DNA of 64,000 nt from Pseudomonadota bacterium (GTDB lineage: Bacteria; Myxococcota_A; UBA9042; GCA-2863065), in assembly GCA_005776585.1 (NCBI GenBank), contig SXOX01000276.1, positions 142 through 64,141 on the forward strand, given 5' to 3'. Below, one piece after another: positions 1 to 64,000 of the stretch (position 1 is its first letter; the number at the start of each line of letters is the position of its first letter). The notes under the pieces were generated by a model. It saw nothing but the letters and a program-made list of their open reading frames with translations, made no database searches and was not told the origin of the DNA. Position numbers and translations under genes: made by a program.

Positions 1-652
1 CGAATAGCGGCGACTCCTGCATGCGGACGCGGATGTAGAGCGAGACGGCCAGCAGCGCGAAGCTCAGCAGGAACGGCAGCCGCCAGCCCCACGACCGAAA
101 GGCCTCCTCGCCGCCAACGAGGCGCGTCGTGCCGATGACGCCGAGACTCAAGAAGAAGCCGAGCGTGGCCGTCGTTTGAATGTAGCTCGTGTAATAGCCG
201 CGGCGGTGGTCGGGGACGTGCTCGGCGACGTAGGTCGCGGCTCCGCCGTATTCACCCCCGAGCGCGAGCCCTTGGAGCAGCCGCAGGAGCACGAGCAGCA
301 CGGTCGCGAGCAGCCCTGCATTGGCGTACGTGGGGAGCAGCCCGATGAGCGCCGTCGAGATGCCCATCGTCGCCATCGTGACGAGGAACGTGTACTTGCG
401 CCCGATGCGATCGCCGAGGTGACCAAAGACGATGGCGCCGAGGGGACGTACGCCAAAGCCGGCGCCGAAGGTCGCGAGGCTGGCCAGGAGCTGCGCCGTC
501 GGGCTCTCGGTCGGGAAGAACAGCCCGCCAAAGAAGACTGCAAGGCTGCCGTAGAGGTAGAAGTCATACCACTCGAACAGCGTCCCCAACGACGCCGCCA
601 CGACGATGCGCCGAATGGCCCGAGGATCACTCGGCTCGGTGGCCTCAGTCAT
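1..652 (-). CDS. MFS transporter of the metabolite:H+ symporter type (ProP/KgtP/ShiA-like); only the N-terminal ~217 codons are in the window
   Basis: Open at the window edge, so absent from the ORF track. Own reverse-strand translation from ATG (652-650) gives MTEATEPSDPRAIRRIVVAASLGTLFEWYDFYLYGSL... and later GAIVFGHLGDRIGRKYTFLV (MFS D-R-x-G-R-K loop). Hydrophobic helices throughout. Confidence 0.85.
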   Translation of the reverse strand, partial: MTEATEPSDPRAIRRIVVAASLGTLFEWYDFYLYGSLAVFFGGLFFPTESPTAQLLASLATFGAGFGVRPLGAIVFGHLGDRIGRKYTFLVTMATMGISTALIGLLPTYANAGLLATVLLVLLRLLQGLALGGEYGGAATYVAEHVPDHRRGYYTSYIQTTATLGFFLSLGVIGTTRLVGGEEAFRSWGWRLPFLLSFALLAVSLYIRVRMQESPLF

Positions 653-661
653 TGCCGGCCA

Positions 662-1012
662 CTATCGGCGAAAGTGCGGGTTCTGAATGAGCCCGATCGC
701 GTTCCCGTAGGGGTCGGTCACGACCGACGTGCGAATGTCGCCGCCGACGTCGGTCACCGCATGCAGCTCGGTTGCGCCATGCGCCAGGAAGCGAGCATGC
801 GCCGCGTCGAGGTCGGCGACGCCCCAGTAGGCCGTGACGCCTCGGTTGCCGGCGACGTTCACCGGAGGCTCCTCTGGGACGAGGCCGAGCTCGAAGCCGG
901 CGACGTCGAAGCCCACGTAGAAGGGCTGATCAAAGTACGGCCGGACGTCGAAGACGCCGGCGTACCAGTCGCGTGCCGCGCCGAGGTCCGGCACGGGCGT
1001 GATGGCGGTCAT
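662..1012 (-). CDS. VOC / glyoxalase-bleomycin resistance family protein
   Basis: Last 116 aa of ORF 662..1561(-), from ATG at 1012: MTAITPVPDLGAARDWYAGVFD...GFELGLVPEE...DPYGNAIGLIQN. The upstream part of the ORF is Arg-rich shadow sequence overlapping the next gene. Alternative ATG at 1033. Confidence 0.75.
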   Translation of the reverse strand: MTAITPVPDLGAARDWYAGVFDVRPYFDQPFYVGFDVAGFELGLVPEEPPVNVAGNRGVTAYWGVADLDAAHARFLAHGATELHAVTDVGGDIRTSVVTDPYGNAIGLIQNPHFRR

Positions 1013-1077
1013 GAGCGCGGTGGCAGCAGGCATCCGGCGAGCATCGGGCGTCCACGCGGCGCTTGTCAAACCGCCGG

Positions 1078-1761
1078 TCAATCCACCGCGCGCGCTGCCG
1101 TCGCGTATTGGACGAGATCGCGGCTCTCGAGTACCGCCTTTGGTCCGCCATGACGCGCGAGGTGGAGCATCGCGCGCCCGAGGTCCTCGGTCGTGGTCGC
1201 GAAGCCGGGCGCGAGCGCTTTGAGCACCGGGTAGAAGACTCCGAGGACGCGGTACATGACCCGCGTCAGGCGGCCGCTCGCAAGGATGCCGTGGCGCGGT
1301 TGGATGTAAGCCGGTCGCACCATGAACGCCGACGTGAATGGCAGCTTCAGCAGCGCGTTCTCGGTCTGGCCCTTGACTCGGGCCCACATCGTCCGGCCAC
1401 GGCCCGTGCTGTCGGTCCCCGCGCCGGACACGAAGATGAAGCGCACCTCGGGGCTTCCGGCGAGCAGCGCGTTGGCGGCCGCGAGCGCGACGTCGTAGGT
1501 GACGCGGCGGTAGTCGGCCTCGTTCATACCGGCCGACGACGTCCCGAGGCAGAAGAAGCACACGTCGTGGCCGCTCAGGTCGGCGGCGATGGCGCCGAAA
1601 TCGCGAAAGTCAGCGTGGAGGACCTCGCGGAGCTTGGGGTGGGACGTTCCCGTCGTGCGGCGCGCGACCGAGACGACGCGCGTGACGCCAGGGTCCTTCA
1701 GACACTCGCGCAACACGCCCTGGCCGATCATGCCCGTGGCGCCGAAAAGTAAAACGTTCAT
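1078..1761 (-). CDS. NAD(P)H-binding atypical SDR / NmrA-like protein
   Basis: 227 aa with N-terminal Rossmann motif MNVLLFGATGMIGQGV. Length and pattern fit the NAD(P)H-binding epimerase-like family. Confidence 0.8.
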   Translation of the reverse strand: MNVLLFGATGMIGQGVLRECLKDPGVTRVVSVARRTTGTSHPKLREVLHADFRDFGAIAADLSGHDVCFFCLGTSSAGMNEADYRRVTYDVALAAANALLAGSPEVRFIFVSGAGTDSTGRGRTMWARVKGQTENALLKLPFTSAFMVRPAYIQPRHGILASGRLTRVMYRVLGVFYPVLKALAPGFATTTEDLGRAMLHLARHGGPKAVLESRDLVQYATAARAVD

Positions 1762-1776
1762 GACGGACTCCTTTGA

Positions 1777-4008
1777 CTAGTAACTCGGTCCGAGCGCGGG
1801 ATCGTGGGGCTCCCAACGCGTAGGGAAGAGCGCCCGCCGCACCTCCGCGGCGCGCTCGGGGCTCTCCCAGGCCGCCAGCGTGCGCAGCAAGTGTTCGGCC
1901 ACGCGTCGGACATAGTTACGCGTCTCGTGCGGGCCGATGTCGTCAATCAACACATCGAGCGGTGGTCGCGACGCGGCGGGGGTGGCCGAGCGGGTCAGCT
2001 CCGTGTCGAGCAGGGCGGGACCGCCGTTGTAGGCGGCCATCGCGAAGACAAGCTGACCCCGATACCGCTTGACGAGCCCTCCGAGGTACGCGGTCCCCCA
2101 CCGGACGTTCCAGGCGGGGACCATGAGCTTCCAGAGGCCGTAGTTATCGCCGAGCTCCTTGGCCAGCCGGCGCGCGGTGCGGTCGAGCAGCTCCAAGAGC
2201 CCGAAGGCGGGAGCGCCCGAGATCATCCTCGGGTCGTAGCGCGACTCCTGGAGCATGTGGGCGTAGACCATCGCCTCGGGTACCCCGAAGGACGTCGCGG
2301 CGGCGAGCACGTGTGTGCGATAGGCCCGCGGGTAGATGGCGCGCCACGCCGCAACGGTGTGGGGGGTCGGCCGCGGACCGAGGCGGGCACCGAGCTTCCG
2401 GCGGGCCTCGCGACGCGGCTCGTGCTCCTGTTCGAGGCGATCGCGGAGGCCGGCCTCGAGCGTCTCCAGGCGCGCGTGTCCGAGCGCCTTGGACAGGGCA
2501 GGGCGCACCTCGCGCAGGACGTCGCGCAGCGCATCGGGGTCGCCCAAGAGGGCCGCAAGTCTCAGGCGCCGGAGCGCCGGAGACGCCGGGAGCCTCCGGA
2601 ACGGGTCGCGTGGCTTTGGTGGCGCGGGCACCGAGACCGCGGCGGGGACTCGTTCCAAAGCGCCATGGTCGCGCAGGCGCTGCTCGGCGAGCGCGCCATA
2701 CCACGTGAGGGGCTGCTCCCGCGCGAGGGTGGCCCAGGTGGTGAGCGCGTCGTCCTTCTTTCCGAGCGCCCACTGCGCGCGGCCCGACCAGTACCGCGCC
2801 TTGCCGCCGACGAGCGAGTTCCCATGCGAGCGCATCGGTCCCAGGTCGCGCAGCGCTGCGGCGAAGTCACCGGCGAGAAAGCGCCAGAAGGCGACGAACC
2901 ACAGAAACCGCGGACGGTCGAAGCTCCCACGCGCCGTCGCCAGAAACGCCGCCAGCGACTTTGCTGCTTCGGCGGGACGCCCCCCGAGGCGCAGCGCTCG
3001 GCCGCGATCGTAGTGCACCTCGGCGAGCTCCTTGGCCTCCGCGGTGCTCCCGTGGCGCGACAGCCATTGGTCGAAGGCGCCTACCGACTCGGCGGTCCGG
3101 CCAAGCTTGCCCAGAACGATCGCCAAGGAGTGCAGCGCGCTCCGGGCCAGCGTCGCGTCAGGCGCGGCGGCTGCCACGGCGAGGTACTTCGCGGCGCCGG
3201 CGTAGTCGTCGCGCAGCCGCTCGGAGCCGATCTTGCCGAGGAAGAACGCCGCCTCGTGCACGAACTTCCCCGCGGTCAGGAGCGTGACCGCCTCCGTCCG
3301 GCACGGCTCGTAGGCGCGGCGCTTGAAGAGAAGGTCCATGCGCGCCTTGCGCTCGGCGGTCGAGAGCGACTCGAGCGGCACGCGGCTCAGGGCCAGCGTC
3401 GCGTACGCGCTCTCCGGGTGGTGGAGGAGCAATCGGCGAAAGCGGGTACGCGCCTCGTTCGCGGAGCCGCCGGGCGCTTCGAGCAGCACTGCGGCGCGAT
3501 AGAGGAGCTCGTCGGCGGGAACGGCGAGCGTGCTCTTGGCGGCCAGCCGGTCGAGCACCGCGGCGGCCGCCTTTGGCGCGAGCGCCTGTTCGGCGGCAGT
3601 GGCGAGCAGCGCGTCGCGCGCGCCAGGTCGAAAGTCGCTCTTGGCCATGGCCACAAGGTCTCGGTAGGCCGCCTTCGCATCGCCGATGACGATGCGGTGC
3701 TCTGCCTCGGCCAGGCGCCACGCGGCGGCGTGGACCTCCCGCAGGGCGGCAGCGCCTCGCCACGCGGCGCGCGCCCGATTCGCGTCGCCACGCCGCGCAG
3801 TGACGCGCGCCCGATGGAACGCCGCCAGGCTGCGCACGTCGCTTTCACGTGATCGCTCGAGCGACTCCAAGGTGGCCAGTACGGCGTCGCTCCCCCCGTC
3901 GAGCGCTCGCAGGCGGTCCACGGCGTCGGCGAGACGCGACCAGTCGTCACCGGCCGCCTGGGAGGCGAGGCCGCAGACGATCAGCGCGACGCATGACGCG
4001 CGCGTCAC
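1777..4008 (-). CDS. soluble lytic murein transglycosylase (Slt70-like helical-repeat N-domain plus SLT catalytic domain)
   Basis: ORF 1777..4917(-) trimmed to GTG at 4008-4006 (VTRASCVALIVCGLASQAAGDD, signal-like), giving a GTGA overlap with the upstream stop. C-terminal SLT motifs: LQESRYDP (catalytic Glu), GLLELL, AAYNGGP. Confidence 0.85.
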   Translation of the reverse strand: MTRASCVALIVCGLASQAAGDDWSRLADAVDRLRALDGGSDAVLATLESLERSRESDVRSLAAFHRARVTARRGDANRARAAWRGAAALREVHAAAWRLAEAEHRIVIGDAKAAYRDLVAMAKSDFRPGARDALLATAAEQALAPKAAAAVLDRLAAKSTLAVPADELLYRAAVLLEAPGGSANEARTRFRRLLLHHPESAYATLALSRVPLESLSTAERKARMDLLFKRRAYEPCRTEAVTLLTAGKFVHEAAFFLGKIGSERLRDDYAGAAKYLAVAAAAPDATLARSALHSLAIVLGKLGRTAESVGAFDQWLSRHGSTAEAKELAEVHYDRGRALRLGGRPAEAAKSLAAFLATARGSFDRPRFLWFVAFWRFLAGDFAAALRDLGPMRSHGNSLVGGKARYWSGRAQWALGKKDDALTTWATLAREQPLTWYGALAEQRLRDHGALERVPAAVSVPAPPKPRDPFRRLPASPALRRLRLAALLGDPDALRDVLREVRPALSKALGHARLETLEAGLRDRLEQEHEPRREARRKLGARLGPRPTPHTVAAWRAIYPRAYRTHVLAAATSFGVPEAMVYAHMLQESRYDPRMISGAPAFGLLELLDRTARRLAKELGDNYGLWKLMVPAWNVRWGTAYLGGLVKRYRGQLVFAMAAYNGGPALLDTELTRSATPAASRPPLDVLIDDIGPHETRNYVRRVAEHLLRTLAAWESPERAAEVRRALFPTRWEPHDPALGPSY

Positions 4009-5750
4009 TGCGGCTCGAGTCGCAGGTGCTGAAGCCAGGCGATGAGGTAGCCCGTGTCTGGCGCACTCAGATGATCGAAGCGCGGCATCCCGGAGCCCAG
4101 CGGGCCATAGAAGCGCTCGTGCGTCGGGTCCTTCAGCAGCCCACGGAGCCACTCGGCGCTGCCGTAGCCCTGGAGCGACGGACCGGCAGCCGCGGTGCCG
4201 TCGAGCGTGTGACACGTCGAGCACTCCGCGTCGAAGGGTGCCGCGGCGGCGGCGACGCGCTCTGGGTTGATGGGGGGCTCGTGGACCAGGCCCGACTGGC
4301 TGGCGATGAGCTCGGTGAGCGCATCGAGCGCGTCTGGTCCGAGGTGCGCGAAGGCCGGCATTCCGGTCCCGGCGTCCTCGTCCCGGCGGAGCTTCGTGCG
4401 ACCGTAGCGCTCGTCCGCGCTCGGGTTCTCCAAGAAGCCGCGAATCCAGGCGCGAGAGAGATAGCCGTCGAGCCGTGGGGACTTCGGGATGCGGTCGGTG
4501 CGCCCCGGATCCGGTGACCCGACCTGGTGGCACTCGCCACATTTTTCGCGTCGAAACACGCGCTTGCCCTCGAAGAGGACGACCTTGCCCTCCGCGTCGA
4601 TGCCGACGTTGAAGACGCCCGCGTAGCGCGCGGCCTCGGCGGCCTCGATGCGCGCGAGCGCCTGCTTGTCCTGGACGGCCGGATCCCGCGCGTCCTCGAG
4701 GAGAGCCTGCGCCGTAAGGCCACCGACGCCGACGAGGCCGCCGAGAAACGGCACGACGAACGCGAGCCGCGCCCGCGGGTGGCGATCGCCCTTGCGGTCG
4801 AGAAACGGCAGCAGCATCAAGAACGCTCCGACCGCCCCGGGCAGAACGACGGTGCCCACGAGCGTGAGCGGCCCCTCGAAGATCTTGAGGAGCTGAAACA
4901 GGAACAGGTAGTACCACTCGGGTCGCGCCTCATAGTCGGCGCTCTGATCGGCGGGGGCCTCCAGCGAGGCGCCAAGGGTCAGCGAGAGCACGACGAGGGT
5001 CACGACGACGAGCGCCACCGCGAACAGGTTGAGCAACGCCTGCCCGGGCCAGAAGGGCGCGGAGCCCGCCTCACCCGCGGGCCGCCACGGCAAGGGCGTG
5101 TAGCCGTGCCGGCGATGAAGCCCGACGTGAATGGCCAAGAGCCCGAACAGTAGCGCCGGGAGCACGAAGACATGAGTGGCGTAAAAGCGCGACAGCGTCG
5201 CGTTGCCGTAGTCCGTACCGCCCATCGCGAGCTGCTGTACCGCGCCGCCGACGCCGGGGAGCGTGCCCATGATCCCGGTCGCGACCCGCGTGGCCCAGTA
5301 ACCCTTCTGATCCCACGGGAGGAGATAGCCCGTGAGCGAGAAGCCAAGCACGACGGCGAGCAGCATGACGCCGGAGAGCCAGTTGAGTTCGCGCGGCGCG
5401 CGGTAGGCGCCAGCGAGGAAGGTCTGCGTCATGTGGAGGACCAGGAGCACGACGACTGCGCTGGCTCCGAAGTGGTGCGCGCCACGAATCAGCCAGCCGA
5501 GCGTGACCTCGTTCTGGATGAAGTAGACCGAGCCCCAGGCATCGGTCGAGGACGGGACGAAGTGAAACGCCAGCAGCACCCCGGTGAGCGTCTGGAGGAG
5601 GAACGCCATGGCGAGCGTGAAGCCAAAGACGTAGGAGATGCTGGGACCGCCAGGAACCGTCATCGCAAAGAAGCGGCGCAGTCCGGTGACCCAGCCGGAG
5701 CGGGCGTCGAGCCAGCCGAGCAGGCCGGTAGAGCCGCGTGGCGAGCTCAT
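4005..5750 (-). CDS. cytochrome b (b6-type plus subunit IV-like) fused to a C-terminal dihaem cytochrome c
   Basis: 581 aa from ATG 5750 (ATGA overlap with the Rieske stop). Haem-b ligand pairs HHFGASAVVVLLVLH (H-x13-H) and HVFVLPALLFGLLAIH (H-x14-H). Qo-site PEWY (ARPEWYYLF). Two CxxCH motifs (CGECH, CSTCH) in the C-terminal ~200 aa. Confidence 0.9.
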   Translation of the reverse strand: MSSPRGSTGLLGWLDARSGWVTGLRRFFAMTVPGGPSISYVFGFTLAMAFLLQTLTGVLLAFHFVPSSTDAWGSVYFIQNEVTLGWLIRGAHHFGASAVVVLLVLHMTQTFLAGAYRAPRELNWLSGVMLLAVVLGFSLTGYLLPWDQKGYWATRVATGIMGTLPGVGGAVQQLAMGGTDYGNATLSRFYATHVFVLPALLFGLLAIHVGLHRRHGYTPLPWRPAGEAGSAPFWPGQALLNLFAVALVVVTLVVLSLTLGASLEAPADQSADYEARPEWYYLFLFQLLKIFEGPLTLVGTVVLPGAVGAFLMLLPFLDRKGDRHPRARLAFVVPFLGGLVGVGGLTAQALLEDARDPAVQDKQALARIEAAEAARYAGVFNVGIDAEGKVVLFEGKRVFRREKCGECHQVGSPDPGRTDRIPKSPRLDGYLSRAWIRGFLENPSADERYGRTKLRRDEDAGTGMPAFAHLGPDALDALTELIASQSGLVHEPPINPERVAAAAAPFDAECSTCHTLDGTAAAGPSLQGYGSAEWLRGLLKDPTHERFYGPLGSGMPRFDHLSAPDTGYLIAWLQHLRLEPQ

Positions 5751-6331
5751 GCGGCGCCGCTGCCGACCGGGATGCGCTCGGCCGTGCCCGTCTTGAATCG
5801 CTCGTAGCGGACCCAGAGCGCGTCGTCTTTGACCGCGTGCTCGAGCGCGTCCATCGGGCGCGGTGCCGGGTTGGTCCCGCCGAGGACCACTTTGGTGCCG
5901 TCGAGGCCGAAGCGCGCGTTGTGGCACGGGCAGCGGAACGGGGTCTCAGCCTCGCCGGTCGCGTTGACCGAGCAGCCGAGGTGCGGGCACGTGGTGGACA
6001 GGACCGTGAACGCCGGTGGCTTCTCCGCCGTGCGAATGACCCACACGCTTCCGACGGTCACCGCGGGCGTCGTGAGCCAGGCATCCTGGCGGGGTGCGGT
6101 CACGGCGACCTTCATCGGCTTGCCGAGCTCGAAGTGCTCCACCGGTCCGACGCGGGTCAGCCCCGTCGCAAAGCGCACGGAGGAGCGGCGGAGCGGGTGC
6201 CCCAGGAACAACGCGACGGGCGCCGCGATGGCGGCCGTGAGCGTCGCGCCGACCGCCTTGGCCAGCGTGACCAGGACACGACGGCGTGCGGCGCTGGGCG
6301 TGCCCGCAGGAGGAGAGGATGTGGTCGTCAT
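5747..6331 (-). CDS. Rieske [2Fe-2S] subunit of a Rieske/cytochrome b complex
   Basis: 194 aa from ATG 6331. Twin-arginine-like leader SAARRRVLV followed by a TM segment. Cluster boxes CPHLGC and CPCHNARF. Confidence 0.9.
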   Translation of the reverse strand: MTTTSSPPAGTPSAARRRVLVTLAKAVGATLTAAIAAPVALFLGHPLRRSSVRFATGLTRVGPVEHFELGKPMKVAVTAPRQDAWLTTPAVTVGSVWVIRTAEKPPAFTVLSTTCPHLGCSVNATGEAETPFRCPCHNARFGLDGTKVVLGGTNPAPRPMDALEHAVKDDALWVRYERFKTGTAERIPVGSGAA

Positions 6332-6374
6332 CGGTCCACTTTCAGCGCGTGGAGCGTTAGCCGTGCTAGCCGTG

Positions 6375-7805
6375 CTAGCGAAAATCAATCGAGAGCTCGA
6401 ACAGCGCCCCACCCGGAACCACTCCAGGCAGGATCGAGACCCCGGAGGCGACACCGGGCGCGCCGCCTCCATCGGTGGCCATGAGCACGATGCCGGTGAT
6501 GAGGAGCGCGCCTGCTGCACCATAGAGCCCGTAGGAGGCGTACATGAGCTTCTTGGACTTGTCTTCGAGCGCCAGCGCGTCGGTGCGGTGCAGGTCCTCG
6601 CGAATGAGGACCTCCTGGTCGCCCGACTTGGCCTTGAACAAGCGCGCGTTCTGAAACGAGCGCTTGTCGAGCGCCGCGACGATGGTGAGCGCGATCCCGG
6701 TGGCCGCGGCGACGCTGCCGAGCGTCAGGGTCGTGATCCCGAACGCGCGCTGGGTGGTCATGGCACGGCCCGTGGGGCGCGGCGGCTGGACGACGCCATC
6801 CAGCACGGCATCGACCGTCACGACGCTGTTGGCGATGACCGTCGTCGTTCCGCGCCACGGCCGCTTGCCGGGGGCGACGATCTCGATGGTGACGGGCCCA
6901 GGGCGGAGCTTGAGAGGTGCGGCCAGTGGCGTGCGACCGACGGCCGTGCCATCGACACGCACCTCGGCGCCGGAGACCGCGGTCGCTACTACCAGCTCGC
7001 CCATCATGCCCACGGCCTCGAGCTTGGCCTCGAGCTTGAGTGTCTCGCCCGGCAGCTTGGCGAAGTCCAACGTGCGAGACGCAAAGCCCGGCTTGCTGAC
7101 CTCGACCTTGTAGCGGCCCGACGAGAGCTCGATGACGCACGGGCACCGCCCCAGCGGGCGCGGCGTGGAGCCGAGCAGGAGCGCGGTCGCGTCATCGGGC
7201 TCCGTGGTCAGCAGCACGGGCGTCGGGCTGTCGCGCAGGACGAGGCGCACCTGTTGCGGCGCGCCGGGCGCGACGATGATGTCGGAGTGCTGGGCCTCGT
7301 ACTTCTCGAGCACCACGTCGATGCCATGGGCACCCAGAGAGAGGGCAAGCCCCTGGATCGGCGACTTGCCAATCTCCCGCCCGTCGACGCGTACGGTGGC
7401 GCCCGAGGGCTCCGTCTCGACGTTGATGGTCCCAGACTTGGGTCGCCGCTCGATCTTGAGCCGCAGCTCCGCGAGCTTCTTCTTGACGGCGGGCGCGTTC
7501 TTCGCCTTGGGCGCGATGGTGAGGAAGTTCGCGAAGAACTTCACGGCGTTGTCGAGATCGCCCATGTCCTCGTGGACGCGCGCGATGTTGTAGACGAGCG
7601 ACGGGTTGGGATCGAGGACGTACGCCTGCATCAGCTCCTTGAGCGCGAGGTCATACTTCCGCTCCTTGAAATACGCCGTACCGCGCTCGAAGTGCTCGCG
7701 GGCCAGCACGAGCTTGTCCTGCGCGTGCGCCTCCGGAATCGCGAGGGACATGGCGGCGCTGAGGGCAATCACGCAGGAGAGGCAGCGGGCGAGGAGCGTC
7801 GGCAC
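6375..7805 (-). CDS. secreted TPR plus multi-PEGA domain protein
   Basis: 476 aa, GTG start. Signal peptide ending AHA-QD. TPR-like segment (YFKERKYDLALKELMQAY...). Repeated PEGA-type modules (EPSGATVRVDGREIGKSP; SGAEVRVDGTAVGRTP). C-terminal TM segment. Confidence 0.8.
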   Translation of the reverse strand: MPTLLARCLSCVIALSAAMSLAIPEAHAQDKLVLAREHFERGTAYFKERKYDLALKELMQAYVLDPNPSLVYNIARVHEDMGDLDNAVKFFANFLTIAPKAKNAPAVKKKLAELRLKIERRPKSGTINVETEPSGATVRVDGREIGKSPIQGLALSLGAHGIDVVLEKYEAQHSDIIVAPGAPQQVRLVLRDSPTPVLLTTEPDDATALLLGSTPRPLGRCPCVIELSSGRYKVEVSKPGFASRTLDFAKLPGETLKLEAKLEAVGMMGELVVATAVSGAEVRVDGTAVGRTPLAAPLKLRPGPVTIEIVAPGKRPWRGTTTVIANSVVTVDAVLDGVVQPPRPTGRAMTTQRAFGITTLTLGSVAAATGIALTIVAALDKRSFQNARLFKAKSGDQEVLIREDLHRTDALALEDKSKKLMYASYGLYGAAGALLITGIVLMATDGGGAPGVASGVSILPGVVPGGALFELSIDFR

Positions 7806-7878
7806 GCGCGTAGTTTGGGGCCTCCCCCTGCCCGGGTCAACGAGGCTGCTCCTCAGGTGAGATCCTCAGCAAAGATCA

Positions 7879-9837
7879 TCAGTAAAGATCGTACGTGTTG
7901 CCCGTGCCGCCGCCGCCCTTGCCCTTCTTGACGAGCTTGAGCGTGATGGTCGCATCCCGGTCCGTGGCGAGACGGCGCTTGAGCGGGGCGTAGCCTGGCA
8001 ACGTCACGAGCGCGTCGACGCCATCGGGCCCACGCGGCAGCCGCAGCGTGGCCGGAGAGGTCGTCTTGGGCGAGCCCGTGACCTCGATGGTCGCCCCCGG
8101 TGGCTCGGTCTTGAGCTCAAGGACGATCATCGCCGCGTGCGCGTCCTCGTCACGGCGGGTGCGACGTGCGTCCTCGAGGCTCGGCTCGTCGCGGCGAGCG
8201 GTGGTCGGGGCGCTCACCGGGGCCACGGGCGCCGGCGCCGCGTGCGCGAGGACGGCCCCTGTGTCGCTGCGCCGCGTGGTCTCGTCCTCCGCCTGTCTCC
8301 GACCGCCTTTGGGCAGCGTGACGGCGGCGGGCGCCGCAGGCACGTGCGCGCGCTCGCCGGGCGGTGGCGGTGCGGGCTCACTGACCGGCGCGGTCTCGGG
8401 TGGTGTGGGCGCGGCGCGTCCCGACCGCTGGACCGAGGCATAGATGGCCACCGGTATCGCAAAGCCGACCACCATGAGTAGCCACGGACGATCCCACAGC
8501 GACGTGCGCGGCGCATCCGACGTCCGTGGGACCCGCTCGGTCGGCTCGTTCTTGCTGGAAGCGCGCTCGTCCTTGCGCTCCACCGGCGCCGGCTGGCCCA
8601 GCGCGAGCGCCGGTGGCGTGAGCGATGGCAAGGTCCGGTCCAGCGGTCGGTCGGATGGCGTCGCTGTGGCGGGGGGCGTGACGTGGACGCCGCTGCGCTC
8701 GACGGTCCGGACCGCGTCCTCGGAGTCGCTCCCGGCGCGAGGAGGCGGCGGCATGGCGCTGGGCTTCTTGGCCAACCGCTGCCGCTGCTCCTGGGAGAGC
8801 TCCAGCGTGGGCGGCGGATCATCGAGCTCGGTGCGCGTGGGCTCGTCCTCGAGGATGACGGCCTCGTCGTCGAGCCACTCGGGGTCCGTCGCCGCGCTGG
8901 TCTCTCGTGGGAGCGGCGGGGGCGAGTCGACGACCACCGCCGGCACGCCGGGCGCGAGCCCCAGCTCTTGCTGGAGCGCACGGAGGTCCTCGAACGTCTC
9001 GCGAATGTGCTGGTAGCGCTCGCTCTGATTGCGGCGCAGCGCGCGTACGACGATGCGATCGAGCGCGGCCGGTATCGCGAGGTCCGGTCGCACACTGGAC
9101 GGCGGGTCCGCCGAGGCCGGACGGTGCAGGTCGACGACGGAGCCGGACTTGAAGGGCAGCTGGCCCGTGGCCATCTCGTAGAGCAGGATCCCGAACGAGT
9201 AGATGTCGGCGCGATGGTCCACGGCCTGACCTTCGGCCTGCTCCGGCGCCATGTAGGCGGGCGTCCCGAGCATGATGCCGTGGCGCGTGAGGCGCGGCAC
9301 GTCCTCCTCCTGATCGCCGATGGCCGCGATGCCGAAGTCCAGGATCTTCACGAAGTCAGGATCCCGCGGGCGACGCACGAGGAAGACATTGTCCGGCTTG
9401 AGATCGCGGTGGACGATGCCCTTGACGTGCGTCGTGGCGAGCGCGTCGCACATCTGGAGCGCGATGTGCAGGAGCGGCCGCATGGACATGGGGCCGAGCG
9501 CCTTGAGACGCTGCGCCAGCGTCTCGCCCTCGAGGAACTCCATGACGTAGTAGTAGCCAATCTTGGCGTCGCGAGCGAAGTCCGTAATCTCAACGATGTT
9601 CTCGTGCCCGATGCGGCACGTGGCCCGTGCCTCGCGCTCGAACCGCTTGATGGTCCGCGGGTTCTGGAGCGAGTGTTCGAACAGCACCTTGAGGGCAAGG
9701 ATTCGGTCGAGGCGGACGTGTTGTACTCGATACACCGTACCAAACCCGCCGCGCCCGATGCGCTCGAGGACGCGATAGCGTTCGCTGACGATCTTGCCGA
9801 TGAGCGGGTCGGTGGAGGTGGTGGCGCGTGCTTCCAA
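7879..9837 (-). CDS. Ser/Thr protein kinase (Hanks type) with TM segment and C-terminal PEGA domain
   Basis: GRGGFGTVY, ALKVL, HRDLKPDNV, DFG, GTPAYMAPE. TM segment WLLMVVGFAIPVAIYA. C-terminal EPPGATIEVTG...LPGYAPL (PEGA). Start set to TTG 9837-9835, the only start-type codon just upstream of the kinase domain. The longer track ORF runs into the ALDH gene. Confidence 0.85.
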   Translation of the reverse strand: MEARATTSTDPLIGKIVSERYRVLERIGRGGFGTVYRVQHVRLDRILALKVLFEHSLQNPRTIKRFEREARATCRIGHENIVEITDFARDAKIGYYYVMEFLEGETLAQRLKALGPMSMRPLLHIALQMCDALATTHVKGIVHRDLKPDNVFLVRRPRDPDFVKILDFGIAAIGDQEEDVPRLTRHGIMLGTPAYMAPEQAEGQAVDHRADIYSFGILLYEMATGQLPFKSGSVVDLHRPASADPPSSVRPDLAIPAALDRIVVRALRRNQSERYQHIRETFEDLRALQQELGLAPGVPAVVVDSPPPLPRETSAATDPEWLDDEAVILEDEPTRTELDDPPPTLELSQEQRQRLAKKPSAMPPPPRAGSDSEDAVRTVERSGVHVTPPATATPSDRPLDRTLPSLTPPALALGQPAPVERKDERASSKNEPTERVPRTSDAPRTSLWDRPWLLMVVGFAIPVAIYASVQRSGRAAPTPPETAPVSEPAPPPPGERAHVPAAPAAVTLPKGGRRQAEDETTRRSDTGAVLAHAAPAPVAPVSAPTTARRDEPSLEDARRTRRDEDAHAAMIVLELKTEPPGATIEVTGSPKTTSPATLRLPRGPDGVDALVTLPGYAPLKRRLATDRDATITLKLVKKGKGGGGTGNTYDLY

Positions 9838-9898
9838 TGGGCCCTGCGTGACCCGTAAGTTTAGGCTACACGGGGCCGGTGGGCAACAACTTACGCGC

Positions 9899-11530
9899 CT
9901 ATGCCAGCGGCTCGTACGCCCGGTAGATCGTCTTGCGTACGCAGTAGCCATAGACCATGCCCTCGTCGAGGGCCGGATTACCCGAGCCGGCGCCGCGATC
10001 GCCACCGAACTTCGTAGCCCAAAGCGCGCCGGTGCCGTGGCGTCCGTCGTCCATCCGCGTTCGCAGCACGCGGTCGAGGAACGTCTCGCTCGCGTCCTTG
10101 TCGCGGGCGTCGATGCAGCCGACGATGCCGATCTTGGCGTTGATGAGCCGAATCGCTTCTGGGAGGCCGGAGACGCGCGTGATGACTCCGCAGGGCCCGA
10201 AGACCTCGGTCCCATACAAGACATTGTGCGGATGCACGTCACCCAACATGAGGAACGGCGCGTAAAAGCCGCGGCCGCGGAGCGCCTCTGGGATGGCCCC
10301 GCTGTAGAGCACCGTCGCTCCTTGCGCGACGCTCTGCGCGACGAGCTGCTCGTAGCGGTCGAGCTGTTCCGCGGAGACCAACGGCGGGAGCGTGAACGGG
10401 CGGCCGACGAGCACCGGGCTCGCGCCGGGCGCCATGACGATCTCAGCGGCGTAGTGACGAGCGCGCTCGACGAAGGCGCCGAGGACCTCCGCGTCGCACA
10501 GCACCTCCTGGATCGCCGTGCAGCGTTGGCCTGCGGTGATCGTCTTGCCGTAGACGAAGTTGCGCGCGGCGCGGTCGAGGTCGGCGGAGGCATGGACGTA
10601 GAACAGGTTGATGCCGCCGCACTCCTTCATCACGCGCTTGCCGAGGCTCTCGCCCAGCGCGCCGACGGCGTCGCCCACGGCCTTGCTGCCTGTGAAGCTG
10701 ACGGTGCGAATCGCTGGATGGCGCACCAGGGCGTCGCCAGCGGTGGCGTCGCCGAGCAGCAGGGAGAAGACGCCGCGTGGCACCGTGACGCCCATGCGCG
10801 TAGCCGTCTCGTCGAGCGCGTGCAGGACCAGAGTGGCGATCGCCTGGCTCGACTCCGGCACGAGGTGCGAGGGCTTCCACACGACCGGGTTGCCGGAGAC
10901 CAGGGCCGCCAGAAGCTGGGCCACTGGGATGGCAATCGGGAAGTTGAACGGCGTGATGATGCCCGCGGGTCCCCGCGGCGCGACGCGGCACTCCATCTGC
11001 ACACCGCGCAAGTGCTGCGGGTACGTGTCCCCGGTCATCGAGAGCCCCTGAGGCGCGACGGCCTCCACGACGCCGATGGCCTCGAGCACGTCCAGGCGGG
11101 CATCGTACAGCGTCTTGCCCATCTCGCGGGTCACGAGCGCGCACAGGGTCTCGGTGTGGTCGCGCAGGAGCTCGCCGACGCGCAGCATGGCCTTGGTACG
11201 GAAGTCCCCGCTCGTCGCGCGCCACGCGTCGAACGCCAGCTCCGCCAGGTCGCAGGCCGCGTTCGTCTCGGAGACCGTGGCATCCAGGACGACGCCCAAC
11301 GTCGTCGCGCTCTCCGCCGGCGCCACGTTGGGGAAGAGGACCTGCGACGCGCTACGCGCCCAGGTGCCTCCAACGCACTGGAGGTACGTGCCCTCCTCCA
11401 GGCGCGGCGAGAGGTCGCACTGCGCGGTGGTCACGTAGCCGCCGAGCGCTAGCGCGCGCCGCACGTCCTCGGCGACTGAGAGGTCCACTGCGTCGCCGTC
11501 CAGCGTCAACTTCAGGCGTGACTCGCTCAT
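9899..11530 (-). CDS. aldehyde dehydrogenase superfamily protein (substrate unknown)
   Basis: 543 aa. Motifs FTGSKAVG, ECGGIN (variant of ELGGK) and GQRCTA (catalytic Cys). ATGA overlap with the proC stop at 11527-11530. Confidence 0.85.
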   Translation of the reverse strand: MSESRLKLTLDGDAVDLSVAEDVRRALALGGYVTTAQCDLSPRLEEGTYLQCVGGTWARSASQVLFPNVAPAESATTLGVVLDATVSETNAACDLAELAFDAWRATSGDFRTKAMLRVGELLRDHTETLCALVTREMGKTLYDARLDVLEAIGVVEAVAPQGLSMTGDTYPQHLRGVQMECRVAPRGPAGIITPFNFPIAIPVAQLLAALVSGNPVVWKPSHLVPESSQAIATLVLHALDETATRMGVTVPRGVFSLLLGDATAGDALVRHPAIRTVSFTGSKAVGDAVGALGESLGKRVMKECGGINLFYVHASADLDRAARNFVYGKTITAGQRCTAIQEVLCDAEVLGAFVERARHYAAEIVMAPGASPVLVGRPFTLPPLVSAEQLDRYEQLVAQSVAQGATVLYSGAIPEALRGRGFYAPFLMLGDVHPHNVLYGTEVFGPCGVITRVSGLPEAIRLINAKIGIVGCIDARDKDASETFLDRVLRTRMDDGRHGTGALWATKFGGDRGAGSGNPALDEGMVYGYCVRKTIYRAYEPLA

Positions 11531-12348
11531 GTGCTACTCCTTCCAAGCTCCGAGGCGCGCCGGCAAGCGGCCACGAGCGCGGCGGTGACGAGCTCGGGGA
11601 AGTGTCCTGCCTCGAGCTCCGCGATGGCCGCGGCCGTCGTGCCTCCGGGCGAGGTGACGCGCCGCCGGAGCTCAGCGGGGCTCTCGTGCGCTTCCACGAG
11701 CAGCTTCGCCGCGCCCAGGATCGTCTGGCGAATCAAGGCCCGACCGAGGTGCTCCGGGAGCCCGATCTCCTCGGCGGCGCGGTTGAGGCACTCGACCAGG
11801 TAGAACACGTACGCCGGGCCAGAGCCCGAGGTCGCCGTGATGGGGTCCATGAGCGACTCCGGGACGTGAATCGCCTTGCCGACCGACGAGAGGAGCTCGG
11901 CGGCCAGCAGCGCATGCGACTCGTCGGCGTGCCGTCCCCGGCAATAGGGCGACATGCCCTCCCCGACGAGGGCGGGCGTGTTGGGCATGGCGCGCACCAC
12001 CGCGACCGGCAGGCCGATGGCGTCCTCCAGCGTGCGTGTGGTGACGCCCGCGGCGATGCTCAGCACCACGTGATCGGCGCGGAAGTGACCCCGCTGGCTC
12101 TCGACCAGCGCCACGAGGCCCTGGGGCTTGACGCCCAGCACGACGACCTCGCAGTCGCGCAGGAGCGCGGCGTTGTCGGTCGTCGTGGCGATGCCGAGCT
12201 CCTCTTGGAGTCGCAGCAGCGCGTCCTCGGTGCGGCGCGAGGCCACGACCCGGTTGCGTTGGACGACCCCGGCCTTGAGAGCGCCCCGAATCAGGGCCTC
12301 GCCCATATTTCCGGCTCCGATGACGCCGAGCTTGCGTGTTGCGAACAT
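11527..12348 (-). CDS. proC: pyrroline-5-carboxylate reductase
   Basis: 273 aa from ATG 12348. MFATRKLGVIGAGNMGEAL (Rossmann), MPNTPALVGEG, and SPGGTTAAAIAELE near the C-terminus. Confidence 0.9.
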   Translation of the reverse strand: MFATRKLGVIGAGNMGEALIRGALKAGVVQRNRVVASRRTEDALLRLQEELGIATTTDNAALLRDCEVVVLGVKPQGLVALVESQRGHFRADHVVLSIAAGVTTRTLEDAIGLPVAVVRAMPNTPALVGEGMSPYCRGRHADESHALLAAELLSSVGKAIHVPESLMDPITATSGSGPAYVFYLVECLNRAAEEIGLPEHLGRALIRQTILGAAKLLVEAHESPAELRRRVTSPGGTTAAAIAELEAGHFPELVTAALVAACRRASELGRSST

Positions 12349-12440
12349 GCCGCGGCTTCTAGCGCTCCTCGCGTACCGACGCAATGCGGCGGGGGACGTC
12401 GCGCCAGAGAATGGGGCGAAATGACGCAGGCATTGGCCGG

Positions 12441-12469
12441 TTGACACCGCGCGTCACGGTGGCAAGAGT
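12441..12469 (+). promoter_or_regulatory. possible sigma-70-type promoter (TTGACA-N17-AAGAGT) 7 nt upstream of the GTG start at 12476
   Basis: Perfect -35 hexamer TTGACA at 12441-12446, but a weak -10. Would imply a near-leaderless transcript. Confidence 0.3.
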
Positions 12470-12475
12470 CCGCGC

Positions 12476-14815
12476 GTGCCGGACCTCCCGACAATCGAAG
12501 CGCAGCTCGAGGCCTGGGATCGCCGTCCCCTACGCGGTCTCTGGCCCGCTGCGCTCGGGCTCGTTGGATTTCTGGGCGTCGCCCTGGTCTTCACGTGGCC
12601 GCTCGTCAAGTTCATGGGGACCGATGTCATCGACGGCGTGTGGACCCACGATGCCTGGCTCAACGTCGCGACCATCGCTTGGGACGTCGACTGGCTCACC
12701 GGCGCGCGCTCCGGTGCGCTGCTGGACGCGCCGATGTTTCACCCGTCCCACGGCGTCGGGACCTACACCGAGCACCTGCTGGGCGAGGCGCTCGTAGCCC
12801 TGGCCGTGCGCCCGTTCTCCATGAGCCCGGTCGCATGGCACGACGCCAACCTGTTCCTCATGCTCGCGCTCGACGGCCTCGGCGCGTTCCTGCTCGTGGC
12901 CGAGGTCGGCCGCTCGCGTGTGGTCGGCCTGCTCGCCGGGGTCCTCGCGATGGCCACCCCCGTCGTCTGGTGCGACGTCGTTCGGGTCCAGGCGGTCGCT
13001 TTCGGCCCCACGCTGCTCTGCTTGTTTGCGCTGCTCCGCTGGCACCAGGCCGAGCCGCCCGGCCGGCACCGTCGCCTTGTCTCCGTGGCTGCGCACGTCG
13101 CGCTCCAGTGGCTCTTTTCAATGTACTTTGGAATGATGCTGCTCACCGTCGTCGGGCTCGTCGGCGGCTACGTGTGGCTCCGCTCGCCCACGCGACAGAC
13201 CACGCGCGACGTGGCGCTGGCCGGCGGCGCTGTCGTGCTTGGGCTCCTGCCATTCGCCGGCCTCATTCGCACGTATCTTCAGGTGCATGCGAGCCTGGCA
13301 CTGGACCGCCCGCTGCACGAGGTCCGCGACTGGTGGGCGCCCCGCGTCGAGAACCTCTGGTGCGCCCGCGACGTGCGCTTCTTCGAGGGTTCGCTCGCCT
13401 GCCCCCCGGGACCCAATGCTTATCAGCACTATACGCTGTGGCCGGGCCTTGTGCCGGTCCTGCTGCTGGTCATCGGCGTCGTCGGGGTGCTCGTCTGGCT
13501 CGCCCGGGAGGCGCGCCACGAGGAAGGCCGCCACCAGGTGCTCCTCTTCGGCGTGCTGGTCGCGGCCGGGGTCCTCAGCCGCAGCACGCTCGTGTTGCTG
13601 GCGGGCTGGCCCGTGCTCGCGCTGGTCGAGCGCTGGCGCGGGACGCGCTTGTCCCCGGCCTTTGGCTGGCTCGGGCTCACGGTCGCGCTGGTCGCGCTCA
13701 CGCTGGGGCCTCAGATTGGCTACACCGACCGCGGCCCCAACTGGGACAGCCTTTACTCGGCGCTCTATTTTCGCCTCCCAGGCTTTGGCGCGCTGCGGCT
13801 CACCAACCGCTTCTTCATGCTGGCGGTCGTCACCTGGATGGCCACGGCCGCGGTCGCCGTGAGCGGCCTCCCAGTGCGCTGGCGCCTCGGGGGCGCGCTG
13901 TTGCTGATGGGGCTGCACTGTGTGGATCTTCGGCCGCTCAATCCCAAGACCAAGCCCGTCCCGTTGGACGCGCGGCGCGACATCGCCGAGGCCGTGCGGG
14001 ACCTGCCGGAGCCCGGGGCCGTCGTGGAGCTCCCGTCGAAGGGCAACGCGGGCGGGAGCGAGGCCGGCGAGATGGAGGTCGTGCTTCGGACGCTCATCCA
14101 CCATCGCCGCATCTTCAACGGACACTCCGGCTACGAGGCGCCCATCTACCGCATCGGCACCAAGGAGCTCGACTACTTCCCCTCGGAGCGATCGCTGGCG
14201 TTCCTTCGCGCGATCGGAGTCCGCTACGTCGTCGTGCACTTCGACCCCATCGGGCCCGCACAGCGCGCCGTGCTCGTGCACGGTCTGACGGAGCCTCCGC
14301 CCGGAGTGAGCCTCGTCCAGTCGATCGGCAACTCGTCCATCTACGCGATCTCGTCCATGCCGCCGGAGCCTCCCTCGAATACGGACGACCTGGTCGCCGT
14401 GCGGCCAGTTCGGGCCCGCGCTCTCGTCGGCGATGGGGCCGAGGTGGCCATCGATGGGCTGCCCTTCACGTCGTTTTCCTCCGGCCGCGCCCAGCTCTAC
14501 GGCGACTGGTTGGAGCTGACGCTGCCCGACTCGCCAGACGGCCTCGAGGTCGCCGCCGTGTCGCTGCTGGTCCGCCCCGTCGGCGACTTCGCCCGTGGCT
14601 TGCGTATCGAGACCTCGCTCGATGGCTCACGCTGGACGACCGCGTTCGACGTCCCCATGGAGTTCGGCCTGCCCGAGCTCGCCGACGAGGGCCGATCGCT
14701 TACTCGTGTCTATCGATTTCCGCCCGTGCGCGCCCATTACATACGGCTCAAGTCGACGGCCTACTCCGATCGCTGGTGGCGCGTCAGCGAGGCGCGCGTG
14801 TGGGTCACTCCGTAG
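12476..14815 (+). CDS. polytopic membrane protein (glycosyltransferase-39/ArnT-like topology) with C-terminal F5/8 type C (discoidin) domain
   Basis: 779 aa with about 12 hydrophobic segments in the first ~480 aa. The C-terminus (GDWLELTLPDSP...LRIETSLDGSRWTTAFDV...VRAHYIRLKS...WWRVSEARVW) matches the discoidin pattern. Confidence 0.7.
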   Translation: MPDLPTIEAQLEAWDRRPLRGLWPAALGLVGFLGVALVFTWPLVKFMGTDVIDGVWTHDAWLNVATIAWDVDWLTGARSGALLDAPMFHPSHGVGTYTEHLLGEALVALAVRPFSMSPVAWHDANLFLMLALDGLGAFLLVAEVGRSRVVGLLAGVLAMATPVVWCDVVRVQAVAFGPTLLCLFALLRWHQAEPPGRHRRLVSVAAHVALQWLFSMYFGMMLLTVVGLVGGYVWLRSPTRQTTRDVALAGGAVVLGLLPFAGLIRTYLQVHASLALDRPLHEVRDWWAPRVENLWCARDVRFFEGSLACPPGPNAYQHYTLWPGLVPVLLLVIGVVGVLVWLAREARHEEGRHQVLLFGVLVAAGVLSRSTLVLLAGWPVLALVERWRGTRLSPAFGWLGLTVALVALTLGPQIGYTDRGPNWDSLYSALYFRLPGFGALRLTNRFFMLAVVTWMATAAVAVSGLPVRWRLGGALLLMGLHCVDLRPLNPKTKPVPLDARRDIAEAVRDLPEPGAVVELPSKGNAGGSEAGEMEVVLRTLIHHRRIFNGHSGYEAPIYRIGTKELDYFPSERSLAFLRAIGVRYVVVHFDPIGPAQRAVLVHGLTEPPPGVSLVQSIGNSSIYAISSMPPEPPSNTDDLVAVRPVRARALVGDGAEVAIDGLPFTSFSSGRAQLYGDWLELTLPDSPDGLEVAAVSLLVRPVGDFARGLRIETSLDGSRWTTAFDVPMEFGLPELADEGRSLTRVYRFPPVRAHYIRLKSTAYSDRWWRVSEARVWVTP

Positions 14816-15533
14816 CCCGCAGGAACACGTCCTCGAGCGACTCGCCGCGCGCGGCCAGCGCGTCCATCTGCGGCCGACCGAGATCCACGGCCACACGGCC
14901 CGCGTGCAGCAGGACGACGCGCGTACAGAGGCGCTCCAGGGTCTCGAGCACGTGCCCCGTGATGAGGATCGCGGCGCCCTGGCTGCGGCGCTCGGTCAGC
15001 ACCTCCCGGACGAGCCGCGCGCCACGGGGATCCAGCCCGTTGAGGCTCTCGTCCAAGACGAGGGCCGCGGGCTCGCCAATCAACGCCGCGGCGATGGCCA
15101 GGCGCTTGGTCATCCCCTCGCTGTACTCGCGGACGAGCCGGTTCTTGGCCTCGGTCAGGCCAAAGCGCGAGAGCAGCGACGGCACGACGGGCTCGGCGGC
15201 GACGGCGCGCAGCTCGGCCACAAGGCGCAGCACCTCCTCGCCCGTGAGGAACGGCTCGAGCCCGCCGTCCTGAGGCACGAACCCGAGCGCGCGTCGCGCC
15301 TCGGTCGGCGCATCCACGAGACCGTGTCCAGCGATGCGGGCCGTCCCGGCGTCGGCGATCAGCTCTCCGGTGAGGATCTTGAGCGCTGTGGACTTGCCGA
15401 CGCCATTGGGGCCGATGAGCCCGACGAGCTCACCGGCACCGACAGTCAAGGTCAGCCCCCGAAGCACCGGTCTGCCGTGAAAGGCCTTCTCGATGGACTG
15501 CAGATCCAGGACTGGTGGGGGACTGTCGCTCAT
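14805..15533 (-). CDS. ABC transporter ATP-binding protein
   Basis: 242 aa from ATG 15533 (ATGA overlap with the upstream stop). Walker A GPNGVGKST, signature YSEGMTKRL, Walker B LVLDES. Confidence 0.9.
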   Translation of the reverse strand: MSDSPPPVLDLQSIEKAFHGRPVLRGLTLTVGAGELVGLIGPNGVGKSTALKILTGELIADAGTARIAGHGLVDAPTEARRALGFVPQDGGLEPFLTGEEVLRLVAELRAVAAEPVVPSLLSRFGLTEAKNRLVREYSEGMTKRLAIAAALIGEPAALVLDESLNGLDPRGARLVREVLTERRSQGAAILITGHVLETLERLCTRVVLLHAGRVAVDLGRPQMDALAARGESLEDVFLRATE

Positions 15534-16888
15534 GTCAACTCCTGCGCGGTCCAGGCGACCGCTCCCAACACCACGAGCCCCGCGGCCCGAAAGACGCTGG
15601 CGACCAGGCCCGTCTCTGGCGCGACCCGCAGCGCAAGCCGCACCGACAGCGCCTGGGTGACGGCCGCGAACGCCAGGGTCACGCCGCCGGCGACGAGCGC
15701 ACCCGAGGCGCCCGCGAGCCGCGCTCCACCGACCGCGGCGGCGCCCACGACCGGCGCGGATTCGAGCGCTCCGAGGAGCCCCAGAGACTGGACCCAGGCA
15801 CCGGCCGTGAGCGGGAGTGCCCGCGGGTTGGGGCCGCTGGGGCGCAGCTCCCGGCCGACGAGCTTGAAGGCCGGTGAAAACACGATGAGGACCAGCGCGC
15901 TGGCCACGAGCGCCAGGCCGAGCGGGGTCGCCGCGACGGACTGCGCCTGCAGGACGAGGCCGAGGCACGCGAGCGTCACGAGCGGCGGCACGACCCGGAA
16001 GCGCCGGCGATACTCGCGCAGCAGCGCAGTGAACAGCGGTCGCGCGTGCGGTGAGAGCACGGCGCCGAGTGCCGCGACGCGCGGCGTGGGGGGGAGCTCG
16101 CCTTCGCGCCACGGTGGCGTCGTCTCGGCCTCGTGAAACCGGGCGATCGCGACGTGGAAGGTGCGCAGAAAGGTGCGGCGCGCCGCGGTGACCGCGCTCA
16201 CCGCGAGCCACCCGACGATTACGGTGGCCCCCAGCAGTAGGGACGAGTCGCCCTTGTCGAGCCAGACGCGGAGACCCACGTCGAAGCCAATCGCGGCCGC
16301 GAGTCCTCCTCCGAACGTGAGCGCCGGACTGTAATAGAGTAACGCCGTCTCGGGTGGTCCGAGGCCCCCTGCCAGCTGGCGAAAGCGATCGCTCGCGGGC
16401 GCACAGAGCGCGGCGAGCGCACCCAGGTGGAGCCGCAGAGCGAAGGCAAGCGTCACGACGAGCGTGGCCGCCGGCTCCAGCGCCAGGATGAGGAACGCGC
16501 GCCGGTCGCCGCTGAGCAGGGCCGGCAAGGCCAGCATGGTCGTCAGGCCGACGAGCGGGAGGAGCGCCCGAGCCATGCCGCCGGCCAGGAACGTGAAGCG
16601 CTCCGCGGGTGGGATCGGCCAGCGGTCCAGGCGCGCCGCCGTGCGGTTGCGGGCCAGGAGGTCGAAGCTCGGAAAGCCGACCAAGAACGCGAGCGTGATG
16701 GAGAGCGTGAACGCCAGGTCGAGCGTGCGCGTCGCGGCGTCGTGGCCCAGCAGCGCCGCACCGAGCCGCGTGAGCCCGAAGGCGGCCAGCGTGCTCAGCG
16801 GCAGGGAGGCGCGGCGCAACCAGCGCGGCAGCGTCCGCCAGCGGTTGCGAAGCACGGTCTGGGCGAGTCGGTCGAGCGGCTGCGGCAC
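15530..16888 (-). CDS. polytopic membrane protein, putative permease partner of the ABC ATPase
   Basis: 452 aa, GTG start, about 10 or more hydrophobic segments, translationally coupled to the ATPase. I recognise no ABC-2 or FtsX motif. Confidence 0.6.
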   Translation of the reverse strand: MPQPLDRLAQTVLRNRWRTLPRWLRRASLPLSTLAAFGLTRLGAALLGHDAATRTLDLAFTLSITLAFLVGFPSFDLLARNRTAARLDRWPIPPAERFTFLAGGMARALLPLVGLTTMLALPALLSGDRRAFLILALEPAATLVVTLAFALRLHLGALAALCAPASDRFRQLAGGLGPPETALLYYSPALTFGGGLAAAIGFDVGLRVWLDKGDSSLLLGATVIVGWLAVSAVTAARRTFLRTFHVAIARFHEAETTPPWREGELPPTPRVAALGAVLSPHARPLFTALLREYRRRFRVVPPLVTLACLGLVLQAQSVAATPLGLALVASALVLIVFSPAFKLVGRELRPSGPNPRALPLTAGAWVQSLGLLGALESAPVVGAAAVGGARLAGASGALVAGGVTLAFAAVTQALSVRLALRVAPETGLVASVFRAAGLVVLGAVAWTAQELT

Positions 16889-16976
16889 GGCCGGACGATG
16901 GGGTGCTCGGCCGCGCCTGTCAACGCGCCCGGCGTCGAATGGCAGCCTCGCCCCAAGGGTGCTAAGGTCTTTGCCC

Positions 16977-17930
16977 GTGCCTGCCGCGAAGTCCAGCTAC
17001 CGCACGTTCGTGATCATGAACCCGCGCTCGTCCGGAGGCGCAACCAGCCGCCGCTGGGCCACGCTGGCCGAGGCGATCTCCTCGGCGGTCGGAACTGTCG
17101 AGCACGCGGCCACGACGGCTCCCGGTGACGCCATCCGCCTGGCGCGCGAGGCGGTCGAGGCAGGCTTCGAGATGATTGTGGCGGTCGGCGGCGATGGCAC
17201 AGTGAACGAGGTCGTCAATGGCTTCCTCGCGGTGGACCCGGCCAAGCGCGATCCCGAGCGGCTGCCCGTCCTGGGCCTCATCCCGTCGGGCACCGGCGGC
17301 GACTACCGCAAGACCTGGGGCGTCGACGACGACCCGATTCGTGCGACGGAGCGGCTCCGTGGGCTCGACGCGCGCACCGCGGACGCCGGGCGGGTGACCT
17401 GGACGGAGGGAGGCGTCGAGCGCTCGCGTCACTTCGCCAACATCGCGTCGTTCGGACTCGGCGGTGAGGTCTCCGCGCGGGTGAACGCGTCGTCGAAGCG
17501 CCTGGGCGGCCGCGCGTCGTTCTTTCTGGCCTCTGCCGGCGCGCTCATGTCGTGGCGCAACCGGCGCGTCAAGCTGGTCACCGACCTCGATCACCCGCAC
17601 GAGGGCCTCATCACGTTCGGCGCGCTGGCCATCGGTCGCGTCTTTGGCGGCGGCATGCGCATCGCGCCCGACGCCGATCCTGGGGACGGGATGTTCGACA
17701 TCGTCACGGTCGAGCGCATGACCAAGCTCGACCTGCTGCGGTTTACGAGCGTGTATTCGGGTCGGCACCTCACCGATCCCAAGGTCTCCCTGTGGCATGG
17801 GGCCTCGGTCACCGCGGAGCTGCTCGACGCCGATCCGACGCCCTGTCGCATCGAGGCCGACGGCGAGGTCTTCGGTCAGCTGCCGGCGCGGTTCGACATC
17901 GTGCCGAGCGCCTTTCGCGTCAAGGTCTAG
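16977..17930 (+). CDS. diacylglycerol/lipid kinase family protein (YegS/BmrU/DagK-like)
   Basis: FVIMNPRSSGG, VAVGGDGTVNEV (GGDGT), GLIPSGTGGD. Start uncertain: GTG 16977, TTG 16971 or ATG 17016. Confidence 0.85.
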   Translation: MPAAKSSYRTFVIMNPRSSGGATSRRWATLAEAISSAVGTVEHAATTAPGDAIRLAREAVEAGFEMIVAVGGDGTVNEVVNGFLAVDPAKRDPERLPVLGLIPSGTGGDYRKTWGVDDDPIRATERLRGLDARTADAGRVTWTEGGVERSRHFANIASFGLGGEVSARVNASSKRLGGRASFFLASAGALMSWRNRRVKLVTDLDHPHEGLITFGALAIGRVFGGGMRIAPDADPGDGMFDIVTVERMTKLDLLRFTSVYSGRHLTDPKVSLWHGASVTAELLDADPTPCRIEADGEVFGQLPARFDIVPSAFRVKV

Positions 17931-17933
17931 CCG

Positions 17934-20666
17934 TTGAGCCCCACCACTGGTCGACAGCAGCCCATCATTCGCCCGCGTCGCAGCCGCACCGCGGAGCTGC
18001 GCGCGGCCGCCATCCGGATCGCGACCGACAAGCGCCGACTGACCGACCTTGCGCTGTCCACGTTGTCGGGCTGCCTCGTATTCTTGTCGTTTCCGGCCTA
18101 CGACCTCTGGCCTCTGCTCTGGGTCTCGCTCGTCCCGCTGTTGTTCGTCGTCCACGAAAAGCGGCCGTGGCAAGCGTTCGGTTGGGGCTTCTGGGCGGGC
18201 CTGGTGACGAACTGGGGCGGCTTCTGGTGGGTCACCGGAATGCTCATGGATTTTGGCCACTTCTCGCTCGCGGCCGCCATCCCGATCTGCACATTGCTGT
18301 GCGCCTATCAGGGGCTCGTGTTCGCGCTCTGGGCCGGACTGACCTCCGCGATCGTCCAGCGCACGCGCGCCAACATCCTGTGGGTCGCGCCCGTTACTTG
18401 GGCCGTCGTCGAGTGGACGCTCCCTTTCATTTTCCCGTGGTATTTCGGCAATGGCCAATATAAATTCTATGCCGCAATTCAAATCTGCGAGGTCATCGGC
18501 GTCACCGGCCTCTCGTTCTTGTTGGTCCTGCTCAACACGGGGCTCTATGCGGGAGCACGCCTTGCCGTGGAAGGCCAATGGAAGCTCGCATGGCGTGAGC
18601 CGGCGCTCGTCTCCGGGATCTTCGTCCTCAATCTCATCTACGGGGTCGTCCGAATGGTCCAGGTGGACGCGGCGATGGAGGCCGCGCCCAAGCTCCGCAT
18701 CGGCGTCGGCGAGGCCAACGTGGGCATCTTCGAGAAGGAGGCCAAGCACCTGACCCGACCCGAGGAGAAGATCGCGATGCTGCGCGGCAACATCCTCAAG
18801 CATCACCTGCTAGCCGCAGAGCTCGAGGAGACTCACAAAGTCGATCTCATTGTCGAGCCGGAGTCGAGCTTCATCCCGGTCCCCTGGTGGTTTCAGACCG
18901 TGCGGTTCAAGCGCTCGGACCTCTTCACCGTGGTCGCCGGTTCGAATGGCAGCGTCTACGAGCTCCGAGACCGCAAGTGGGTCGGCCCGCGCGTGTTGGC
19001 CAAGAGCGGCCGCTCGGCGTCGGCGGGGCCCACGTCACTGCGGAGCCTCTCGGCGGCGCGCGAGGACGTGCTGCTGGCCGTCGGCGACGATGGCGTCGTG
19101 CAGCGTTGGGACGGCTCCGAGTGGACCGCAGAGGCCACGCCCGCGACGAGCACGTTGTATGGCGTATGGGCGGGGTTCGAGCTCGACCGCGGCTTTCGCG
19201 CCGATGGGGCGCCGACGGTGGCCATGGCGGTCGGTGAGCGCGGCGTGGCCATCCGTCGCGATGAATCGGGGACGTGGACGGCGACCGACACGCGCGTTCA
19301 GTCGACGCTCCGCGCGGTGACTGGAGACGAGGACGGCGTCGTGTTCGCCGTGGGCGATCGCGGGACGGTGCTGCGCTTCCAGAGCGGGGCGTGGCGCAAG
19401 GAGCCCACGGACACCGGCGTCACGCTGCATGGGATTGCGATGGCCACCGACGGCACGCCCGTCGCGGTCGGCGAGCAGGGCACGCTGCTGATTCGCCAGA
19501 AGGGCGCGTGGAAGAAGCTCACCGTCGGCGAGCACCACCTGCGCGCGATCGCGGCGGAGGGGCAGCAGCTCGTGGCCGTAGGCGACGCGGGCACCGTGAT
19601 CGAGCACATCGGCGAAGGCTGGAAGCGCGTCGGCGTACCGACCGCGGTGGATCTGCTGGGCGTCGGGATCGACGGGCGAGGTGACGTGGTCATCATCGGC
19701 AAGGAGGGCGTGATCCTCACGCGACCGCGCGGCGCCACGGCGTTCACTGTGGTCCCACGGCTGCCGACGCAGGAGGTCTTCGGCCAGCTCCTGGCGGTGA
19801 CGGGCGTGCCCTATACGGAATCGCACGCCTACGCGCGCGACGCGCAGTTCCTGCAGCGCTCCGGTACGCCCCTGCCGCACGCGGCGGGAGGGGACCGCAT
19901 GGCGGCGGTCGCCGATCCCAAGGCGCTCATGCTGGCTGACACCGACACGCCGGGCGAAGAGTGGAACACGCCCATTCGCGGCTTCAAGACGCCCATCCTC
20001 CTCGGGCTCATCACTTACGACAAAGAGGAAGGCCATGTCCCGATGCTCGCGGGTCGCGATGCCCGCAAGACCTACAACAGCGCCATGCTGATCGACGGCG
20101 ACGGGCGCGTCCTGGGGCGCTACGACAAGAACTACTTGCTCATGTTCGGCGAGTACATCCCGCTCGGGGACCGCTTCCCGCAGCTCTACGAGAAGCTCCC
20201 GGAGGCGAGCCACTTCGAGGCCGGGACCACGGTCGAGACCTTCGCGTTTCGCGGTCATCAGCTCGGGATCATGATCTGCTACGAGGACATCATCCCGCGT
20301 TTTACGCGCAAGCTCGCGGGCAAGGATCCGAACGTCCTCATCAACGTGACCAACGACGCCTGGTTCGGCAAGACCAGCGAGCCGTACCTGCACCTGGCGC
20401 TGGCCGTCTTTCGGTCCGTAGAGAATCGGCTGTGGCTCATCCGCAGCACCAACACCGGCGTGAGCGTGTTCGTCGATGCGGTCGGGCGCATCAAGTCGCA
20501 GACGCGGCTCGACGACGCCGAGCTGCTCGCCGAGGACGTGCCGATGCTGCGCACCTCGACGCCGTACCGCAGCTACGGCGACGTGTTCACGTATGGGTGT
20601 ATCGTCGTCTTTGCCGTGGCCGCCATCTCCGCGCTCGTGCGGCGGCGTCCCGGCACGATCGTCTAG
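17934..20666 (+). CDS. lnt: apolipoprotein N-acyltransferase with a large internal insertion
   Basis: 910 aa, TTG start 3 nt after the kinase stop. Hydrophobic N-terminal domain. Nitrilase-fold catalytic residues in IVEPES, RYDKNYLLMFGEYIP and IMICYED. Final TM segment CIVVFAVAAISALV. Confidence 0.85.
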   Translation: MSPTTGRQQPIIRPRRSRTAELRAAAIRIATDKRRLTDLALSTLSGCLVFLSFPAYDLWPLLWVSLVPLLFVVHEKRPWQAFGWGFWAGLVTNWGGFWWVTGMLMDFGHFSLAAAIPICTLLCAYQGLVFALWAGLTSAIVQRTRANILWVAPVTWAVVEWTLPFIFPWYFGNGQYKFYAAIQICEVIGVTGLSFLLVLLNTGLYAGARLAVEGQWKLAWREPALVSGIFVLNLIYGVVRMVQVDAAMEAAPKLRIGVGEANVGIFEKEAKHLTRPEEKIAMLRGNILKHHLLAAELEETHKVDLIVEPESSFIPVPWWFQTVRFKRSDLFTVVAGSNGSVYELRDRKWVGPRVLAKSGRSASAGPTSLRSLSAAREDVLLAVGDDGVVQRWDGSEWTAEATPATSTLYGVWAGFELDRGFRADGAPTVAMAVGERGVAIRRDESGTWTATDTRVQSTLRAVTGDEDGVVFAVGDRGTVLRFQSGAWRKEPTDTGVTLHGIAMATDGTPVAVGEQGTLLIRQKGAWKKLTVGEHHLRAIAAEGQQLVAVGDAGTVIEHIGEGWKRVGVPTAVDLLGVGIDGRGDVVIIGKEGVILTRPRGATAFTVVPRLPTQEVFGQLLAVTGVPYTESHAYARDAQFLQRSGTPLPHAAGGDRMAAVADPKALMLADTDTPGEEWNTPIRGFKTPILLGLITYDKEEGHVPMLAGRDARKTYNSAMLIDGDGRVLGRYDKNYLLMFGEYIPLGDRFPQLYEKLPEASHFEAGTTVETFAFRGHQLGIMICYEDIIPRFTRKLAGKDPNVLINVTNDAWFGKTSEPYLHLALAVFRSVENRLWLIRSTNTGVSVFVDAVGRIKSQTRLDDAELLAEDVPMLRTSTPYRSYGDVFTYGCIVVFAVAAISALVRRRPGTIV
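18880..19985 (+). other. propeller-like repeat insertion within lnt (about aa 316-684)
   Basis: Seven iterations of an xxAVG(D/E)xGxVxx...W motif: VVAGSNGSVYELRDRKW, LLAVGDDGVVQRWDGSEW, AMAVGERGVAIRRDESGTW, VFAVGDRGTVLRFQSGAW, PVAVGEQGTLLIRQKGAW, LVAVGDAGTVIEHIGEGW, VVIIGKEGVILTRPRG. Confidence 0.65.
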
Positions 20667-20674
20667 GAGGACAC

Positions 20675-21481
20675 ATGAGCGAACTTCGAGGCGCACGCTC
20701 GCTGGTGACCGGGGCCGCGCGTGGCATGGGCAAGCTCTTCGCCGAGCGTCTGCTGCGGCGCGGTGGCCAGGTCGCGATGGCGGACGTCGACGCGGAGGGC
20801 CTCGAGGCCGCCGCCGCGGAGCTGCGCGGACTCGGCATGCTCACGACCCATGTCGGCAACCTGGCGACCGCGGAGGATCCGTACCGGATCGTGGCGGAAG
20901 CCGAGGCAGCCCTTGGGGGGCTCGATCTCGTCGTAAACAACGCCGGGGTCGTCACCGGTGGCCCGCTCACCGAGGTGTCCGACGCACGCCACCAGCTCAC
21001 CATGGACGTCAACGTCATGGGGGTCGTCCGCACCACGCGGGCAGCGCTTCCCGGCATGATCGCACGACAGCGCGGGCACATCCTCAACCTCGCGTCCGCG
21101 GCGAGCCTCACGGGCGTGGCGCTCCAGACGACGTACTGCGCCTCGAAGTGGGCCGTGCTCGGCTTCTCCGAGGCGCTGCGCTACGAGCTGATGCAGCTCT
21201 ACCCCAAGGCGCCCATCCACGTCACGGCAGTCTGCCCGTCGTTTGTCGATACGGGGATGTTCGACGGCGCCTCGCCTCCGCGGCTCGTGCCCATGCTCAA
21301 GCCGGAGACGGTCGTCGATCGCGCCCTCCGTGCCGTCGAGAAGGACGCGCGGACCATCATGCTGCCGGCGACGATTCGCGGCGTGCCGGTGCTGCGGGTG
21401 CTGCTGCCGGACCGGCTCGTGGACTTCTTCTCCGACAAGCTCGGCGTCAACCGCGCGATGCAAGGCTGGCGCGGTCACTGA
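20675..21481 (+). CDS. short-chain dehydrogenase/reductase
   Basis: 268 aa. AGGAGG 5 nt upstream of ATG 20675. Motifs TGAARGMGK, NNAG, YCASK. Confidence 0.9.
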   Translation: MSELRGARSLVTGAARGMGKLFAERLLRRGGQVAMADVDAEGLEAAAAELRGLGMLTTHVGNLATAEDPYRIVAEAEAALGGLDLVVNNAGVVTGGPLTEVSDARHQLTMDVNVMGVVRTTRAALPGMIARQRGHILNLASAASLTGVALQTTYCASKWAVLGFSEALRYELMQLYPKAPIHVTAVCPSFVDTGMFDGASPPRLVPMLKPETVVDRALRAVEKDARTIMLPATIRGVPVLRVLLPDRLVDFFSDKLGVNRAMQGWRGH

Positions 21482-21623
21482 GCAGGGCGGGGCTAGGCCG
21501 ACCCGCCGCGCTTCGACTCCGCCAGAAGCCGCTCGAGCTCGCGCAGCCGCTCCTCGGCGGACTCTTGCGTCCACGGTGCAGCGGCCCGGGCGCGGCATCA
21601 AGTGGACGCCCGCGCGAATCCAG

Positions 21624-21653
21624 TTGCCCTTGTTCACGCGTGTACGGTAGGCT
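21624..21653 (+). promoter_or_regulatory. candidate promoter TTGCCC-N18-TAGGCT upstream of the lipoprotein gene
   Basis: Shares the AGTTGnC...N18...TAGGCTC layout with the candidate at 23556-23585. Confidence 0.35.
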
Positions 21654-21674
21654 CACGGTGGCGGCCCTGAAGAG

Positions 21675-23465
21675 GTGGGCAAGAACATGCTGTCCCGATC
21701 CCTGCTCCGCTCCGCGGTCCTCGTCTCCGCGTGCGCGTGGAGCTGCTCGACCTCGGAGCCGGCCGCTCCTCCATGCACCGACTGCGATGATGCCGGCGTG
21801 GTCGAAGACGACCTGGGTCTCATCGACGTTGGCGTCGAGGACATCGCGCCCGATCTCGGCAAGCCCGACGCGGGACCCGACGTCCGCGATGCCGGCGAGA
21901 CTCTGATGTGCGCTCCGAACGAGCTCAAAGGGGTCTGCGCCGGTCCCAAGGCGTTCATGCGTTGCGGCGCTACCGGCTTGGCGTGGGAGGAGATCCCGTG
22001 CCCGACTGGCGAGACGTGCTACTTCGGCCAGTGCGTCACGCTCACGTGCGCTCCCGACTCGCGCATCTGCAAGGGCCCGACCCTCGTCCAGCAGTGCAAG
22101 ATCGGCAAGGATGGCCAGTACGGCTGGCAGGACGTCGAGGTCTGCACGAGCGGCCTGTGCCACGAGGGCAAGTGCAGCCACGGATGCAAGTACGACCTCA
22201 AGCTCAAGCAGGAATTCGACTGCGCCTTCTTCGACGTCAACCTCACCGGCGACCCCGGAAAGAAGTGCGCGAGTGAGAAGCTGCTGGTCGTCCCGAGCTC
22301 CGGCGACTCGAAGCTCGCGGTCTTCGACGTGTCGGTCAATCCGCCCGTGGCGCTCGTCGGCTCGCCGTTCCAGACATGCAAGAACCCGAGCCGCATCATG
22401 ATGGACACCAATGGGGAGATCGTGGCCACCTGCCGCGAGGACGGCAAGGTCAACCGCCACAAGAAGACCGGCGAGCTGCTCTGGAGCACGAAGCTGCCCA
22501 ACTGCAACGCCTCGCGGGGCGTGGTCGTCGACACCTTTGGCCGGCTGTTCGCCGGCTGCTCGGACAACGCCACCATCTCCGAGCTCGATCCGGTCACAGG
22601 CGTCGTCAAGGCCAACGTGTCCGTCGGCGGGAACGATCCCTTCGGCGGTGGCTTCCTCTACGGCCTCGTCGCCGACGCCGACGGCCTCTACGTGGCGCTC
22701 ACGGGGGTCGGCATCACCAAGGTCACCCTCGGCGGCGAGAACGACCTCAAGATCGCGTGGACCACGAAGGTCGAGGTCTACGGCATCGCGGTCGATGGCA
22801 ACGGCTCGGTCTGGGCCGCGAGCGACAAGGCGCGCTCACTCGACACGAAGACCGGCCAGCTCGAGCAGGAGATCGCGTTTCCTAACGCATGGTACGGCTA
22901 CGGGCTCTCCGCCGGGCTCGACGGCAACGTCTACGTCGCGCTCGGTGACGGCAACGTGGTCGCCAAGATCACGGCCGATGGCAAGGTCGCCTCACTGCCG
23001 CTCGCGGGCGGTGACAACCACGACCACGGGCTCGCACTCGACGTCGATAATAATATATATACTGTGAATATGTACAGCAACTCGTGTACCAGAATCGATG
23101 CGCTGACGGGCAAGGCCACCTCGTTCGGGCAAGGGCTCCTCAACCAGCCGTATGGCTACTCCGGCGACATGACCGGCGTGATTTCGAGCTGCGTCGTCAA
23201 CGGGGGCAAGACCTGGAAGTCCGATCTCATCGACGGCGGTTCGCCCAAGGCGCACTGGCTCCAGGTCAAGTGGAAGGCCACCGAGCCGCCCGACACGCAC
23301 GTCGCGATGTTCTATCGGCTCGATGGCGGGTACTGGACGCCCATCGAGAACGGGCACGTCATCGGTGCCAAGGGGCAGAAGCTCCAGCTTCGCGGCGTGC
23401 TCGAGTCCAACGATCCGACGGCGAGCCCGACCCTCGTGTGGGTCGCGGTCGTCTGGGAGCCGTAG
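21675..23465 (+). CDS. secreted lipoprotein: Cys-rich N-terminal modules plus NHL/YVTN-like beta-propeller plus C-terminal beta-sandwich
   Basis: Lipobox LVSAC. Two Cys-rich modules (about aa 79-170). Propeller-type repeats (DTNGEIVATC, DTFGRLFAGC, DADGLYVAL, DGNGSVWAA, LDGNVYVAL, VDNNIYTVN). Start at GTG 21675 or ATG 21687. Confidence 0.75.
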   Translation: MGKNMLSRSLLRSAVLVSACAWSCSTSEPAAPPCTDCDDAGVVEDDLGLIDVGVEDIAPDLGKPDAGPDVRDAGETLMCAPNELKGVCAGPKAFMRCGATGLAWEEIPCPTGETCYFGQCVTLTCAPDSRICKGPTLVQQCKIGKDGQYGWQDVEVCTSGLCHEGKCSHGCKYDLKLKQEFDCAFFDVNLTGDPGKKCASEKLLVVPSSGDSKLAVFDVSVNPPVALVGSPFQTCKNPSRIMMDTNGEIVATCREDGKVNRHKKTGELLWSTKLPNCNASRGVVVDTFGRLFAGCSDNATISELDPVTGVVKANVSVGGNDPFGGGFLYGLVADADGLYVALTGVGITKVTLGGENDLKIAWTTKVEVYGIAVDGNGSVWAASDKARSLDTKTGQLEQEIAFPNAWYGYGLSAGLDGNVYVALGDGNVVAKITADGKVASLPLAGGDNHDHGLALDVDNNIYTVNMYSNSCTRIDALTGKATSFGQGLLNQPYGYSGDMTGVISSCVVNGGKTWKSDLIDGGSPKAHWLQVKWKATEPPDTHVAMFYRLDGGYWTPIENGHVIGAKGQKLQLRGVLESNDPTASPTLVWVAVVWEP

Positions 23466-23555
23466 TCCGGCGCCATCTCGGCGCGCTCCTCGAGACCACT
23501 GCTCGCGAGCGCGCGTCGGCTCCAGACGCATGGGACGGATTGGCCGGCGGCCCAG

Positions 23556-23585
23556 TTGACGGCACGAGCGCGCTTCGCTTAGGCT
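23556..23585 (+). promoter_or_regulatory. candidate promoter TTGACG-N18-TAGGCT upstream of dctP
   Basis: Located 45 nt upstream of ATG 23631. AGGAG Shine-Dalgarno at 23618-23622. Confidence 0.4.
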
Positions 23586-23630
23586 CGCCCCCGCGATAGC
23601 ACACCCGTCACGCACCCAGGAGCGGTCCCC

Positions 23631-24632
23631 ATGCGAACTCCCTCGTCCGTCCTCGTCGCCGCGCTCGTCACAGGCCTGTTGGCCTTTGGCGCAGCGGCGC
23701 AGTCTGTCACCTTCAAGGTCGCGTCCTTGGCCCCCAAGGGCTCGGCGTGGGCCAACATCCTCACGCGCGGCGCGGCTGACATCGAGAAGAAGACCGAGGG
23801 CCGCGTCAAGGTCCAGTTCTTCTTCCAGGGCCAGGGCGACGAGAAGGACATCGTCCGCAAGGTCAAACTCGGCCAGCTCGACGGCGCGGCGCTCACGGGT
23901 ATCGGCCTCGGCCTCATCAACCCGGACGTGCGCGTGCTGGACATCCCGTTCGCGTTCACGTCCGACAAGCAGCTCGACTACGTCCGCAAGGCCATGGCCC
24001 CGGACTTCGAGCGGCAGTTCAAGGAAGCGGGCTACATCCTCCTCGGCTGGGGCGACGTCGGCTGGGTCCACCTCTACTCCAACATCGAGGTCAACAGCAA
24101 AGACGCGCTCAAGAAGACCAAGATGTGGACGTGGACCGACGACCCGATCGCCAAGGGCCTGTTCTCGCAGCTCGGCATCGAGGGCGTCGGCATGGGCGTG
24201 CCCGACGTGCTCCCCAGCCTCTCGACCGGCAAGATCGACGCTTGCTACGGCTCGCCGCTCGCCGCCGTGGCCCTCCAGTGGTACACGAAGGTCAAGTTCG
24301 CGACCTCGCAGCCCATCGGTTACGCCTCGGGCGCGCTGATTGTCAGCAAGAAGGTCTTCGAGAAGCTCGCTGCGGCCGATCAGAAGGCCATGATCGAAGG
24401 CGGTCACGCGGTCGGCGAGCAGCTCAAGGGCCTCGTCCGCAAGGACAACGAGCGGGCCAAGGCCGCCATGAAGAAGTCGGGCATCGCGTTCACCGAGACG
24501 CCGGCCGCGTTCGTCACCGAGCTTCGGAACGCCGCGACCGCAGCGCGCTCGGCGCTCGTGGGCAAGGACAAGAGCTACAGCAAGACTGCCCTCGACACGT
24601 TCCTCAAGCACCTCGCTGCGGCCCCGAAGTAA
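23631..24632 (+). CDS. dctP: TRAP transporter substrate-binding protein (DctP family)
   Basis: 333 aa with a signal peptide ending AAAQS. DctP-like pattern (FKVASLAPKGSAW..., KVKLGQLDGAALT..., YGSPLAAVALQWY). Followed by Q and M subunits. Confidence 0.85.
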   Translation: MRTPSSVLVAALVTGLLAFGAAAQSVTFKVASLAPKGSAWANILTRGAADIEKKTEGRVKVQFFFQGQGDEKDIVRKVKLGQLDGAALTGIGLGLINPDVRVLDIPFAFTSDKQLDYVRKAMAPDFERQFKEAGYILLGWGDVGWVHLYSNIEVNSKDALKKTKMWTWTDDPIAKGLFSQLGIEGVGMGVPDVLPSLSTGKIDACYGSPLAAVALQWYTKVKFATSQPIGYASGALIVSKKVFEKLAAADQKAMIEGGHAVGEQLKGLVRKDNERAKAAMKKSGIAFTETPAAFVTELRNAATAARSALVGKDKSYSKTALDTFLKHLAAAPK

Positions 24633-25199
24633 GTGGCGGGCGTCTCGCAAGCCAAGGGGCTGCTGGAGGGCGGCGTCGACGCTCCGCCGGAAGACGGCGT
24701 CGTCGTCTACCTCCGCATGGCGGATCGGGCGCTCGGCAAGGTGGAGGAGTACGCGCTCACGCTCGTGCTCCTCGCCATGGTCGTCATCGGCGCCTGGCAG
24801 GTCATCAAGCCCGAGGGCTGGATGCGCGAGACCATCAAGTACGGCGTCCTCTTCATCGGCATGGTGGCGGGCGCGCTGGCCACGCAGTCCGATCGCCTGT
24901 TCAACATCGACATGGTGGGCCGCCTGCTCGCGCCCCGAGGCCGCCTCGTGGTGCGCATCATCACGGCCCTCTTCACGATCGGCATGTGCTGGGTGCTCTA
25001 CAAGGCGTCGATGGCCTTCCGTGACTCGATCGCGGACGAGGCCGGCGAGCCCATCAAGCCGGCGCTGGGGATGCTGCCGCTGCCGTATGGCGCGCTCCTC
25101 ATCGCGACGCACTTGGCACTGCATGCGCTCATCGACGTCTACTACCTCGCGACCGGCAAGCCCTCTCCCGATGTCGTCGACCTGGTGCCAAAAGCATGA
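24633..25199 (+). CDS. dctQ: TRAP transporter small permease (DctQ)
   Basis: Four hydrophobic segments. GTG directly after the dctP stop, with an alternative ATG at 24717. ATGA overlap with dctM. Confidence 0.8.
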   Translation: MAGVSQAKGLLEGGVDAPPEDGVVVYLRMADRALGKVEEYALTLVLLAMVVIGAWQVIKPEGWMRETIKYGVLFIGMVAGALATQSDRLFNIDMVGRLLAPRGRLVVRIITALFTIGMCWVLYKASMAFRDSIADEAGEPIKPALGMLPLPYGALLIATHLALHALIDVYYLATGKPSPDVVDLVPKA

Positions 25200-27052
25200 C
25201 GGCCTACATAATCGCCGTCGTCATTCTTGCGCTCGTCGGTGCGCCGATGTTCGCGTGCTTGTTGGCGTTTGCTGCCATGGGCGCCATGACGCTCGAGACC
25301 AACCTCGACAGTGACATCTACATCCGCGTCGCGGGGCAAATCGTCAAGGTCTTCGGCCTCGTCACCGGCGACGCGGGCTCCACCTTGGCCACCATCCCGC
25401 TGTTCACGTTCATGGGCTACCTGCTCGCGGAGTCCAAGGCCGCTGAACGGCTCGTGCGTGTCGCCTCCGCGTGGCTCGGCTGGGTGCCTGGCGGTCTGGC
25501 GATTGTCACGGTCTTCATCTGCGCCCTGTTCACCACGTTCACGGGCGCCTCGGGCGTCACGATCGTCGCCGTTGGCGGCCTCCTGCTCCCCGCCATGGTC
25601 AAGGAGGGCTACAAGGAGCGTTTCGCACTCGGCCTCGTGACCGGCACCGGTTCCATCGGGCTCATGTTCCCGCCGGCCCTTCCGCTCATCATCTACGGCG
25701 TAGTCTACACCATCACGGCGCAGGCGATGACCGGCGGTGGCGGCGAGGCGATGAAGCTCACGTCGTTCCGGTTCGAGAAGTTCCTCATCGCCGGCATCAT
25801 CCCGGGCCTCGTGCTCTGCCTCCTGGTCGCGGCCTACGCGATGTACCGGGCCATTAAGGACGGCGTCAAGCGAACGCCCTTCAACCTCCAGGAAGCCCTC
25901 CGCTCCACGCCCAAGGCCATCCCCGAGCTCATGCTGCCCCTGCTCATGATCATCGCGATGGCCAAGGGCATCCAACCCGAGGAAGCCGCTGCGCTTGGCG
26001 CGCTTTACGTCGGTGTGTTGCAGCTCGCCGTGTTCCGCGACCTCAAGGTCACGGACCTGCCCCGCATCGCCAGCGAGTCGCTGCGCCTCGTGGGTGCCAT
26101 CTTGTTGGTGGTCTTTGCCGCGACCGCGCTATCGGACTACTTCGTCAACGCCGAGATCCCCGACAAGCTCTTCAACTGGATTGGTGAGCACATCAAGGCC
26201 AAGTGGGCGTTCTTGCTCGCGCTCAACGTGTTCCTGCTCGTCGTCGGCTCGGTCATGGACATCTTCTCGGCCTTGCTCGTCGTCGTGCCGCTCATCGCCA
26301 CAGCCGCGGTGCACTACGACATCGATCCCTATCATCTCGGCGTCATCTTTTTGCTCAATCTCGAGATCGGCTACGTCCACCCGCCCGTCGGGCTCAACCT
26401 GTTCATCTCGAGCTTCCGCTTCCGTAAGCCCATGGTGGAGCTGTACTGGGCAATCCTGCCGTTCCTCGGGATCATGGTCGTCGCGCTCCTGCTCGTCACG
26501 TATGTGCCGGCGCTCTCACCCATCAAGGCAGACGCCTCCGCCAAAGATGAGGCGACGGCCGCAGAGACGCAGAAGGCCCCGGTGTCGCTCGACGGCTCGG
26601 CCGAGAAGATCATGTGCGAGGGCAAGGAGCTGCTGCCCGACATGTGTCAGACCGAGGACATGAAGGCCAACCCGCTGGATCAGGCGGACTGCCTTGCCAA
26701 GTTCAAGCTCTTCCCGAAGTGCGAGGCGCTCGAGAACGAGCTCGACAAGATGGAGTGCAAGGACAAGGTCTGCGAGGGTCAGGATCCGTTCGAGCCGCCC
26801 CCAGAGAGCGATGGCGGGACCACGACCGAAGGCGGTACGACCGAGGGCGGTACGACCGAAGGTGGGACCACGACGGAAGGCGGGACCACGGCCGAAGGCG
26901 GGACCACGGCCGACCCGCTGCCTCCCGACGAGGACGCCGGTTCTGCCCCGGCCGGGAGCGACGAGGACGCGGGGAGCGCGCCCGACGCGACGACGGACGA
27001 TGACACCGGGTCGCCGCCGAACACCGAAGTGACCGCACCGCCCGCCCCGTAG
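25196..27052 (+). CDS. dctM: TRAP transporter large permease (DctM) with a ~178-aa non-membrane C-terminal extension
   Basis: 618 aa. The first ~440 aa are polytopic and DctM-like (TGASGVTIVAVGGLLLP, GSIGLMFPPALPLIIYG, FLLNLEIGYVHPPVGLNLF). The tail is Cys-rich, then Gly/Thr/Glu repeats. Confidence 0.85.
   Translation: MTAYIIAVVILALVGAPMFACLLAFAAMGAMTLETNLDSDIYIRVAGQIVKVFGLVTGDAGSTLATIPLFTFMGYLLAESKAAERLVRVASAWLGWVPGGLAIVTVFICALFTTFTGASGVTIVAVGGLLLPAMVKEGYKERFALGLVTGTGSIGLMFPPALPLIIYGVVYTITAQAMTGGGGEAMKLTSFRFEKFLIAGIIPGLVLCLLVAAYAMYRAIKDGVKRTPFNLQEALRSTPKAIPELMLPLLMIIAMAKGIQPEEAAALGALYVGVLQLAVFRDLKVTDLPRIASESLRLVGAILLVVFAATALSDYFVNAEIPDKLFNWIGEHIKAKWAFLLALNVFLLVVGSVMDIFSALLVVVPLIATAAVHYDIDPYHLGVIFLLNLEIGYVHPPVGLNLFISSFRFRKPMVELYWAILPFLGIMVVALLLVTYVPALSPIKADASAKDEATAAETQKAPVSLDGSAEKIMCEGKELLPDMCQTEDMKANPLDQADCLAKFKLFPKCEALENELDKMECKDKVCEGQDPFEPPPESDGGTTTEGGTTEGGTTEGGTTTEGGTTAEGGTTADPLPPDEDAGSAPAGSDEDAGSAPDATTDDDTGSPPNTEVTAPPAP
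26813..26914 (+). repeat. in-frame imperfect tandem repeat, six units of 15 or 18 nt, encoding GGTT(T/A)(E/D)
   Basis: Units: ggcgggaccacgaccgaa / ggcggtacgaccgag / ggcggtacgaccgaa / ggtgggaccacgacggaa / ggcgggaccacggccgaa / ggcgggaccacggccgac. In the dctM frame. A second 2x repeat encoding DEDAGSAP starts at 26927 and 26960. Confidence 0.9.
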
Positions 27053-27060
27053 GAGTCTCG

Positions 27061-27510
27061 ATGTACCCGACTATTCTAATCGCGACCGACCTGACCGAGT
27101 CTTCCGACCCCGCGGTCTCGACGGCCATCGCGTTGGCCAGTCGGCTGGGCTCAGAGCTCGTCGTCGCGCACGTAATCGACGTCATGGCCGAGCACAAGAA
27201 CTGGTTCTTGCCCGACTCCGCTGCGGTCGAAGCCGTCCGCGCGGCGATCACGCACGAGACGGACACGCTGCGAGAGCGCCTAGCGGCTCAGATGCAGGCG
27301 CGCGGAGTCACGCCGACACAGATCCTGGTCCGCCACGGGCACCCGGGTGACGAAATCCCCGAGATCGCTGAAGAGGTCGGCGCGAGCCTGATTGTGATCG
27401 GAACCCACGGTCGTCGCGGCTTTCGCCACGCGGTGATGGGCTCCGTCGCCGAGCGCGTGGCGCGCATCGCGGGTCGCCCCGTGCTGGTGATTCCAACGAC
27501 CCCCGCCTGA
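27061..27510 (+). CDS. universal stress protein (UspA family)
   Basis: 149 aa. MYPTILIATDLTESS..., LIVIGTHGRRGFRHAVMGSVAERV (G-2x-G-9x-G-S/T ATP motif). AGGAG overlaps the dctM stop. Confidence 0.9.
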   Translation: MYPTILIATDLTESSDPAVSTAIALASRLGSELVVAHVIDVMAEHKNWFLPDSAAVEAVRAAITHETDTLRERLAAQMQARGVTPTQILVRHGHPGDEIPEIAEEVGASLIVIGTHGRRGFRHAVMGSVAERVARIAGRPVLVIPTTPA

Positions 27511-27515
27511 GCCGC

Positions 27516-28508
27516 TCAGGGCGATGGCACCGGTGCGGGTTCGGCGGGCTTGTCGGACTCCGTCGGTGCAGGCGTGCCAATGTCGTCGTTGAAGGCGCGA
27601 TCGGCTTCCGCAATCCAACGACGTGCCCGGACCTTGGCCAGCTCGTTGGCCAGCCGCTGCGAGGGCATGATGTCGTTTGGGGCCTCGATGACCTCGTTCA
27701 GCAGGCGCACATAGCCCTTCTTGTCGTTCGCGTTCGTCATGTAAAAGCGGGCGTAGAACGCCTTGCCCATGAGGAATTTGCCATCGGTCATGGCGAGCCC
27801 CTTTTCGAAGGCGGCCTTGGACGCGTCCGGATTGCCACCGAGCGCCTTGGGCAGCGCGACCTCGAGGGCGCCAAAGAAGAGCCACGGAGCGCCGTTCTCG
27901 AAGCCCGGGTTGCGGTCGCGCACCCAGGCCATGAGCCGCTTGAACTTGGGCATGTCGGTCAAGAGCTCCGGATCCTGCTGCAGGTTGGTCAGCGAGCCCC
28001 ATGCATAGGCGAGCCAGTAGATGGCCGGGAGGTGGTCGTCGTCTGCCTCTTGCAGAAACTGCTCCAGGCGGTCGCCACCGGCGGACAGGATCGCCTCGAT
28101 GTCCTCGAAGTCCTGCGCGAGACGGCGCTTGGTGAGCCCCAGAGCGCGGCGATAGAAGTCCGAGGCGCGCTCCTTGAGCTCCTCGTGGCGCGGCGAGCCA
28201 ATCGTCTCTTGCTCCAGGTCGTCCTCCAAGAATGCAAACGCGTAGAGCGCATAGTTCTTGGCGGTCATGACCATGAGCTGACCGTTGTCCGGCGTGGCCT
28301 TTTGGACGCCATCGAAGAACTTGAGGTTGCTCGTCGCGGCGGCGCGCGCGAGCCAGGGATCGCTCTCCTCGTCAAAGCTGGTCGTGGCCTTGGCCAGGAC
28401 GTTGACCGTGGAGTCGGCAGCGAACTTCGTGAAGAAGGCCTTGCAGCCCGAGAGCAGGCCCAAGGCCAATGTCCCGTAAACAAACAGCAATCGGTTCTTA
28501 TGGGTCAT
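27516..28508 (-). CDS. tatT: TRAP-associated TPR-like lipoprotein, TatT family
   Basis: 330 aa with lipobox LLSGC. All-helical with TatT-like landmarks as I recall the family (SDPWLARAA..., LPAIYWLAYAWGS, GAPWLFFGALEVALPKALGGNPD, RLANELAKVRARRWI). Sits next to dctPQM. Confidence 0.7.
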   Translation of the reverse strand: MTHKNRLLFVYGTLALGLLSGCKAFFTKFAADSTVNVLAKATTSFDEESDPWLARAAATSNLKFFDGVQKATPDNGQLMVMTAKNYALYAFAFLEDDLEQETIGSPRHEELKERASDFYRRALGLTKRRLAQDFEDIEAILSAGGDRLEQFLQEADDDHLPAIYWLAYAWGSLTNLQQDPELLTDMPKFKRLMAWVRDRNPGFENGAPWLFFGALEVALPKALGGNPDASKAAFEKGLAMTDGKFLMGKAFYARFYMTNANDKKGYVRLLNEVIEAPNDIMPSQRLANELAKVRARRWIAEADRAFNDDIGTPAPTESDKPAEPAPVPSP

Positions 28509-28600
28509 GAGCGGCTCCTCCGGTGAGTGACCCTATGTAGACCAGCTTGCAGGTGAGTTCAACCACTCGGACGCGCTTGCGAACTTCGCCCTGTCATGCG

Positions 28601-31600
28601 ATGCCCCGCCCCATGCCGCCTGCGATGGCCAGCCCCTTTCTCGTCGCGCTCGCGCGTGCCGCCGAGCAGCCGGCCATGCTGACGGGCTCGTCGTCCGCGC
28701 TGCGTGGTCGGGAGTACTACCGCAGCGGCATGGTGAAGAGCACCCAACTCTCGGCCGAGCTGATGACCGCGGTCGTCCAGGGCAGCGTCAAGACGCCGTA
28801 CACGGTGCTCGTGCGGCGCCTCGGGAGCCAGTCGTTGACCTCCGACTGCACCTGCCCGCTGGGCGGGGACTGCAAGCACGTGGCGGCCGCGCTCTACGCC
28901 ATTGCCGCGCGCTTCACGACGGCCGAGCGCCTCGAGGTCCATCCGGAGTCGAACGCCCGCGAGGCGCCGGCGGTCGTGGACGGCCGCGTCGTGCTCTCGA
29001 CGACGATGTCGCTCGCCAACCTGCGCGCCTGGGGCAAGGCGCATGCGCTCCTCGAGCTGCTCAGTGAGTCCCTGGCGGCACTCGGGATCGACTCCGGAGC
29101 GTCCTGGGGGCGCCGCTACGGGACGACCGTCCAGGACGTCGTCTGCTCCCCCGCGGATCCTCGAGGCCGGAGCGGCCCGGATCCCGGGCTCAAGCTCGCG
29201 GTCGTCCAGCTCCTCCAACGTCGCGCGTCTCTAGGTCAGCAACTGGCGGAGCTCGCGTCGCGTCGAGCGCAGCGCCCCGCACCCGCGGACCCGCGCCTCG
29301 CCGACGCGATCACGCGCCTCACTGAGCTCCGCGACGCTGTACGCGGCGGCGCGGATGTCTCTCCGCTGGTCGAGCTATCCGCCACGGTGGCTGCCGAGCT
29401 CGATCCTCCGGTGCTGCGGATTCGTTTCCCTGAGCCCGTCTGCAACCTCGGCTGGTACGGGCACATGCTCGTGGATCTCGGGGACGCGCACCGGCCGGCG
29501 AGCGTCGGCTGTGATTGCCGGGTTCAGAGCCAGGAGTGTCACACCCGCCGCGTCGCCGTGGACCTGGCTCTCGACAGGCTCACGTTCCCCGAGCACGCCG
29601 CGCTCCAGCGCTCGCTCGGCGACGTCGTCACGCAGCCGAGCTGGGAGCGGCTCTTGGCGGCGCTCGACGCGGCCATGCCCAAGGCGCCCCCGGCGCCTCC
29701 GGACTGGAGCGTCGGCTGGCGGCTCAAGGGGGGCGAGGCGGTCACCGAGATCGAGATCGTGGCCGTCACTCCGCGCAAGCGCAGCGTCTCGCTGCGTCGG
29801 CTCAACCCCGCGGACGCGCTTGCGCATCCGATGCTGTCCGAGGCCGACCGCGCGGCGATCATGGCGCATCAGTATCGGGACAGCAGCGGCGGTACGGGTG
29901 AGGCGTTCGCGCGACTGGCGCCCCTCCTCGTCGGCATGTCTACGGTCTTCGATGGAGACAACCTGCCGGTCACGGTCCGGCGCGCCGTCCCGACGCTCGT
30001 AGCGCGTCCCACGCCCGATGGCGGCACCTCGGTGGTCGTACGCGTTGCCGAGCACGAGCTGAGCCCAAAGCGCGCCGAGGACCTGCTGGGCCTCAGCCTC
30101 AGTACGCGCCCGGCGGTGACCGCGGTCGTGCGCCCCGAGCCGTTCGGGCCGCTCTATGCCTGTGTCACGTCTCGCGAGCTGGCGCGCGTCGTCCATGTCT
30201 TCGCCCAGCGCGGCGCGGAGCTGCCCCAGGATGCGACGACCGGACTCGTCGCGCGTCTGGCCCGGCTCTCGGCGGCCGCTCCCATCGCGCTCGAGGGCAC
30301 GCTCGTGCCCGATCGTCGCCTGGGGGACGCGACCCCGCGGGTTCGGCTCGCGGCGCGCGGCGAGGCCACCCTCGAGGTGCGGCTGTGGGTCCTGCCCATC
30401 GCGGGGCTGCGCCTGGAAGCGCCAGGCGAGGGCAGTCCCACGCTCGTGACCGTGCTCGAAGGGCGCACCCTGGCCGTCCAGCGGGATCTGGTGGCCGAGC
30501 ACGCGGAGGCGCGCGCGTTGGCGCAGTCGCTGGCGCTCGAGCCCGAGGCCCACGGCTACTTGTGGACGCTCGACGACCCCAGCGCGGCCCTCGACGTGCT
30601 CACTGCCCTCCAGTCGCGCACCGACCTCGACGTCAAGTGGGTCGACGATCGCCGCATGGTCGTCACGTCGCCGTCGACGCAGAAGCTCACCGTCAACGTG
30701 GAGAGCAGCGACAAGTGGTTCACGTTGGGTGGTCAGCTCGAGACCGAGCTTGGACCCATCTCGCTTGGCGTCGTGCTTGCCGCCCTGCGCGCCGGTCAGC
30801 GCTATCTGCCGCTCGGCAAGGACGGGTGGGTGCGGCTGACCGACGTGTTTCGGTCGAGCCTCGGTGCCACGGCGCTGTCGGCCAAGGACGGCAAGAAGGG
30901 CCCCGAACTGCCGACGCTCGCCGGCGGCGTACTCGACGCGCTGGAGCTGGCTGGCGCACGCCTGCAGCTCACCGCCAAGGCGGCGCAGTGGCGAAAGCGC
31001 ATCGCCGAGGTGCGTGCGCGCGAGCCCCAGGTGCCGACCGAGCTCCAGGCCACGCTTCGCGACTACCAGGCTGCCGGCGTCAAGTGGCTGCTTCGGCTGG
31101 CGGGCTTTGCACCGGGTGCCTGCCTCGCCGATGATATGGGCCTCGGCAAGACGGTGCAGGCGCTCGGCCTCGTCCTGGCGCGTTCGGCGGACGGCCCGAC
31201 GCTCGTGGTCGCACCCACGTCGGTCGGCTTCAACTGGGTGCGTGAAACCGAGCGCTTTGCGCCCACGCTGGCCATCGCCGTGTTTCGCGGCAAGGCCCAC
31301 GTCGAGGCGCTCGGCAGCGTCGGGCCCCACACGCTGGTCGTCACGAGCTACGACCTCTTGGCGCGCTATGCGGAGGATCTTTCCGTCGTAAAGTGGACTA
31401 CGCTCATCCTGGATGAGGCCCAGGCCATCAAGAACCCGACGACGCGCCGGGCGCGCGCGGCCAGCAGTCTGGACGCCGGCTTCACGCTCGCGCTCACGGG
31501 GACGCCTGTCGAGAATCACGCGGGCGAGCTCTGGAGCCTGATGTCGGTGGTCACGCCTGGCCTCCTCGGTGGCATGGCCGAGTTTCAGTCGCGCTTCGTC

Positions 31601-32479
31601 AACCCGATCGCGCGCCGTAACGACGCGCTCGCCAAGACCGTGCTCGCGTCGCTCGTGCGGCCGTTCGTGCTGCGTCGCAAGAAGTCCGAGGTCGCGCGCG
31701 AGCTTCCTCCACGAACCGAGATCCAAATCGACGTCCAGCTCACCCCGGAGGAGCGCAAGCGTTACGACGAACTCCGCGGCGCCGCTCTGCTCGCTCTCGC
31801 CGGGGCCGACAACGCGGCGACGGAGCAGCAGCGCCGGTTTCAGATCCGTGCTGCGCTCACCCGCCTGCGCCAGCTGGCGTGCGAGCCGCGGTTGGTGGAC
31901 CGGCACATCGTGGGTCCGTCGTCCAAGCTGCGGGTGCTCGCGGAGCTCCTCGTCGAGCTGAAGGAGGAGGGTCACCGGGCGCTCGTCTTCAGCCAGTTCA
32001 CGTCGCTGCTGGACCTCGTCGAGCCAGTGCTGACCGCCGCGACCGTCTCCTTCTGTCGGCTGGACGGGAGCACACCGGCCGCACAGCGCCAGACCCTGGT
32101 CACGCAGTTCCAGGCGGGACAGACGGACGTGTTCCTGCTCTCGCTCAAGGCGGGCGGCACGGGGCTGAACCTCACCGCCGCCGACTATGTGATTCACCTC
32201 GATCCCTGGTGGAACCCCGCCGTCGAGGATCAGGCCACCGATCGGGCACACCGCATCGGCCAGGACAAGCCGGTCACCGTCTACCGGCTCGTGTCGCAGG
32301 GCACCGTCGAGGAGGGCATCGTCGCGCTGCACCACAAGAAGCGAGAGCTCGTGGGCGCGCTGCTCGAGGGCACCGGTGAGGCGGCGGGGCTGTCGACAGC
32401 CGAGCTCCTGGACCTCGTGACCGCTGGCGCAAGTCAGGAGCCGCCCGACACCGACGCGCCGGCTCCGGAGGATGAGTAG
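28601..32479 (+). CDS. SWIM zinc-finger plus SNF2-family ATPase/helicase fusion
   Basis: SWIM motif CTCPLGGDCKHVAAAL near the N-terminus. SNF2 motifs LADDMGLGKTVQAL, ILDEAQAIKN, LTGTPVEN. Helicase-C motifs LVFSQFTSLLDL, LSLKAGGTGLNLTAADYVIHLDPWWNPAVEDQATDRAHRIGQ. Start uncertain: ATG 28601, 28613 or 28625, or TTG 28547. Confidence 0.9.
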   Translation: MPRPMPPAMASPFLVALARAAEQPAMLTGSSSALRGREYYRSGMVKSTQLSAELMTAVVQGSVKTPYTVLVRRLGSQSLTSDCTCPLGGDCKHVAAALYAIAARFTTAERLEVHPESNAREAPAVVDGRVVLSTTMSLANLRAWGKAHALLELLSESLAALGIDSGASWGRRYGTTVQDVVCSPADPRGRSGPDPGLKLAVVQLLQRRASLGQQLAELASRRAQRPAPADPRLADAITRLTELRDAVRGGADVSPLVELSATVAAELDPPVLRIRFPEPVCNLGWYGHMLVDLGDAHRPASVGCDCRVQSQECHTRRVAVDLALDRLTFPEHAALQRSLGDVVTQPSWERLLAALDAAMPKAPPAPPDWSVGWRLKGGEAVTEIEIVAVTPRKRSVSLRRLNPADALAHPMLSEADRAAIMAHQYRDSSGGTGEAFARLAPLLVGMSTVFDGDNLPVTVRRAVPTLVARPTPDGGTSVVVRVAEHELSPKRAEDLLGLSLSTRPAVTAVVRPEPFGPLYACVTSRELARVVHVFAQRGAELPQDATTGLVARLARLSAAAPIALEGTLVPDRRLGDATPRVRLAARGEATLEVRLWVLPIAGLRLEAPGEGSPTLVTVLEGRTLAVQRDLVAEHAEARALAQSLALEPEAHGYLWTLDDPSAALDVLTALQSRTDLDVKWVDDRRMVVTSPSTQKLTVNVESSDKWFTLGGQLETELGPISLGVVLAALRAGQRYLPLGKDGWVRLTDVFRSSLGATALSAKDGKKGPELPTLAGGVLDALELAGARLQLTAKAAQWRKRIAEVRAREPQVPTELQATLRDYQAAGVKWLLRLAGFAPGACLADDMGLGKTVQALGLVLARSADGPTLVVAPTSVGFNWVRETERFAPTLAIAVFRGKAHVEALGSVGPHTLVVTSYDLLARYAEDLSVVKWTTLILDEAQAIKNPTTRRARAASSLDAGFTLALTGTPVENHAGELWSLMSVVTPGLLGGMAEFQSRFVNPIARRNDALAKTVLASLVRPFVLRRKKSEVARELPPRTEIQIDVQLTPEERKRYDELRGAALLALAGADNAATEQQRRFQIRAALTRLRQLACEPRLVDRHIVGPSSKLRVLAELLVELKEEGHRALVFSQFTSLLDLVEPVLTAATVSFCRLDGSTPAAQRQTLVTQFQAGQTDVFLLSLKAGGTGLNLTAADYVIHLDPWWNPAVEDQATDRAHRIGQDKPVTVYRLVSQGTVEEGIVALHHKKRELVGALLEGTGEAAGLSTAELLDLVTAGASQEPPDTDAPAPEDE

Positions 32480-32482
32480 GCG

Positions 32483-33331
32483 ATGGTGTACCAGCGAGGG
32501 ATGTCGTTTCTGGTCGTCGCGGCATGGGGCGCGTTTGGGGGTGGCTGCGCGGCGTCTCGAGCGACCCCGGGTGACAGCGGCGTCGAGGTCTCAATGGCCG
32601 GCGATCTTGCGGTGACGGATCTTTCGTCGGCCCCGGAGGACCTGCCATTGGCGGAGCTCGCCGCCCCCGAGTTGCCTGGGAGCGTCGTCGACGCGAGCGA
32701 GGTCGTCGCCTCGGGTCACGTGACCGCCTGGGGCACCCTCACCGGCGCGTGCGGCACCTTGGGCGCGGAGCTCACCAATCCGAGCCCCAGCTTCCACACC
32801 AACACCTACGTCTTCGCGTCGGGCGCGTTCGACGCCAAGCCGCTGCGGAGCCTGGCGCAGAAGCGCTACAGCGGCCCGAACAATGGTGGGAGCTCGAAGT
32901 GCTCCGAGGCGATGAGCATCCAGACGCTCTACGATTGTGAAGGCATCACTGGCCTCAAGACCGAGGTCGAGATCGCCTGGGCCGTGACGGGACAAACGAC
33001 CGACTGGCTCGGACAGCTCGGAGCCCACAAGGTCGGGGTCTCCGTCTCGCGGGCGTATCAAGGGCCGACAGACCAGACGTACACCGTCGAGGACGCGACG
33101 ACCTTGCTCAAGAAGAAGCTCGGCGGCATCAACGCCAGCACGCAGAACGTCGCCGCCGCCGACGCCTGGACCAAGCAGGTGCTGCACATCTGGACCCTTC
33201 AGCCGACGTGGGTGGCCGTTCTCGAGACCGCGTGGACGCAGCTCGACGCCGCGCTCAAGGCGGACACGGTCGTCCTCGTGACCGTCGAGCAGGGGAGCAC
33301 CGCCATCACCGCGGACACCTGCGCGGACTGA
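32483..33331 (+). CDS. hypothetical lipoprotein
   Basis: 282 aa with lipobox GGGCAAS. No motif recognised. Starts 3 nt after the SNF2 stop. Confidence 0.6.
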   Translation: MVYQRGMSFLVVAAWGAFGGGCAASRATPGDSGVEVSMAGDLAVTDLSSAPEDLPLAELAAPELPGSVVDASEVVASGHVTAWGTLTGACGTLGAELTNPSPSFHTNTYVFASGAFDAKPLRSLAQKRYSGPNNGGSSKCSEAMSIQTLYDCEGITGLKTEVEIAWAVTGQTTDWLGQLGAHKVGVSVSRAYQGPTDQTYTVEDATTLLKKKLGGINASTQNVAAADAWTKQVLHIWTLQPTWVAVLETAWTQLDAALKADTVVLVTVEQGSTAITADTCAD

Positions 33332-33430
33332 GCCCCGTCACGTGACGTTTGTGTGACCTGAGACCTCCCACCGGGCCTGTCGGTCGCGAACTCGGGCCTT
33401 GCGGCGCGCGATCGTCGATCACGTCCCTGT

Positions 33431-33446
33431 TGGCACGGCCGTTGCG
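33431..33446 (+). promoter_or_regulatory. sigma-54 (RpoN) promoter candidate TGGCACggccgTTGCg
   Basis: Matches the -24/-12 consensus TGGCAC-N5-TTGC(A/T) at every conserved GG/GC position. Lies 80 nt upstream of ATG 33526 in a 194-nt intergenic region. Confidence 0.6.
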
Positions 33447-33525
33447 CCAAGGCTGGCCAGCAGCCCACCGACTGGCAGGCGCCGCAGGTCGCGACGACGA
33501 GTTCGGGGGCCATGGGAGGACGGTC

Positions 33526-35004
33526 ATGAAGAACATCAATTGGAGTGCAATCGCAGTGGTGGTCGCGGTGAGCGGCGTCGGTATCTCGTGTGGCGTCGAG
33601 GCGGACCTAGAGGCGGGCCTCGTGGCGGAGCTCGACCAGCGCCAGGGCGCGGCGGTCGTCCTTGCGCCGGCGCGGGTCGACGTGGGCACGGCGCACGCGT
33701 GCGCAGTTCACAACGGCGCGGTGACGTGCGCCGGCGATCACTCGCTCGGCCAGCTCGGAATCGGCTTCTACCTCGTCGGCCTCGCTCCACCGGGTTGCCT
33801 CAACGGCCCCGCGGGGCTCGAGTGTAGCACTCCGCAGGCCGTGCCGGGTCTGGGTACCGGCGTCGTCGGCGTGGCCTCCGGTGCCGCGTTCTCGTGCGCG
33901 TTGCGGTCGACCGGGCGCGTCGCGTGTTGGGGCTCGAACCTGTACGGCCAGTTGGGCTTCGGAACCGGCGCGCCAGCCGGCTGTACCAACACAGGCAACC
34001 CCATGCTCGGCGTCTACTGCGGAAGCCCGCAGACCGTCGCTGGTCTCACCGACGCCGTCGAGATCGCCGCCGGCGACTTCTCGATGTGCGCACGCCGCGC
34101 CGGCGGCATGGTCGCGTGTTGGGGGCTCAACCTGCACGGTCAGCTCGGCATTGGGACGACCCAGCCTGCCAACTGCACGGGAGGCACGGCGCAGGGCCTC
34201 GCGATGCAGTGCTGGAAGCCGGTCGCGGTGCCCGGCCTCACGAGCGTCAAGTCGCTCTCCGTCGGCTCGTTCCACGGCTGTGTGACCCGCACCGACGGCG
34301 GCGCGCGCTGCTGGGGGATCAATGGCAGCGGCGAGCTCGGGATCGGCGCGACGTTGCCGGCAGGGTGTCAGGACCTCGACGGTGACGGGCTCGCCTCGCT
34401 CTGCCCGTCGCCCCAGGTCGTCAGCGGGCTCACGGGCGCGACACATATCGCCGCTGGCGGCGCGCACACGTGCGCTCGGCGCACCAACGGAACGGTCGCT
34501 TGCTTCGGCAGCCACGTCTTCGGTCAGCTCGGGATTGGAGCCGCCGCCGCGCCCGGCTGCAGCGAGATCGGCAATGGTAACGGAGTCATGGACCTCTGCC
34601 GATTGCCGGTCACCGTGCCAGGGCTCACCGACGTCCAGAGCCTCTCGGCGGGCTGGCTTCGGACATATGTCACCAAGTCGAATGGCACGACCTTGGGTTT
34701 CGGCAGCGACGACCGCCGCGCGTTGGGCCTGGGGACGACACCCCCGCCCTCGTGCACCGGCAGCGGCGCGATGCTGATGTGCGCGTCACCCGTCGCGATC
34801 GCCGGCCTGTCGTCGCCCGTGTCCACCGTCTCGACCAACGAGGGCGCCTCGTGCGCGGCAATGCAGTCTGGCAACGTCCGCTGCTGGGGCAGCAACTGGT
34901 ATGGCCTGATGGGCTTCGGACAGACCGTGCCGGGCGGGTGCGTCGACTCCAATGGGGACGGTCGCGCGGACGTCTGTCCGATGGCGGTCGCCTCCGGGCT
35001 GTAG
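33526..35004 (+). CDS. RCC1-repeat (alpha-tubulin suppressor-like) lipoprotein
   Basis: 492 aa from ATG 33526 (GGGAGGA 6 nt upstream). Lipobox GISCG. Repeats CWGSNLYGQLGFG, CWGLNLHGQLGIG, CWGINGSGELGIG, CFGSHVFGQLGIG, GFGSDDRRALGLG, CWGSNWYGLMGFG. Confidence 0.85.
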   Translation: MKNINWSAIAVVVAVSGVGISCGVEADLEAGLVAELDQRQGAAVVLAPARVDVGTAHACAVHNGAVTCAGDHSLGQLGIGFYLVGLAPPGCLNGPAGLECSTPQAVPGLGTGVVGVASGAAFSCALRSTGRVACWGSNLYGQLGFGTGAPAGCTNTGNPMLGVYCGSPQTVAGLTDAVEIAAGDFSMCARRAGGMVACWGLNLHGQLGIGTTQPANCTGGTAQGLAMQCWKPVAVPGLTSVKSLSVGSFHGCVTRTDGGARCWGINGSGELGIGATLPAGCQDLDGDGLASLCPSPQVVSGLTGATHIAAGGAHTCARRTNGTVACFGSHVFGQLGIGAAAAPGCSEIGNGNGVMDLCRLPVTVPGLTDVQSLSAGWLRTYVTKSNGTTLGFGSDDRRALGLGTTPPPSCTGSGAMLMCASPVAIAGLSSPVSTVSTNEGASCAAMQSGNVRCWGSNWYGLMGFGQTVPGGCVDSNGDGRADVCPMAVASGL

Positions 35005-35054
35005 TCGGTCCGTAGCTTGACCCCTCACGCCGACCGGGGCATCGTCCATCGCGT

Positions 35055-37704
<2,650 letters not shown>

Positions 37705-37712
<8 letters not shown>

Positions 37713-38688
37713 CGGTACGGTCAACGCGCACACGCACCTCTACAGCGCGCTCGCGCCGTACGGGATGCCGGCCCCAGTGCCACCGCCCGAGAGCTTCGTC
37801 CAGATCCTGGAGCGCATCTGGTGGCGGCTCGACCGCGCGCTCGATGCGGAGAGCCTGGCGGTCTCGGCCCGACTCTACGCCGCGGAGTCGTTGGCACTGG
37901 GGACCACGACGGTGTTCGATCACCACGAGTCGCCGAATCTCATCGAGGGCTCGCTCGACCTCCTCGCCGATGCGTGCGCTGACGTCGGCTTGGAGGCGGT
38001 GCTGTGCTACGGAGTGACCGAGCGCAACTTCGGGCACGACGAGGCGCGGCGCGGCCTGCGTGAGGGGCTCCGGTTTCTCGACGCCAACACGCGACCGCTG
38101 GTGCGCGGTGTGCTCGGGATTCACGCGTCTTTTACGGTGTCTGACGAGACGCTACGCGAGGTCGGCGCCGCGGCACGGGCGGCTGGCGTGCCTGTGCACG
38201 TCCACCTCGCCGAGGACCAGGCCGACGTCACCGACGCACGCGCTCGCGGATATGCGGGTCCGCTCGAGCGACTGCTCGCGCTGGATGCGCTCACTCCAGG
38301 CTCGATCCTCGCGCATGGCGTGCACCTCTCGCCAGAGCAGGTGCGCCGAGCACACGACGCCGGCTGTTGGCTCGTGAACAACCCGCGCTCCAACGCCAAC
38401 AACCGCGTCGGTTGCGCCCAGTCGCTGGCCGCCTCCGGCCGCGTCGCCCTGGGGACCGATGGCTTTCCTGCCGACATGTTGGCCGAGCGCGACGCCGCGG
38501 TGGCCCACGCCGGGTGCGACGCAACGACGGCGCAGGCTCGCTTGGACGCCGGTCTCACGCTTCGCGCCGCGTTCTTCGGCCCTGACCGGCCGCCTCGCGC
38601 GTCACCCGAAACCGCCGTCCTCGAATCACTTCGCGCAGACGCCCGCCGTGTGGCGCCGCGCCTCTTTGAACGTATGAAGGCACTCTAG
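37705..38688 (+). CDS. amidohydrolase, SsnA-like, TIM-barrel only
   Basis: 327 aa. The GTG start overlaps the upstream stop by 8 nt. HxH at residues 9-11 (NAHTHLYS). [18 protein letters not shown] resembles the SsnA segment as I recall it. Also [23 protein letters not shown]. Confidence 0.75.
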
Positions 38689-38698
38689 GAGCAGCACC

Positions 38699-40195
38699 AT
38701 GGCACGCCTCGGCCTCGAAACGAGCATCGTCGACCCGTCCGTCTACCAGAACTCCGTCGCGCGCTTCCGTCAGGCCGGCGTGCGGCTGCCCACCTTCGCT
38801 GAGCTGGCCGAGCCCGCGCGCATCCCGTCGGCCATCACGGACGCGCTGGCCTCCGTGGACCCCGATACGCCGCATCCGGCCAACCTCTTTCGCGTCAACT
38901 GGTTCAACGACGCCTCCCGCCGCGGGCGCTCCGCCGTGCCAGGCTACCTGGAGCTGCCGTCGTCGCTCACGGGCGTCGAGGCGCGCATCCTGGTCGCCAT
39001 CGGCTCCCGCTTCCCCCTGATCGCGGCCCACAAGGTGCTCGCCGCGTACGGCTGCCTCGTGCCGCGGATCGTCACGGGCCAGTTCGACCCGACGGCGCAC
39101 AAGGCGTTGTGGCCATCGACCGGCAACTACTGCCGCGGTGGCGTAGCCATCTCGCGCATCTTGGGCTGCCGCGGCGTGGCCATCCTGCCGGAGGGCATGA
39201 GCGCCGAGCGGTTCCGTTGGCTCGACGCGTGGGTCACCGATCCGAGCGACATCGTGCGGACGCCGGGGACCGAGAGCAACGTCAAGGAGATCTACGACAC
39301 CTGCGCCGCCCTCGATCGCGATCCAAAAAACGTGATCTTCAATCAGTTCTGCGAGTTCGGAAACTACCTCGTGCACGCGACCTGCACCGGGCCCGCCCTC
39401 TCGGCCATCTACGAGGACGCCCGCGTGCGTCACCCGGGGCTGCGGTTGGCGGCGTTTACCTCGGCGACCGGCTCGGCCGGGACCATCGCTGCCGGTGACC
39501 ATCTCAAGTCCCAGCACGGGACCCGGATCGTCGCGGTCGAGGCCACGGAGTGCCCCACGTTGCTCTACAACGGCTTCGGCGAGCACAACATCCAGGGCCT
39601 CGGCGACAAGCATGTGCCCTACATACACAACGTCATGAACACCGCCCTCGTCGTGGGCATCTCCGACCACGCGACCGACGGGCTGGGCTTCCTCGCGGGG
39701 CACGCCGCCGGGCGAGAGTACCTCGTGCGGCGACGGGGTGTTTCGGCCGAGGTCGTCGAGAGCCTCTCGGCGCTCGGCCTCTCCGGATGGTGCAACGTGC
39801 TAGCGGCCATCAAGACGGCGAAGTACCTTCGCCTCGGCAAGGACGACGCCATCGTCACGGTCGCGACCGACTCGGCGGCGATGTACGGCTCCGAGCGCGA
39901 CAAGGCGGCCAACCGGTACTTCGCGTCCGGCTTCGACGCCGTCACCGCCGGAGAGGTCTTTGGCCAGCACCTGCTCGGCCAAGGCACCGACGACCTGCTC
40001 GAGCTGTCCGCGCGCGACAAGGACCGCATCTTCAACCTCGGCTACTTCACTTGGGTCGAGCAGCAGGGGGTCAGCGTCCACGACTTCGAGTCTCGCCGGA
40101 GCCAGAGCTTCTGGACCGGACTGCGTGCGCTGGTCCCTGCGTGGGACGCGATGATCGCGCAGTTCAACGCCGAGACGGGGGTGACGGGCGCGTGA
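38699..40195 (+). CDS. fold-type-II PLP-dependent enzyme, long form (resembles the OrtB-type PLP-dependent lyase/thiolase family)
   Basis: 498 aa. Candidate PLP-lysine in [16 protein letters not shown], plus [11 protein letters not shown] and [10 protein letters not shown] (glycine loop). The family assignment is from memory and was not searched. Confidence 0.6.
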
Positions 40196-41472
40196 GCCAA
40201 GTCGCGCGGCAGGTGTGTGGCGGCTGCGGGGCCATCGTTCCGCTGGAGGCCGGGCTCGTCTTCCGCTGCCCGAACGCCGACACCGACGCGGGAGAGCACG
40301 TCCTGCGTCGGGTCGTCCCGTTGCCGACCGATCTGGGCGATCCCGGGGAGCTCAACCCCTTCGTCCGTTTTCGTCGTCGGCTTCTGGCCTGGCATCGGGC
40401 GCACCAGGCCGGCTGGAGCGATGCGCGTTTTGTGGCCCTCGTCGAACAGCTCGACGCGGCGGTCGCGGCGGTGGACGGCACCGGATTTCGCTTCACGCCG
40501 CTCGGGCGCTTTCCTGCGCTCGACGCGGCTACCGGCGTAGCCACCTGGGTCAAGGACGACACGCGCAACGTGAGCGGCTCGCACAAGGCGCGCCATCTGT
40601 TCGGTGTTCTGCTGGAGCTGGAGGTCGCCCATGCGCTGGGCCTTGGGCCGGAGCGCCAGACCCCGTTGGCCATCGCGAGCTGCGGGAACGCCGCGCTCGC
40701 CGGAGCGGTCGTAGCACGCGCGGCCGAGCGACCGATCCGGGTCTTCATCCCGACAGACGCCAACCCGAAGGTCGTTGCCCGGTTGCGCTCGCTCGGCGCC
40801 GAGGTCGTCGTCTGTGAGCGCAGGACCGGCGAAGTCGGCGACCCGTGCTATCTCCGCTTCCGCGAGGCCGTCGACCGCGGCGCGCTCCCGTTCTGCTGCC
40901 AGGGCCCCGACAACGGGCTGTGCATCCAGGGTGGCGAGACGCTCGCCTGGGAGCTGCTGGCCGGACTCGACGCGCGCCAGGTCGCGCTCGATGCCCTGTA
41001 CGTGCAGGTGGGCGGTGGTGCGCTGGGCAGCGCCATGGTTTCGGCGTGGACTGACGCCGTTCAAGCTGGGCTCGTCTCGCGGCTGCCGCGCTTCCGGATG
41101 GTTCAGACGGAGGCGGTAGCGCCCCTCGAGCATGCCTGGCGGCGCATCACCGCGGAGCCCCTCGGGCTGCGACGCGCCCGCGCGCATCGGGCCCAGGTCA
41201 TGTCTCCCTGGAGCGAGCCCGGTCACAGCGCCGCGCACGGCATCCTCGATGACGAGACCTACGACTGGCTCGCGCTCGTCGAGGGCATGTTGGCTTCCGG
41301 CGGCGCCCCGGTCGTGGTCGACGAGGTCACCGTGCTTGCGGCCGCTGAGCTCGGCCCGCGCGCGACCGGGATATCGGTCGACCCCACCGGTACCTCCGGC
41401 CTCGCCGGGCTCCTCGCAGCGCGCCCCCTCGGTGGCGAGGTCGGCGTGCTCTTCACGGGAGGCCTCCGATGA
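40192..41472 (+). CDS. fold-type-II PLP-dependent enzyme, threonine-synthase-like
   Basis: 426 aa with a GTGA overlap with the upstream stop. PLP-lysine motif [10 protein letters not shown], plus [11 protein letters not shown] and [10 protein letters not shown]. Confidence 0.75.
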
Positions 41473-42416
41473 GTGTGGTGACCATCGCCATGACCGAGAC
41501 GTGCAACGTGTTCCCCGACATGCCGGCGCGCGTCGCGGACCTGGGCGTGCTCACCGGCAAGCTCGACGCGTTGCGTGACGCCAACCTCCGCCACCACGCG
41601 GAGCTCATCGGGCTCGCGGCAGGGCAGGGCGCCGCGATCGTCGGCCTGGGCGAGCTGTTCGCCGCGCCGTATTTCGCGCTCGACCACTACCCGCAGTTTC
41701 TCGCCCTTGCGGAGGACGCCGCGACCGGGCCCAGCGTTCAGGCGATGGCGCACGCGGCACGAACGCACGGAGTCGTCGTCATTGCGCCCATCTACGAGCT
41801 GAATCCTATCACCGGCCGGCGCTTCAACACGGCGGTCGTCCTCGATCGCGATGGCTCCGTGCTCGGCAAGTACCGGAAAACGCACATCCCGCAGGGCACC
41901 AACGACAAGGGGAGCTTCCACGAGACGCGGTACTACCAGTCGAGCGACGGTCAGCTCGGGCCCATGCCCAAAAACCGCTCGCAGAACCCGTACTTCCCCG
42001 TCTTCGAGACCCACCTGGGCCGGCTCGGCGTCGCCATCTGCTATGACCGCCACTTTGACGGCGTGATGTATTCGCTTGCGGCCAACGGCGCCGAGATCGT
42101 CTTCTGCCCCGCCGTGACGTTCGGGACCAAGTCCCAGCGCGTCTGGCATCAGGAGTTCTTCGTCGACGCCGTGCGCCATAACCTGTTCATCGCGGGCTCC
42201 AACCGCAAAGGAACCGAGCCACCGTGGAGTATCACGTACTTCGGCGAGAGCTACGTCTGCGGACCCAACGGCCTCGTGCCCAACCGCAGCACGCACTCGG
42301 AGCTGGTCCTGTGCGACCTCGACCTCGCCGAGCTACGCTCGCCCGATCCGTCCGGTTGGAATCTCCCGCGCGACCTACGGCCGGACATCTACTCTCCGCG
42401 GCCCGCGCGGTCGTGA
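41469..42416 (+). CDS. carbon-nitrogen hydrolase (nitrilase superfamily; decarbamoylase/beta-ureidopropionase-like)
   Basis: 315 aa with an ATGA overlap. E-K-C triad contexts [29 protein letters not shown]. Confidence 0.85.
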
Positions 42417-42420
42417 ACCC

Positions 42421-42451
42421 TTGCGTGTCGCTCCACGGCGACCCTTAGTTG
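42421..42451 (+). promoter_or_regulatory. candidate promoter TTGCGT-N18/19-TTAGTTG upstream of the HEPN gene
   Basis: Lies in the 42-nt gap between the C-N hydrolase stop and ATG 42459. Confidence 0.3.
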
Positions 42452-42458
42452 GATCTCC

Positions 42459-42878
42459 ATGCTGGACGTCTCCGCGTTCACCAGTGCCTGCCGTCAGCTC
42501 CAGACGAGCCTGGCCTACCTCAGCTCGGATGCGGCGCTCGCAGACCCGGAGCTGCGCAAGCAGTTTCGTGGAGCGAGCATCCTGGCATTCGAGTTCACAC
42601 ACGAGCTCGCCTCCAAGATGCTCCTCCGCCGCCACGTCGCGACGCTGCTCCCCAATCCAGCAGAGGCCGCGGGGCTGTCGCACATGGATCTGCTGCGAGC
42701 GGCATCCTCGGCCGGCCTTCCCTTGGACCCCACAGCGTGGCGTCGTTACCGGGAGCTTCGAAACCCGACCAGCCACACCTACGACGGCGAGCGCGCGGAG
42801 GAACTCGTGGCGATGCTACCTGACTTCCTGGTCGCCGCGTCGCAGTTGGCGGCCGCGCTGAGGGCCGCTCATGGGTGA
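42459..42878 (+). CDS. hepT: HEPN-domain protein (HI0074-type nucleotidyltransferase substrate-binding protein; HepT-like toxin)
   Basis: 139 aa, all-helical, with the R-x4-H motif in YRELRNPTSHTYD. Overlaps the following MNT gene by 8 nt. Confidence 0.75.
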   Translation: MLDVSAFTSACRQLQTSLAYLSSDAALADPELRKQFRGASILAFEFTHELASKMLLRRHVATLLPNPAEAAGLSHMDLLRAASSAGLPLDPTAWRRYRELRNPTSHTYDGERAEELVAMLPDFLVAASQLAAALRAAHG

Positions 42879-43206
42879 GCTCGGGTTGACGACGGTGCAG
42901 CGCCGCGAGCTCGAGGCCATCCTGGCCACTCAGGTACCCGAGGCGCGCGTCGTCGCGTTCGGCTCCCGCGCGCGGGGCGACCATCGGCTGGGCTCCGATC
43001 TGGACCTGCTGCTCGAGGCCCAGGGGCGTGTGCCCTTGCAACGGCTGCTTGACCTCCACGCCGCGCTGGGCGAGAGCGCCTTGCCGTTTCGAGTCGATGT
43101 GGTCGACGGAAATGCGGCCGCCCCGGCGTTCGTGGCCGCCATCCGCGGCGGGTCGACGGTGATTCTGCGGGAGGCACCGGGAGCGTGGCGCCCTACTTCT
43201 TCGTGA
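42871..43206 (+). CDS. mntA: minimal nucleotidyltransferase (MNT; MntA-like antitoxin)
   Basis: 111 aa. Motif GSRARGDHRLGSDLDLLL (G-S-x9-11-D-x-D). Confidence 0.8.
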   Translation: MGELGLTTVQRRELEAILATQVPEARVVAFGSRARGDHRLGSDLDLLLEAQGRVPLQRLLDLHAALGESALPFRVDVVDGNAAAPAFVAAIRGGSTVILREAPGAWRPTSS

Positions 43207-43846
43207 TCGTGAGCTTGTAGGCCCCAGCCTTGACCTTGCCCCAGTACGGCGTGCTCACCCAGATGAGCACGGTCTGGTTGGCCTTGAGCTCGAGGGGGTA
43301 GTCCGCGTCGTTGTGGTTGTAGACCCCGTCGATCTCGCCGATCGTCCCGGCCTTCGGGCACTGGTCCACCGTGTTGTAGAGGTGCTTCTTGCTCGTGCCG
43401 GTGTAGGCCTCGGCGGACGCACCGAGGGACTCGACGTCGGTCTCGAGCGTCAGCACGTACTGGCCATCGGCCGGTGCGGTGAAGGCGATGGAGTCGTCGG
43501 GCGTCTCCTTCCACTCGAGGCGGGGCGAGGTGACCCAGTTGGGCAGTCCCACCGTCGTGCCCTCGTAGACGGCCGGGAGTGAGGGGCCCAGCGTGACGTG
43601 CGGGCAGGTGCTCGTGTTGGCGGCTGTGTCCGGAACGACCTTCCCCGGGTCGACCCCGACGGGGATGTCGGACCCCGTGGCTGCGTCTGAGCCCCCAGGT
43701 ACGTCGGTCAATGCGACGTCTCCGATTGCGCTTGGCGTGTCCTTGCCGGCCCCCGCGTCCGCAGAGCCGGAGCCTCCGGCGGTCGAACAGCCGGTTAGTG
43801 CCATTGGGACAGCGAACGACAACATCAGCGAGAGCAAGGTGCGCAT
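43193..43846 (-). CDS. hypothetical lipoprotein (beta-sandwich-like)
   Basis: 217 aa with lipobox ALTGC and a Gly/Asp/Ala-rich linker. No catalytic motif recognised. Confidence 0.65.
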   Translation of the reverse strand: MRTLLSLMLSFAVPMALTGCSTAGGSGSADAGAGKDTPSAIGDVALTDVPGGSDAATGSDIPVGVDPGKVVPDTAANTSTCPHVTLGPSLPAVYEGTTVGLPNWVTSPRLEWKETPDDSIAFTAPADGQYVLTLETDVESLGASAEAYTGTSKKHLYNTVDQCPKAGTIGEIDGVYNHNDADYPLELKANQTVLIWVSTPYWGKVKAGAYKLTITKK

Positions 43847-43909
43847 GGCGCTCCCTTAGCGCGACCGCTACTGCCCAGCAAGCGGCATCGTCGGCGTGCT
43901 CCCGGGTCG

Positions 43910-43940
43910 TTATACTAGCTTCGCTCATCTGCTAGTATAA
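43910..43940. promoter_or_regulatory. perfect inverted repeat TTATACTAGC-N11-GCTAGTATAA (operator/promoter candidate)
   Basis: Arms at 43910-43919 and 43931-43940, ending 4 nt before ATG 43945. Each arm contains a -10-like hexamer (TATACT; TAGTAT/TATAAG). Lies in the 98-nt divergent intergenic region. Confidence 0.55.
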
Positions 43941-43944
43941 GAGC

Positions 43945-45000
43945 ATGTCCCCCTACGTCGACCTCCCGCTCTCCGCCCAAACGGCCTACGCGCAGCTCTT
44001 CGAGGCCGCGCTGGCCGCGAATCTCCACCGAACGGTCGCCGACCTGCGCGGCTCGTTCGCCCGCAAGCGGGTCAGCGGTCACGAGTACTGGTATTTTCAG
44101 TTCACCGGACTCGAGGGCAAGCTCAAGCAGGTCTACCTGGGCCCGGCCACGCCCCAGCTCGAGGCGCTCATTGCCGTGCGCCCGTCGGCGCGTCGAGCCG
44201 ATCCCCTGACGGCATTGGCGCGCTCGGCACAGGTGCTCGGCATGGCGCCCATGGTGCCGCGGCAGTTTCGTGTCCTGAGGCGGCTTGCGGACTATGGCTT
44301 CTTTGATGCCGGCAGTGTGCTGGTCGGCACGCACGCTTTCTTGGCCGCAGGCAACGCCTTGGGCGTGCGGTGGGCGACACCCGCGCGGACCGACGATCTC
44401 GACTTTGAACACGCAGGCAAGAATCTCTCTCTTGCTCTTCCATCGACCGTCGCGGTGGACACACCCGCCGCCATCGCTTCACTCGAGCTTGGACTGCTAC
44501 CTGCCCGCTCTCTGTCTGGTGCTCCTGGTCCGATGTACCTGAATCCCAAGGAACCGGAGTTCCGGCTCGACTTTCTCACGCCGCTCAGCCGGCGCAATGA
44601 CGCCGAGATCGTGCACCCCCGTCTGGGGGTCGCCCTTCAGCCGCTCAAATTCTTGGAGTTCGTGCTCGAGGACGTCACCCAGGTGGTGCTCTTTTGTGCC
44701 GAGGGCGCTGTCATTGCCTCGATTCCGAGCCCGGCGCGCTACGCACTACACAAGTTGCTGGTATACGGAGAACGCAGCGTGGCCTTTCGTACCAAGGCCA
44801 CGAAGGACCTGGTTCAGGCCGCCGCGCTGCTCTCGCTCATGAAGCGCGACCGCCCGGGCGACGTCGAGTCGGCCTGGCGCGATCTCGTGCGGCGAGGATC
44901 GGGCTGGCGACGGCGCGTTCGCGAGTCGTTGAGCGCGTTGGAGCGTGTCGCTCCGGAGCTCGACGCGACCGCATGGCTTTCGCAGCTTGCCCCGGTCTAA
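43945..45000 (+). CDS. GSU2403-family-like nucleotidyltransferase-fold protein
   Basis: 351 aa. N-terminal KRVSGHEYWYFQF...KQVYLGP, then VGTHAFLAAGNALGVRW...TDDLDFE (NTase-like G...D-x-D). The family name is from memory. Confidence 0.5.
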   Translation: MSPYVDLPLSAQTAYAQLFEAALAANLHRTVADLRGSFARKRVSGHEYWYFQFTGLEGKLKQVYLGPATPQLEALIAVRPSARRADPLTALARSAQVLGMAPMVPRQFRVLRRLADYGFFDAGSVLVGTHAFLAAGNALGVRWATPARTDDLDFEHAGKNLSLALPSTVAVDTPAAIASLELGLLPARSLSGAPGPMYLNPKEPEFRLDFLTPLSRRNDAEIVHPRLGVALQPLKFLEFVLEDVTQVVLFCAEGAVIASIPSPARYALHKLLVYGERSVAFRTKATKDLVQAAALLSLMKRDRPGDVESAWRDLVRRGSGWRRRVRESLSALERVAPELDATAWLSQLAPV

Positions 45001-46934
45001 CTCGCGAGGGGCCCAACGTAGCTCACAGTCTCCGGCGCGAGCACGGCCTTCCGAAGCGTGTCGAGAACATAGAACCACGTAAGGTCGACCGCGCCCTCGG
45101 CTGTGCCCGAGAGCGTGCCCAGGGGATCGGCTGCGCTAAATTCCAGCGCGAAGCCGTCGCCCGAATAGCGCACGCGACCGTCTGGCGCATAGTCCGCTCG
45201 GAGCTCGCGCCCGGCGATCCGCGCGATGCCGTAGCCATGGCCGAAGTGAAAGCCGTCGTGGCCTGGCACCTGCCGGAAGCTCTCCAGGCTGCCAAAGAAA
45301 CGGGGCTTGACCTTGTAAGGGCCCCCATCCTCGGGGCAAAAGATGTCGCAGTTGCCGCACTCGTTGCAGAAGTCGTGGAACGTGCCGATCTGGTGCTTCT
45401 CGATCGTCGCCATCGCCTCGCCGGTTCTCGCGGTGAGCCCCCCGGGAGTCGCTGTCACCCACACGACGGGCACCGAGGTCGTGGGCACCGCGAAGGTGAA
45501 GTTGGCGTCATTCGGACACACCGGCACGCACTTGTCGCACGTGATGCAATCGAAGAGCTTGAGGCTGCGTCCGATCTTCTTCGGCGGCTTCTGGTTCTTC
45601 GCCTGATGGTAGCGCGGCTCGGCGAGGAGGCGGTCGACCACGAGGCCCGTGTTGCGCAGCTTGGCTTGCGCGAGCGTCTCGCCCTCGGGCGCGCCAGGAA
45701 AGGCCCGCAGGACGAAGTCGTCGATGGTCGTCGCGCCGACGGAGGCCATTCGCTCGGAGAGCGCGGTGAGATAGCCGCTGGCGCGCGCGTACCCTCCGGG
45801 CTGGAGCAGGTCGCTGCACACCGTAATCGGTACGATGCCGAGCGCTGCCGTGTCCGCGAAATTCTGCCGATCGATCCCGGCCGAAAACGAGATCGGAAAG
45901 CGGTCCCCGAACGTGTCCCGAAAACGGCCGACGAGGCTCATCGCCAGCACGTGCAGCGGCGGCCCGGAGAGGTACATCTCGCGCTCGCTCGCCGGAAAGA
46001 AGCCGCGGTGATTCTCGACAATCAGCGTGTTGCTGAACTTCACGCCAAAGCCGAGGCCGAGCCCGGCCGCGGTCCCGCCCAGGCGGTCCACGAAGCCGCA
46101 GGCCTGGTCCCAGCGCGCGTCCTTGTCGAAGGCCGCATCGGGCACGCGAATGTCGGTGTACCCCATCACGTCGTGCATCAGCTCACGCACGCGGTCTCGC
46201 CCGAGCAGCGTGGGGTTGAGCTTGACGATGCAATGGAGGCCCACGTCCTGGAGCAGGAACGCGATAATGCGCTCGATCTCGTCGGGCGGGCAGCCATGGA
46301 ACGTGCTCAGCGTGAGCGTATCGGAGAGCCGCGGGGCGAAGTCCAGGTCCCGGAGGTGCGCGAGGGCGTCGGGGATCTCGCGTCGCAGCCGCGCGATGAC
46401 CGGGGTCGCGTCGAGCATCCCGCGCATGAACGCCTGCACGCGCTCCGACCGAATCCCGGCGAGGTCGTAGCCGACGCTCATGTCGAAGATGAGGTCCGTC
46501 GCGCCGGGCCTCAGGCCGAGCTTGCCGCTCTCGACGAGCATGCGGATGAGCATCGCGGCCTTGACGTACTCGTCGAGCGACTGTTCGAGCCGAAGCTCCT
46601 GCGACCACTCGACGTTGTAACCCACCGTGGCCATGTCGATGCACGGGCGCGGGATCATGAGCGTATCGAGGATCTGCACCGTCTTGAGCTCGTGGATGCG
46701 CCCTCCACCGAGCCACGCGAGGACCAGGTTCTGTGCGAGCTGGGTATGTGGGCCTGCGGCCGGCCCGAACGGCGTGCTGGCGCGCTTGCCGTGAAACTGG
46801 ACCGACAGGTCGCGATCGGGGTCGCCCAAGAAGAACTTCCGCGCGGGGAGGTCGAAGATCGACTGCTTGCGCTCGAGCTCATCGAAGGCGCGCGTCACGA
46901 GCGCGGAGAACGGGTAGGGGTGTAGCTCAGCCAT
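44997..46934 (-). CDS. YgfK N-terminal-like Fe-S oxidoreductase (DHOD/DPD-like barrel plus 2x[4Fe-4S] ferredoxin) lacking the GltD-like flavin/NAD(P) module
   Basis: 645 aa. FGPAAGPHTQLAQNLVLAWLGGGRIHELKTVQILD, STFHGCPPDEIE, VKLNPTLLG. Ferredoxin motifs CITCDKCVPVCP and CNECGNCDIFCP. Confidence 0.7.
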   Translation of the reverse strand: MAELHPYPFSALVTRAFDELERKQSIFDLPARKFFLGDPDRDLSVQFHGKRASTPFGPAAGPHTQLAQNLVLAWLGGGRIHELKTVQILDTLMIPRPCIDMATVGYNVEWSQELRLEQSLDEYVKAAMLIRMLVESGKLGLRPGATDLIFDMSVGYDLAGIRSERVQAFMRGMLDATPVIARLRREIPDALAHLRDLDFAPRLSDTLTLSTFHGCPPDEIERIIAFLLQDVGLHCIVKLNPTLLGRDRVRELMHDVMGYTDIRVPDAAFDKDARWDQACGFVDRLGGTAAGLGLGFGVKFSNTLIVENHRGFFPASEREMYLSGPPLHVLAMSLVGRFRDTFGDRFPISFSAGIDRQNFADTAALGIVPITVCSDLLQPGGYARASGYLTALSERMASVGATTIDDFVLRAFPGAPEGETLAQAKLRNTGLVVDRLLAEPRYHQAKNQKPPKKIGRSLKLFDCITCDKCVPVCPNDANFTFAVPTTSVPVVWVTATPGGLTARTGEAMATIEKHQIGTFHDFCNECGNCDIFCPEDGGPYKVKPRFFGSLESFRQVPGHDGFHFGHGYGIARIAGRELRADYAPDGRVRYSGDGFALEFSAADPLGTLSGTAEGAVDLTWFYVLDTLRKAVLAPETVSYVGPLAS

Positions 46935-47010
46935 GGTCGCGCATCATAGCTGGCGTCGGAACGGGATAGAACCTTGCCTTGTGGTGGGGCTCGCGATAGC
47001 GTCACGTCCC

Positions 47011-47250
47011 ATGAGCGCACGCGGACTCCTCCTGGTTCTGGCAATGGGCAGCGCACTTGGCGCGTGCGCCAACGACTTCACGTGCGAGAAGGACTACGAC
47101 TGCCCGCCCACCCAGGTGTGCAACCGGTCGAGCGGCGTCTGCGAGGACTTCAAGTGCGAGGTCAACGACGACTGCCCCGATCCGGGCAAGGTCTGCGTCA
47201 ACAACGCCTGCGTCGCCAAGGACGCGGCCCCCAAGACCGTCACGAAGTAG
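47011..47250 (+). CDS. small secreted Cys-rich lipoprotein
   Basis: 79 aa with lipobox LGAC. Eight further Cys in DxxC/CxxxxxxC spacing (CEKDYDCPPTQVCNRSSGVCEDFKCEVNDDCPDPGKVCVNNAC). Confidence 0.6.
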   Translation: MSARGLLLVLAMGSALGACANDFTCEKDYDCPPTQVCNRSSGVCEDFKCEVNDDCPDPGKVCVNNACVAKDAAPKTVTK

Positions 47251-48217
47251 TTCGCTTCGCTTCGCGGAGCTGAGACACGACCCGCTGAAACGCCTCACGA
47301 CCGCGCCGCGCCACCGGTGTGCCCGAAAAGCGCGCGTCGAAGCCGGCGTCGTCGAGCGCGAGCAGCGCGTCCAGGCGCGGTGCGACGGCGTCCTCCCGTG
47401 GCTGGAACGCGGGTCGGTCGGGCGGCTCCGGCTTGCGGTTCCACGGGCAGACGTCCTGGCAAAGATCGCACCCGAAGACGTGCGGCGCGACCTGCGGCAC
47501 GAGCGCCTCCGGGATGGCGTCCGGCGACTCGATGGTGAGGTAGCTGATGCAGCGGCGCGCATCGAGCACGCCCGGTTCGGGAAACGCCTGCGTCGGGCAG
47601 ACGTCGAGGCACGCCGTGCAGGAGCCGCAGTGATCGGGGACGACCGTGTCCGGAGCCATCGCGAGATCGGTCAGTACGACCGCGAGGAAGAAGTACGAGC
47701 CGCGCTTCGGGTGGATGAGGTTCGTGTGCTTGCCCATCCAGCCGAGGCCCGCGTACTTGCCGAAGACCTTCTCCAGCACGGGACCGTGGTCCACGTACGA
47801 CGTGAAGCGGTGTCCCGGAGCCCGCGCCGTCAGCTCGGCGCACCAGGTGGTGAGGAGGGCCTCGATGAGCCCGTGGTAGTCGTCGCCCCAGGCGTAGCGC
47901 GAGATCCAGCCGCGCTCGGGGTCGCCGGTGAGCGTATGTGGCGCCCGTGTGTCGTAGTCGAGGGCGGCGACGAGCACGCCGCGGAGCGTCGTACCCGGCA
48001 TCGCCAGCGCCGGAGCCGCGCGGCGGCGCCGATGTCGAGCCATGTAGCGCAGCTCGCCGTGGTAGCCGCGTTCGAGCCAGGTGTCGAAGTGCGCCATCTC
48101 GGGGAAGGGTCCCGGTGGCGCCACTCCGACGTCGTCGAAGCCGATGGAACGTCCGAGCGCCTTGGCCGCTGTCGCGCGGGCCTCGGGGCTGAGCGGGAGC
48201 CAGGAGTCGTCGGACAC
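47240..48217 (-). CDS. queG: epoxyqueuosine reductase
   Basis: 325 aa. WISRYAWGDDYH, GLGWMGKHTNLI, CGSCTACLDVCPT, CISYLTIE, CDLCQDVCPWN. Confidence 0.9.
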   Translation of the reverse strand: MSDDSWLPLSPEARATAAKALGRSIGFDDVGVAPPGPFPEMAHFDTWLERGYHGELRYMARHRRRRAAPALAMPGTTLRGVLVAALDYDTRAPHTLTGDPERGWISRYAWGDDYHGLIEALLTTWCAELTARAPGHRFTSYVDHGPVLEKVFGKYAGLGWMGKHTNLIHPKRGSYFFLAVVLTDLAMAPDTVVPDHCGSCTACLDVCPTQAFPEPGVLDARRCISYLTIESPDAIPEALVPQVAPHVFGCDLCQDVCPWNRKPEPPDRPAFQPREDAVAPRLDALLALDDAGFDARFSGTPVARRGREAFQRVVSQLREAKRTTS

Positions 48218-48297
48218 GGGCGAGACCGTATCATCAACCTCGGCAATCGCGGAGACCGACCTTGCGAGCGGTCGCGCCGTCTGTTAAGTCGGCACGC

Positions 48298-49068
48298 GTG
48301 ACCCGCATCCTCATCACGAACGACGACGGCATTCGCGCTCCCGGGCTTGCGGCGCTAGCGCGCATGGCCGCGCGCTGGGGCGATCCGCTGATCGTCGCGC
48401 CGGACCGCGACAAGAGCGGCATCGGTCACGCCATCACGCTCAAGGAGCCGCTGCGCGCGCACCGGCTGTCCGCGGGGGCGCTCCCCTGCGAGGCCTGGGA
48501 GGTCGTCAACGGCAGCCCGACCGACTGCGTCTACTTGGGTCTGCATCACGTGTTGGCGGGGGAGCGGCCTGCGCTCGTGCTCTCGGGCATCAACCCGGGG
48601 CCCAACCTGGGCTGGGATGCGTTCTACTCCGGCACCGTCGCTGGCGCGCGTGAAGGTGCGCTCCAGGGCGTTCCGGGCGTCGCGTTCTCGTTGCTGTCTG
48701 GGCCCGAGCTGCCCTTCGACGAGCTCGGACCCATCGTAGACCACGTTATTGAATACGCGCTCGCCACCCCGCTGCCTCCGTGGGTGTGCCTGAACGTGAA
48801 CGTGCCCAACCCGCGCATTGGCCCCATCCGCGGCATTCGCGGCACCTGCCTCGGCCAGCGGCACTACTCCAAGGAGATTCACGTGCGCCAGGATCCGCGC
48901 GGCGGCGAGTATCTCTGGATTGGCGGCAAGGACGTCTTCATGCCGGACCTCCCCGGCAGCGACTGCAACGCCGTGCGCGAGGGCTTCGTCGCGGTCACGC
49001 CGCTCGGCTGCGATCTCACGCACCCCGCCGCGTTGGCCAACCTCGCCACCATCGAATCGACGCTCTAG
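48298..49068 (+). CDS. surE: 5'/3'-nucleotidase SurE
   Basis: GTG 48298 gives VTRILITNDDGIRAPGL, plus APDRDKSGIGHAIT and GINPGPNLG. Confidence 0.9.
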   Translation: MTRILITNDDGIRAPGLAALARMAARWGDPLIVAPDRDKSGIGHAITLKEPLRAHRLSAGALPCEAWEVVNGSPTDCVYLGLHHVLAGERPALVLSGINPGPNLGWDAFYSGTVAGAREGALQGVPGVAFSLLSGPELPFDELGPIVDHVIEYALATPLPPWVCLNVNVPNPRIGPIRGIRGTCLGQRHYSKEIHVRQDPRGGEYLWIGGKDVFMPDLPGSDCNAVREGFVAVTPLGCDLTHPAALANLATIESTL

Positions 49069-49077
49069 GAGCCCAGA

Positions 49078-49617
49078 ATGACCATCGCAGCGACCCGTGC
49101 CGCCACCATCTCTGCCGCGATTCGCGACATCCCCGACTTTCCCAAGCCCGGCATCCTGTTCAAGGACATCGCGCCGCTACTCGAGACGCCGGCTGCGTTT
49201 CGGGCCGCCATCGACGGCCTGGCCGAGCGCTACGCCAGCGCGCGCCTCGACCGCATCGTGGGCCTCGAGAGCCGCGGCTTTCCGTTTGGCGGCGCGCTGG
49301 CCGACCGCCTCGGTGTGGGCTTCGCCATGGCCCGCAAGCCGGGCAAGCTGCCTTATCGCAAGGTGAGCGTGGAGTACGCGCTCGAGTACGGCACCGACCG
49401 CATCGAGATGCACGTAGACGCGGTCAAGCCCGGACAGCGGGTGCTCATCGTCGACGACCTCCTGGCCACGGGAGGCACCGCCGCAGCGGCCATTCGGCTC
49501 GTGCAGGGCGAGCTCGGCGGCGAGATCGTCGCGTGCGCGTTCGTCGTAGAGCTCGCCTTTCTTGGCGGTCGCGGTCGACTCGAGCCGACACCGGTGTTCT
49601 CGCTCGTGACCTATTGA
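49078..49617 (+). CDS. apt: adenine phosphoribosyltransferase
   Basis: 179 aa. IPDFPKPGILFKDI, GLESRGF, VLIVDDLLATGGTA (PRPP motif). Confidence 0.95.
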   Translation: MTIAATRAATISAAIRDIPDFPKPGILFKDIAPLLETPAAFRAAIDGLAERYASARLDRIVGLESRGFPFGGALADRLGVGFAMARKPGKLPYRKVSVEYALEYGTDRIEMHVDAVKPGQRVLIVDDLLATGGTAAAAIRLVQGELGGEIVACAFVVELAFLGGRGRLEPTPVFSLVTY

Positions 49618-49668
49618 TTAAGAGCGCTTAAGCGGACAGTCGCCGCGTGGGTCCCTACCTTGCGACCC

Positions 49669-52296
49669 ATGCGAACCACACAACTCACGCTCTCCCGTTT
49701 CACCTCCTTCAAGCCCCTGCTCGCCTTCGCCATCGCCGTCTCCGCGTGCGACGGAGCTGCGCCGACAAGCCTGGCCGTGCCCGAAGCGAGTCCGACTGAG
49801 CTCGTCGCCGTGTCGCCGCAGCCGCAGGTGCGGGTCGACCCGCCGATCGGTCTCGGGACCCCAGTCGCGGCCCCCGGAGCGCTTGCCCCCGTCCGCTTCG
49901 TGAACCTCTACGCCGGCGGCGCCGCGATGGCCGTGGCGCCCGACCCTCACAGCACGCTCATCGTCCCGTGGCTCGGCGTCTCCGCACGGCTCGACGTGGA
50001 CTCGACCCAGCCCGTGACCGTCGCCGCGAGCGGAGCACCTTCGGTCACGACCACGGTTCCGCTGACCCCCGGTGATGTCACGCAGGTCGCGTTCCTCGGG
50101 CAGGCCAGCGATGGCGCCAAGCTCGTGTCCTTTGCGCCGTCGCCCAAGGCCGGGCGCCTCGTTCGGGCCGTCAACGCGTCACCCCACCTCGGCGGCGGGT
50201 CCATCTACCTGGCGGGCGCGACGGGCGCCTCGAGCGCCTCGATCGGCTACGGCAAGGCGACTGACTGGCGGACGCTGTCCGAGAAGGCCGCGATCGCCGG
50301 CGCTCCCATGCGCATCCTGGGGCACTTCTCGAAGCGGTCCGTCGACCTCACCCTCGACCACGCCATCACGGAGCCGACGACGCTCTACCTCAGCACCAAC
50401 GGCGATGAGGAGCTCGTCGTCGTCGGCGTCACTGACTCCGGAGCGTCCTTCGTTCAAGGTCCCATCGCAGCGACCGCACGTGTACGCTTTGGCCACTACG
50501 CGGTTGGCGTCGGTCTCGTCACTTGGCGCCTCGACGGTGCGCCCATCGCAGGTGCCGAGGAGGCCCAGCCGTTCCTGACCGGCCGTGACTACGTAACGGT
50601 CTCTCCCCGGCCCCAAGCGACCGTCACTGCCGTCAGCGGCGGCGTCGTGGTCGCGACCCTCTCCGGCCCGATTCCCAAGTTTGCCGAGCTGTCGTTTCAG
50701 CTCGTTGGCAGCGCGAGCGCGCCCGTCATCCTGTCCATGCTCGATGGCCAGGTCGAGCACCTCGTCCCCAACACGACGATCGCGCAGGCGCATCTCGTCG
50801 ACGCGAGGCCGAAGGGGCAATCCGCGCTCTCGCTTCAGGTGCTTGCGCTCGACACCCTCGGCGCCGGACCTGGCTGGAACCCGTTCTTGGAGCTGGTCGC
50901 GCCGTCTACCTCCACGCTGTTGACCGACGTACCGCAGCACAATCTTCTGCTGGGCGTCGATCTCGATAGCAACGGCAGCCGCGATCATCGTGTTGCCGCC
51001 GGCTACTTCGGTGCGGGGAGCCAGGCCACGTTGACCTACGTCGTCGACGACGCCGGCCGGCCCTGGATGGCCGGTCAGTGGTCCGGCGGAGCGGCCCTCG
51101 TGAACCTTGCCGTAGACCGCACGGCGTGGGTTCGGCTGTGGAATGTCGGATCGCCTACGGCCGTCGCCCTCGCGAGCAACGGCTCCACGCCCATCCACGG
51201 CGAGTGGCCGTCCTCTGCCACGCCGTCGGGCCGCGCGACGGCGCTGATGCCCACGGTCGATGGCGCTCACGAGCTCACCGTCGGTGGCAGCCCGCTGCCG
51301 ACCGTGCTCGAGCCGCTGACCGAGACGACGCTCCTCGTCCTCGGCGATGGCGCGACGCTTCCGGTTACGACGACCCACCAGGTCGAGGAGTCCGTCGCGC
51401 GCGTCACCTTCATCAACGCCAGCGCCGGCGTCGTCAGCGCCGCTCTGTCACCTGGAGTCGAGCTCGCGGCCTCGCTGGGCCCGAAGGGCGTGAGCGGCGA
51501 GGTCGCCATCACCCCGGCCGACACCGCGCTGTCGCTCACCGTGATGCGGGCCGACGGCGGCGTCCTGACGTTCGGCGTGCCGACGCCGTACGCGTCCGGG
51601 ACTACGCTCATGGTGCTCAATGACGACGTCGACTGGCCCACGCTTCACGTACTCCTGCCGGGCAGCGAGCCCATGACGGTGCACGCCAACGAGCTCTCGG
51701 CCAAGGTCCGCGTGCTTACGGCGTTTGCCGGAACCGGTACGGCGACCCTGGCGATCGACGGCGAGACCGTTGGCACGATTGAGACCAAGTCCTGGGGCAC
51801 TGAGAAGGTGTCCGTCGGCTCGTCGGGGACCGTGGTCGTTCCCGCGGGAGCACACACGCTGACCGTGACCAGCAACACGAGCACACTCTCGCTGCCCGTC
51901 AGTCTCGCGAGCGGCACGACGACCGAGCTGATGGTCTTCACCGACGGCACCGGCATCGTGCTCCCCAGCATGGGCGACCAGCCCAAGGACAAGGTCCTGG
52001 TCATCAACGCGACCACGAGCCTGAAGGCCTCGAGCCTCTTTGTCTCCCAGGGCGGGAAGGAGAACCTGCCGTGGCTCGCGAACCTCGCCCCGAAGAGTGT
52101 GTCCGTTGTCGTCTTTCCGAAGTCGGGCGGGCTCTTGAGCGTGGACTACGACCTCGACGGTACGCCCGACTGGCGCCAAGGTTGCGGGATCGCCCCCGGC
52201 ACGCGGGTCATCATCCTGGGCAACGGCGAAGCCCAGGCCATCGCGCAGTTCTACAGCGACTACGCGGTCATCGTGGGCAAGAAGCTCCCCAAGTGA
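49669..52296 (+). CDS. large lipoprotein with DUF4397-like repeats
   Basis: Lipobox AVSAC. Recurrent strand motif (VRFVNLYAG, VRAVNASPHLG, ARVRFGHYAVG, AWVRLWNVG, ARVTFINASAG, AKVRVLTAFAG, KVLVINATT). ATG 49669, or TTG 49660. Confidence 0.65.
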   Translation: MRTTQLTLSRFTSFKPLLAFAIAVSACDGAAPTSLAVPEASPTELVAVSPQPQVRVDPPIGLGTPVAAPGALAPVRFVNLYAGGAAMAVAPDPHSTLIVPWLGVSARLDVDSTQPVTVAASGAPSVTTTVPLTPGDVTQVAFLGQASDGAKLVSFAPSPKAGRLVRAVNASPHLGGGSIYLAGATGASSASIGYGKATDWRTLSEKAAIAGAPMRILGHFSKRSVDLTLDHAITEPTTLYLSTNGDEELVVVGVTDSGASFVQGPIAATARVRFGHYAVGVGLVTWRLDGAPIAGAEEAQPFLTGRDYVTVSPRPQATVTAVSGGVVVATLSGPIPKFAELSFQLVGSASAPVILSMLDGQVEHLVPNTTIAQAHLVDARPKGQSALSLQVLALDTLGAGPGWNPFLELVAPSTSTLLTDVPQHNLLLGVDLDSNGSRDHRVAAGYFGAGSQATLTYVVDDAGRPWMAGQWSGGAALVNLAVDRTAWVRLWNVGSPTAVALASNGSTPIHGEWPSSATPSGRATALMPTVDGAHELTVGGSPLPTVLEPLTETTLLVLGDGATLPVTTTHQVEESVARVTFINASAGVVSAALSPGVELAASLGPKGVSGEVAITPADTALSLTVMRADGGVLTFGVPTPYASGTTLMVLNDDVDWPTLHVLLPGSEPMTVHANELSAKVRVLTAFAGTGTATLAIDGETVGTIETKSWGTEKVSVGSSGTVVVPAGAHTLTVTSNTSTLSLPVSLASGTTTELMVFTDGTGIVLPSMGDQPKDKVLVINATTSLKASSLFVSQGGKENLPWLANLAPKSVSVVVFPKSGGLLSVDYDLDGTPDWRQGCGIAPGTRVIILGNGEAQAIAQFYSDYAVIVGKKLPK

Positions 52297-52299
52297 GCG

Positions 52300-53154
52300 C
52301 TAGAGCGCACTGACGGTCCCACGCAGGTGGCGCGTGCGGAGATCGGGTGAGGTGAGCGTGAACTCGTGTCCGTTCTCAGCCCCTTGCGCGTAGAAGTGGA
52401 CCCGACCGGGAAGAAAGACCGGCCGCTCGAAGCGCACGGTGCACTGCTTCGGCCCGTTCGGCAGCGCGTCTTGGAGCTCTCCGAGGCAGCGCGCCAGGCT
52501 CCACATCCCATGGACGATAGCTCGCTTGAAGCCGAAGGAGCGGGCAGTCAGCGCGCTCAGGTGAATCGGGTTGTAGTCACCGGAGATGGCCGCATAGCGG
52601 CGCCCGAGGTCGGCGCGCAGTGTCCAGATCGTGCTGCGAGCGGGCCTGACGTCCAGACCGGCGGGTGCCTCATCGGAGCGCTTCTCTCGCGTCGTCGCGC
52701 CAGGCTTGGGCGCCGCCTTGGGCCGGGACAGGATGGAAGCGGTGGATTCCCACACGCAGTCCGAGCCGAGGCTCGCGCGCGTGTGCAGGTCGAAGAGCGT
52801 CCCGCGCGGATCGTCGCGATGTCCCTCGACGGAGGCCTCGAGGTCATAGGCACCGTCGGCCGGAAGCGCCCCCCGTTGGACGATGCGATTGGTGACGTGG
52901 ATGAGCCCGGCGACCGGCAGCGGAAACTCCGAGCGGCCGAGCAGCGCGATATGGAGGTCGCCACTGAGCATCTGGAGAAACGGGAGCGGAAGCTCCCCGT
53001 CGTCACCGAGGCTGCACAGCGCGCGGTACGTGGTGAGCCGCTCCGCGACCGGCACGACCCCGCTGCGCGCAGTGACCAGGCGCGGGATGGTCGCGCCCTC
53101 CGTGAGACCCGGCCGACGCGCCAAAAGCGCTTTCACGAGCTGGAAGCCGCTCAT
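52300..53154 (-). CDS. MaoC-like (R)-specific enoyl-CoA hydratase/dehydratase, double hotdog
   Basis: 284 aa from ATG 53154 (ATGA overlap). Active-site motif YAAISGDYNPIHLS...VHGMW in the C-terminal half. Confidence 0.8.
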   Translation of the reverse strand: MSGFQLVKALLARRPGLTEGATIPRLVTARSGVVPVAERLTTYRALCSLGDDGELPLPFLQMLSGDLHIALLGRSEFPLPVAGLIHVTNRIVQRGALPADGAYDLEASVEGHRDDPRGTLFDLHTRASLGSDCVWESTASILSRPKAAPKPGATTREKRSDEAPAGLDVRPARSTIWTLRADLGRRYAAISGDYNPIHLSALTARSFGFKRAIVHGMWSLARCLGELQDALPNGPKQCTVRFERPVFLPGRVHFYAQGAENGHEFTLTSPDLRTRHLRGTVSAL

Positions 53155-54983
53155 GAGGCACCGCCCTGGCGGCCTTCGCTGGGCCAGACCGGCTGACTGC
53201 GAAGCCGCTCCGGCCACGCGGAGCCGCGATTGCCGGGGATCTCGCGTCCGGTCGGGTCGCACGCGAAGTTGCCGACCTCGGCGAAGGCGCGCTCCTGGCA
53301 CACCCGACCCGATCGCGCGGGATCGCGAAAGCGCTGGAGCTTGCCGCCGCGCTCGATCAAGACCGCCTCGTGCGGTCCGAGGCGCAGGTCGACGAGCGCG
53401 CCCTTGCGCTCTCGGCTCTGGAGCTGCTCCTCGTTGCCGATGGGGTCCGCGACGGTCTTGGCCTTGAGCGTCCAGACGAGCAGCGAGGTCGGGTCGCGAC
53501 CGGGAAACGCGCTGGCGAGCAGATCCGTGTAGCCGTAGAACTGCTTGCCCACATCGTTCTGATTGACGGGGCCGGCCATCAGGCAGCAACCAGCGAGCAG
53601 GTCGCAATCGCTCGGCAGGTCGACAGTGCCCATGAGCTCGCAGTAGAGCGCGCTCCGAGACGCGAAGGCGCCGAAGGCTCGCACCGCTCGGATGAAGTCG
53701 AGCCCTTCGGCCTCCACCTCCGACCGCGAGAGGCCGCCGACGTAGATGCGCTGCCCGGTGAGCGCAAACGCCTTGCGCCCCTTCTCCGCGTTGCGGCTGA
53801 AGGCCTTGCCCGTCGGGAGGTCGACCCAGAGCGGCAGGTCGCGAATGAGCGCGTCGGTGACGTCATTGAGCGCCTGGCGGACATCGCGCAGCCGCTGCTT
53901 GCCATTGGGCGTGAGCACGTCGATGCGCTCGAGCAGCGCCAGGCGTTTGGTGGTGTCACGGTCGAGGCCAGTCCAGTGCGAGAATGCGTTGAAGGCCGCG
54001 CGACCGGCCTGCTCGTTGAGCGCCATCGACACGTCCATCGCCTGACGTTCGAGGTACGGGGCGGGCGCCTTGTCCTCGTGATTGACGCCCGGTTGGATGC
54101 GCTCGCTGCGAAAGGCCATGAGGTTGGCCCCGATTCTGCGCCACGTCTCGCGGTCACCTGGGATGGCCTCACCGGGCGCCGCGCCGCCGACCTGCACGAC
54201 GGCGGCAACACGCCAGCCTGCGCGCCGCTCCGCTGAGGTGAGGCCCGCGAGGTCCTCGATCTGACGCGCGACCGCCGCGTTCGCCGCGCGGTGCCTCCCC
54301 GCAAACGGCGCCATCAGCCCCAGGGCTCGGCGCTGTCCACCCGAGGCGATGACGGCCGCCCGCTCCATCGCGTCGGCGAGGATGCCCACGTGGAGGTGCT
54401 GGAGGTAGCCAATGGTCGGGATGTCGTCGGCGTCGAAGTACCGCTTGCGCACGATGCGCCAGGGCACCTGGAGCAGGCTGAGCACCGGCGCGTGGCCCGC
54501 CAAGGTGAGCAGCATCGTGAACGGCGTGCGGTACGGTCGCGAGAAGACGACGTGCGCGTAGGCAGCGCCGTCGAGGGCCGCGGCCTCGACCCCGTCCAGG
54601 GTACGCAGCAGCGGGACGAGGCGCGCGGCGGCGTCTTGGCTGAGCGTCGTGACCCGATGGCCGCGGTAGTTGGTCGACTGGCGCGCGCTCAGCACACCGA
54701 GGGCATGCTCGTCGAACAGCTCGGCGTCCGTTGCGCTCGGGGACGGGCCGAACGCCGTCGGTCGAGCCATGGACAGGAGCCGCAGGGCCTGCTCGGCATG
54801 GGCCGCGTTCAGCGCAACGCGGACGCGATAGCCGACGGGCGACGGCGAGTCGAGATGGGTCGGGAGGTGGTACCGCGTGCGCCTCTCGCCCGCGGCGGCG
54901 ACGGTCGCGCTGCGCGACGGGCGCACTTCGGACGGTACGATAGGTACGACGTCTAACGGCTTTTGGACGAGGTCGTGCGGCAT
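53151..54983 (-). CDS. hypothetical protein (610 aa), no recognisable motif
   Basis: ATG 54983 preceded by GAAAGGAA. Non-biased composition and coding-like. Coupled to the MaoC gene. The upstream 245 codons of the track ORF are Arg-rich shadow sequence. Confidence 0.6.
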   Translation of the reverse strand: MPHDLVQKPLDVVPIVPSEVRPSRSATVAAAGERRTRYHLPTHLDSPSPVGYRVRVALNAAHAEQALRLLSMARPTAFGPSPSATDAELFDEHALGVLSARQSTNYRGHRVTTLSQDAAARLVPLLRTLDGVEAAALDGAAYAHVVFSRPYRTPFTMLLTLAGHAPVLSLLQVPWRIVRKRYFDADDIPTIGYLQHLHVGILADAMERAAVIASGGQRRALGLMAPFAGRHRAANAAVARQIEDLAGLTSAERRAGWRVAAVVQVGGAAPGEAIPGDRETWRRIGANLMAFRSERIQPGVNHEDKAPAPYLERQAMDVSMALNEQAGRAAFNAFSHWTGLDRDTTKRLALLERIDVLTPNGKQRLRDVRQALNDVTDALIRDLPLWVDLPTGKAFSRNAEKGRKAFALTGQRIYVGGLSRSEVEAEGLDFIRAVRAFGAFASRSALYCELMGTVDLPSDCDLLAGCCLMAGPVNQNDVGKQFYGYTDLLASAFPGRDPTSLLVWTLKAKTVADPIGNEEQLQSRERKGALVDLRLGPHEAVLIERGGKLQRFRDPARSGRVCQERAFAEVGNFACDPTGREIPGNRGSAWPERLRSQPVWPSEGRQGGAS

Positions 54984-55250
54984 GGGGTTCCTTTCGGCGG
55001 CGTATCGCATGGCCGCCAACGGCCCGCAAGGTCGGCTTGGGCCAAGCCCGCCGCAGAGCTGCAACCGCGTGACTGCGCCGCGGTGGACGCGGGGCGCGTC
55101 TTGAGGTAGGGTCAGGGTCCTGTGGCTTTCGCGGCGGACGAGCGTCGCGACCCGGAGCTTCAGAAACAGCAACGCTCGCGCACGACGCGACCGTTGCGCA
55201 CCCCTCGACCTCGGGACCCGCCCATCGCGCAGCCCCAGAAGGAACGACGC

Positions 55251-55730
55251 ATGCCCCCCACCACCCGAGCCACGAAGTTCAACGCCGGTCAAGAGATCGA
55301 CGCCCAGTGCCCCAAGTGCGAGCTCCTGCTCGCGCACACGGTCCTTGCGGCGGTCAACGGCGTCCCTGCGCGCATCATGTGCAACACCTGCAAGCGCGAG
55401 GGCAAGTGGCGCGCCTCGATGTCGCCGGGGACCAAGGTCGCTGGCGCGGCCCCGAAGCGGACGACGACCGACGCCGACGGCACGGTGCGGGTTACCTCGA
55501 AGCGCTCGCCGCCGGAGGATCCGGCTGTGGGCTGGGCCAACCAGATGCGGCTTGCCGCGAACACCGGGCGCGCGACCAAGTCCTATGACATGAAGGGCGC
55601 CTTCGAGATCGGCGAGGTCATCGCCCATGCGCGCTTTGGCGACGGCGTCGTGCGTGACGCGCCTGCGGCCGACCGCATCGTCGTCGTGTTCAAGGAAGGC
55701 GCCAAGGTGCTCGCGCACCGGCGCGCCTGA
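55251..55730 (+). CDS. hypothetical zinc-ribbon protein
   Basis: 159 aa from ATG 55251 (GAAGGAA upstream). CPKC...CNTC pairs near the N-terminus. C-terminal FEIGEVIAHARFGDGVV...IVVVFKEG is an SH3-like segment. Confidence 0.6.
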   Translation: MPPTTRATKFNAGQEIDAQCPKCELLLAHTVLAAVNGVPARIMCNTCKREGKWRASMSPGTKVAGAAPKRTTTDADGTVRVTSKRSPPEDPAVGWANQMRLAANTGRATKSYDMKGAFEIGEVIAHARFGDGVVRDAPAADRIVVVFKEGAKVLAHRRA

Positions 55731-57392
55731 TCAGCCCAAAAGCTCTGTAAACACCGCGGTTTGGAGCGCGTCGAGGGCGACGTCGGCGTCGGCGACCGTC
55801 TGCGCACCCGCATAGGGAAGCACCGTCTGCAGGTAGGCCTTGAGCTTGGGCTCCGTTCCGCTCGGCCGCAGGATGACGCGAGCGCCGTCGTCTAGCGTGA
55901 GGGTCAAGCAGTCGGTGCCGGGAAGCCAATCGCGAACGCGCGCCACGGCTCGCCCCCCAATCGCCAGCGGAGGCGAGGCCCGGAGCGCGGCCATGCGCGC
56001 GGCGTGACGAGCGATACCGCCGGGCGCCGCGTCGACCAGGCTCTTTTGACGCGAGGCGACGTAGCCATGACGACGCCAGAGGGCCTCGAGCCGCGTCCAG
56101 AGCGGGATGCCGTGGCTCAAGAGCCGCGCGACGAGCAGGGCGGCGCCGATACCGTCCTTGTCGCGCACCGCCGGACCGACCGCGTAGCCTAGGGCCTCCT
56201 CGTAGGCGAAGACGAAGTCGTGCGTCGCGTCGAGCTCCAGGGCGCGGTTCCAGAGCCACTTGAAGCCGGTGAGCGTCTCCTGGCAGGTCGCGCCGTGGCT
56301 CTCCGCGATGCGCGCAAGCAGGTCCGACGAGACGATGGTCTTGGCGACGTACGCCGGACGCGCGGTTGCCGGGCGTTGCGCCAGCAGGGCCTCGCCCAGC
56401 AGCGCGCCGAGCTCGTCTCCGGACAGCCGACGGAAGCGCCCATCGTCGCGGCGGACGGACACGGCCAGGCGATCGGCGTCGGGATCGTTGGCTAGCGCGA
56501 CGTCGAGCCCGTGCTCACCTGCGAGGGCCTCGACGCGGTCCATCGCGCCGATCTCCTCGGGGTTGGGGAAGGTGACCGTCGGGAAGGCGCCGTCTGGAGC
56601 GCGTTGCTCGGGCACGGTGAGGACCGCCGCGCCGTCGTGCGTCAAGGCCGCCTCACAGAGGTGCGCTCCGACGCCGTGGAGCGGCGTGTAGGCGACGCGC
56701 ACGGGCGTGGAGCCCTTCGGCAGGTGCGCCAACTGCCCGGCGATGGCCGCGAGATAGGCGGTGTGTACGACGTCGGCGTCGAGCCAGACGACGGCGCCGC
56801 CCTCGGCGATGGCCGGTTCCTGAGCGCGGATCGCGGCCGCAATGCCGCGATCGTGGGGCGGGATGATCTGCGCCCCATTCGCCCAGTAGACCTTGTAGCC
56901 GTTGTAGGCCGGCGGGTTGTGGCTGGCGGTGACCACGATCCCGGCCGCGGCGTCGAGGTGCCGCGTCAAAAACGCCACGAGGGGCGTCGGCGAGAGCGGC
57001 GGACAGCGATGGACGCGAAAGCCTGCCGCGACGAGCACGGCGGTGGCCTCGTCGGTGAACGCTTCGGAGCCATTGCGGGCGTCGTGTCCGATGACCACGC
57101 CACGCGTGCGCGCCTCCGGGATCATTCGGGCGACGTAGCTGGCCAGACCCGCGGTGGCCTTGCGCACGAGCAGCCGGTTCATGCGGCCGGGTCCGGGTCC
57201 CAGCGTGCCGCGCAGGCCGGCGGTTCCGAACTCGAGCCAGCCGTCGAACCCCTCATGGAGCGCGGCCAGAATCGCGGCATCGTTGGACGTCGCGCCGTCG
57301 GCGAGGCGCAGCGCCTCCGCTCGCGTGACGGGGTCCGGGTCTTCGGCGGCCCAGGCGCGGGCGCGGGCGCTCAGTGTCACGAGATCGTCCAC
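55731..57392 (-). CDS. alpha-D-phosphohexomutase (phosphoglucomutase/phosphomannomutase family)
   Basis: 553 aa from GTG 57392 (GGAGG 8 nt upstream). Active-site motif TASHNPPAYNGYK, plus GTAGLRG and NDPDADR. The longer track ORF would run through the tRNA-Val gene. Confidence 0.9.
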   Translation of the reverse strand: MDDLVTLSARARAWAAEDPDPVTRAEALRLADGATSNDAAILAALHEGFDGWLEFGTAGLRGTLGPGPGRMNRLLVRKATAGLASYVARMIPEARTRGVVIGHDARNGSEAFTDEATAVLVAAGFRVHRCPPLSPTPLVAFLTRHLDAAAGIVVTASHNPPAYNGYKVYWANGAQIIPPHDRGIAAAIRAQEPAIAEGGAVVWLDADVVHTAYLAAIAGQLAHLPKGSTPVRVAYTPLHGVGAHLCEAALTHDGAAVLTVPEQRAPDGAFPTVTFPNPEEIGAMDRVEALAGEHGLDVALANDPDADRLAVSVRRDDGRFRRLSGDELGALLGEALLAQRPATARPAYVAKTIVSSDLLARIAESHGATCQETLTGFKWLWNRALELDATHDFVFAYEEALGYAVGPAVRDKDGIGAALLVARLLSHGIPLWTRLEALWRRHGYVASRQKSLVDAAPGGIARHAARMAALRASPPLAIGGRAVARVRDWLPGTDCLTLTLDDGARVILRPSGTEPKLKAYLQTVLPYAGAQTVADADVALDALQTAVFTELLG

Positions 57393-57472
57393 GGAGACCT
57401 CCGAACGAGTCGGCGTGCTTCGATGGGTTGTCGGGGGTCGACCCCGCTCGGCGCGGGGTCTCTCATTCCGGA

Positions 57473-57547
57473 TGGTGGGCGTTGCAGGATTTGAACCTGC
57501 GACATCTGCCGTGTGAAGACAGCGCTCTCCCCCTGAGCTAAACGCCC
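57473..57547 (-). tRNA. tRNA-Val (anticodon CAC), CCA encoded
   Basis: Hand-folded from the reverse strand: GGGCGTT-TA-GCTC-AGGGGGA-GAGC-G-CTGTC-TTCACAC-GGCAG-ATGTC-GCAGG-TTCAAAT-CCTGC-AACGCCC-A-CCA. Confidence 0.9.
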
Positions 57548-57561
57548 ATCGGGTGCGCGCG

Positions 57562-57590
57562 AGACTAGGAGGCTCGCCGCCGTGTGTCAA
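57562..57590 (-). promoter_or_regulatory. sigma-70-type promoter TTGACA-N17-TAGTCT for tRNA-Val
   Basis: Reverse strand: -35 at 57590-57585 and -10 at 57567-57562, about 15 nt upstream of the tRNA 5' end. Confidence 0.55.
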
Positions 57591-57646
57591 GCGGACGAGG
57601 GAGCCCCATGACACACCGCTCCAGCTAGGCTACGCTCCTCTCGAGG

Positions 57647-58555
57647 ATGATCCCGAACGACCCCCCGCTGCTCACCTCTCAGGTTCCCGGTCTGGAGCCG
57701 GTCTATTGTGGCAAGGTCCGGGACGTCTACGACGTGGGCTCGGGTCGCCTGTTGCTCGTCGCGACCGACCGCCTCTCCGCCTTCGATTACGTCTTGCCCA
57801 CGGGGATCCCCGGGAAGGGGCGCGTGCTGACGGCGCTGTCGAACTTCTGGTTCGCGCGGCTCCTGCCGCAGCTCGGCGTGGTGAGCCAGGCCTCGGGGCA
57901 GAGCGTCTCCGACGTGGTCAGCGACCGAATCGCTCTCACCGCGCTCGAAGGCCGCTCGGTTGTCGCGCGCGCGGCCACGCCGCTGCGGCTCGAGGCCGTC
58001 GTCCGTGGCTACGTCACCGGCAGCGGCTACCTCGAGTACCGTCGGACCGGCGCGATCTCGGGCGTGTCGCTCCCACCGGGCCTGGTGGACGGCGCCCGCC
58101 TCGGCGAGCCGATCTTCACGCCGACGACCAAGGCGCCCAAGGGCCAGCATGACGCTCCAATGACCTTCGACGAGGTCGTCGCGCTCATCGGCCGCCCGCT
58201 GGCGACCCAGGTCCGCGAGGTGAGCCTCGCGCTCTACTCGGCCGCGAGCCGTCACGCCGAAGCGCGCGGCATCCTGATCGCGGACACCAAGCTCGAGTTC
58301 GGCCTCATCGACGGAGAGCTCGCGCTCATCGACGAGCTCCTCACGCCCGACTCGTCGCGGTTCTGGCCCAAGGATCGCTGGACTCCGGGTCAGCCGCAGC
58401 AGAGCTTCGACAAGCAGATCGTCCGCGATTGGCTCCTCGCGTCGTGCTGGGATCGGAGCACGCCGCCGTCAGAGCTGCCACCCGACATCGTCCGACGCAC
58501 CGCGCTCAAGTATCGCGAGGTGCTCGATCGCTTGACCGGACCCGCGCGGGCGTGA
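57647..58555 (+). CDS. purC: phosphoribosylaminoimidazole-succinocarboxamide (SAICAR) synthase
   Basis: 302 aa. GKVRDVY, ATDRLSAFD, IADTKLEFG, LTPDSSRFW. Confidence 0.95.
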   Translation: MIPNDPPLLTSQVPGLEPVYCGKVRDVYDVGSGRLLLVATDRLSAFDYVLPTGIPGKGRVLTALSNFWFARLLPQLGVVSQASGQSVSDVVSDRIALTALEGRSVVARAATPLRLEAVVRGYVTGSGYLEYRRTGAISGVSLPPGLVDGARLGEPIFTPTTKAPKGQHDAPMTFDEVVALIGRPLATQVREVSLALYSAASRHAEARGILIADTKLEFGLIDGELALIDELLTPDSSRFWPKDRWTPGQPQQSFDKQIVRDWLLASCWDRSTPPSELPPDIVRRTALKYREVLDRLTGPARA

Positions 58556-59511
58556 CGCTCACGCTGGAAGCGGCCGTGGCTCTGCTGCGCCGGGGTGAGG
58601 TCGTCGCCTTTCCGACCGAGACCGTCTACGGACTGGGCGCCGACGCGCGCCGTTCGGACGCCGTAGCGCGAATCTATGCGCTCAAGGGCCGGCCAGCCGA
58701 CCACCCGCTCATCGTCCATGTCGCGCTGCGCGAGGCCCTTGCGGACGTCGCCACGGAGGTCAACGAGGCAGCCCATCGGCTCGGCTCGGCCTTCTGGCCG
58801 GGTCCGCTCACGCTGGTCGTCGCGCGCGGAGGTGATCTTTGTGCCGAGGTCACAGGCGGTCGTTCCACCGTCGCCGTCCGGGTCCCCGATCACCCGCTCG
58901 CACTCGCGCTGCTCGGCGCTTTCGGCGGGCCCGTCGCGGCGCCCTCGGCCAATCGCTTCGGCGCCGTCAGTCCCACCGCGGCCGAGCACGTGCGGGCTGA
59001 CTTCGGTGACGCCGTGGCCGTGCTCGATGGCGGGCCGTGCGTCGTAGGTCTGGAGTCGACAATCGTCGACTGCTCGGGGCCCAGCCCTGCGATCTTGCGG
59101 CCCGGCGGCGTCACGCGCGAGGCCATCGAGGCGTGTCTCGGCCACGCCGTCCCCGTGCTGCTCACGAGCGCCGTACGCGTCTCAGGCCAGCTCGAGAGCC
59201 ACTACGCTCCGCATGCGGAGGTGCATGTCGCCCGTGGTGACGCGGCCGACGCCCTGGCGCGCACGCTCGCGGCCCATCGGCGCGTCGCGGTGCTCGCACC
59301 CGTCCTGAGCGACGCGGCCCGCGGCGACGGCGTCCTGCACGTGTTCCTGGGATCGACCGCGGAGGCGCAGGCGCGCGAACTCTACTCCGCTCTGAGACGA
59401 GCCGATGCGCTGGGAGTCGACGCGATCGTGGTCGCTTCGGCGGGATCCGTGGAGGGTCTTGGACTCGCCCTCGCCGATCGGCTCAGCAAGGCTAGCGCGC
59501 CCCGTTCCTAG
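58552..59511 (+). CDS. tsaC: L-threonylcarbamoyladenylate synthase, long form (YrdC plus Sua5 domains)
   Basis: 319 aa from GTG 58552 (GTGA overlap with the purC stop). FPTETVYGLGADA, KGRPADHPLIVH, SANRFG, STIVD. Confidence 0.9.
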   Translation: MTLTLEAAVALLRRGEVVAFPTETVYGLGADARRSDAVARIYALKGRPADHPLIVHVALREALADVATEVNEAAHRLGSAFWPGPLTLVVARGGDLCAEVTGGRSTVAVRVPDHPLALALLGAFGGPVAAPSANRFGAVSPTAAEHVRADFGDAVAVLDGGPCVVGLESTIVDCSGPSPAILRPGGVTREAIEACLGHAVPVLLTSAVRVSGQLESHYAPHAEVHVARGDAADALARTLAAHRRVAVLAPVLSDAARGDGVLHVFLGSTAEAQARELYSALRRADALGVDAIVVASAGSVEGLGLALADRLSKASAPRS

Positions 59512-60179
59512 GCGGCGGTCGTCGACGCGCGCTGCCCACGCCAGGCGCGGTAGGCGGCAATGATGCCCGGCAGGATGGACAGGAACACGACGACGATGAT
59601 GACCTTCTCGATGTGCTTGACGAGTCCCGGGAACTGCGTGCCCAGGAAGTACCCGATGAACGACATCGACGTAATCCACGCCACGCCGCCCACGATGTTG
59701 TACGTCGCAAAGCGCTTGTAGCCCATCTCCGCGATACCCGCGACCACCGGAGCGAAGGTGCGCGCCAACGGCATGAAGCGCGCGATCACGATGGTCTTGC
59801 CGCCGTGCTTCTCGTAGAACTCCTTGGTCGCGATCAGGTGCTTGCGCTTGAACCACCAGGAGTCAGGCCGGTCGTAGAGCGCGTGGCCCATCTTCTTGCC
59901 GAACCAGTAGCCGACCGCGTCACCGACGATGGCGCACGGGATGAGCACCGCGTTGAGGAGCAGGATGTTCAGGCTGGCGCTCGGACCAGCCGCAAACAGC
60001 CCGGCCGTGACGAGCAACGAGTCTCCCGGCAGGAAGAAGCCGGCAAGGAGCCCCGTCTCCGCGAAGATGATGATGGCGAGCCCCGGGAGCCCGACCTTCA
60101 TCACGAGGTCTTTGAGGTCGACGACCCCGTCGGTGTTGAGGTCGGTGAACCCGAACAGCTTGTAGATCTTCTCCATCAT
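59508..60179 (-). CDS. dedA: DedA family membrane protein
   Basis: 223 aa. FAETGLLAGFFLPGDSLLVTAG, IARFMPLARTFAPVVAG. Confidence 0.9.
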   Translation of the reverse strand: MMEKIYKLFGFTDLNTDGVVDLKDLVMKVGLPGLAIIIFAETGLLAGFFLPGDSLLVTAGLFAAGPSASLNILLLNAVLIPCAIVGDAVGYWFGKKMGHALYDRPDSWWFKRKHLIATKEFYEKHGGKTIVIARFMPLARTFAPVVAGIAEMGYKRFATYNIVGGVAWITSMSFIGYFLGTQFPGLVKHIEKVIIVVVFLSILPGIIAAYRAWRGQRASTTAA

Positions 60180-60216
60180 GAGGACGGACTCCGCTCCGCT
60201 CGAAGGTTTGAGGAAA

Positions 60217-62973
60217 CTAGGGTGCCTGCCGCGTAATGGCCGTTCGGCGTACGATCTTTGGCCCGGGTGTCGCGGCCTTGGGCTTGGCGGGCGCTTTGGG
60301 CGGCGCTTTGGGGGCTGCCTTGGGCTTGGCCGTGGCGCTCGCGGTCGTCTTGGGCGCCGTCTTGGGCGCCGCCTTCACGCCGCGTGCTGCGGGACGACCG
60401 CGCCGGACCTTCGTCGACGGACCCGCCTCGGCCTTCTTCTCGATGAGCGCCACGGCGTCCTCGAGCGTCAGCGTCTCGGGCGTCGTGCCCTTGGGCAGCG
60501 TCGCGTTGATGCCATCGCAGGTGACATAGGCCCCAAACCGTCCGGCCATCACCACGAGCGGCTTCTCTCGCGTGGGGTGCGCGCCGAGCTCCTTGATGGG
60601 GGCCGGCCCCGAGGCCCGCCGCGCCGTGCGCTTGTCCGCCGAGAGCAGCTCCATCGCGCGCGCAAAGCTCACGCTCAGCACGTCGTCATCCTTGGTCAGC
60701 GAGCGAAACTCCGAGCCGTGCTGCACATAGGGCCCGAAGCGGCCGATGCCGGCCTTGACGGGCTCCCCGCTGTCCGGGTGTTTCCCGAGGAGCTTCGGCA
60801 GCGCCAGCAGTCCGAGCGCGATCTCCGCGGTGACCTGCTCGGGCTTCATGCCGCGCGGCAGCGACGAGCGCTTGGGCTTCTCCGCCGTCTTGTCCGCGGG
60901 ATCCTCGCCAAGCTGCACGTAGGCGCCGAAGCGGCCGTCCTTGACGTAGACCGGCAGCTTGGTCACGGGGTCGACCGTGAGCGCCGTGGGACCTTCGACC
61001 TTGCGCTGGAGCAGCTCTTTGGCCTTCTCCACCGTGAGATCGGCCGGCGGGAGGTCGTCGGGGATGGTCGCGCGCACCGGCGCATCGCCATTGCCGCTCT
61101 CCGCGTGCTCGAGGTAGGGCCCATAGCGTCCGATGCGCACCTTGCACGGCAGATCCTCGAAGCCGCGGAGCGTACACGCGTCCCGCGGGTCGATGCCCTC
61201 GCGCCCGGCCGCCAGCTGCTTGAGCAGGCCCCGTTTGCCGTCCCAGAACTCGCGCAGATACGGCAGCCACGTGACCTTGCCCTGCGCGACCTCGTCGAGC
61301 TGTTGCTCCATCGAGGACGTGAAGCCGACATCGACGAACTGGTCGAACGCGCGCTCCATGAGCTGCGTCACGCCATGCGCGGTGAAGGTCGGGACCAGCG
61401 CGTTGCTGACCTTGCGGGCGTAGTCGCGGGCCAAGATCGTGTCGATGATCGTCGCGTAGGTCGACGGTCGGCCAACGCCCTCCTTCTCGAGCTTCTCGAC
61501 GAGCGAGGCCTCCGTGTAGCGCCCGGGGGGCCGCGTCTCCTTGCCCCGCGCGAGCAGGTCCTTGAGCGCCAGCACGTCGCCCGTCTGCAGATCCGGGAGT
61601 GGATCCTCGCGGTCGTCGAGCGCGGCCTGCGGGTCATCGGACCCCTCGACGTAGGCGCGCAGAAACCCGGGGAACAGGATGCGCTTGCCCGAGGCCCGAA
61701 AGATCGTGCCGTCGCAGTTGACGTTGACCGTCATCAGCTCCTGCTGCGCGTCGGCCATCTGCGTCGCCATCGTGCGCTTCCAGATGAGGTCGTAGAGCGA
61801 CCGCTCGCGCCCCGAGAGGCCGGTTTGCTCCGGCGTCTGCATGGTGTCCCCGGCGGGCCGAATGGCCTCGTGCGCCTCTTGCGCGCCCTTGGACGCGGTC
61901 GTGAACTGCCGCGGCGTCTTGAACAGGAAGTCCGCGCCGTAGAGGGCCGTGACTTTCTTCCGAGCCGCGCCGATGGCCTCGCCCGACAGGTGCACGGAGT
62001 CCGTACGCATATAGGTGATGAAGCCCTGCTCGTAGAGGCGCTGCGCGGTGCGCATCGTGTCGCCCGACGAGAGCCCGAGCTTGCGGTTGGCCTCCTGTTG
62101 GAGCGTAGACGTCGTAAACGGAGGATAGGGCCGCAACGCTCGCGGCTTGCGCTCGACCTCGCCCACGAGCCACTTCTCGCCCTTGAGCCGCGCCACGGCG
62201 GCCTTGGCGGCCTGCTCGTTCAGCAGCACGAGATCGGCGCCCGCCTTGAGCTGGCCGGTCGTCTCGTCGAAGTCCCGACTCGTAGCGACGCGCTTCTGGT
62301 CAATCTTCCACAGCGTGGCCACAAACGGGCTCTTGCCCTTCTCGAGCTTGGCCTCGAGCTCCCAATAGCTGCCCGTCTTGAACGCCCGGCGCTCCCGCTC
62401 GCGCTCGACCAGCAGCCGCACGGCGACCGACTGAACGCGACCCGCCGAGAGCTTGGGCGCGATCTTGACCCACAGGATGGGCGAGACCGCGTAGCCCACG
62501 AGGCGATCGAGGATCCGGCGCGTCTCTTGCGCGCGAACGAGGTTCTCGTCGATGTCGCGCTCGTTCTTGAGCGCGTCCAGGATCGCGGTCTTGGTGATCT
62601 CGTGGAACACCATCCGCCGGACCGGCACCTTGGGCTTGAGCACCTGCGTGAGGTGCCAGCCAATGGACTCACCTTCGCGGTCTTCGTCGGTCGCGATGAC
62701 CAGGGCCGTCGCGTCCTCGAGCGCCTTCTTGAGCTCAGCGACCCGCTTCTTCTTCTCGGCTGGAACGATGTAGAGCGGCTCGAAGTCGTTGTCGACGTTG
62801 ATGCCGTAGTCGCGCGCCCAGCCGATGCCCTTATACTTCTCGGGGATCTCGGCCGCGGAGCCGGGGAGATCGCGGACGTGTCCCATGCACGCCTCGACGC
62901 GGTAGCCCTCGGGTAGAAAGCGTCCGATGGTCTTGGCCTTCGTTGGCGACTCGACGATGACGAGCGTCGACAT
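60217..62973 (-). CDS. topA: DNA topoisomerase I with a Lys/Ala/Pro-rich C-terminal tail
   Basis: 918 aa. MSTLVIVESPTKAKTI (Toprim), ATDEDREGE, ITYMRTDS (catalytic Tyr). Tail: PKTAPKTTASATAKPKAAPKAPPKAPAKPKAA. Confidence 0.95.
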   Translation of the reverse strand: MSTLVIVESPTKAKTIGRFLPEGYRVEACMGHVRDLPGSAAEIPEKYKGIGWARDYGINVDNDFEPLYIVPAEKKKRVAELKKALEDATALVIATDEDREGESIGWHLTQVLKPKVPVRRMVFHEITKTAILDALKNERDIDENLVRAQETRRILDRLVGYAVSPILWVKIAPKLSAGRVQSVAVRLLVERERERRAFKTGSYWELEAKLEKGKSPFVATLWKIDQKRVATSRDFDETTGQLKAGADLVLLNEQAAKAAVARLKGEKWLVGEVERKPRALRPYPPFTTSTLQQEANRKLGLSSGDTMRTAQRLYEQGFITYMRTDSVHLSGEAIGAARKKVTALYGADFLFKTPRQFTTASKGAQEAHEAIRPAGDTMQTPEQTGLSGRERSLYDLIWKRTMATQMADAQQELMTVNVNCDGTIFRASGKRILFPGFLRAYVEGSDDPQAALDDREDPLPDLQTGDVLALKDLLARGKETRPPGRYTEASLVEKLEKEGVGRPSTYATIIDTILARDYARKVSNALVPTFTAHGVTQLMERAFDQFVDVGFTSSMEQQLDEVAQGKVTWLPYLREFWDGKRGLLKQLAAGREGIDPRDACTLRGFEDLPCKVRIGRYGPYLEHAESGNGDAPVRATIPDDLPPADLTVEKAKELLQRKVEGPTALTVDPVTKLPVYVKDGRFGAYVQLGEDPADKTAEKPKRSSLPRGMKPEQVTAEIALGLLALPKLLGKHPDSGEPVKAGIGRFGPYVQHGSEFRSLTKDDDVLSVSFARAMELLSADKRTARRASGPAPIKELGAHPTREKPLVVMAGRFGAYVTCDGINATLPKGTTPETLTLEDAVALIEKKAEAGPSTKVRRGRPAARGVKAAPKTAPKTTASATAKPKAAPKAPPKAPAKPKAATPGPKIVRRTAITRQAP

Positions 62974-63071
62974 GGGTCCCCTCTCCGTTGCGGCCTGTTG
63001 GTGTCCAGCCCGTGATGTGGCTGGGCGCGGTGGAGCGTGCCTCGCACGTCGTGCCGCGACCGATCGTAAGG

Positions 63072-63144
63072 CGTCCCCAACGGGATTCGAACCCGTGTTG
63101 CAGGCTTGAAAGGCCCGCGTCCTTGGCCTCTAGACGATGGGGAC
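63072..63144 (-). tRNA. tRNA-Glu (anticodon UUC), CCA not encoded
   Basis: Reverse strand: GTCCCCA-TC-GTCT-AGAGGCCA-AGGAC-G-CGGGC-CTTTCAA-GCCTG-CAAC-ACGGG-TTCGAAT-CCCGT-TGGGGAC-G. Close to the classical bacterial tRNA-Glu. Confidence 0.9.
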
Positions 63145-63222
63145 GTCTGATAAATACACTGTCATTCGATGGACGCGAAGCACGCGCATCGACAGCAGCA
63201 CCGCCCGTTGGCGGCCCGCGAG

Positions 63223-63295
63223 TGAGCCGGGACGGGTTCGAACCGTCGACCACCGGATTAAAAGTCCGAGGCTCTACCGACTGAGCTACCGGCCC
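63223..63295 (-). tRNA. tRNA-Lys (anticodon UUU), CCA not encoded
   Basis: Reverse strand: GGGCCGG-TA-GCTC-AGTCGGTA-GAGC-C-TCGGA-CTTTTAA-TCCGG-TGGTC-GACGG-TTCGAAC-CCGTC-CCGGCTC-A. Confidence 0.9.
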
Positions 63296-63327
63296 AAGCA
63301 GCATCGTCGCCGGTGCCGCGGGCTGGC

Positions 63328-63356
63328 CTAATACGGGCGCGTTCACGAGGTGTCAA
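63328..63356 (-). promoter_or_regulatory. sigma-70-type promoter TTGACA-N17-TATTAG for the tRNA-Lys/tRNA-Glu (possibly topA) transcription unit
   Basis: Reverse strand: -35 at 63356-63351 and -10 at 63333-63328, about 33 nt upstream of the tRNA-Lys 5' end. Confidence 0.6.
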
Positions 63357-63459
63357 GACACGCGTACGGATGCGAGGCTCCGGTGGCGCCGGACCCGGTT
63401 CTTGTTCCGCCGTAATTCTTTCGGTCCGTAAGCTAGGCGCCGATACTTCGCGCGTCGCG

Positions 63460-64000
63460 ATGCTCTCTCTCGGTACCATGCTCGCCCTGGCCTCGTTCTC
63501 GACCTATATCGGGGCGGGCCTGTTGTCCTTCGTGGGCGGGATGCGGCTCCGACGCGCCGTGGGGACGAGCCTGCTCGTCCTCGGCGGTCTGCTCGGACTC
63601 GCGGCCACGGTCGCCGCGATGGTCGGTGACACCTCATACGCCGCTGGTCCATTCGCTGGACTGGGGGCACCTCGCTTTCACCTCGACGGCGTCTCGGCCG
63701 CGTTTCTGGTTCCCATCTCCCTGTTGGAGATCGCCTGCGCCGTCTTCGCCCTCGGCTACTGGTCCGACGACGACCAACCGCGCACGGCGTCTCGGCTTCG
63801 CGCGCTCTTCGGCTGGGCAGGCGCCGGCATCGTGCTGGTACTCGTCGCCACGGACCCGGTCCACTTCCTGGCCGGCTGGGAGGTCATGGCGCTCGCCGCG
63901 TTCCTGATGCTCACCGTCGAGGACCACGACCCGCACGTCACGCGCGCGGGCTTCACCTACCTGATCGCGACGCACGTCGGGGTCCTGTGCCTCTTTGGTC
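63460..64000 (+). CDS. proton-conducting membrane subunit (NuoL/HyfB/HycC/MrpD family), N-terminal 180 codons; continues beyond the window
   Basis: Open at the window edge, so not in the track. Own translation from ATG 63460: MLSLGTMLALASFSTYIGAGLL...HLDGVSAAFLVPISLLE...DPVHFLAGWEVMALAAFLMLTVE... (GWE-M motif of this family). Alternative ATG at 63478. Confidence 0.7.
   Translation, partial: MLSLGTMLALASFSTYIGAGLLSFVGGMRLRRAVGTSLLVLGGLLGLAATVAAMVGDTSYAAGPFAGLGAPRFHLDGVSAAFLVPISLLEIACAVFALGYWSDDDQPRTASRLRALFGWAGAGIVLVLVATDPVHFLAGWEVMALAAFLMLTVEDHDPHVTRAGFTYLIATHVGVLCLFG

Follow-up and report, generated by a model that had tools for sequence, protein, structure and literature searches.

The lnt gene of the window (the whole stretch of DNA that was analysed, 64,000 nucleotides) encodes a 910-residue protein which, judged by its core and its essential residues, appears to be a catalytically intact apolipoprotein N-acyltransferase (Lnt, the enzyme by which bacterial lipoproteins receive their third fatty acid), and whose periplasmic nitrilase domain is interrupted by an insert predicted to fold as a seven-bladed β-propeller. 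Lnts of this kind, found in ~60 lineages of uncultured Myxococcota, are an undescribed variant of the enzyme, and we hold the anatomy set out below with high confidence. With regard to function, the likeliest role that can be inferred is that of a protein- or peptide-docking or gating module, which would lie beside the opening where the lipoprotein peptide leaves the pocket.

An N-acyltransferase with a split nitrilase domain

The protein matches the lnt equivalog model TIGR00546 in two stretches with 228.2 bits (cut-off 132.9), and Pfam LNT_N matches aa 45-202 with a score of 99.8 (cut-off 27.1). Pfam CN_hydrolase (85.5 vs a cut-off of 23.2) covers only aa 707-869, i.e., profile positions 84-246, and the domain is therefore split. 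Lnt chains from the PDB align only to aa 33-216 and aa 727-907 of the 910 residues. Outside the insert, the AF2 model can be superposed on Lnts from E. coli and P. aeruginosa with a target-normalised TM of 0.71-0.81 in Foldseek; for 5n6h, 5vrg and 5n6m compared with the AF2 model, TMt is 0.79-0.81 and E is ~1e-18. The model and its Foldseek matches show the polytopic membrane domain, the periplasmic α-β-β-α nitrilase domain and the C-terminal TM helix that characterise an Lnt (Table 1); the reaction that such an enzyme would catalyse is the N-acylation of diacylglyceryl-cysteine, for which the sn-1 acyl group of a phospholipid serves as donor.

The motifs that contain the catalytic Glu, Lys and Cys are located where the initial annotation had placed them, and the interval between Glu and Lys, which it had estimated at approx. 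420 residues, measures 422 residues as opposed to 68 in E. coli Lnt. All 37 homologues have the E/K/C triad, and across them F167-P168-W169, E740, Y783/E784, N807-F811 and H820 are invariant, as are the motifs FPW, FGEYIP, CYED and NDAWF. On the basis of the PDB alignment and the E. coli sequence, the accessory residues presumably correspond to F146-W148, E343, Y388/E389, N412-F416 and H425 of the E. coli enzyme. The protein shares with the E. coli and P. aeruginosa Lnts (5n6h, 5vrg, 5n6m, 8b0p) the membrane and periplasmic nitrilase domains, the triad and these four motifs, whereas its β2-α2 loop, which is short in those enzymes, carries a ~310-aa domain and a ~40-aa linker.

Table 1. Features of the propeller-bearing lnt locus (positions in the window; stop codon included in the CDS)
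Feature	Residues	Position	Strand	Basis or remarks
yegS-type lipid kinase gene, upstream		16977..17930	+	DAGK_cat + YegS_C; ends 3 nt before lnt
lnt CDS	910 aa	17934..20666	+	TTG start
Membrane domain, helices	18-250	17985..18683	+	Pfam LNT_N aa 45-202; AF2 helices H18-H250; PDB Lnt chains align aa 33-216
N-terminal nitrilase piece (β1, α1, β2)	251-312	18684..18869	+	AF2 elements E253-260, H276-301, E305-307; ends with catalytic E310
Catalytic Glu E310	IVEPES, 306-311	18861-18863		codon position
Seven-bladed Ycf48-like β-propeller insert (predicted)	320-632	18891..19829	+	repeat statistics, AF2, Foldseek, profile
Return linker	633-681	19830..19976	+	conserved S643/P646-L647-P648; short helices aa 655-677 (H655-660, H663-668, H674-677) = α2 of nitrilase fold
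C-terminal nitrilase piece	682-880	19977..20573	+	K732, E740, C782, Y783/E784, N807-D-A-W-F811
Catalytic Lys K732	RYDKNYLLMFGEYIP, 729-743	20127-20129		codon position
Catalytic Cys C782	IMICYED, 779-785	20277-20279		codon position
C-terminal TM helix	884-902	20583..20639	+	AF2 helix H884-902; aligns to last helix of E. coli Lnt

The inserted propeller and its relatives

In the AF2 model, the secondary-structure elements follow one another in the order β1, α1, β2 (with E310), insert, α2 and β3, and the insert begins only ~10 residues past the catalytic Glu. The interval that the insert and its linker occupy spans 18-25 residues in canonical Lnts, compared with which the net gain here is ~350 aa. 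Because the propeller is located inside the periplasmic nitrilase domain, it is on the periplasmic side. The insertion site is the β2-α2 loop, which in our own reading is Arm 5 among the arms of the active-site funnel in E. coli Lnt; where these arms are defined, a figure legend gives Arm 5 as 'beta1-alpha2' (PMC5500888).

The initial annotation had delimited the insertion at 18880-19985, which does correspond to aa 316-684; however, the propeller proper occupies only aa ~320-632 of this interval, and the rest is a linker with remnants of α2. The seven repeats that had been reported were recovered (aa 335-376, 377-427, 428-469, 470-505, 506-542, 543-581 and 582-621, with a spacing of 36-51 aa): the mean pairwise local score between blades is 35.7, whereas shuffled blades give 19.9 +/- 0.94 (z = 16.9). 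The first and the seventh blade are degenerate, and the blade motif is kept across the propeller-Lnt family. AF2 models the entire Lnt with a pLDDT of 88.5 and a pTM of 0.87, and it confidently predicts the seven-bladed propeller that had been proposed within the periplasmic nitrilase domain, with 28 strands that form seven four-stranded groups and a pLDDT that mostly exceeds 90. Disorder of the insert, which had been named beforehand as an outcome that speaks against the proposal, is ruled out by these values. The junctions of the propeller carry conserved motifs (K326/D329/F331 on one side and S643/P646-L647-P648/R682-G683-F684 on the other), which, together with the high pTM of the whole chain, suggests that the propeller is held in a fixed orientation relative to the enzyme. 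Within the family alignment, mean identity is 30% in the propeller vs. 48-62% in the enzyme core. The propeller positions that are conserved at >=75% are structural Gly and Leu only, and its net charge ranges from -12 to +18; consequently, mapping of net charge and conservation over the family revealed no conserved functional patch on the propeller.

The closest natural structural matches of the insert are Ycf48/HCF136 proteins. Foldseek matches Ycf48 (5ojr, 2xbg) at 2e-10 to 1e-9 (for 5ojr, E is 2.2e-10 and TMt is 0.61), and the insertion family profile matches the PDB sequences 5ojp (9.4e-12), 2xbg (4.9e-11) and 5oj3 (2.9e-9). The insertion sequence alone gave no significant match when compared with Pfam and PDB sequences, and the link to Ycf48 is thus visible only through the family profile and the comparison of folds. 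Similarly, PSII_BNR (PF14870) was not found in the query insertion at E <= 0.1, and the Pfam gathering score was not reached. Among full-length homologues, P0009 passes this score (29.6 vs 27), and P0006 (26.5) and P0008 (25.7) fall just under it; two of 15 insertion-only sequences match the model at E <= 0.01 (best 2.7e-08). A seven-bladed fold with profile homology to solved Ycf48/HCF136 structures places the insert in the Ycf48/HCF136 superfamily. It shares with these proteins (PF14870; 2xbg, 5ojr, 5oj3) the seven blades and a motif of the type hydrophobic-AVG-x-x-G ... W, whereas identity to the insert is ~14%, and the propeller lies here within the chain of an enzyme from non-photosynthetic Myxococcota. 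In oxygenic phototrophs, Ycf48 is a (lipo)protein in its own right, which binds D1 while photosystem II is assembled; it is lumenal, i.e., on the extracytoplasmic side of the membrane, as is the periplasmic propeller of Lnt. The named sources of the propeller-bearing Lnts are Myxococcota, 'Myxococcales' and 'Deltaproteobacteria' MAGs, and none of these groups is known to include oxygenic phototrophs. Because the domain is internal to Lnt and its hosts are not phototrophs, orthology with Ycf48 was rejected, and the insert is regarded as a relative from the same superfamily.

The initial annotation had described the blade motif as 'BNR/Ycf48-like'. The Ycf48 part of this description is borne out by the fold and the profile, whereas the BNR part is not: the Asp-box S-x-D-x-G-x-T-W is not repeated in the blades (blade 3 alone approximates it, with D-E-S-G-T-W at aa 444-449, and the others keep only G..W), and neither Lnt nor the insertion has a match to Pfam BNR. 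An exhaustive search with the insertion returned 10,883 representatives at E <= 1e-3, mostly multi-propeller giants; the module is therefore common, and no specific donor of the propeller could be identified in this search.

In prolyl oligopeptidases (family S9), a seven-bladed propeller (aa 72-427) lies within the sequence of the catalytic domain, adjoins the active site and divides the hydrolase domain into two segments (aa 1-71 and 428-710; PMC5446394). However, S9 enzymes are soluble α/β-hydrolases with a Ser/Asp/His triad, whereas Lnt has a CN_hydrolase of the nitrilase fold as its catalytic domain; membership in such a propeller-gated family was rejected, the resemblance is architectural only and no homology is claimed. 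Mycobacterial Ppm1 (Rv2051c / BCG_2070c) is likewise an Lnt with an extra domain in one polypeptide, but there the Ppm synthase domain, itself an enzyme, is fused C-terminal to the Lnt domain, and the nitrilase domain is uninterrupted (PMC3850990).

Distribution and origin of propeller-bearing Lnts

The propeller-in-Lnt architecture was found in ~60 protein clusters (33-59% identity) from JGI, ENA, NCBI and Logan assemblies, and it is present in 13 GTDB species representatives. All named carriers are uncultured Myxococcota, 'Myxococcales' or 'Deltaproteobacteria' MAGs, and the insert measures 328-395 aa family-wide. A search with the profile of the 37-sequence alignment among 8000 word-sharing candidates returned the same set and no long forms outside Myxococcota. 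A protein identical to that of the window (P0001) is present in public collections, and the source contig of lnt is k141_1687573 of ENA ERZ27257034. That the insert might be a standard feature of characterised Lnts had also been listed beforehand as adverse to the proposal; it is not such a feature, since the E. coli and P. aeruginosa structures are devoid of it. We found no paper that describes a propeller-bearing Lnt, and some automatic annotations flag a PSII-assembly-factor-like segment in such proteins.

In the phylogenetic tree, the propeller-Lnt clade has a bootstrap value of 96/100. The propeller forms by themselves are monophyletic in 0/100 replicates, and the group with mid-length inserts in 100/100. 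Sister lineages, nested in or adjoining the propeller clade, carry, at the same loop, an unrelated insert of 131-227 aa or one of 58-64 aa, and the insert of the intermediate form P0059 is poorly structured (AF2 pLDDT 25-54) and gave no assignable fold; the site therefore tolerates arbitrary insertions. The best explanation of the distribution is that the propeller was gained by an ancestor within one lineage of uncultured Myxococcota.

The gene neighbourhood was compared across 16 long-form loci, including the window. The yegS gene lies next to lnt in five of them (the window, L082, L001, L005 and L053), and it is probably an operon partner of lnt, separate from the insertion itself. No lol, lsp or lgt genes were found near lnt in any of the 16 loci, and apart from the partly conserved yegS, the neighbours give no hint of function. 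The initial annotation had counted at least nine lipobox proteins in the window and supposed a very large lipoproteome; two regex scans of the window revealed 2-3 clear lipobox proteins under strict filters, a count that is to be read with the ambiguity of such scans in 70% GC sequence.

Possible functions of the propeller and their significance

The funnel of Lnt has its opening on the membrane side and receives its substrates laterally, out of the bilayer (PMC5500888); the product peptide exits between arms 3 and 7 (PMC10313180). Since the nitrilase domain bears the arms around the funnel on its front face, the propeller, when placed relative to this portal on the basis of topology and the literature, would sit beside the peptide exit. 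We assign a probability of roughly 0.35-0.4 to the reading that it serves there as a protein/peptide-interaction platform that couples N-acylation to capture or hand-off. The propeller could dock diacyl-lipoproteins as they arrive, by their protein part or their tether, or else a partner in the pathway (e.g., the Lol machinery). The recruitment of substrates or partners proposed in the initial annotation is thus plausible in view of the insertion site. N-acylation would then be coupled to substrate capture or product hand-off, and the ping-pong mechanism at C782 would not differ from that of E. coli Lnt. The Ycf48 structures include, according to their PDB titles, a complex with a D1 peptide, which was counted as a precedent for peptide docking. 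It is rather doubtful, though conceivable, that the propeller is specifically a built-in receptor or hand-off module that binds diacyl-lipoproteins through their protein moiety or tether, or a sorting machine (e.g., Lol) through its periplasmic domain.

The propeller might instead act as a steric gate or selectivity filter, such that only some lipoproteins (selected by tether length or fold state) or only some phospholipids gain access to C782. We consider this unlikely, although the topology is that of the S9 peptidases, in which a propeller splits the catalytic domain and limits entry to the active site, the insert starts close to E310, and the conserved junctions and high pTM would be consistent with rigid packing. 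The funnel with its lateral entry faces the membrane, so a propeller on an upper-half arm may not cover the entrance, and no face of the propeller is conserved.

It is comparably improbable that the β2-α2 loop is a permissive site which took up an envelope propeller of a common kind, and that this persists mainly as a stable and harmless addition without a particular part in N-acylation. Such a passenger domain nonetheless stays a serious rival because conservation is limited to the structural Gly and Leu, i.e., to residues that determine the fold, and net charge varies. The unrelated inserts at the same loop in related lineages, the monophyly values of the propeller forms alone and of the mid-length group, and the abundance of the module elsewhere point in the same direction. 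However, all 59 full-length propeller forms in the tree keep seven blades and a narrow range of length despite divergence down to 33% identity, the junction motifs are conserved, and a 350-aa periplasmic domain would be costly without selection.

We regard as decidedly improbable a third alternative, that the propeller positions Lnt within the envelope by attachment to a glycan, to peptidoglycan or to a component of the outer membrane, rather than touching the substrates of the enzyme. The nearest non-Lnt relatives of the insert are large surface-type proteins with Ig-like domains, and the searches gave weak matches to Tectonin and to a glycosyl hydrolase family of BNR type, which would fit such a role; these matches all lie below curated cut-offs, however, the Asp-box is degenerate and no carbohydrate-binding residues are conserved. 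Very improbable, too, is a neofunctionalised paralogue, i.e., a long protein that acylates something else while a canonical lnt elsewhere in the genome performs the housekeeping function. Two Lnt homologues do exist in some bacteria, for example in M. bovis BCG (PMC3850990), but the protein scores above the cut-off of the lnt equivalog model, and none of its essential residues is lost. In addition, a pattern-based scan showed no second locus for the 13 long-form GTDB genomes among the best 80 of at least 597 loci, among which canonical Myxococcota Lnts of similar distance do appear; this weakly argues against a paralogue. Finally, an assembly chimera or frameshift artefact that fused lnt to an unrelated propeller gene, a possibility raised in the initial annotation and suggested by the unusual length and by an insert GC ~8 points above that of the flanking lnt parts, is effectively refuted, because nitrilase segments flank the insert in one frame in ~60 independent clusters from independent samples and assemblers, and the GC of the insert equals the genomic background.

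Most Gram-negative bacteria depend on Lnt for viability, and the enzyme is a drug target. To our knowledge, all structural and mechanistic work on Lnt rests on the ~510-aa enzymes of E. coli and P. aeruginosa, and the way in which Lnt contacts the protein part of its substrates and in which the product passes to sorting is poorly defined to date. It should be noted that the members of the family described here all come from uncultured MAGs and that domain insertions as such are common. Nonetheless, a β2-α2 arm that tolerates large grafts is useful for engineering and tagging Lnt, and if the propeller binds substrates or partners, it would make substrate recognition and coupling directly accessible to experiments. 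In addition, the finding extends what is known of the roles of Ycf48-type propellers beyond photosynthesis. If the receptor reading is true, this Lnt would be the first to have a specificity domain of its own, N-acylation in this Myxococcota lineage would be linked physically to the selection of substrates or to their later trafficking, and the propeller would provide a natural handle on how Lnt recognises hundreds of unrelated lipoproteins.

A complete acyltransferase with a split catalytic domain

Judged by family models, the 910-aa product of lnt is an apolipoprotein N-acyltransferase, and the same models reveal that its nitrilase domain is split. NCBIfam equivalog TIGR00546 (lnt) is matched at 228 bits (cut-off 133) in two stretches, Pfam LNT_N covers aa 45-202, and solved Lnt chains match at aa 33-216 and aa 727-907, with nothing between. 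The CN_hydrolase match is confined to aa 707-869 (profile positions 84-246); since it starts at position 84, the front of the nitrilase domain must be set apart from the remainder. The catalytic residues lie exactly where the initial annotation had placed them: E310 in IVEPES (aa 306-311), in a P-E-S context as in E. coli W-P-E267-S, K732 in RYDKNYLLMFGEYIP (aa 729-743), and C782 in IMICYED (aa 779-785). The enzyme core is thus intact. Between Glu and Lys lie 422 residues, compared with 68 in E. coli Lnt.

This interval contains seven hydrophobic-AVG-x-x-G...W repeats, starting at aa 335, 377, 428, 470, 506, 543, and 582. Their iteration, noted earlier from the sequence, is borne out by statistics: shuffling the blades lowers the mean pairwise local alignment score from 35.7 to 19.9 ± 0.9 (z = 16.9). 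AlphaFold2, run on the full 910-aa protein with a 37-sequence family alignment as input, gave a model with a mean pLDDT of 88.5 and a pTM of 0.87, in which pLDDT falls below 50 only at the termini and at aa 699-702. From about residue 320 to 632 the model contains only beta structure, with 28 strands arranged four to a group in seven groups and completed by a closing hairpin, and pLDDT exceeds 90 in most 10-residue blocks; the insert is therefore predicted to be ordered. The model runs from beta1 (253-260) through alpha1 (276-301) and beta2 (305-307, continuing into E310) to the propeller, which is followed by short helices (655-677), beta3 (688-696), beta4, and beta5, leading to K732. According to this order, the insert fills the beta2-alpha2 loop, immediately past the catalytic Glu, and the remnant of alpha2 comes after the propeller. 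On its front face, the nitrilase domain bears nine loops ("arms") that surround a funnel-shaped active-site pocket (Wiktor et al., PMC5500888; the legend reads "beta1 and alpha2", taken here as beta2-alpha2). Smithers et al. (PMC10313180) show that the product peptide exits between arms 3 and 7. Topology places the propeller in the periplasm, on the funnel side of this domain.

When the whole model was compared with the PDB using Foldseek, ranks 1-24 were all taken by Lnt structures from E. coli and P. aeruginosa (target-normalised TM 0.71-0.81 at E about 1e-18), and the next tier comprised Ycf48 structures (5ojr, 5oj5, 5ojp, 2xbg, 8am5_S; E 2e-10 to 7e-9, TM about 0.6) together with seven-bladed designer propellers. 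The query insert alone had no significant match among Pfam and PDB sequences; a profile built from 15 family inserts matched Ycf48-like proteins (9e-12 to 1e-10) and HCF136 (3e-9), and some homologues reach the Pfam cut-offs for PSII_BNR and Beta-prop_HVO_0234. The BNR Asp-box is nearly absent, blade 3 (DESGTW) being its sole approximation. Taken together, these results place the insert in the Ycf48/HCF136 propeller superfamily as a divergent member, and its identification as a Ycf48 orthologue or a canonical BNR protein is rejected. Of the BNR/Ycf48-like propeller proposed initially, the seven blades and the Ycf48 likeness hold, and the BNR label is weak.

Distribution and history

The insertion is not an assembly artefact. 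Public collections include the identical protein, the window itself corresponding to contig k141_1687573 of ENA ERZ27257034, and about 60 clusters (90% identity) of Lnts of 815-953 aa, drawn from JGI, ENA, NCBI, and Logan assemblies, match the query with > 88% coverage and 33-59% identity. Among GTDB species representatives, at least 13 long-form loci occur in the matches listed (best 80 of at least 597). Because the long form recurs in this way across independent assemblies, a chimera is excluded. All 37 aligned members retain the E/K/C triad and a Glu-Lys interval of 380-448 aa. Wherever a member is named, its source is a MAG labelled 'Myxococcales' or 'Myxococcota bacterium', the 13 GTDB loci all belong to uncultured Myxococcota or 'Deltaproteobacteria' MAGs, and a canonical gene of about 1.5 kb is found in representatives of Polyangia, Polyangiaceae, Sandaracinaceae, Desulfobacterales, Geobacter, and others. 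Within reach of these searches, propeller-Lnt is confined to one uncultured Myxococcota clade.

Nor is the insertion a standard feature of characterised enzymes: in E. coli and P. aeruginosa Lnt, the corresponding loop is just a short one. Mycobacterial Ppm1, the one known multi-domain Lnt, differs in being an end-to-end fusion with a Ppm synthase domain (PMC3850990). Full-text searches (Lnt with propeller, Lnt in Myxococcus) found no description of a propeller-bearing Lnt. The segment has been flagged by automatic annotation only, for example in the JGI name 'apolipoprotein N-acyltransferase/photosystem II stability/assembly factor-like' and in precomputed PF14870 matches on a few family members.

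When the insert was taken out and a neighbour-joining tree was built from 460 core columns, every propeller form fell in one clade, which also takes in a few forms with a short insert (bootstrap 96/100); the propeller forms by themselves were monophyletic in none of 100 replicates. In four Lnts of 641-790 aa (P0059, P0062, P0065, and P0066), which form a tight group (100/100), the same loop is occupied by a Cys-containing insert of 131-227 aa that is unrelated to the propeller; its AlphaFold pLDDT of 25-54 is too low for a fold to be assigned. Since this group is nested among the propeller forms, replacement or decay of the propeller is suggested, and in the simplest scenario the propeller was gained once and was later replaced or lost. 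Lnts of the P0059 type may also be encoded at GTDB loci L012-L014, where the matches span about 1.9 kb. The beta2-alpha2 loop is clearly a permissive insertion site.

Origin of the module and genomic setting

This type of propeller is very common: in a search of 1.84 billion sequences, 10,883 representatives match at E <= 1e-3, of which 2,867 reach E <= 1e-10, and no specific donor can be named. Outside Lnt, the best matches are to multi-propeller giants of up to 6,713 aa, with as many as 27 matched stretches, and to proteins about 600 aa long; Ig-like domains and PSII_BNR or HVO_0234-type matches occur in some of them. The nearest non-Lnt relatives of the blade sequence (P0090-P0099 and others) are tandem-propeller giants of 2,000-6,700 aa with 10-27 matched stretches; several carry bacterial Ig-like domains, and one, P0109, has an NB-ARC/NACHT region. 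Across 18000-20500, the GC content of the insert (0.69-0.73) equals the genomic background (surroundings 0.70-0.74), and thus there is no compositional sign of recent transfer; the difference from the lower values of the flanking lnt membrane and nitrilase segments (0.62-0.64) probably reflects amino-acid composition rather than foreign origin.

The yegS-type gene and lnt are probably parts of one operon. Their linkage recurs in four further long-form loci (L082, L001, L005, and L053; 39-57% identity) and was not found in L083 or the remaining ones. No lol, lgt, or lspA gene lies within 8 kb of lnt. The N-terminus of the Vgb_lyase-type protein, MLSRSLLRSAVLVSAC, resembles a lipoprotein signal peptide; this protein, encoded close to lnt, may be a substrate of Lnt. 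At least nine lipoproteins had been counted in the window, whereas two simple lipobox scans with strict filters yielded 2-3 unambiguous signal peptides.

Features of the lnt region and lipoprotein signals in the window
Feature	Position	Strand	Remarks
yegS-type lipid kinase gene (DAGK_cat + YegS_C)	16977-17930	+	ends 3 nt before lnt start codon
lnt ORF	17934-20666	+	910 aa, TTG start
592-aa protein, Pfam Vgb_lyase (propeller-type) match	21687-23465	+	two genes downstream of lnt
DctP/DctQ TRAP-transporter genes and universal stress protein gene	23631-25199	+	same strand as lnt
Lipoprotein signal peptide	28508	-	lipobox scan, example
Lipoprotein signal peptide	43846	-	lipobox scan, example
Lipoprotein signal peptide	49660	+	lipobox scan, example

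Possible roles of the propeller

Given the intact core, the same ping-pong chemistry as in E. coli would be expected, with an acyl-Cys782 thioester formed before transfer to the alpha-amino group. Propellers of the Ycf48 superfamily are peptide and protein binders; PDB entry titles, for example, record Ycf48 crystallised with D1 peptide. Because the junction motifs are conserved (K326/D329/F331 and S643/P646-L647-P648/R682-G683-F684) and whole-chain pTM is high, the propeller would be rigidly attached; it would sit beside the funnel and the opening through which the product peptide leaves. We tentatively favour (probability about 0.4) a docking platform to which the protein moiety or tether of a diacyl-lipoprotein, or else a pathway partner, would bind. 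Three findings count against any specific binding function: conservation of the propeller is limited to structural Gly/Leu positions (mean identity 30% versus 48-62% for the core), its net charge varies across the family between -12 and +18, and sister lineages have other, unrelated inserts in this loop. Two rivals come close behind, each somewhat less probable: a steric gate like that of prolyl oligopeptidase, whose catalytic domain is also split by a seven-bladed propeller (PMC5446394), and a passenger domain that is simply tolerated. Pure neutrality is difficult to reconcile with the retention of all seven blades, the narrow range of insert length, and junctions conserved over a clade diverged to 33% identity.

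The recruiting role suggested in the initial annotation is plausible. A real, conserved, and well-folded Ycf48-like seven-bladed propeller resides within Arm 5 of Lnt, the beta2-alpha2 loop of the funnel; with a function that is as yet predicted only, propeller-Lnt represents a new form of a known enzyme.
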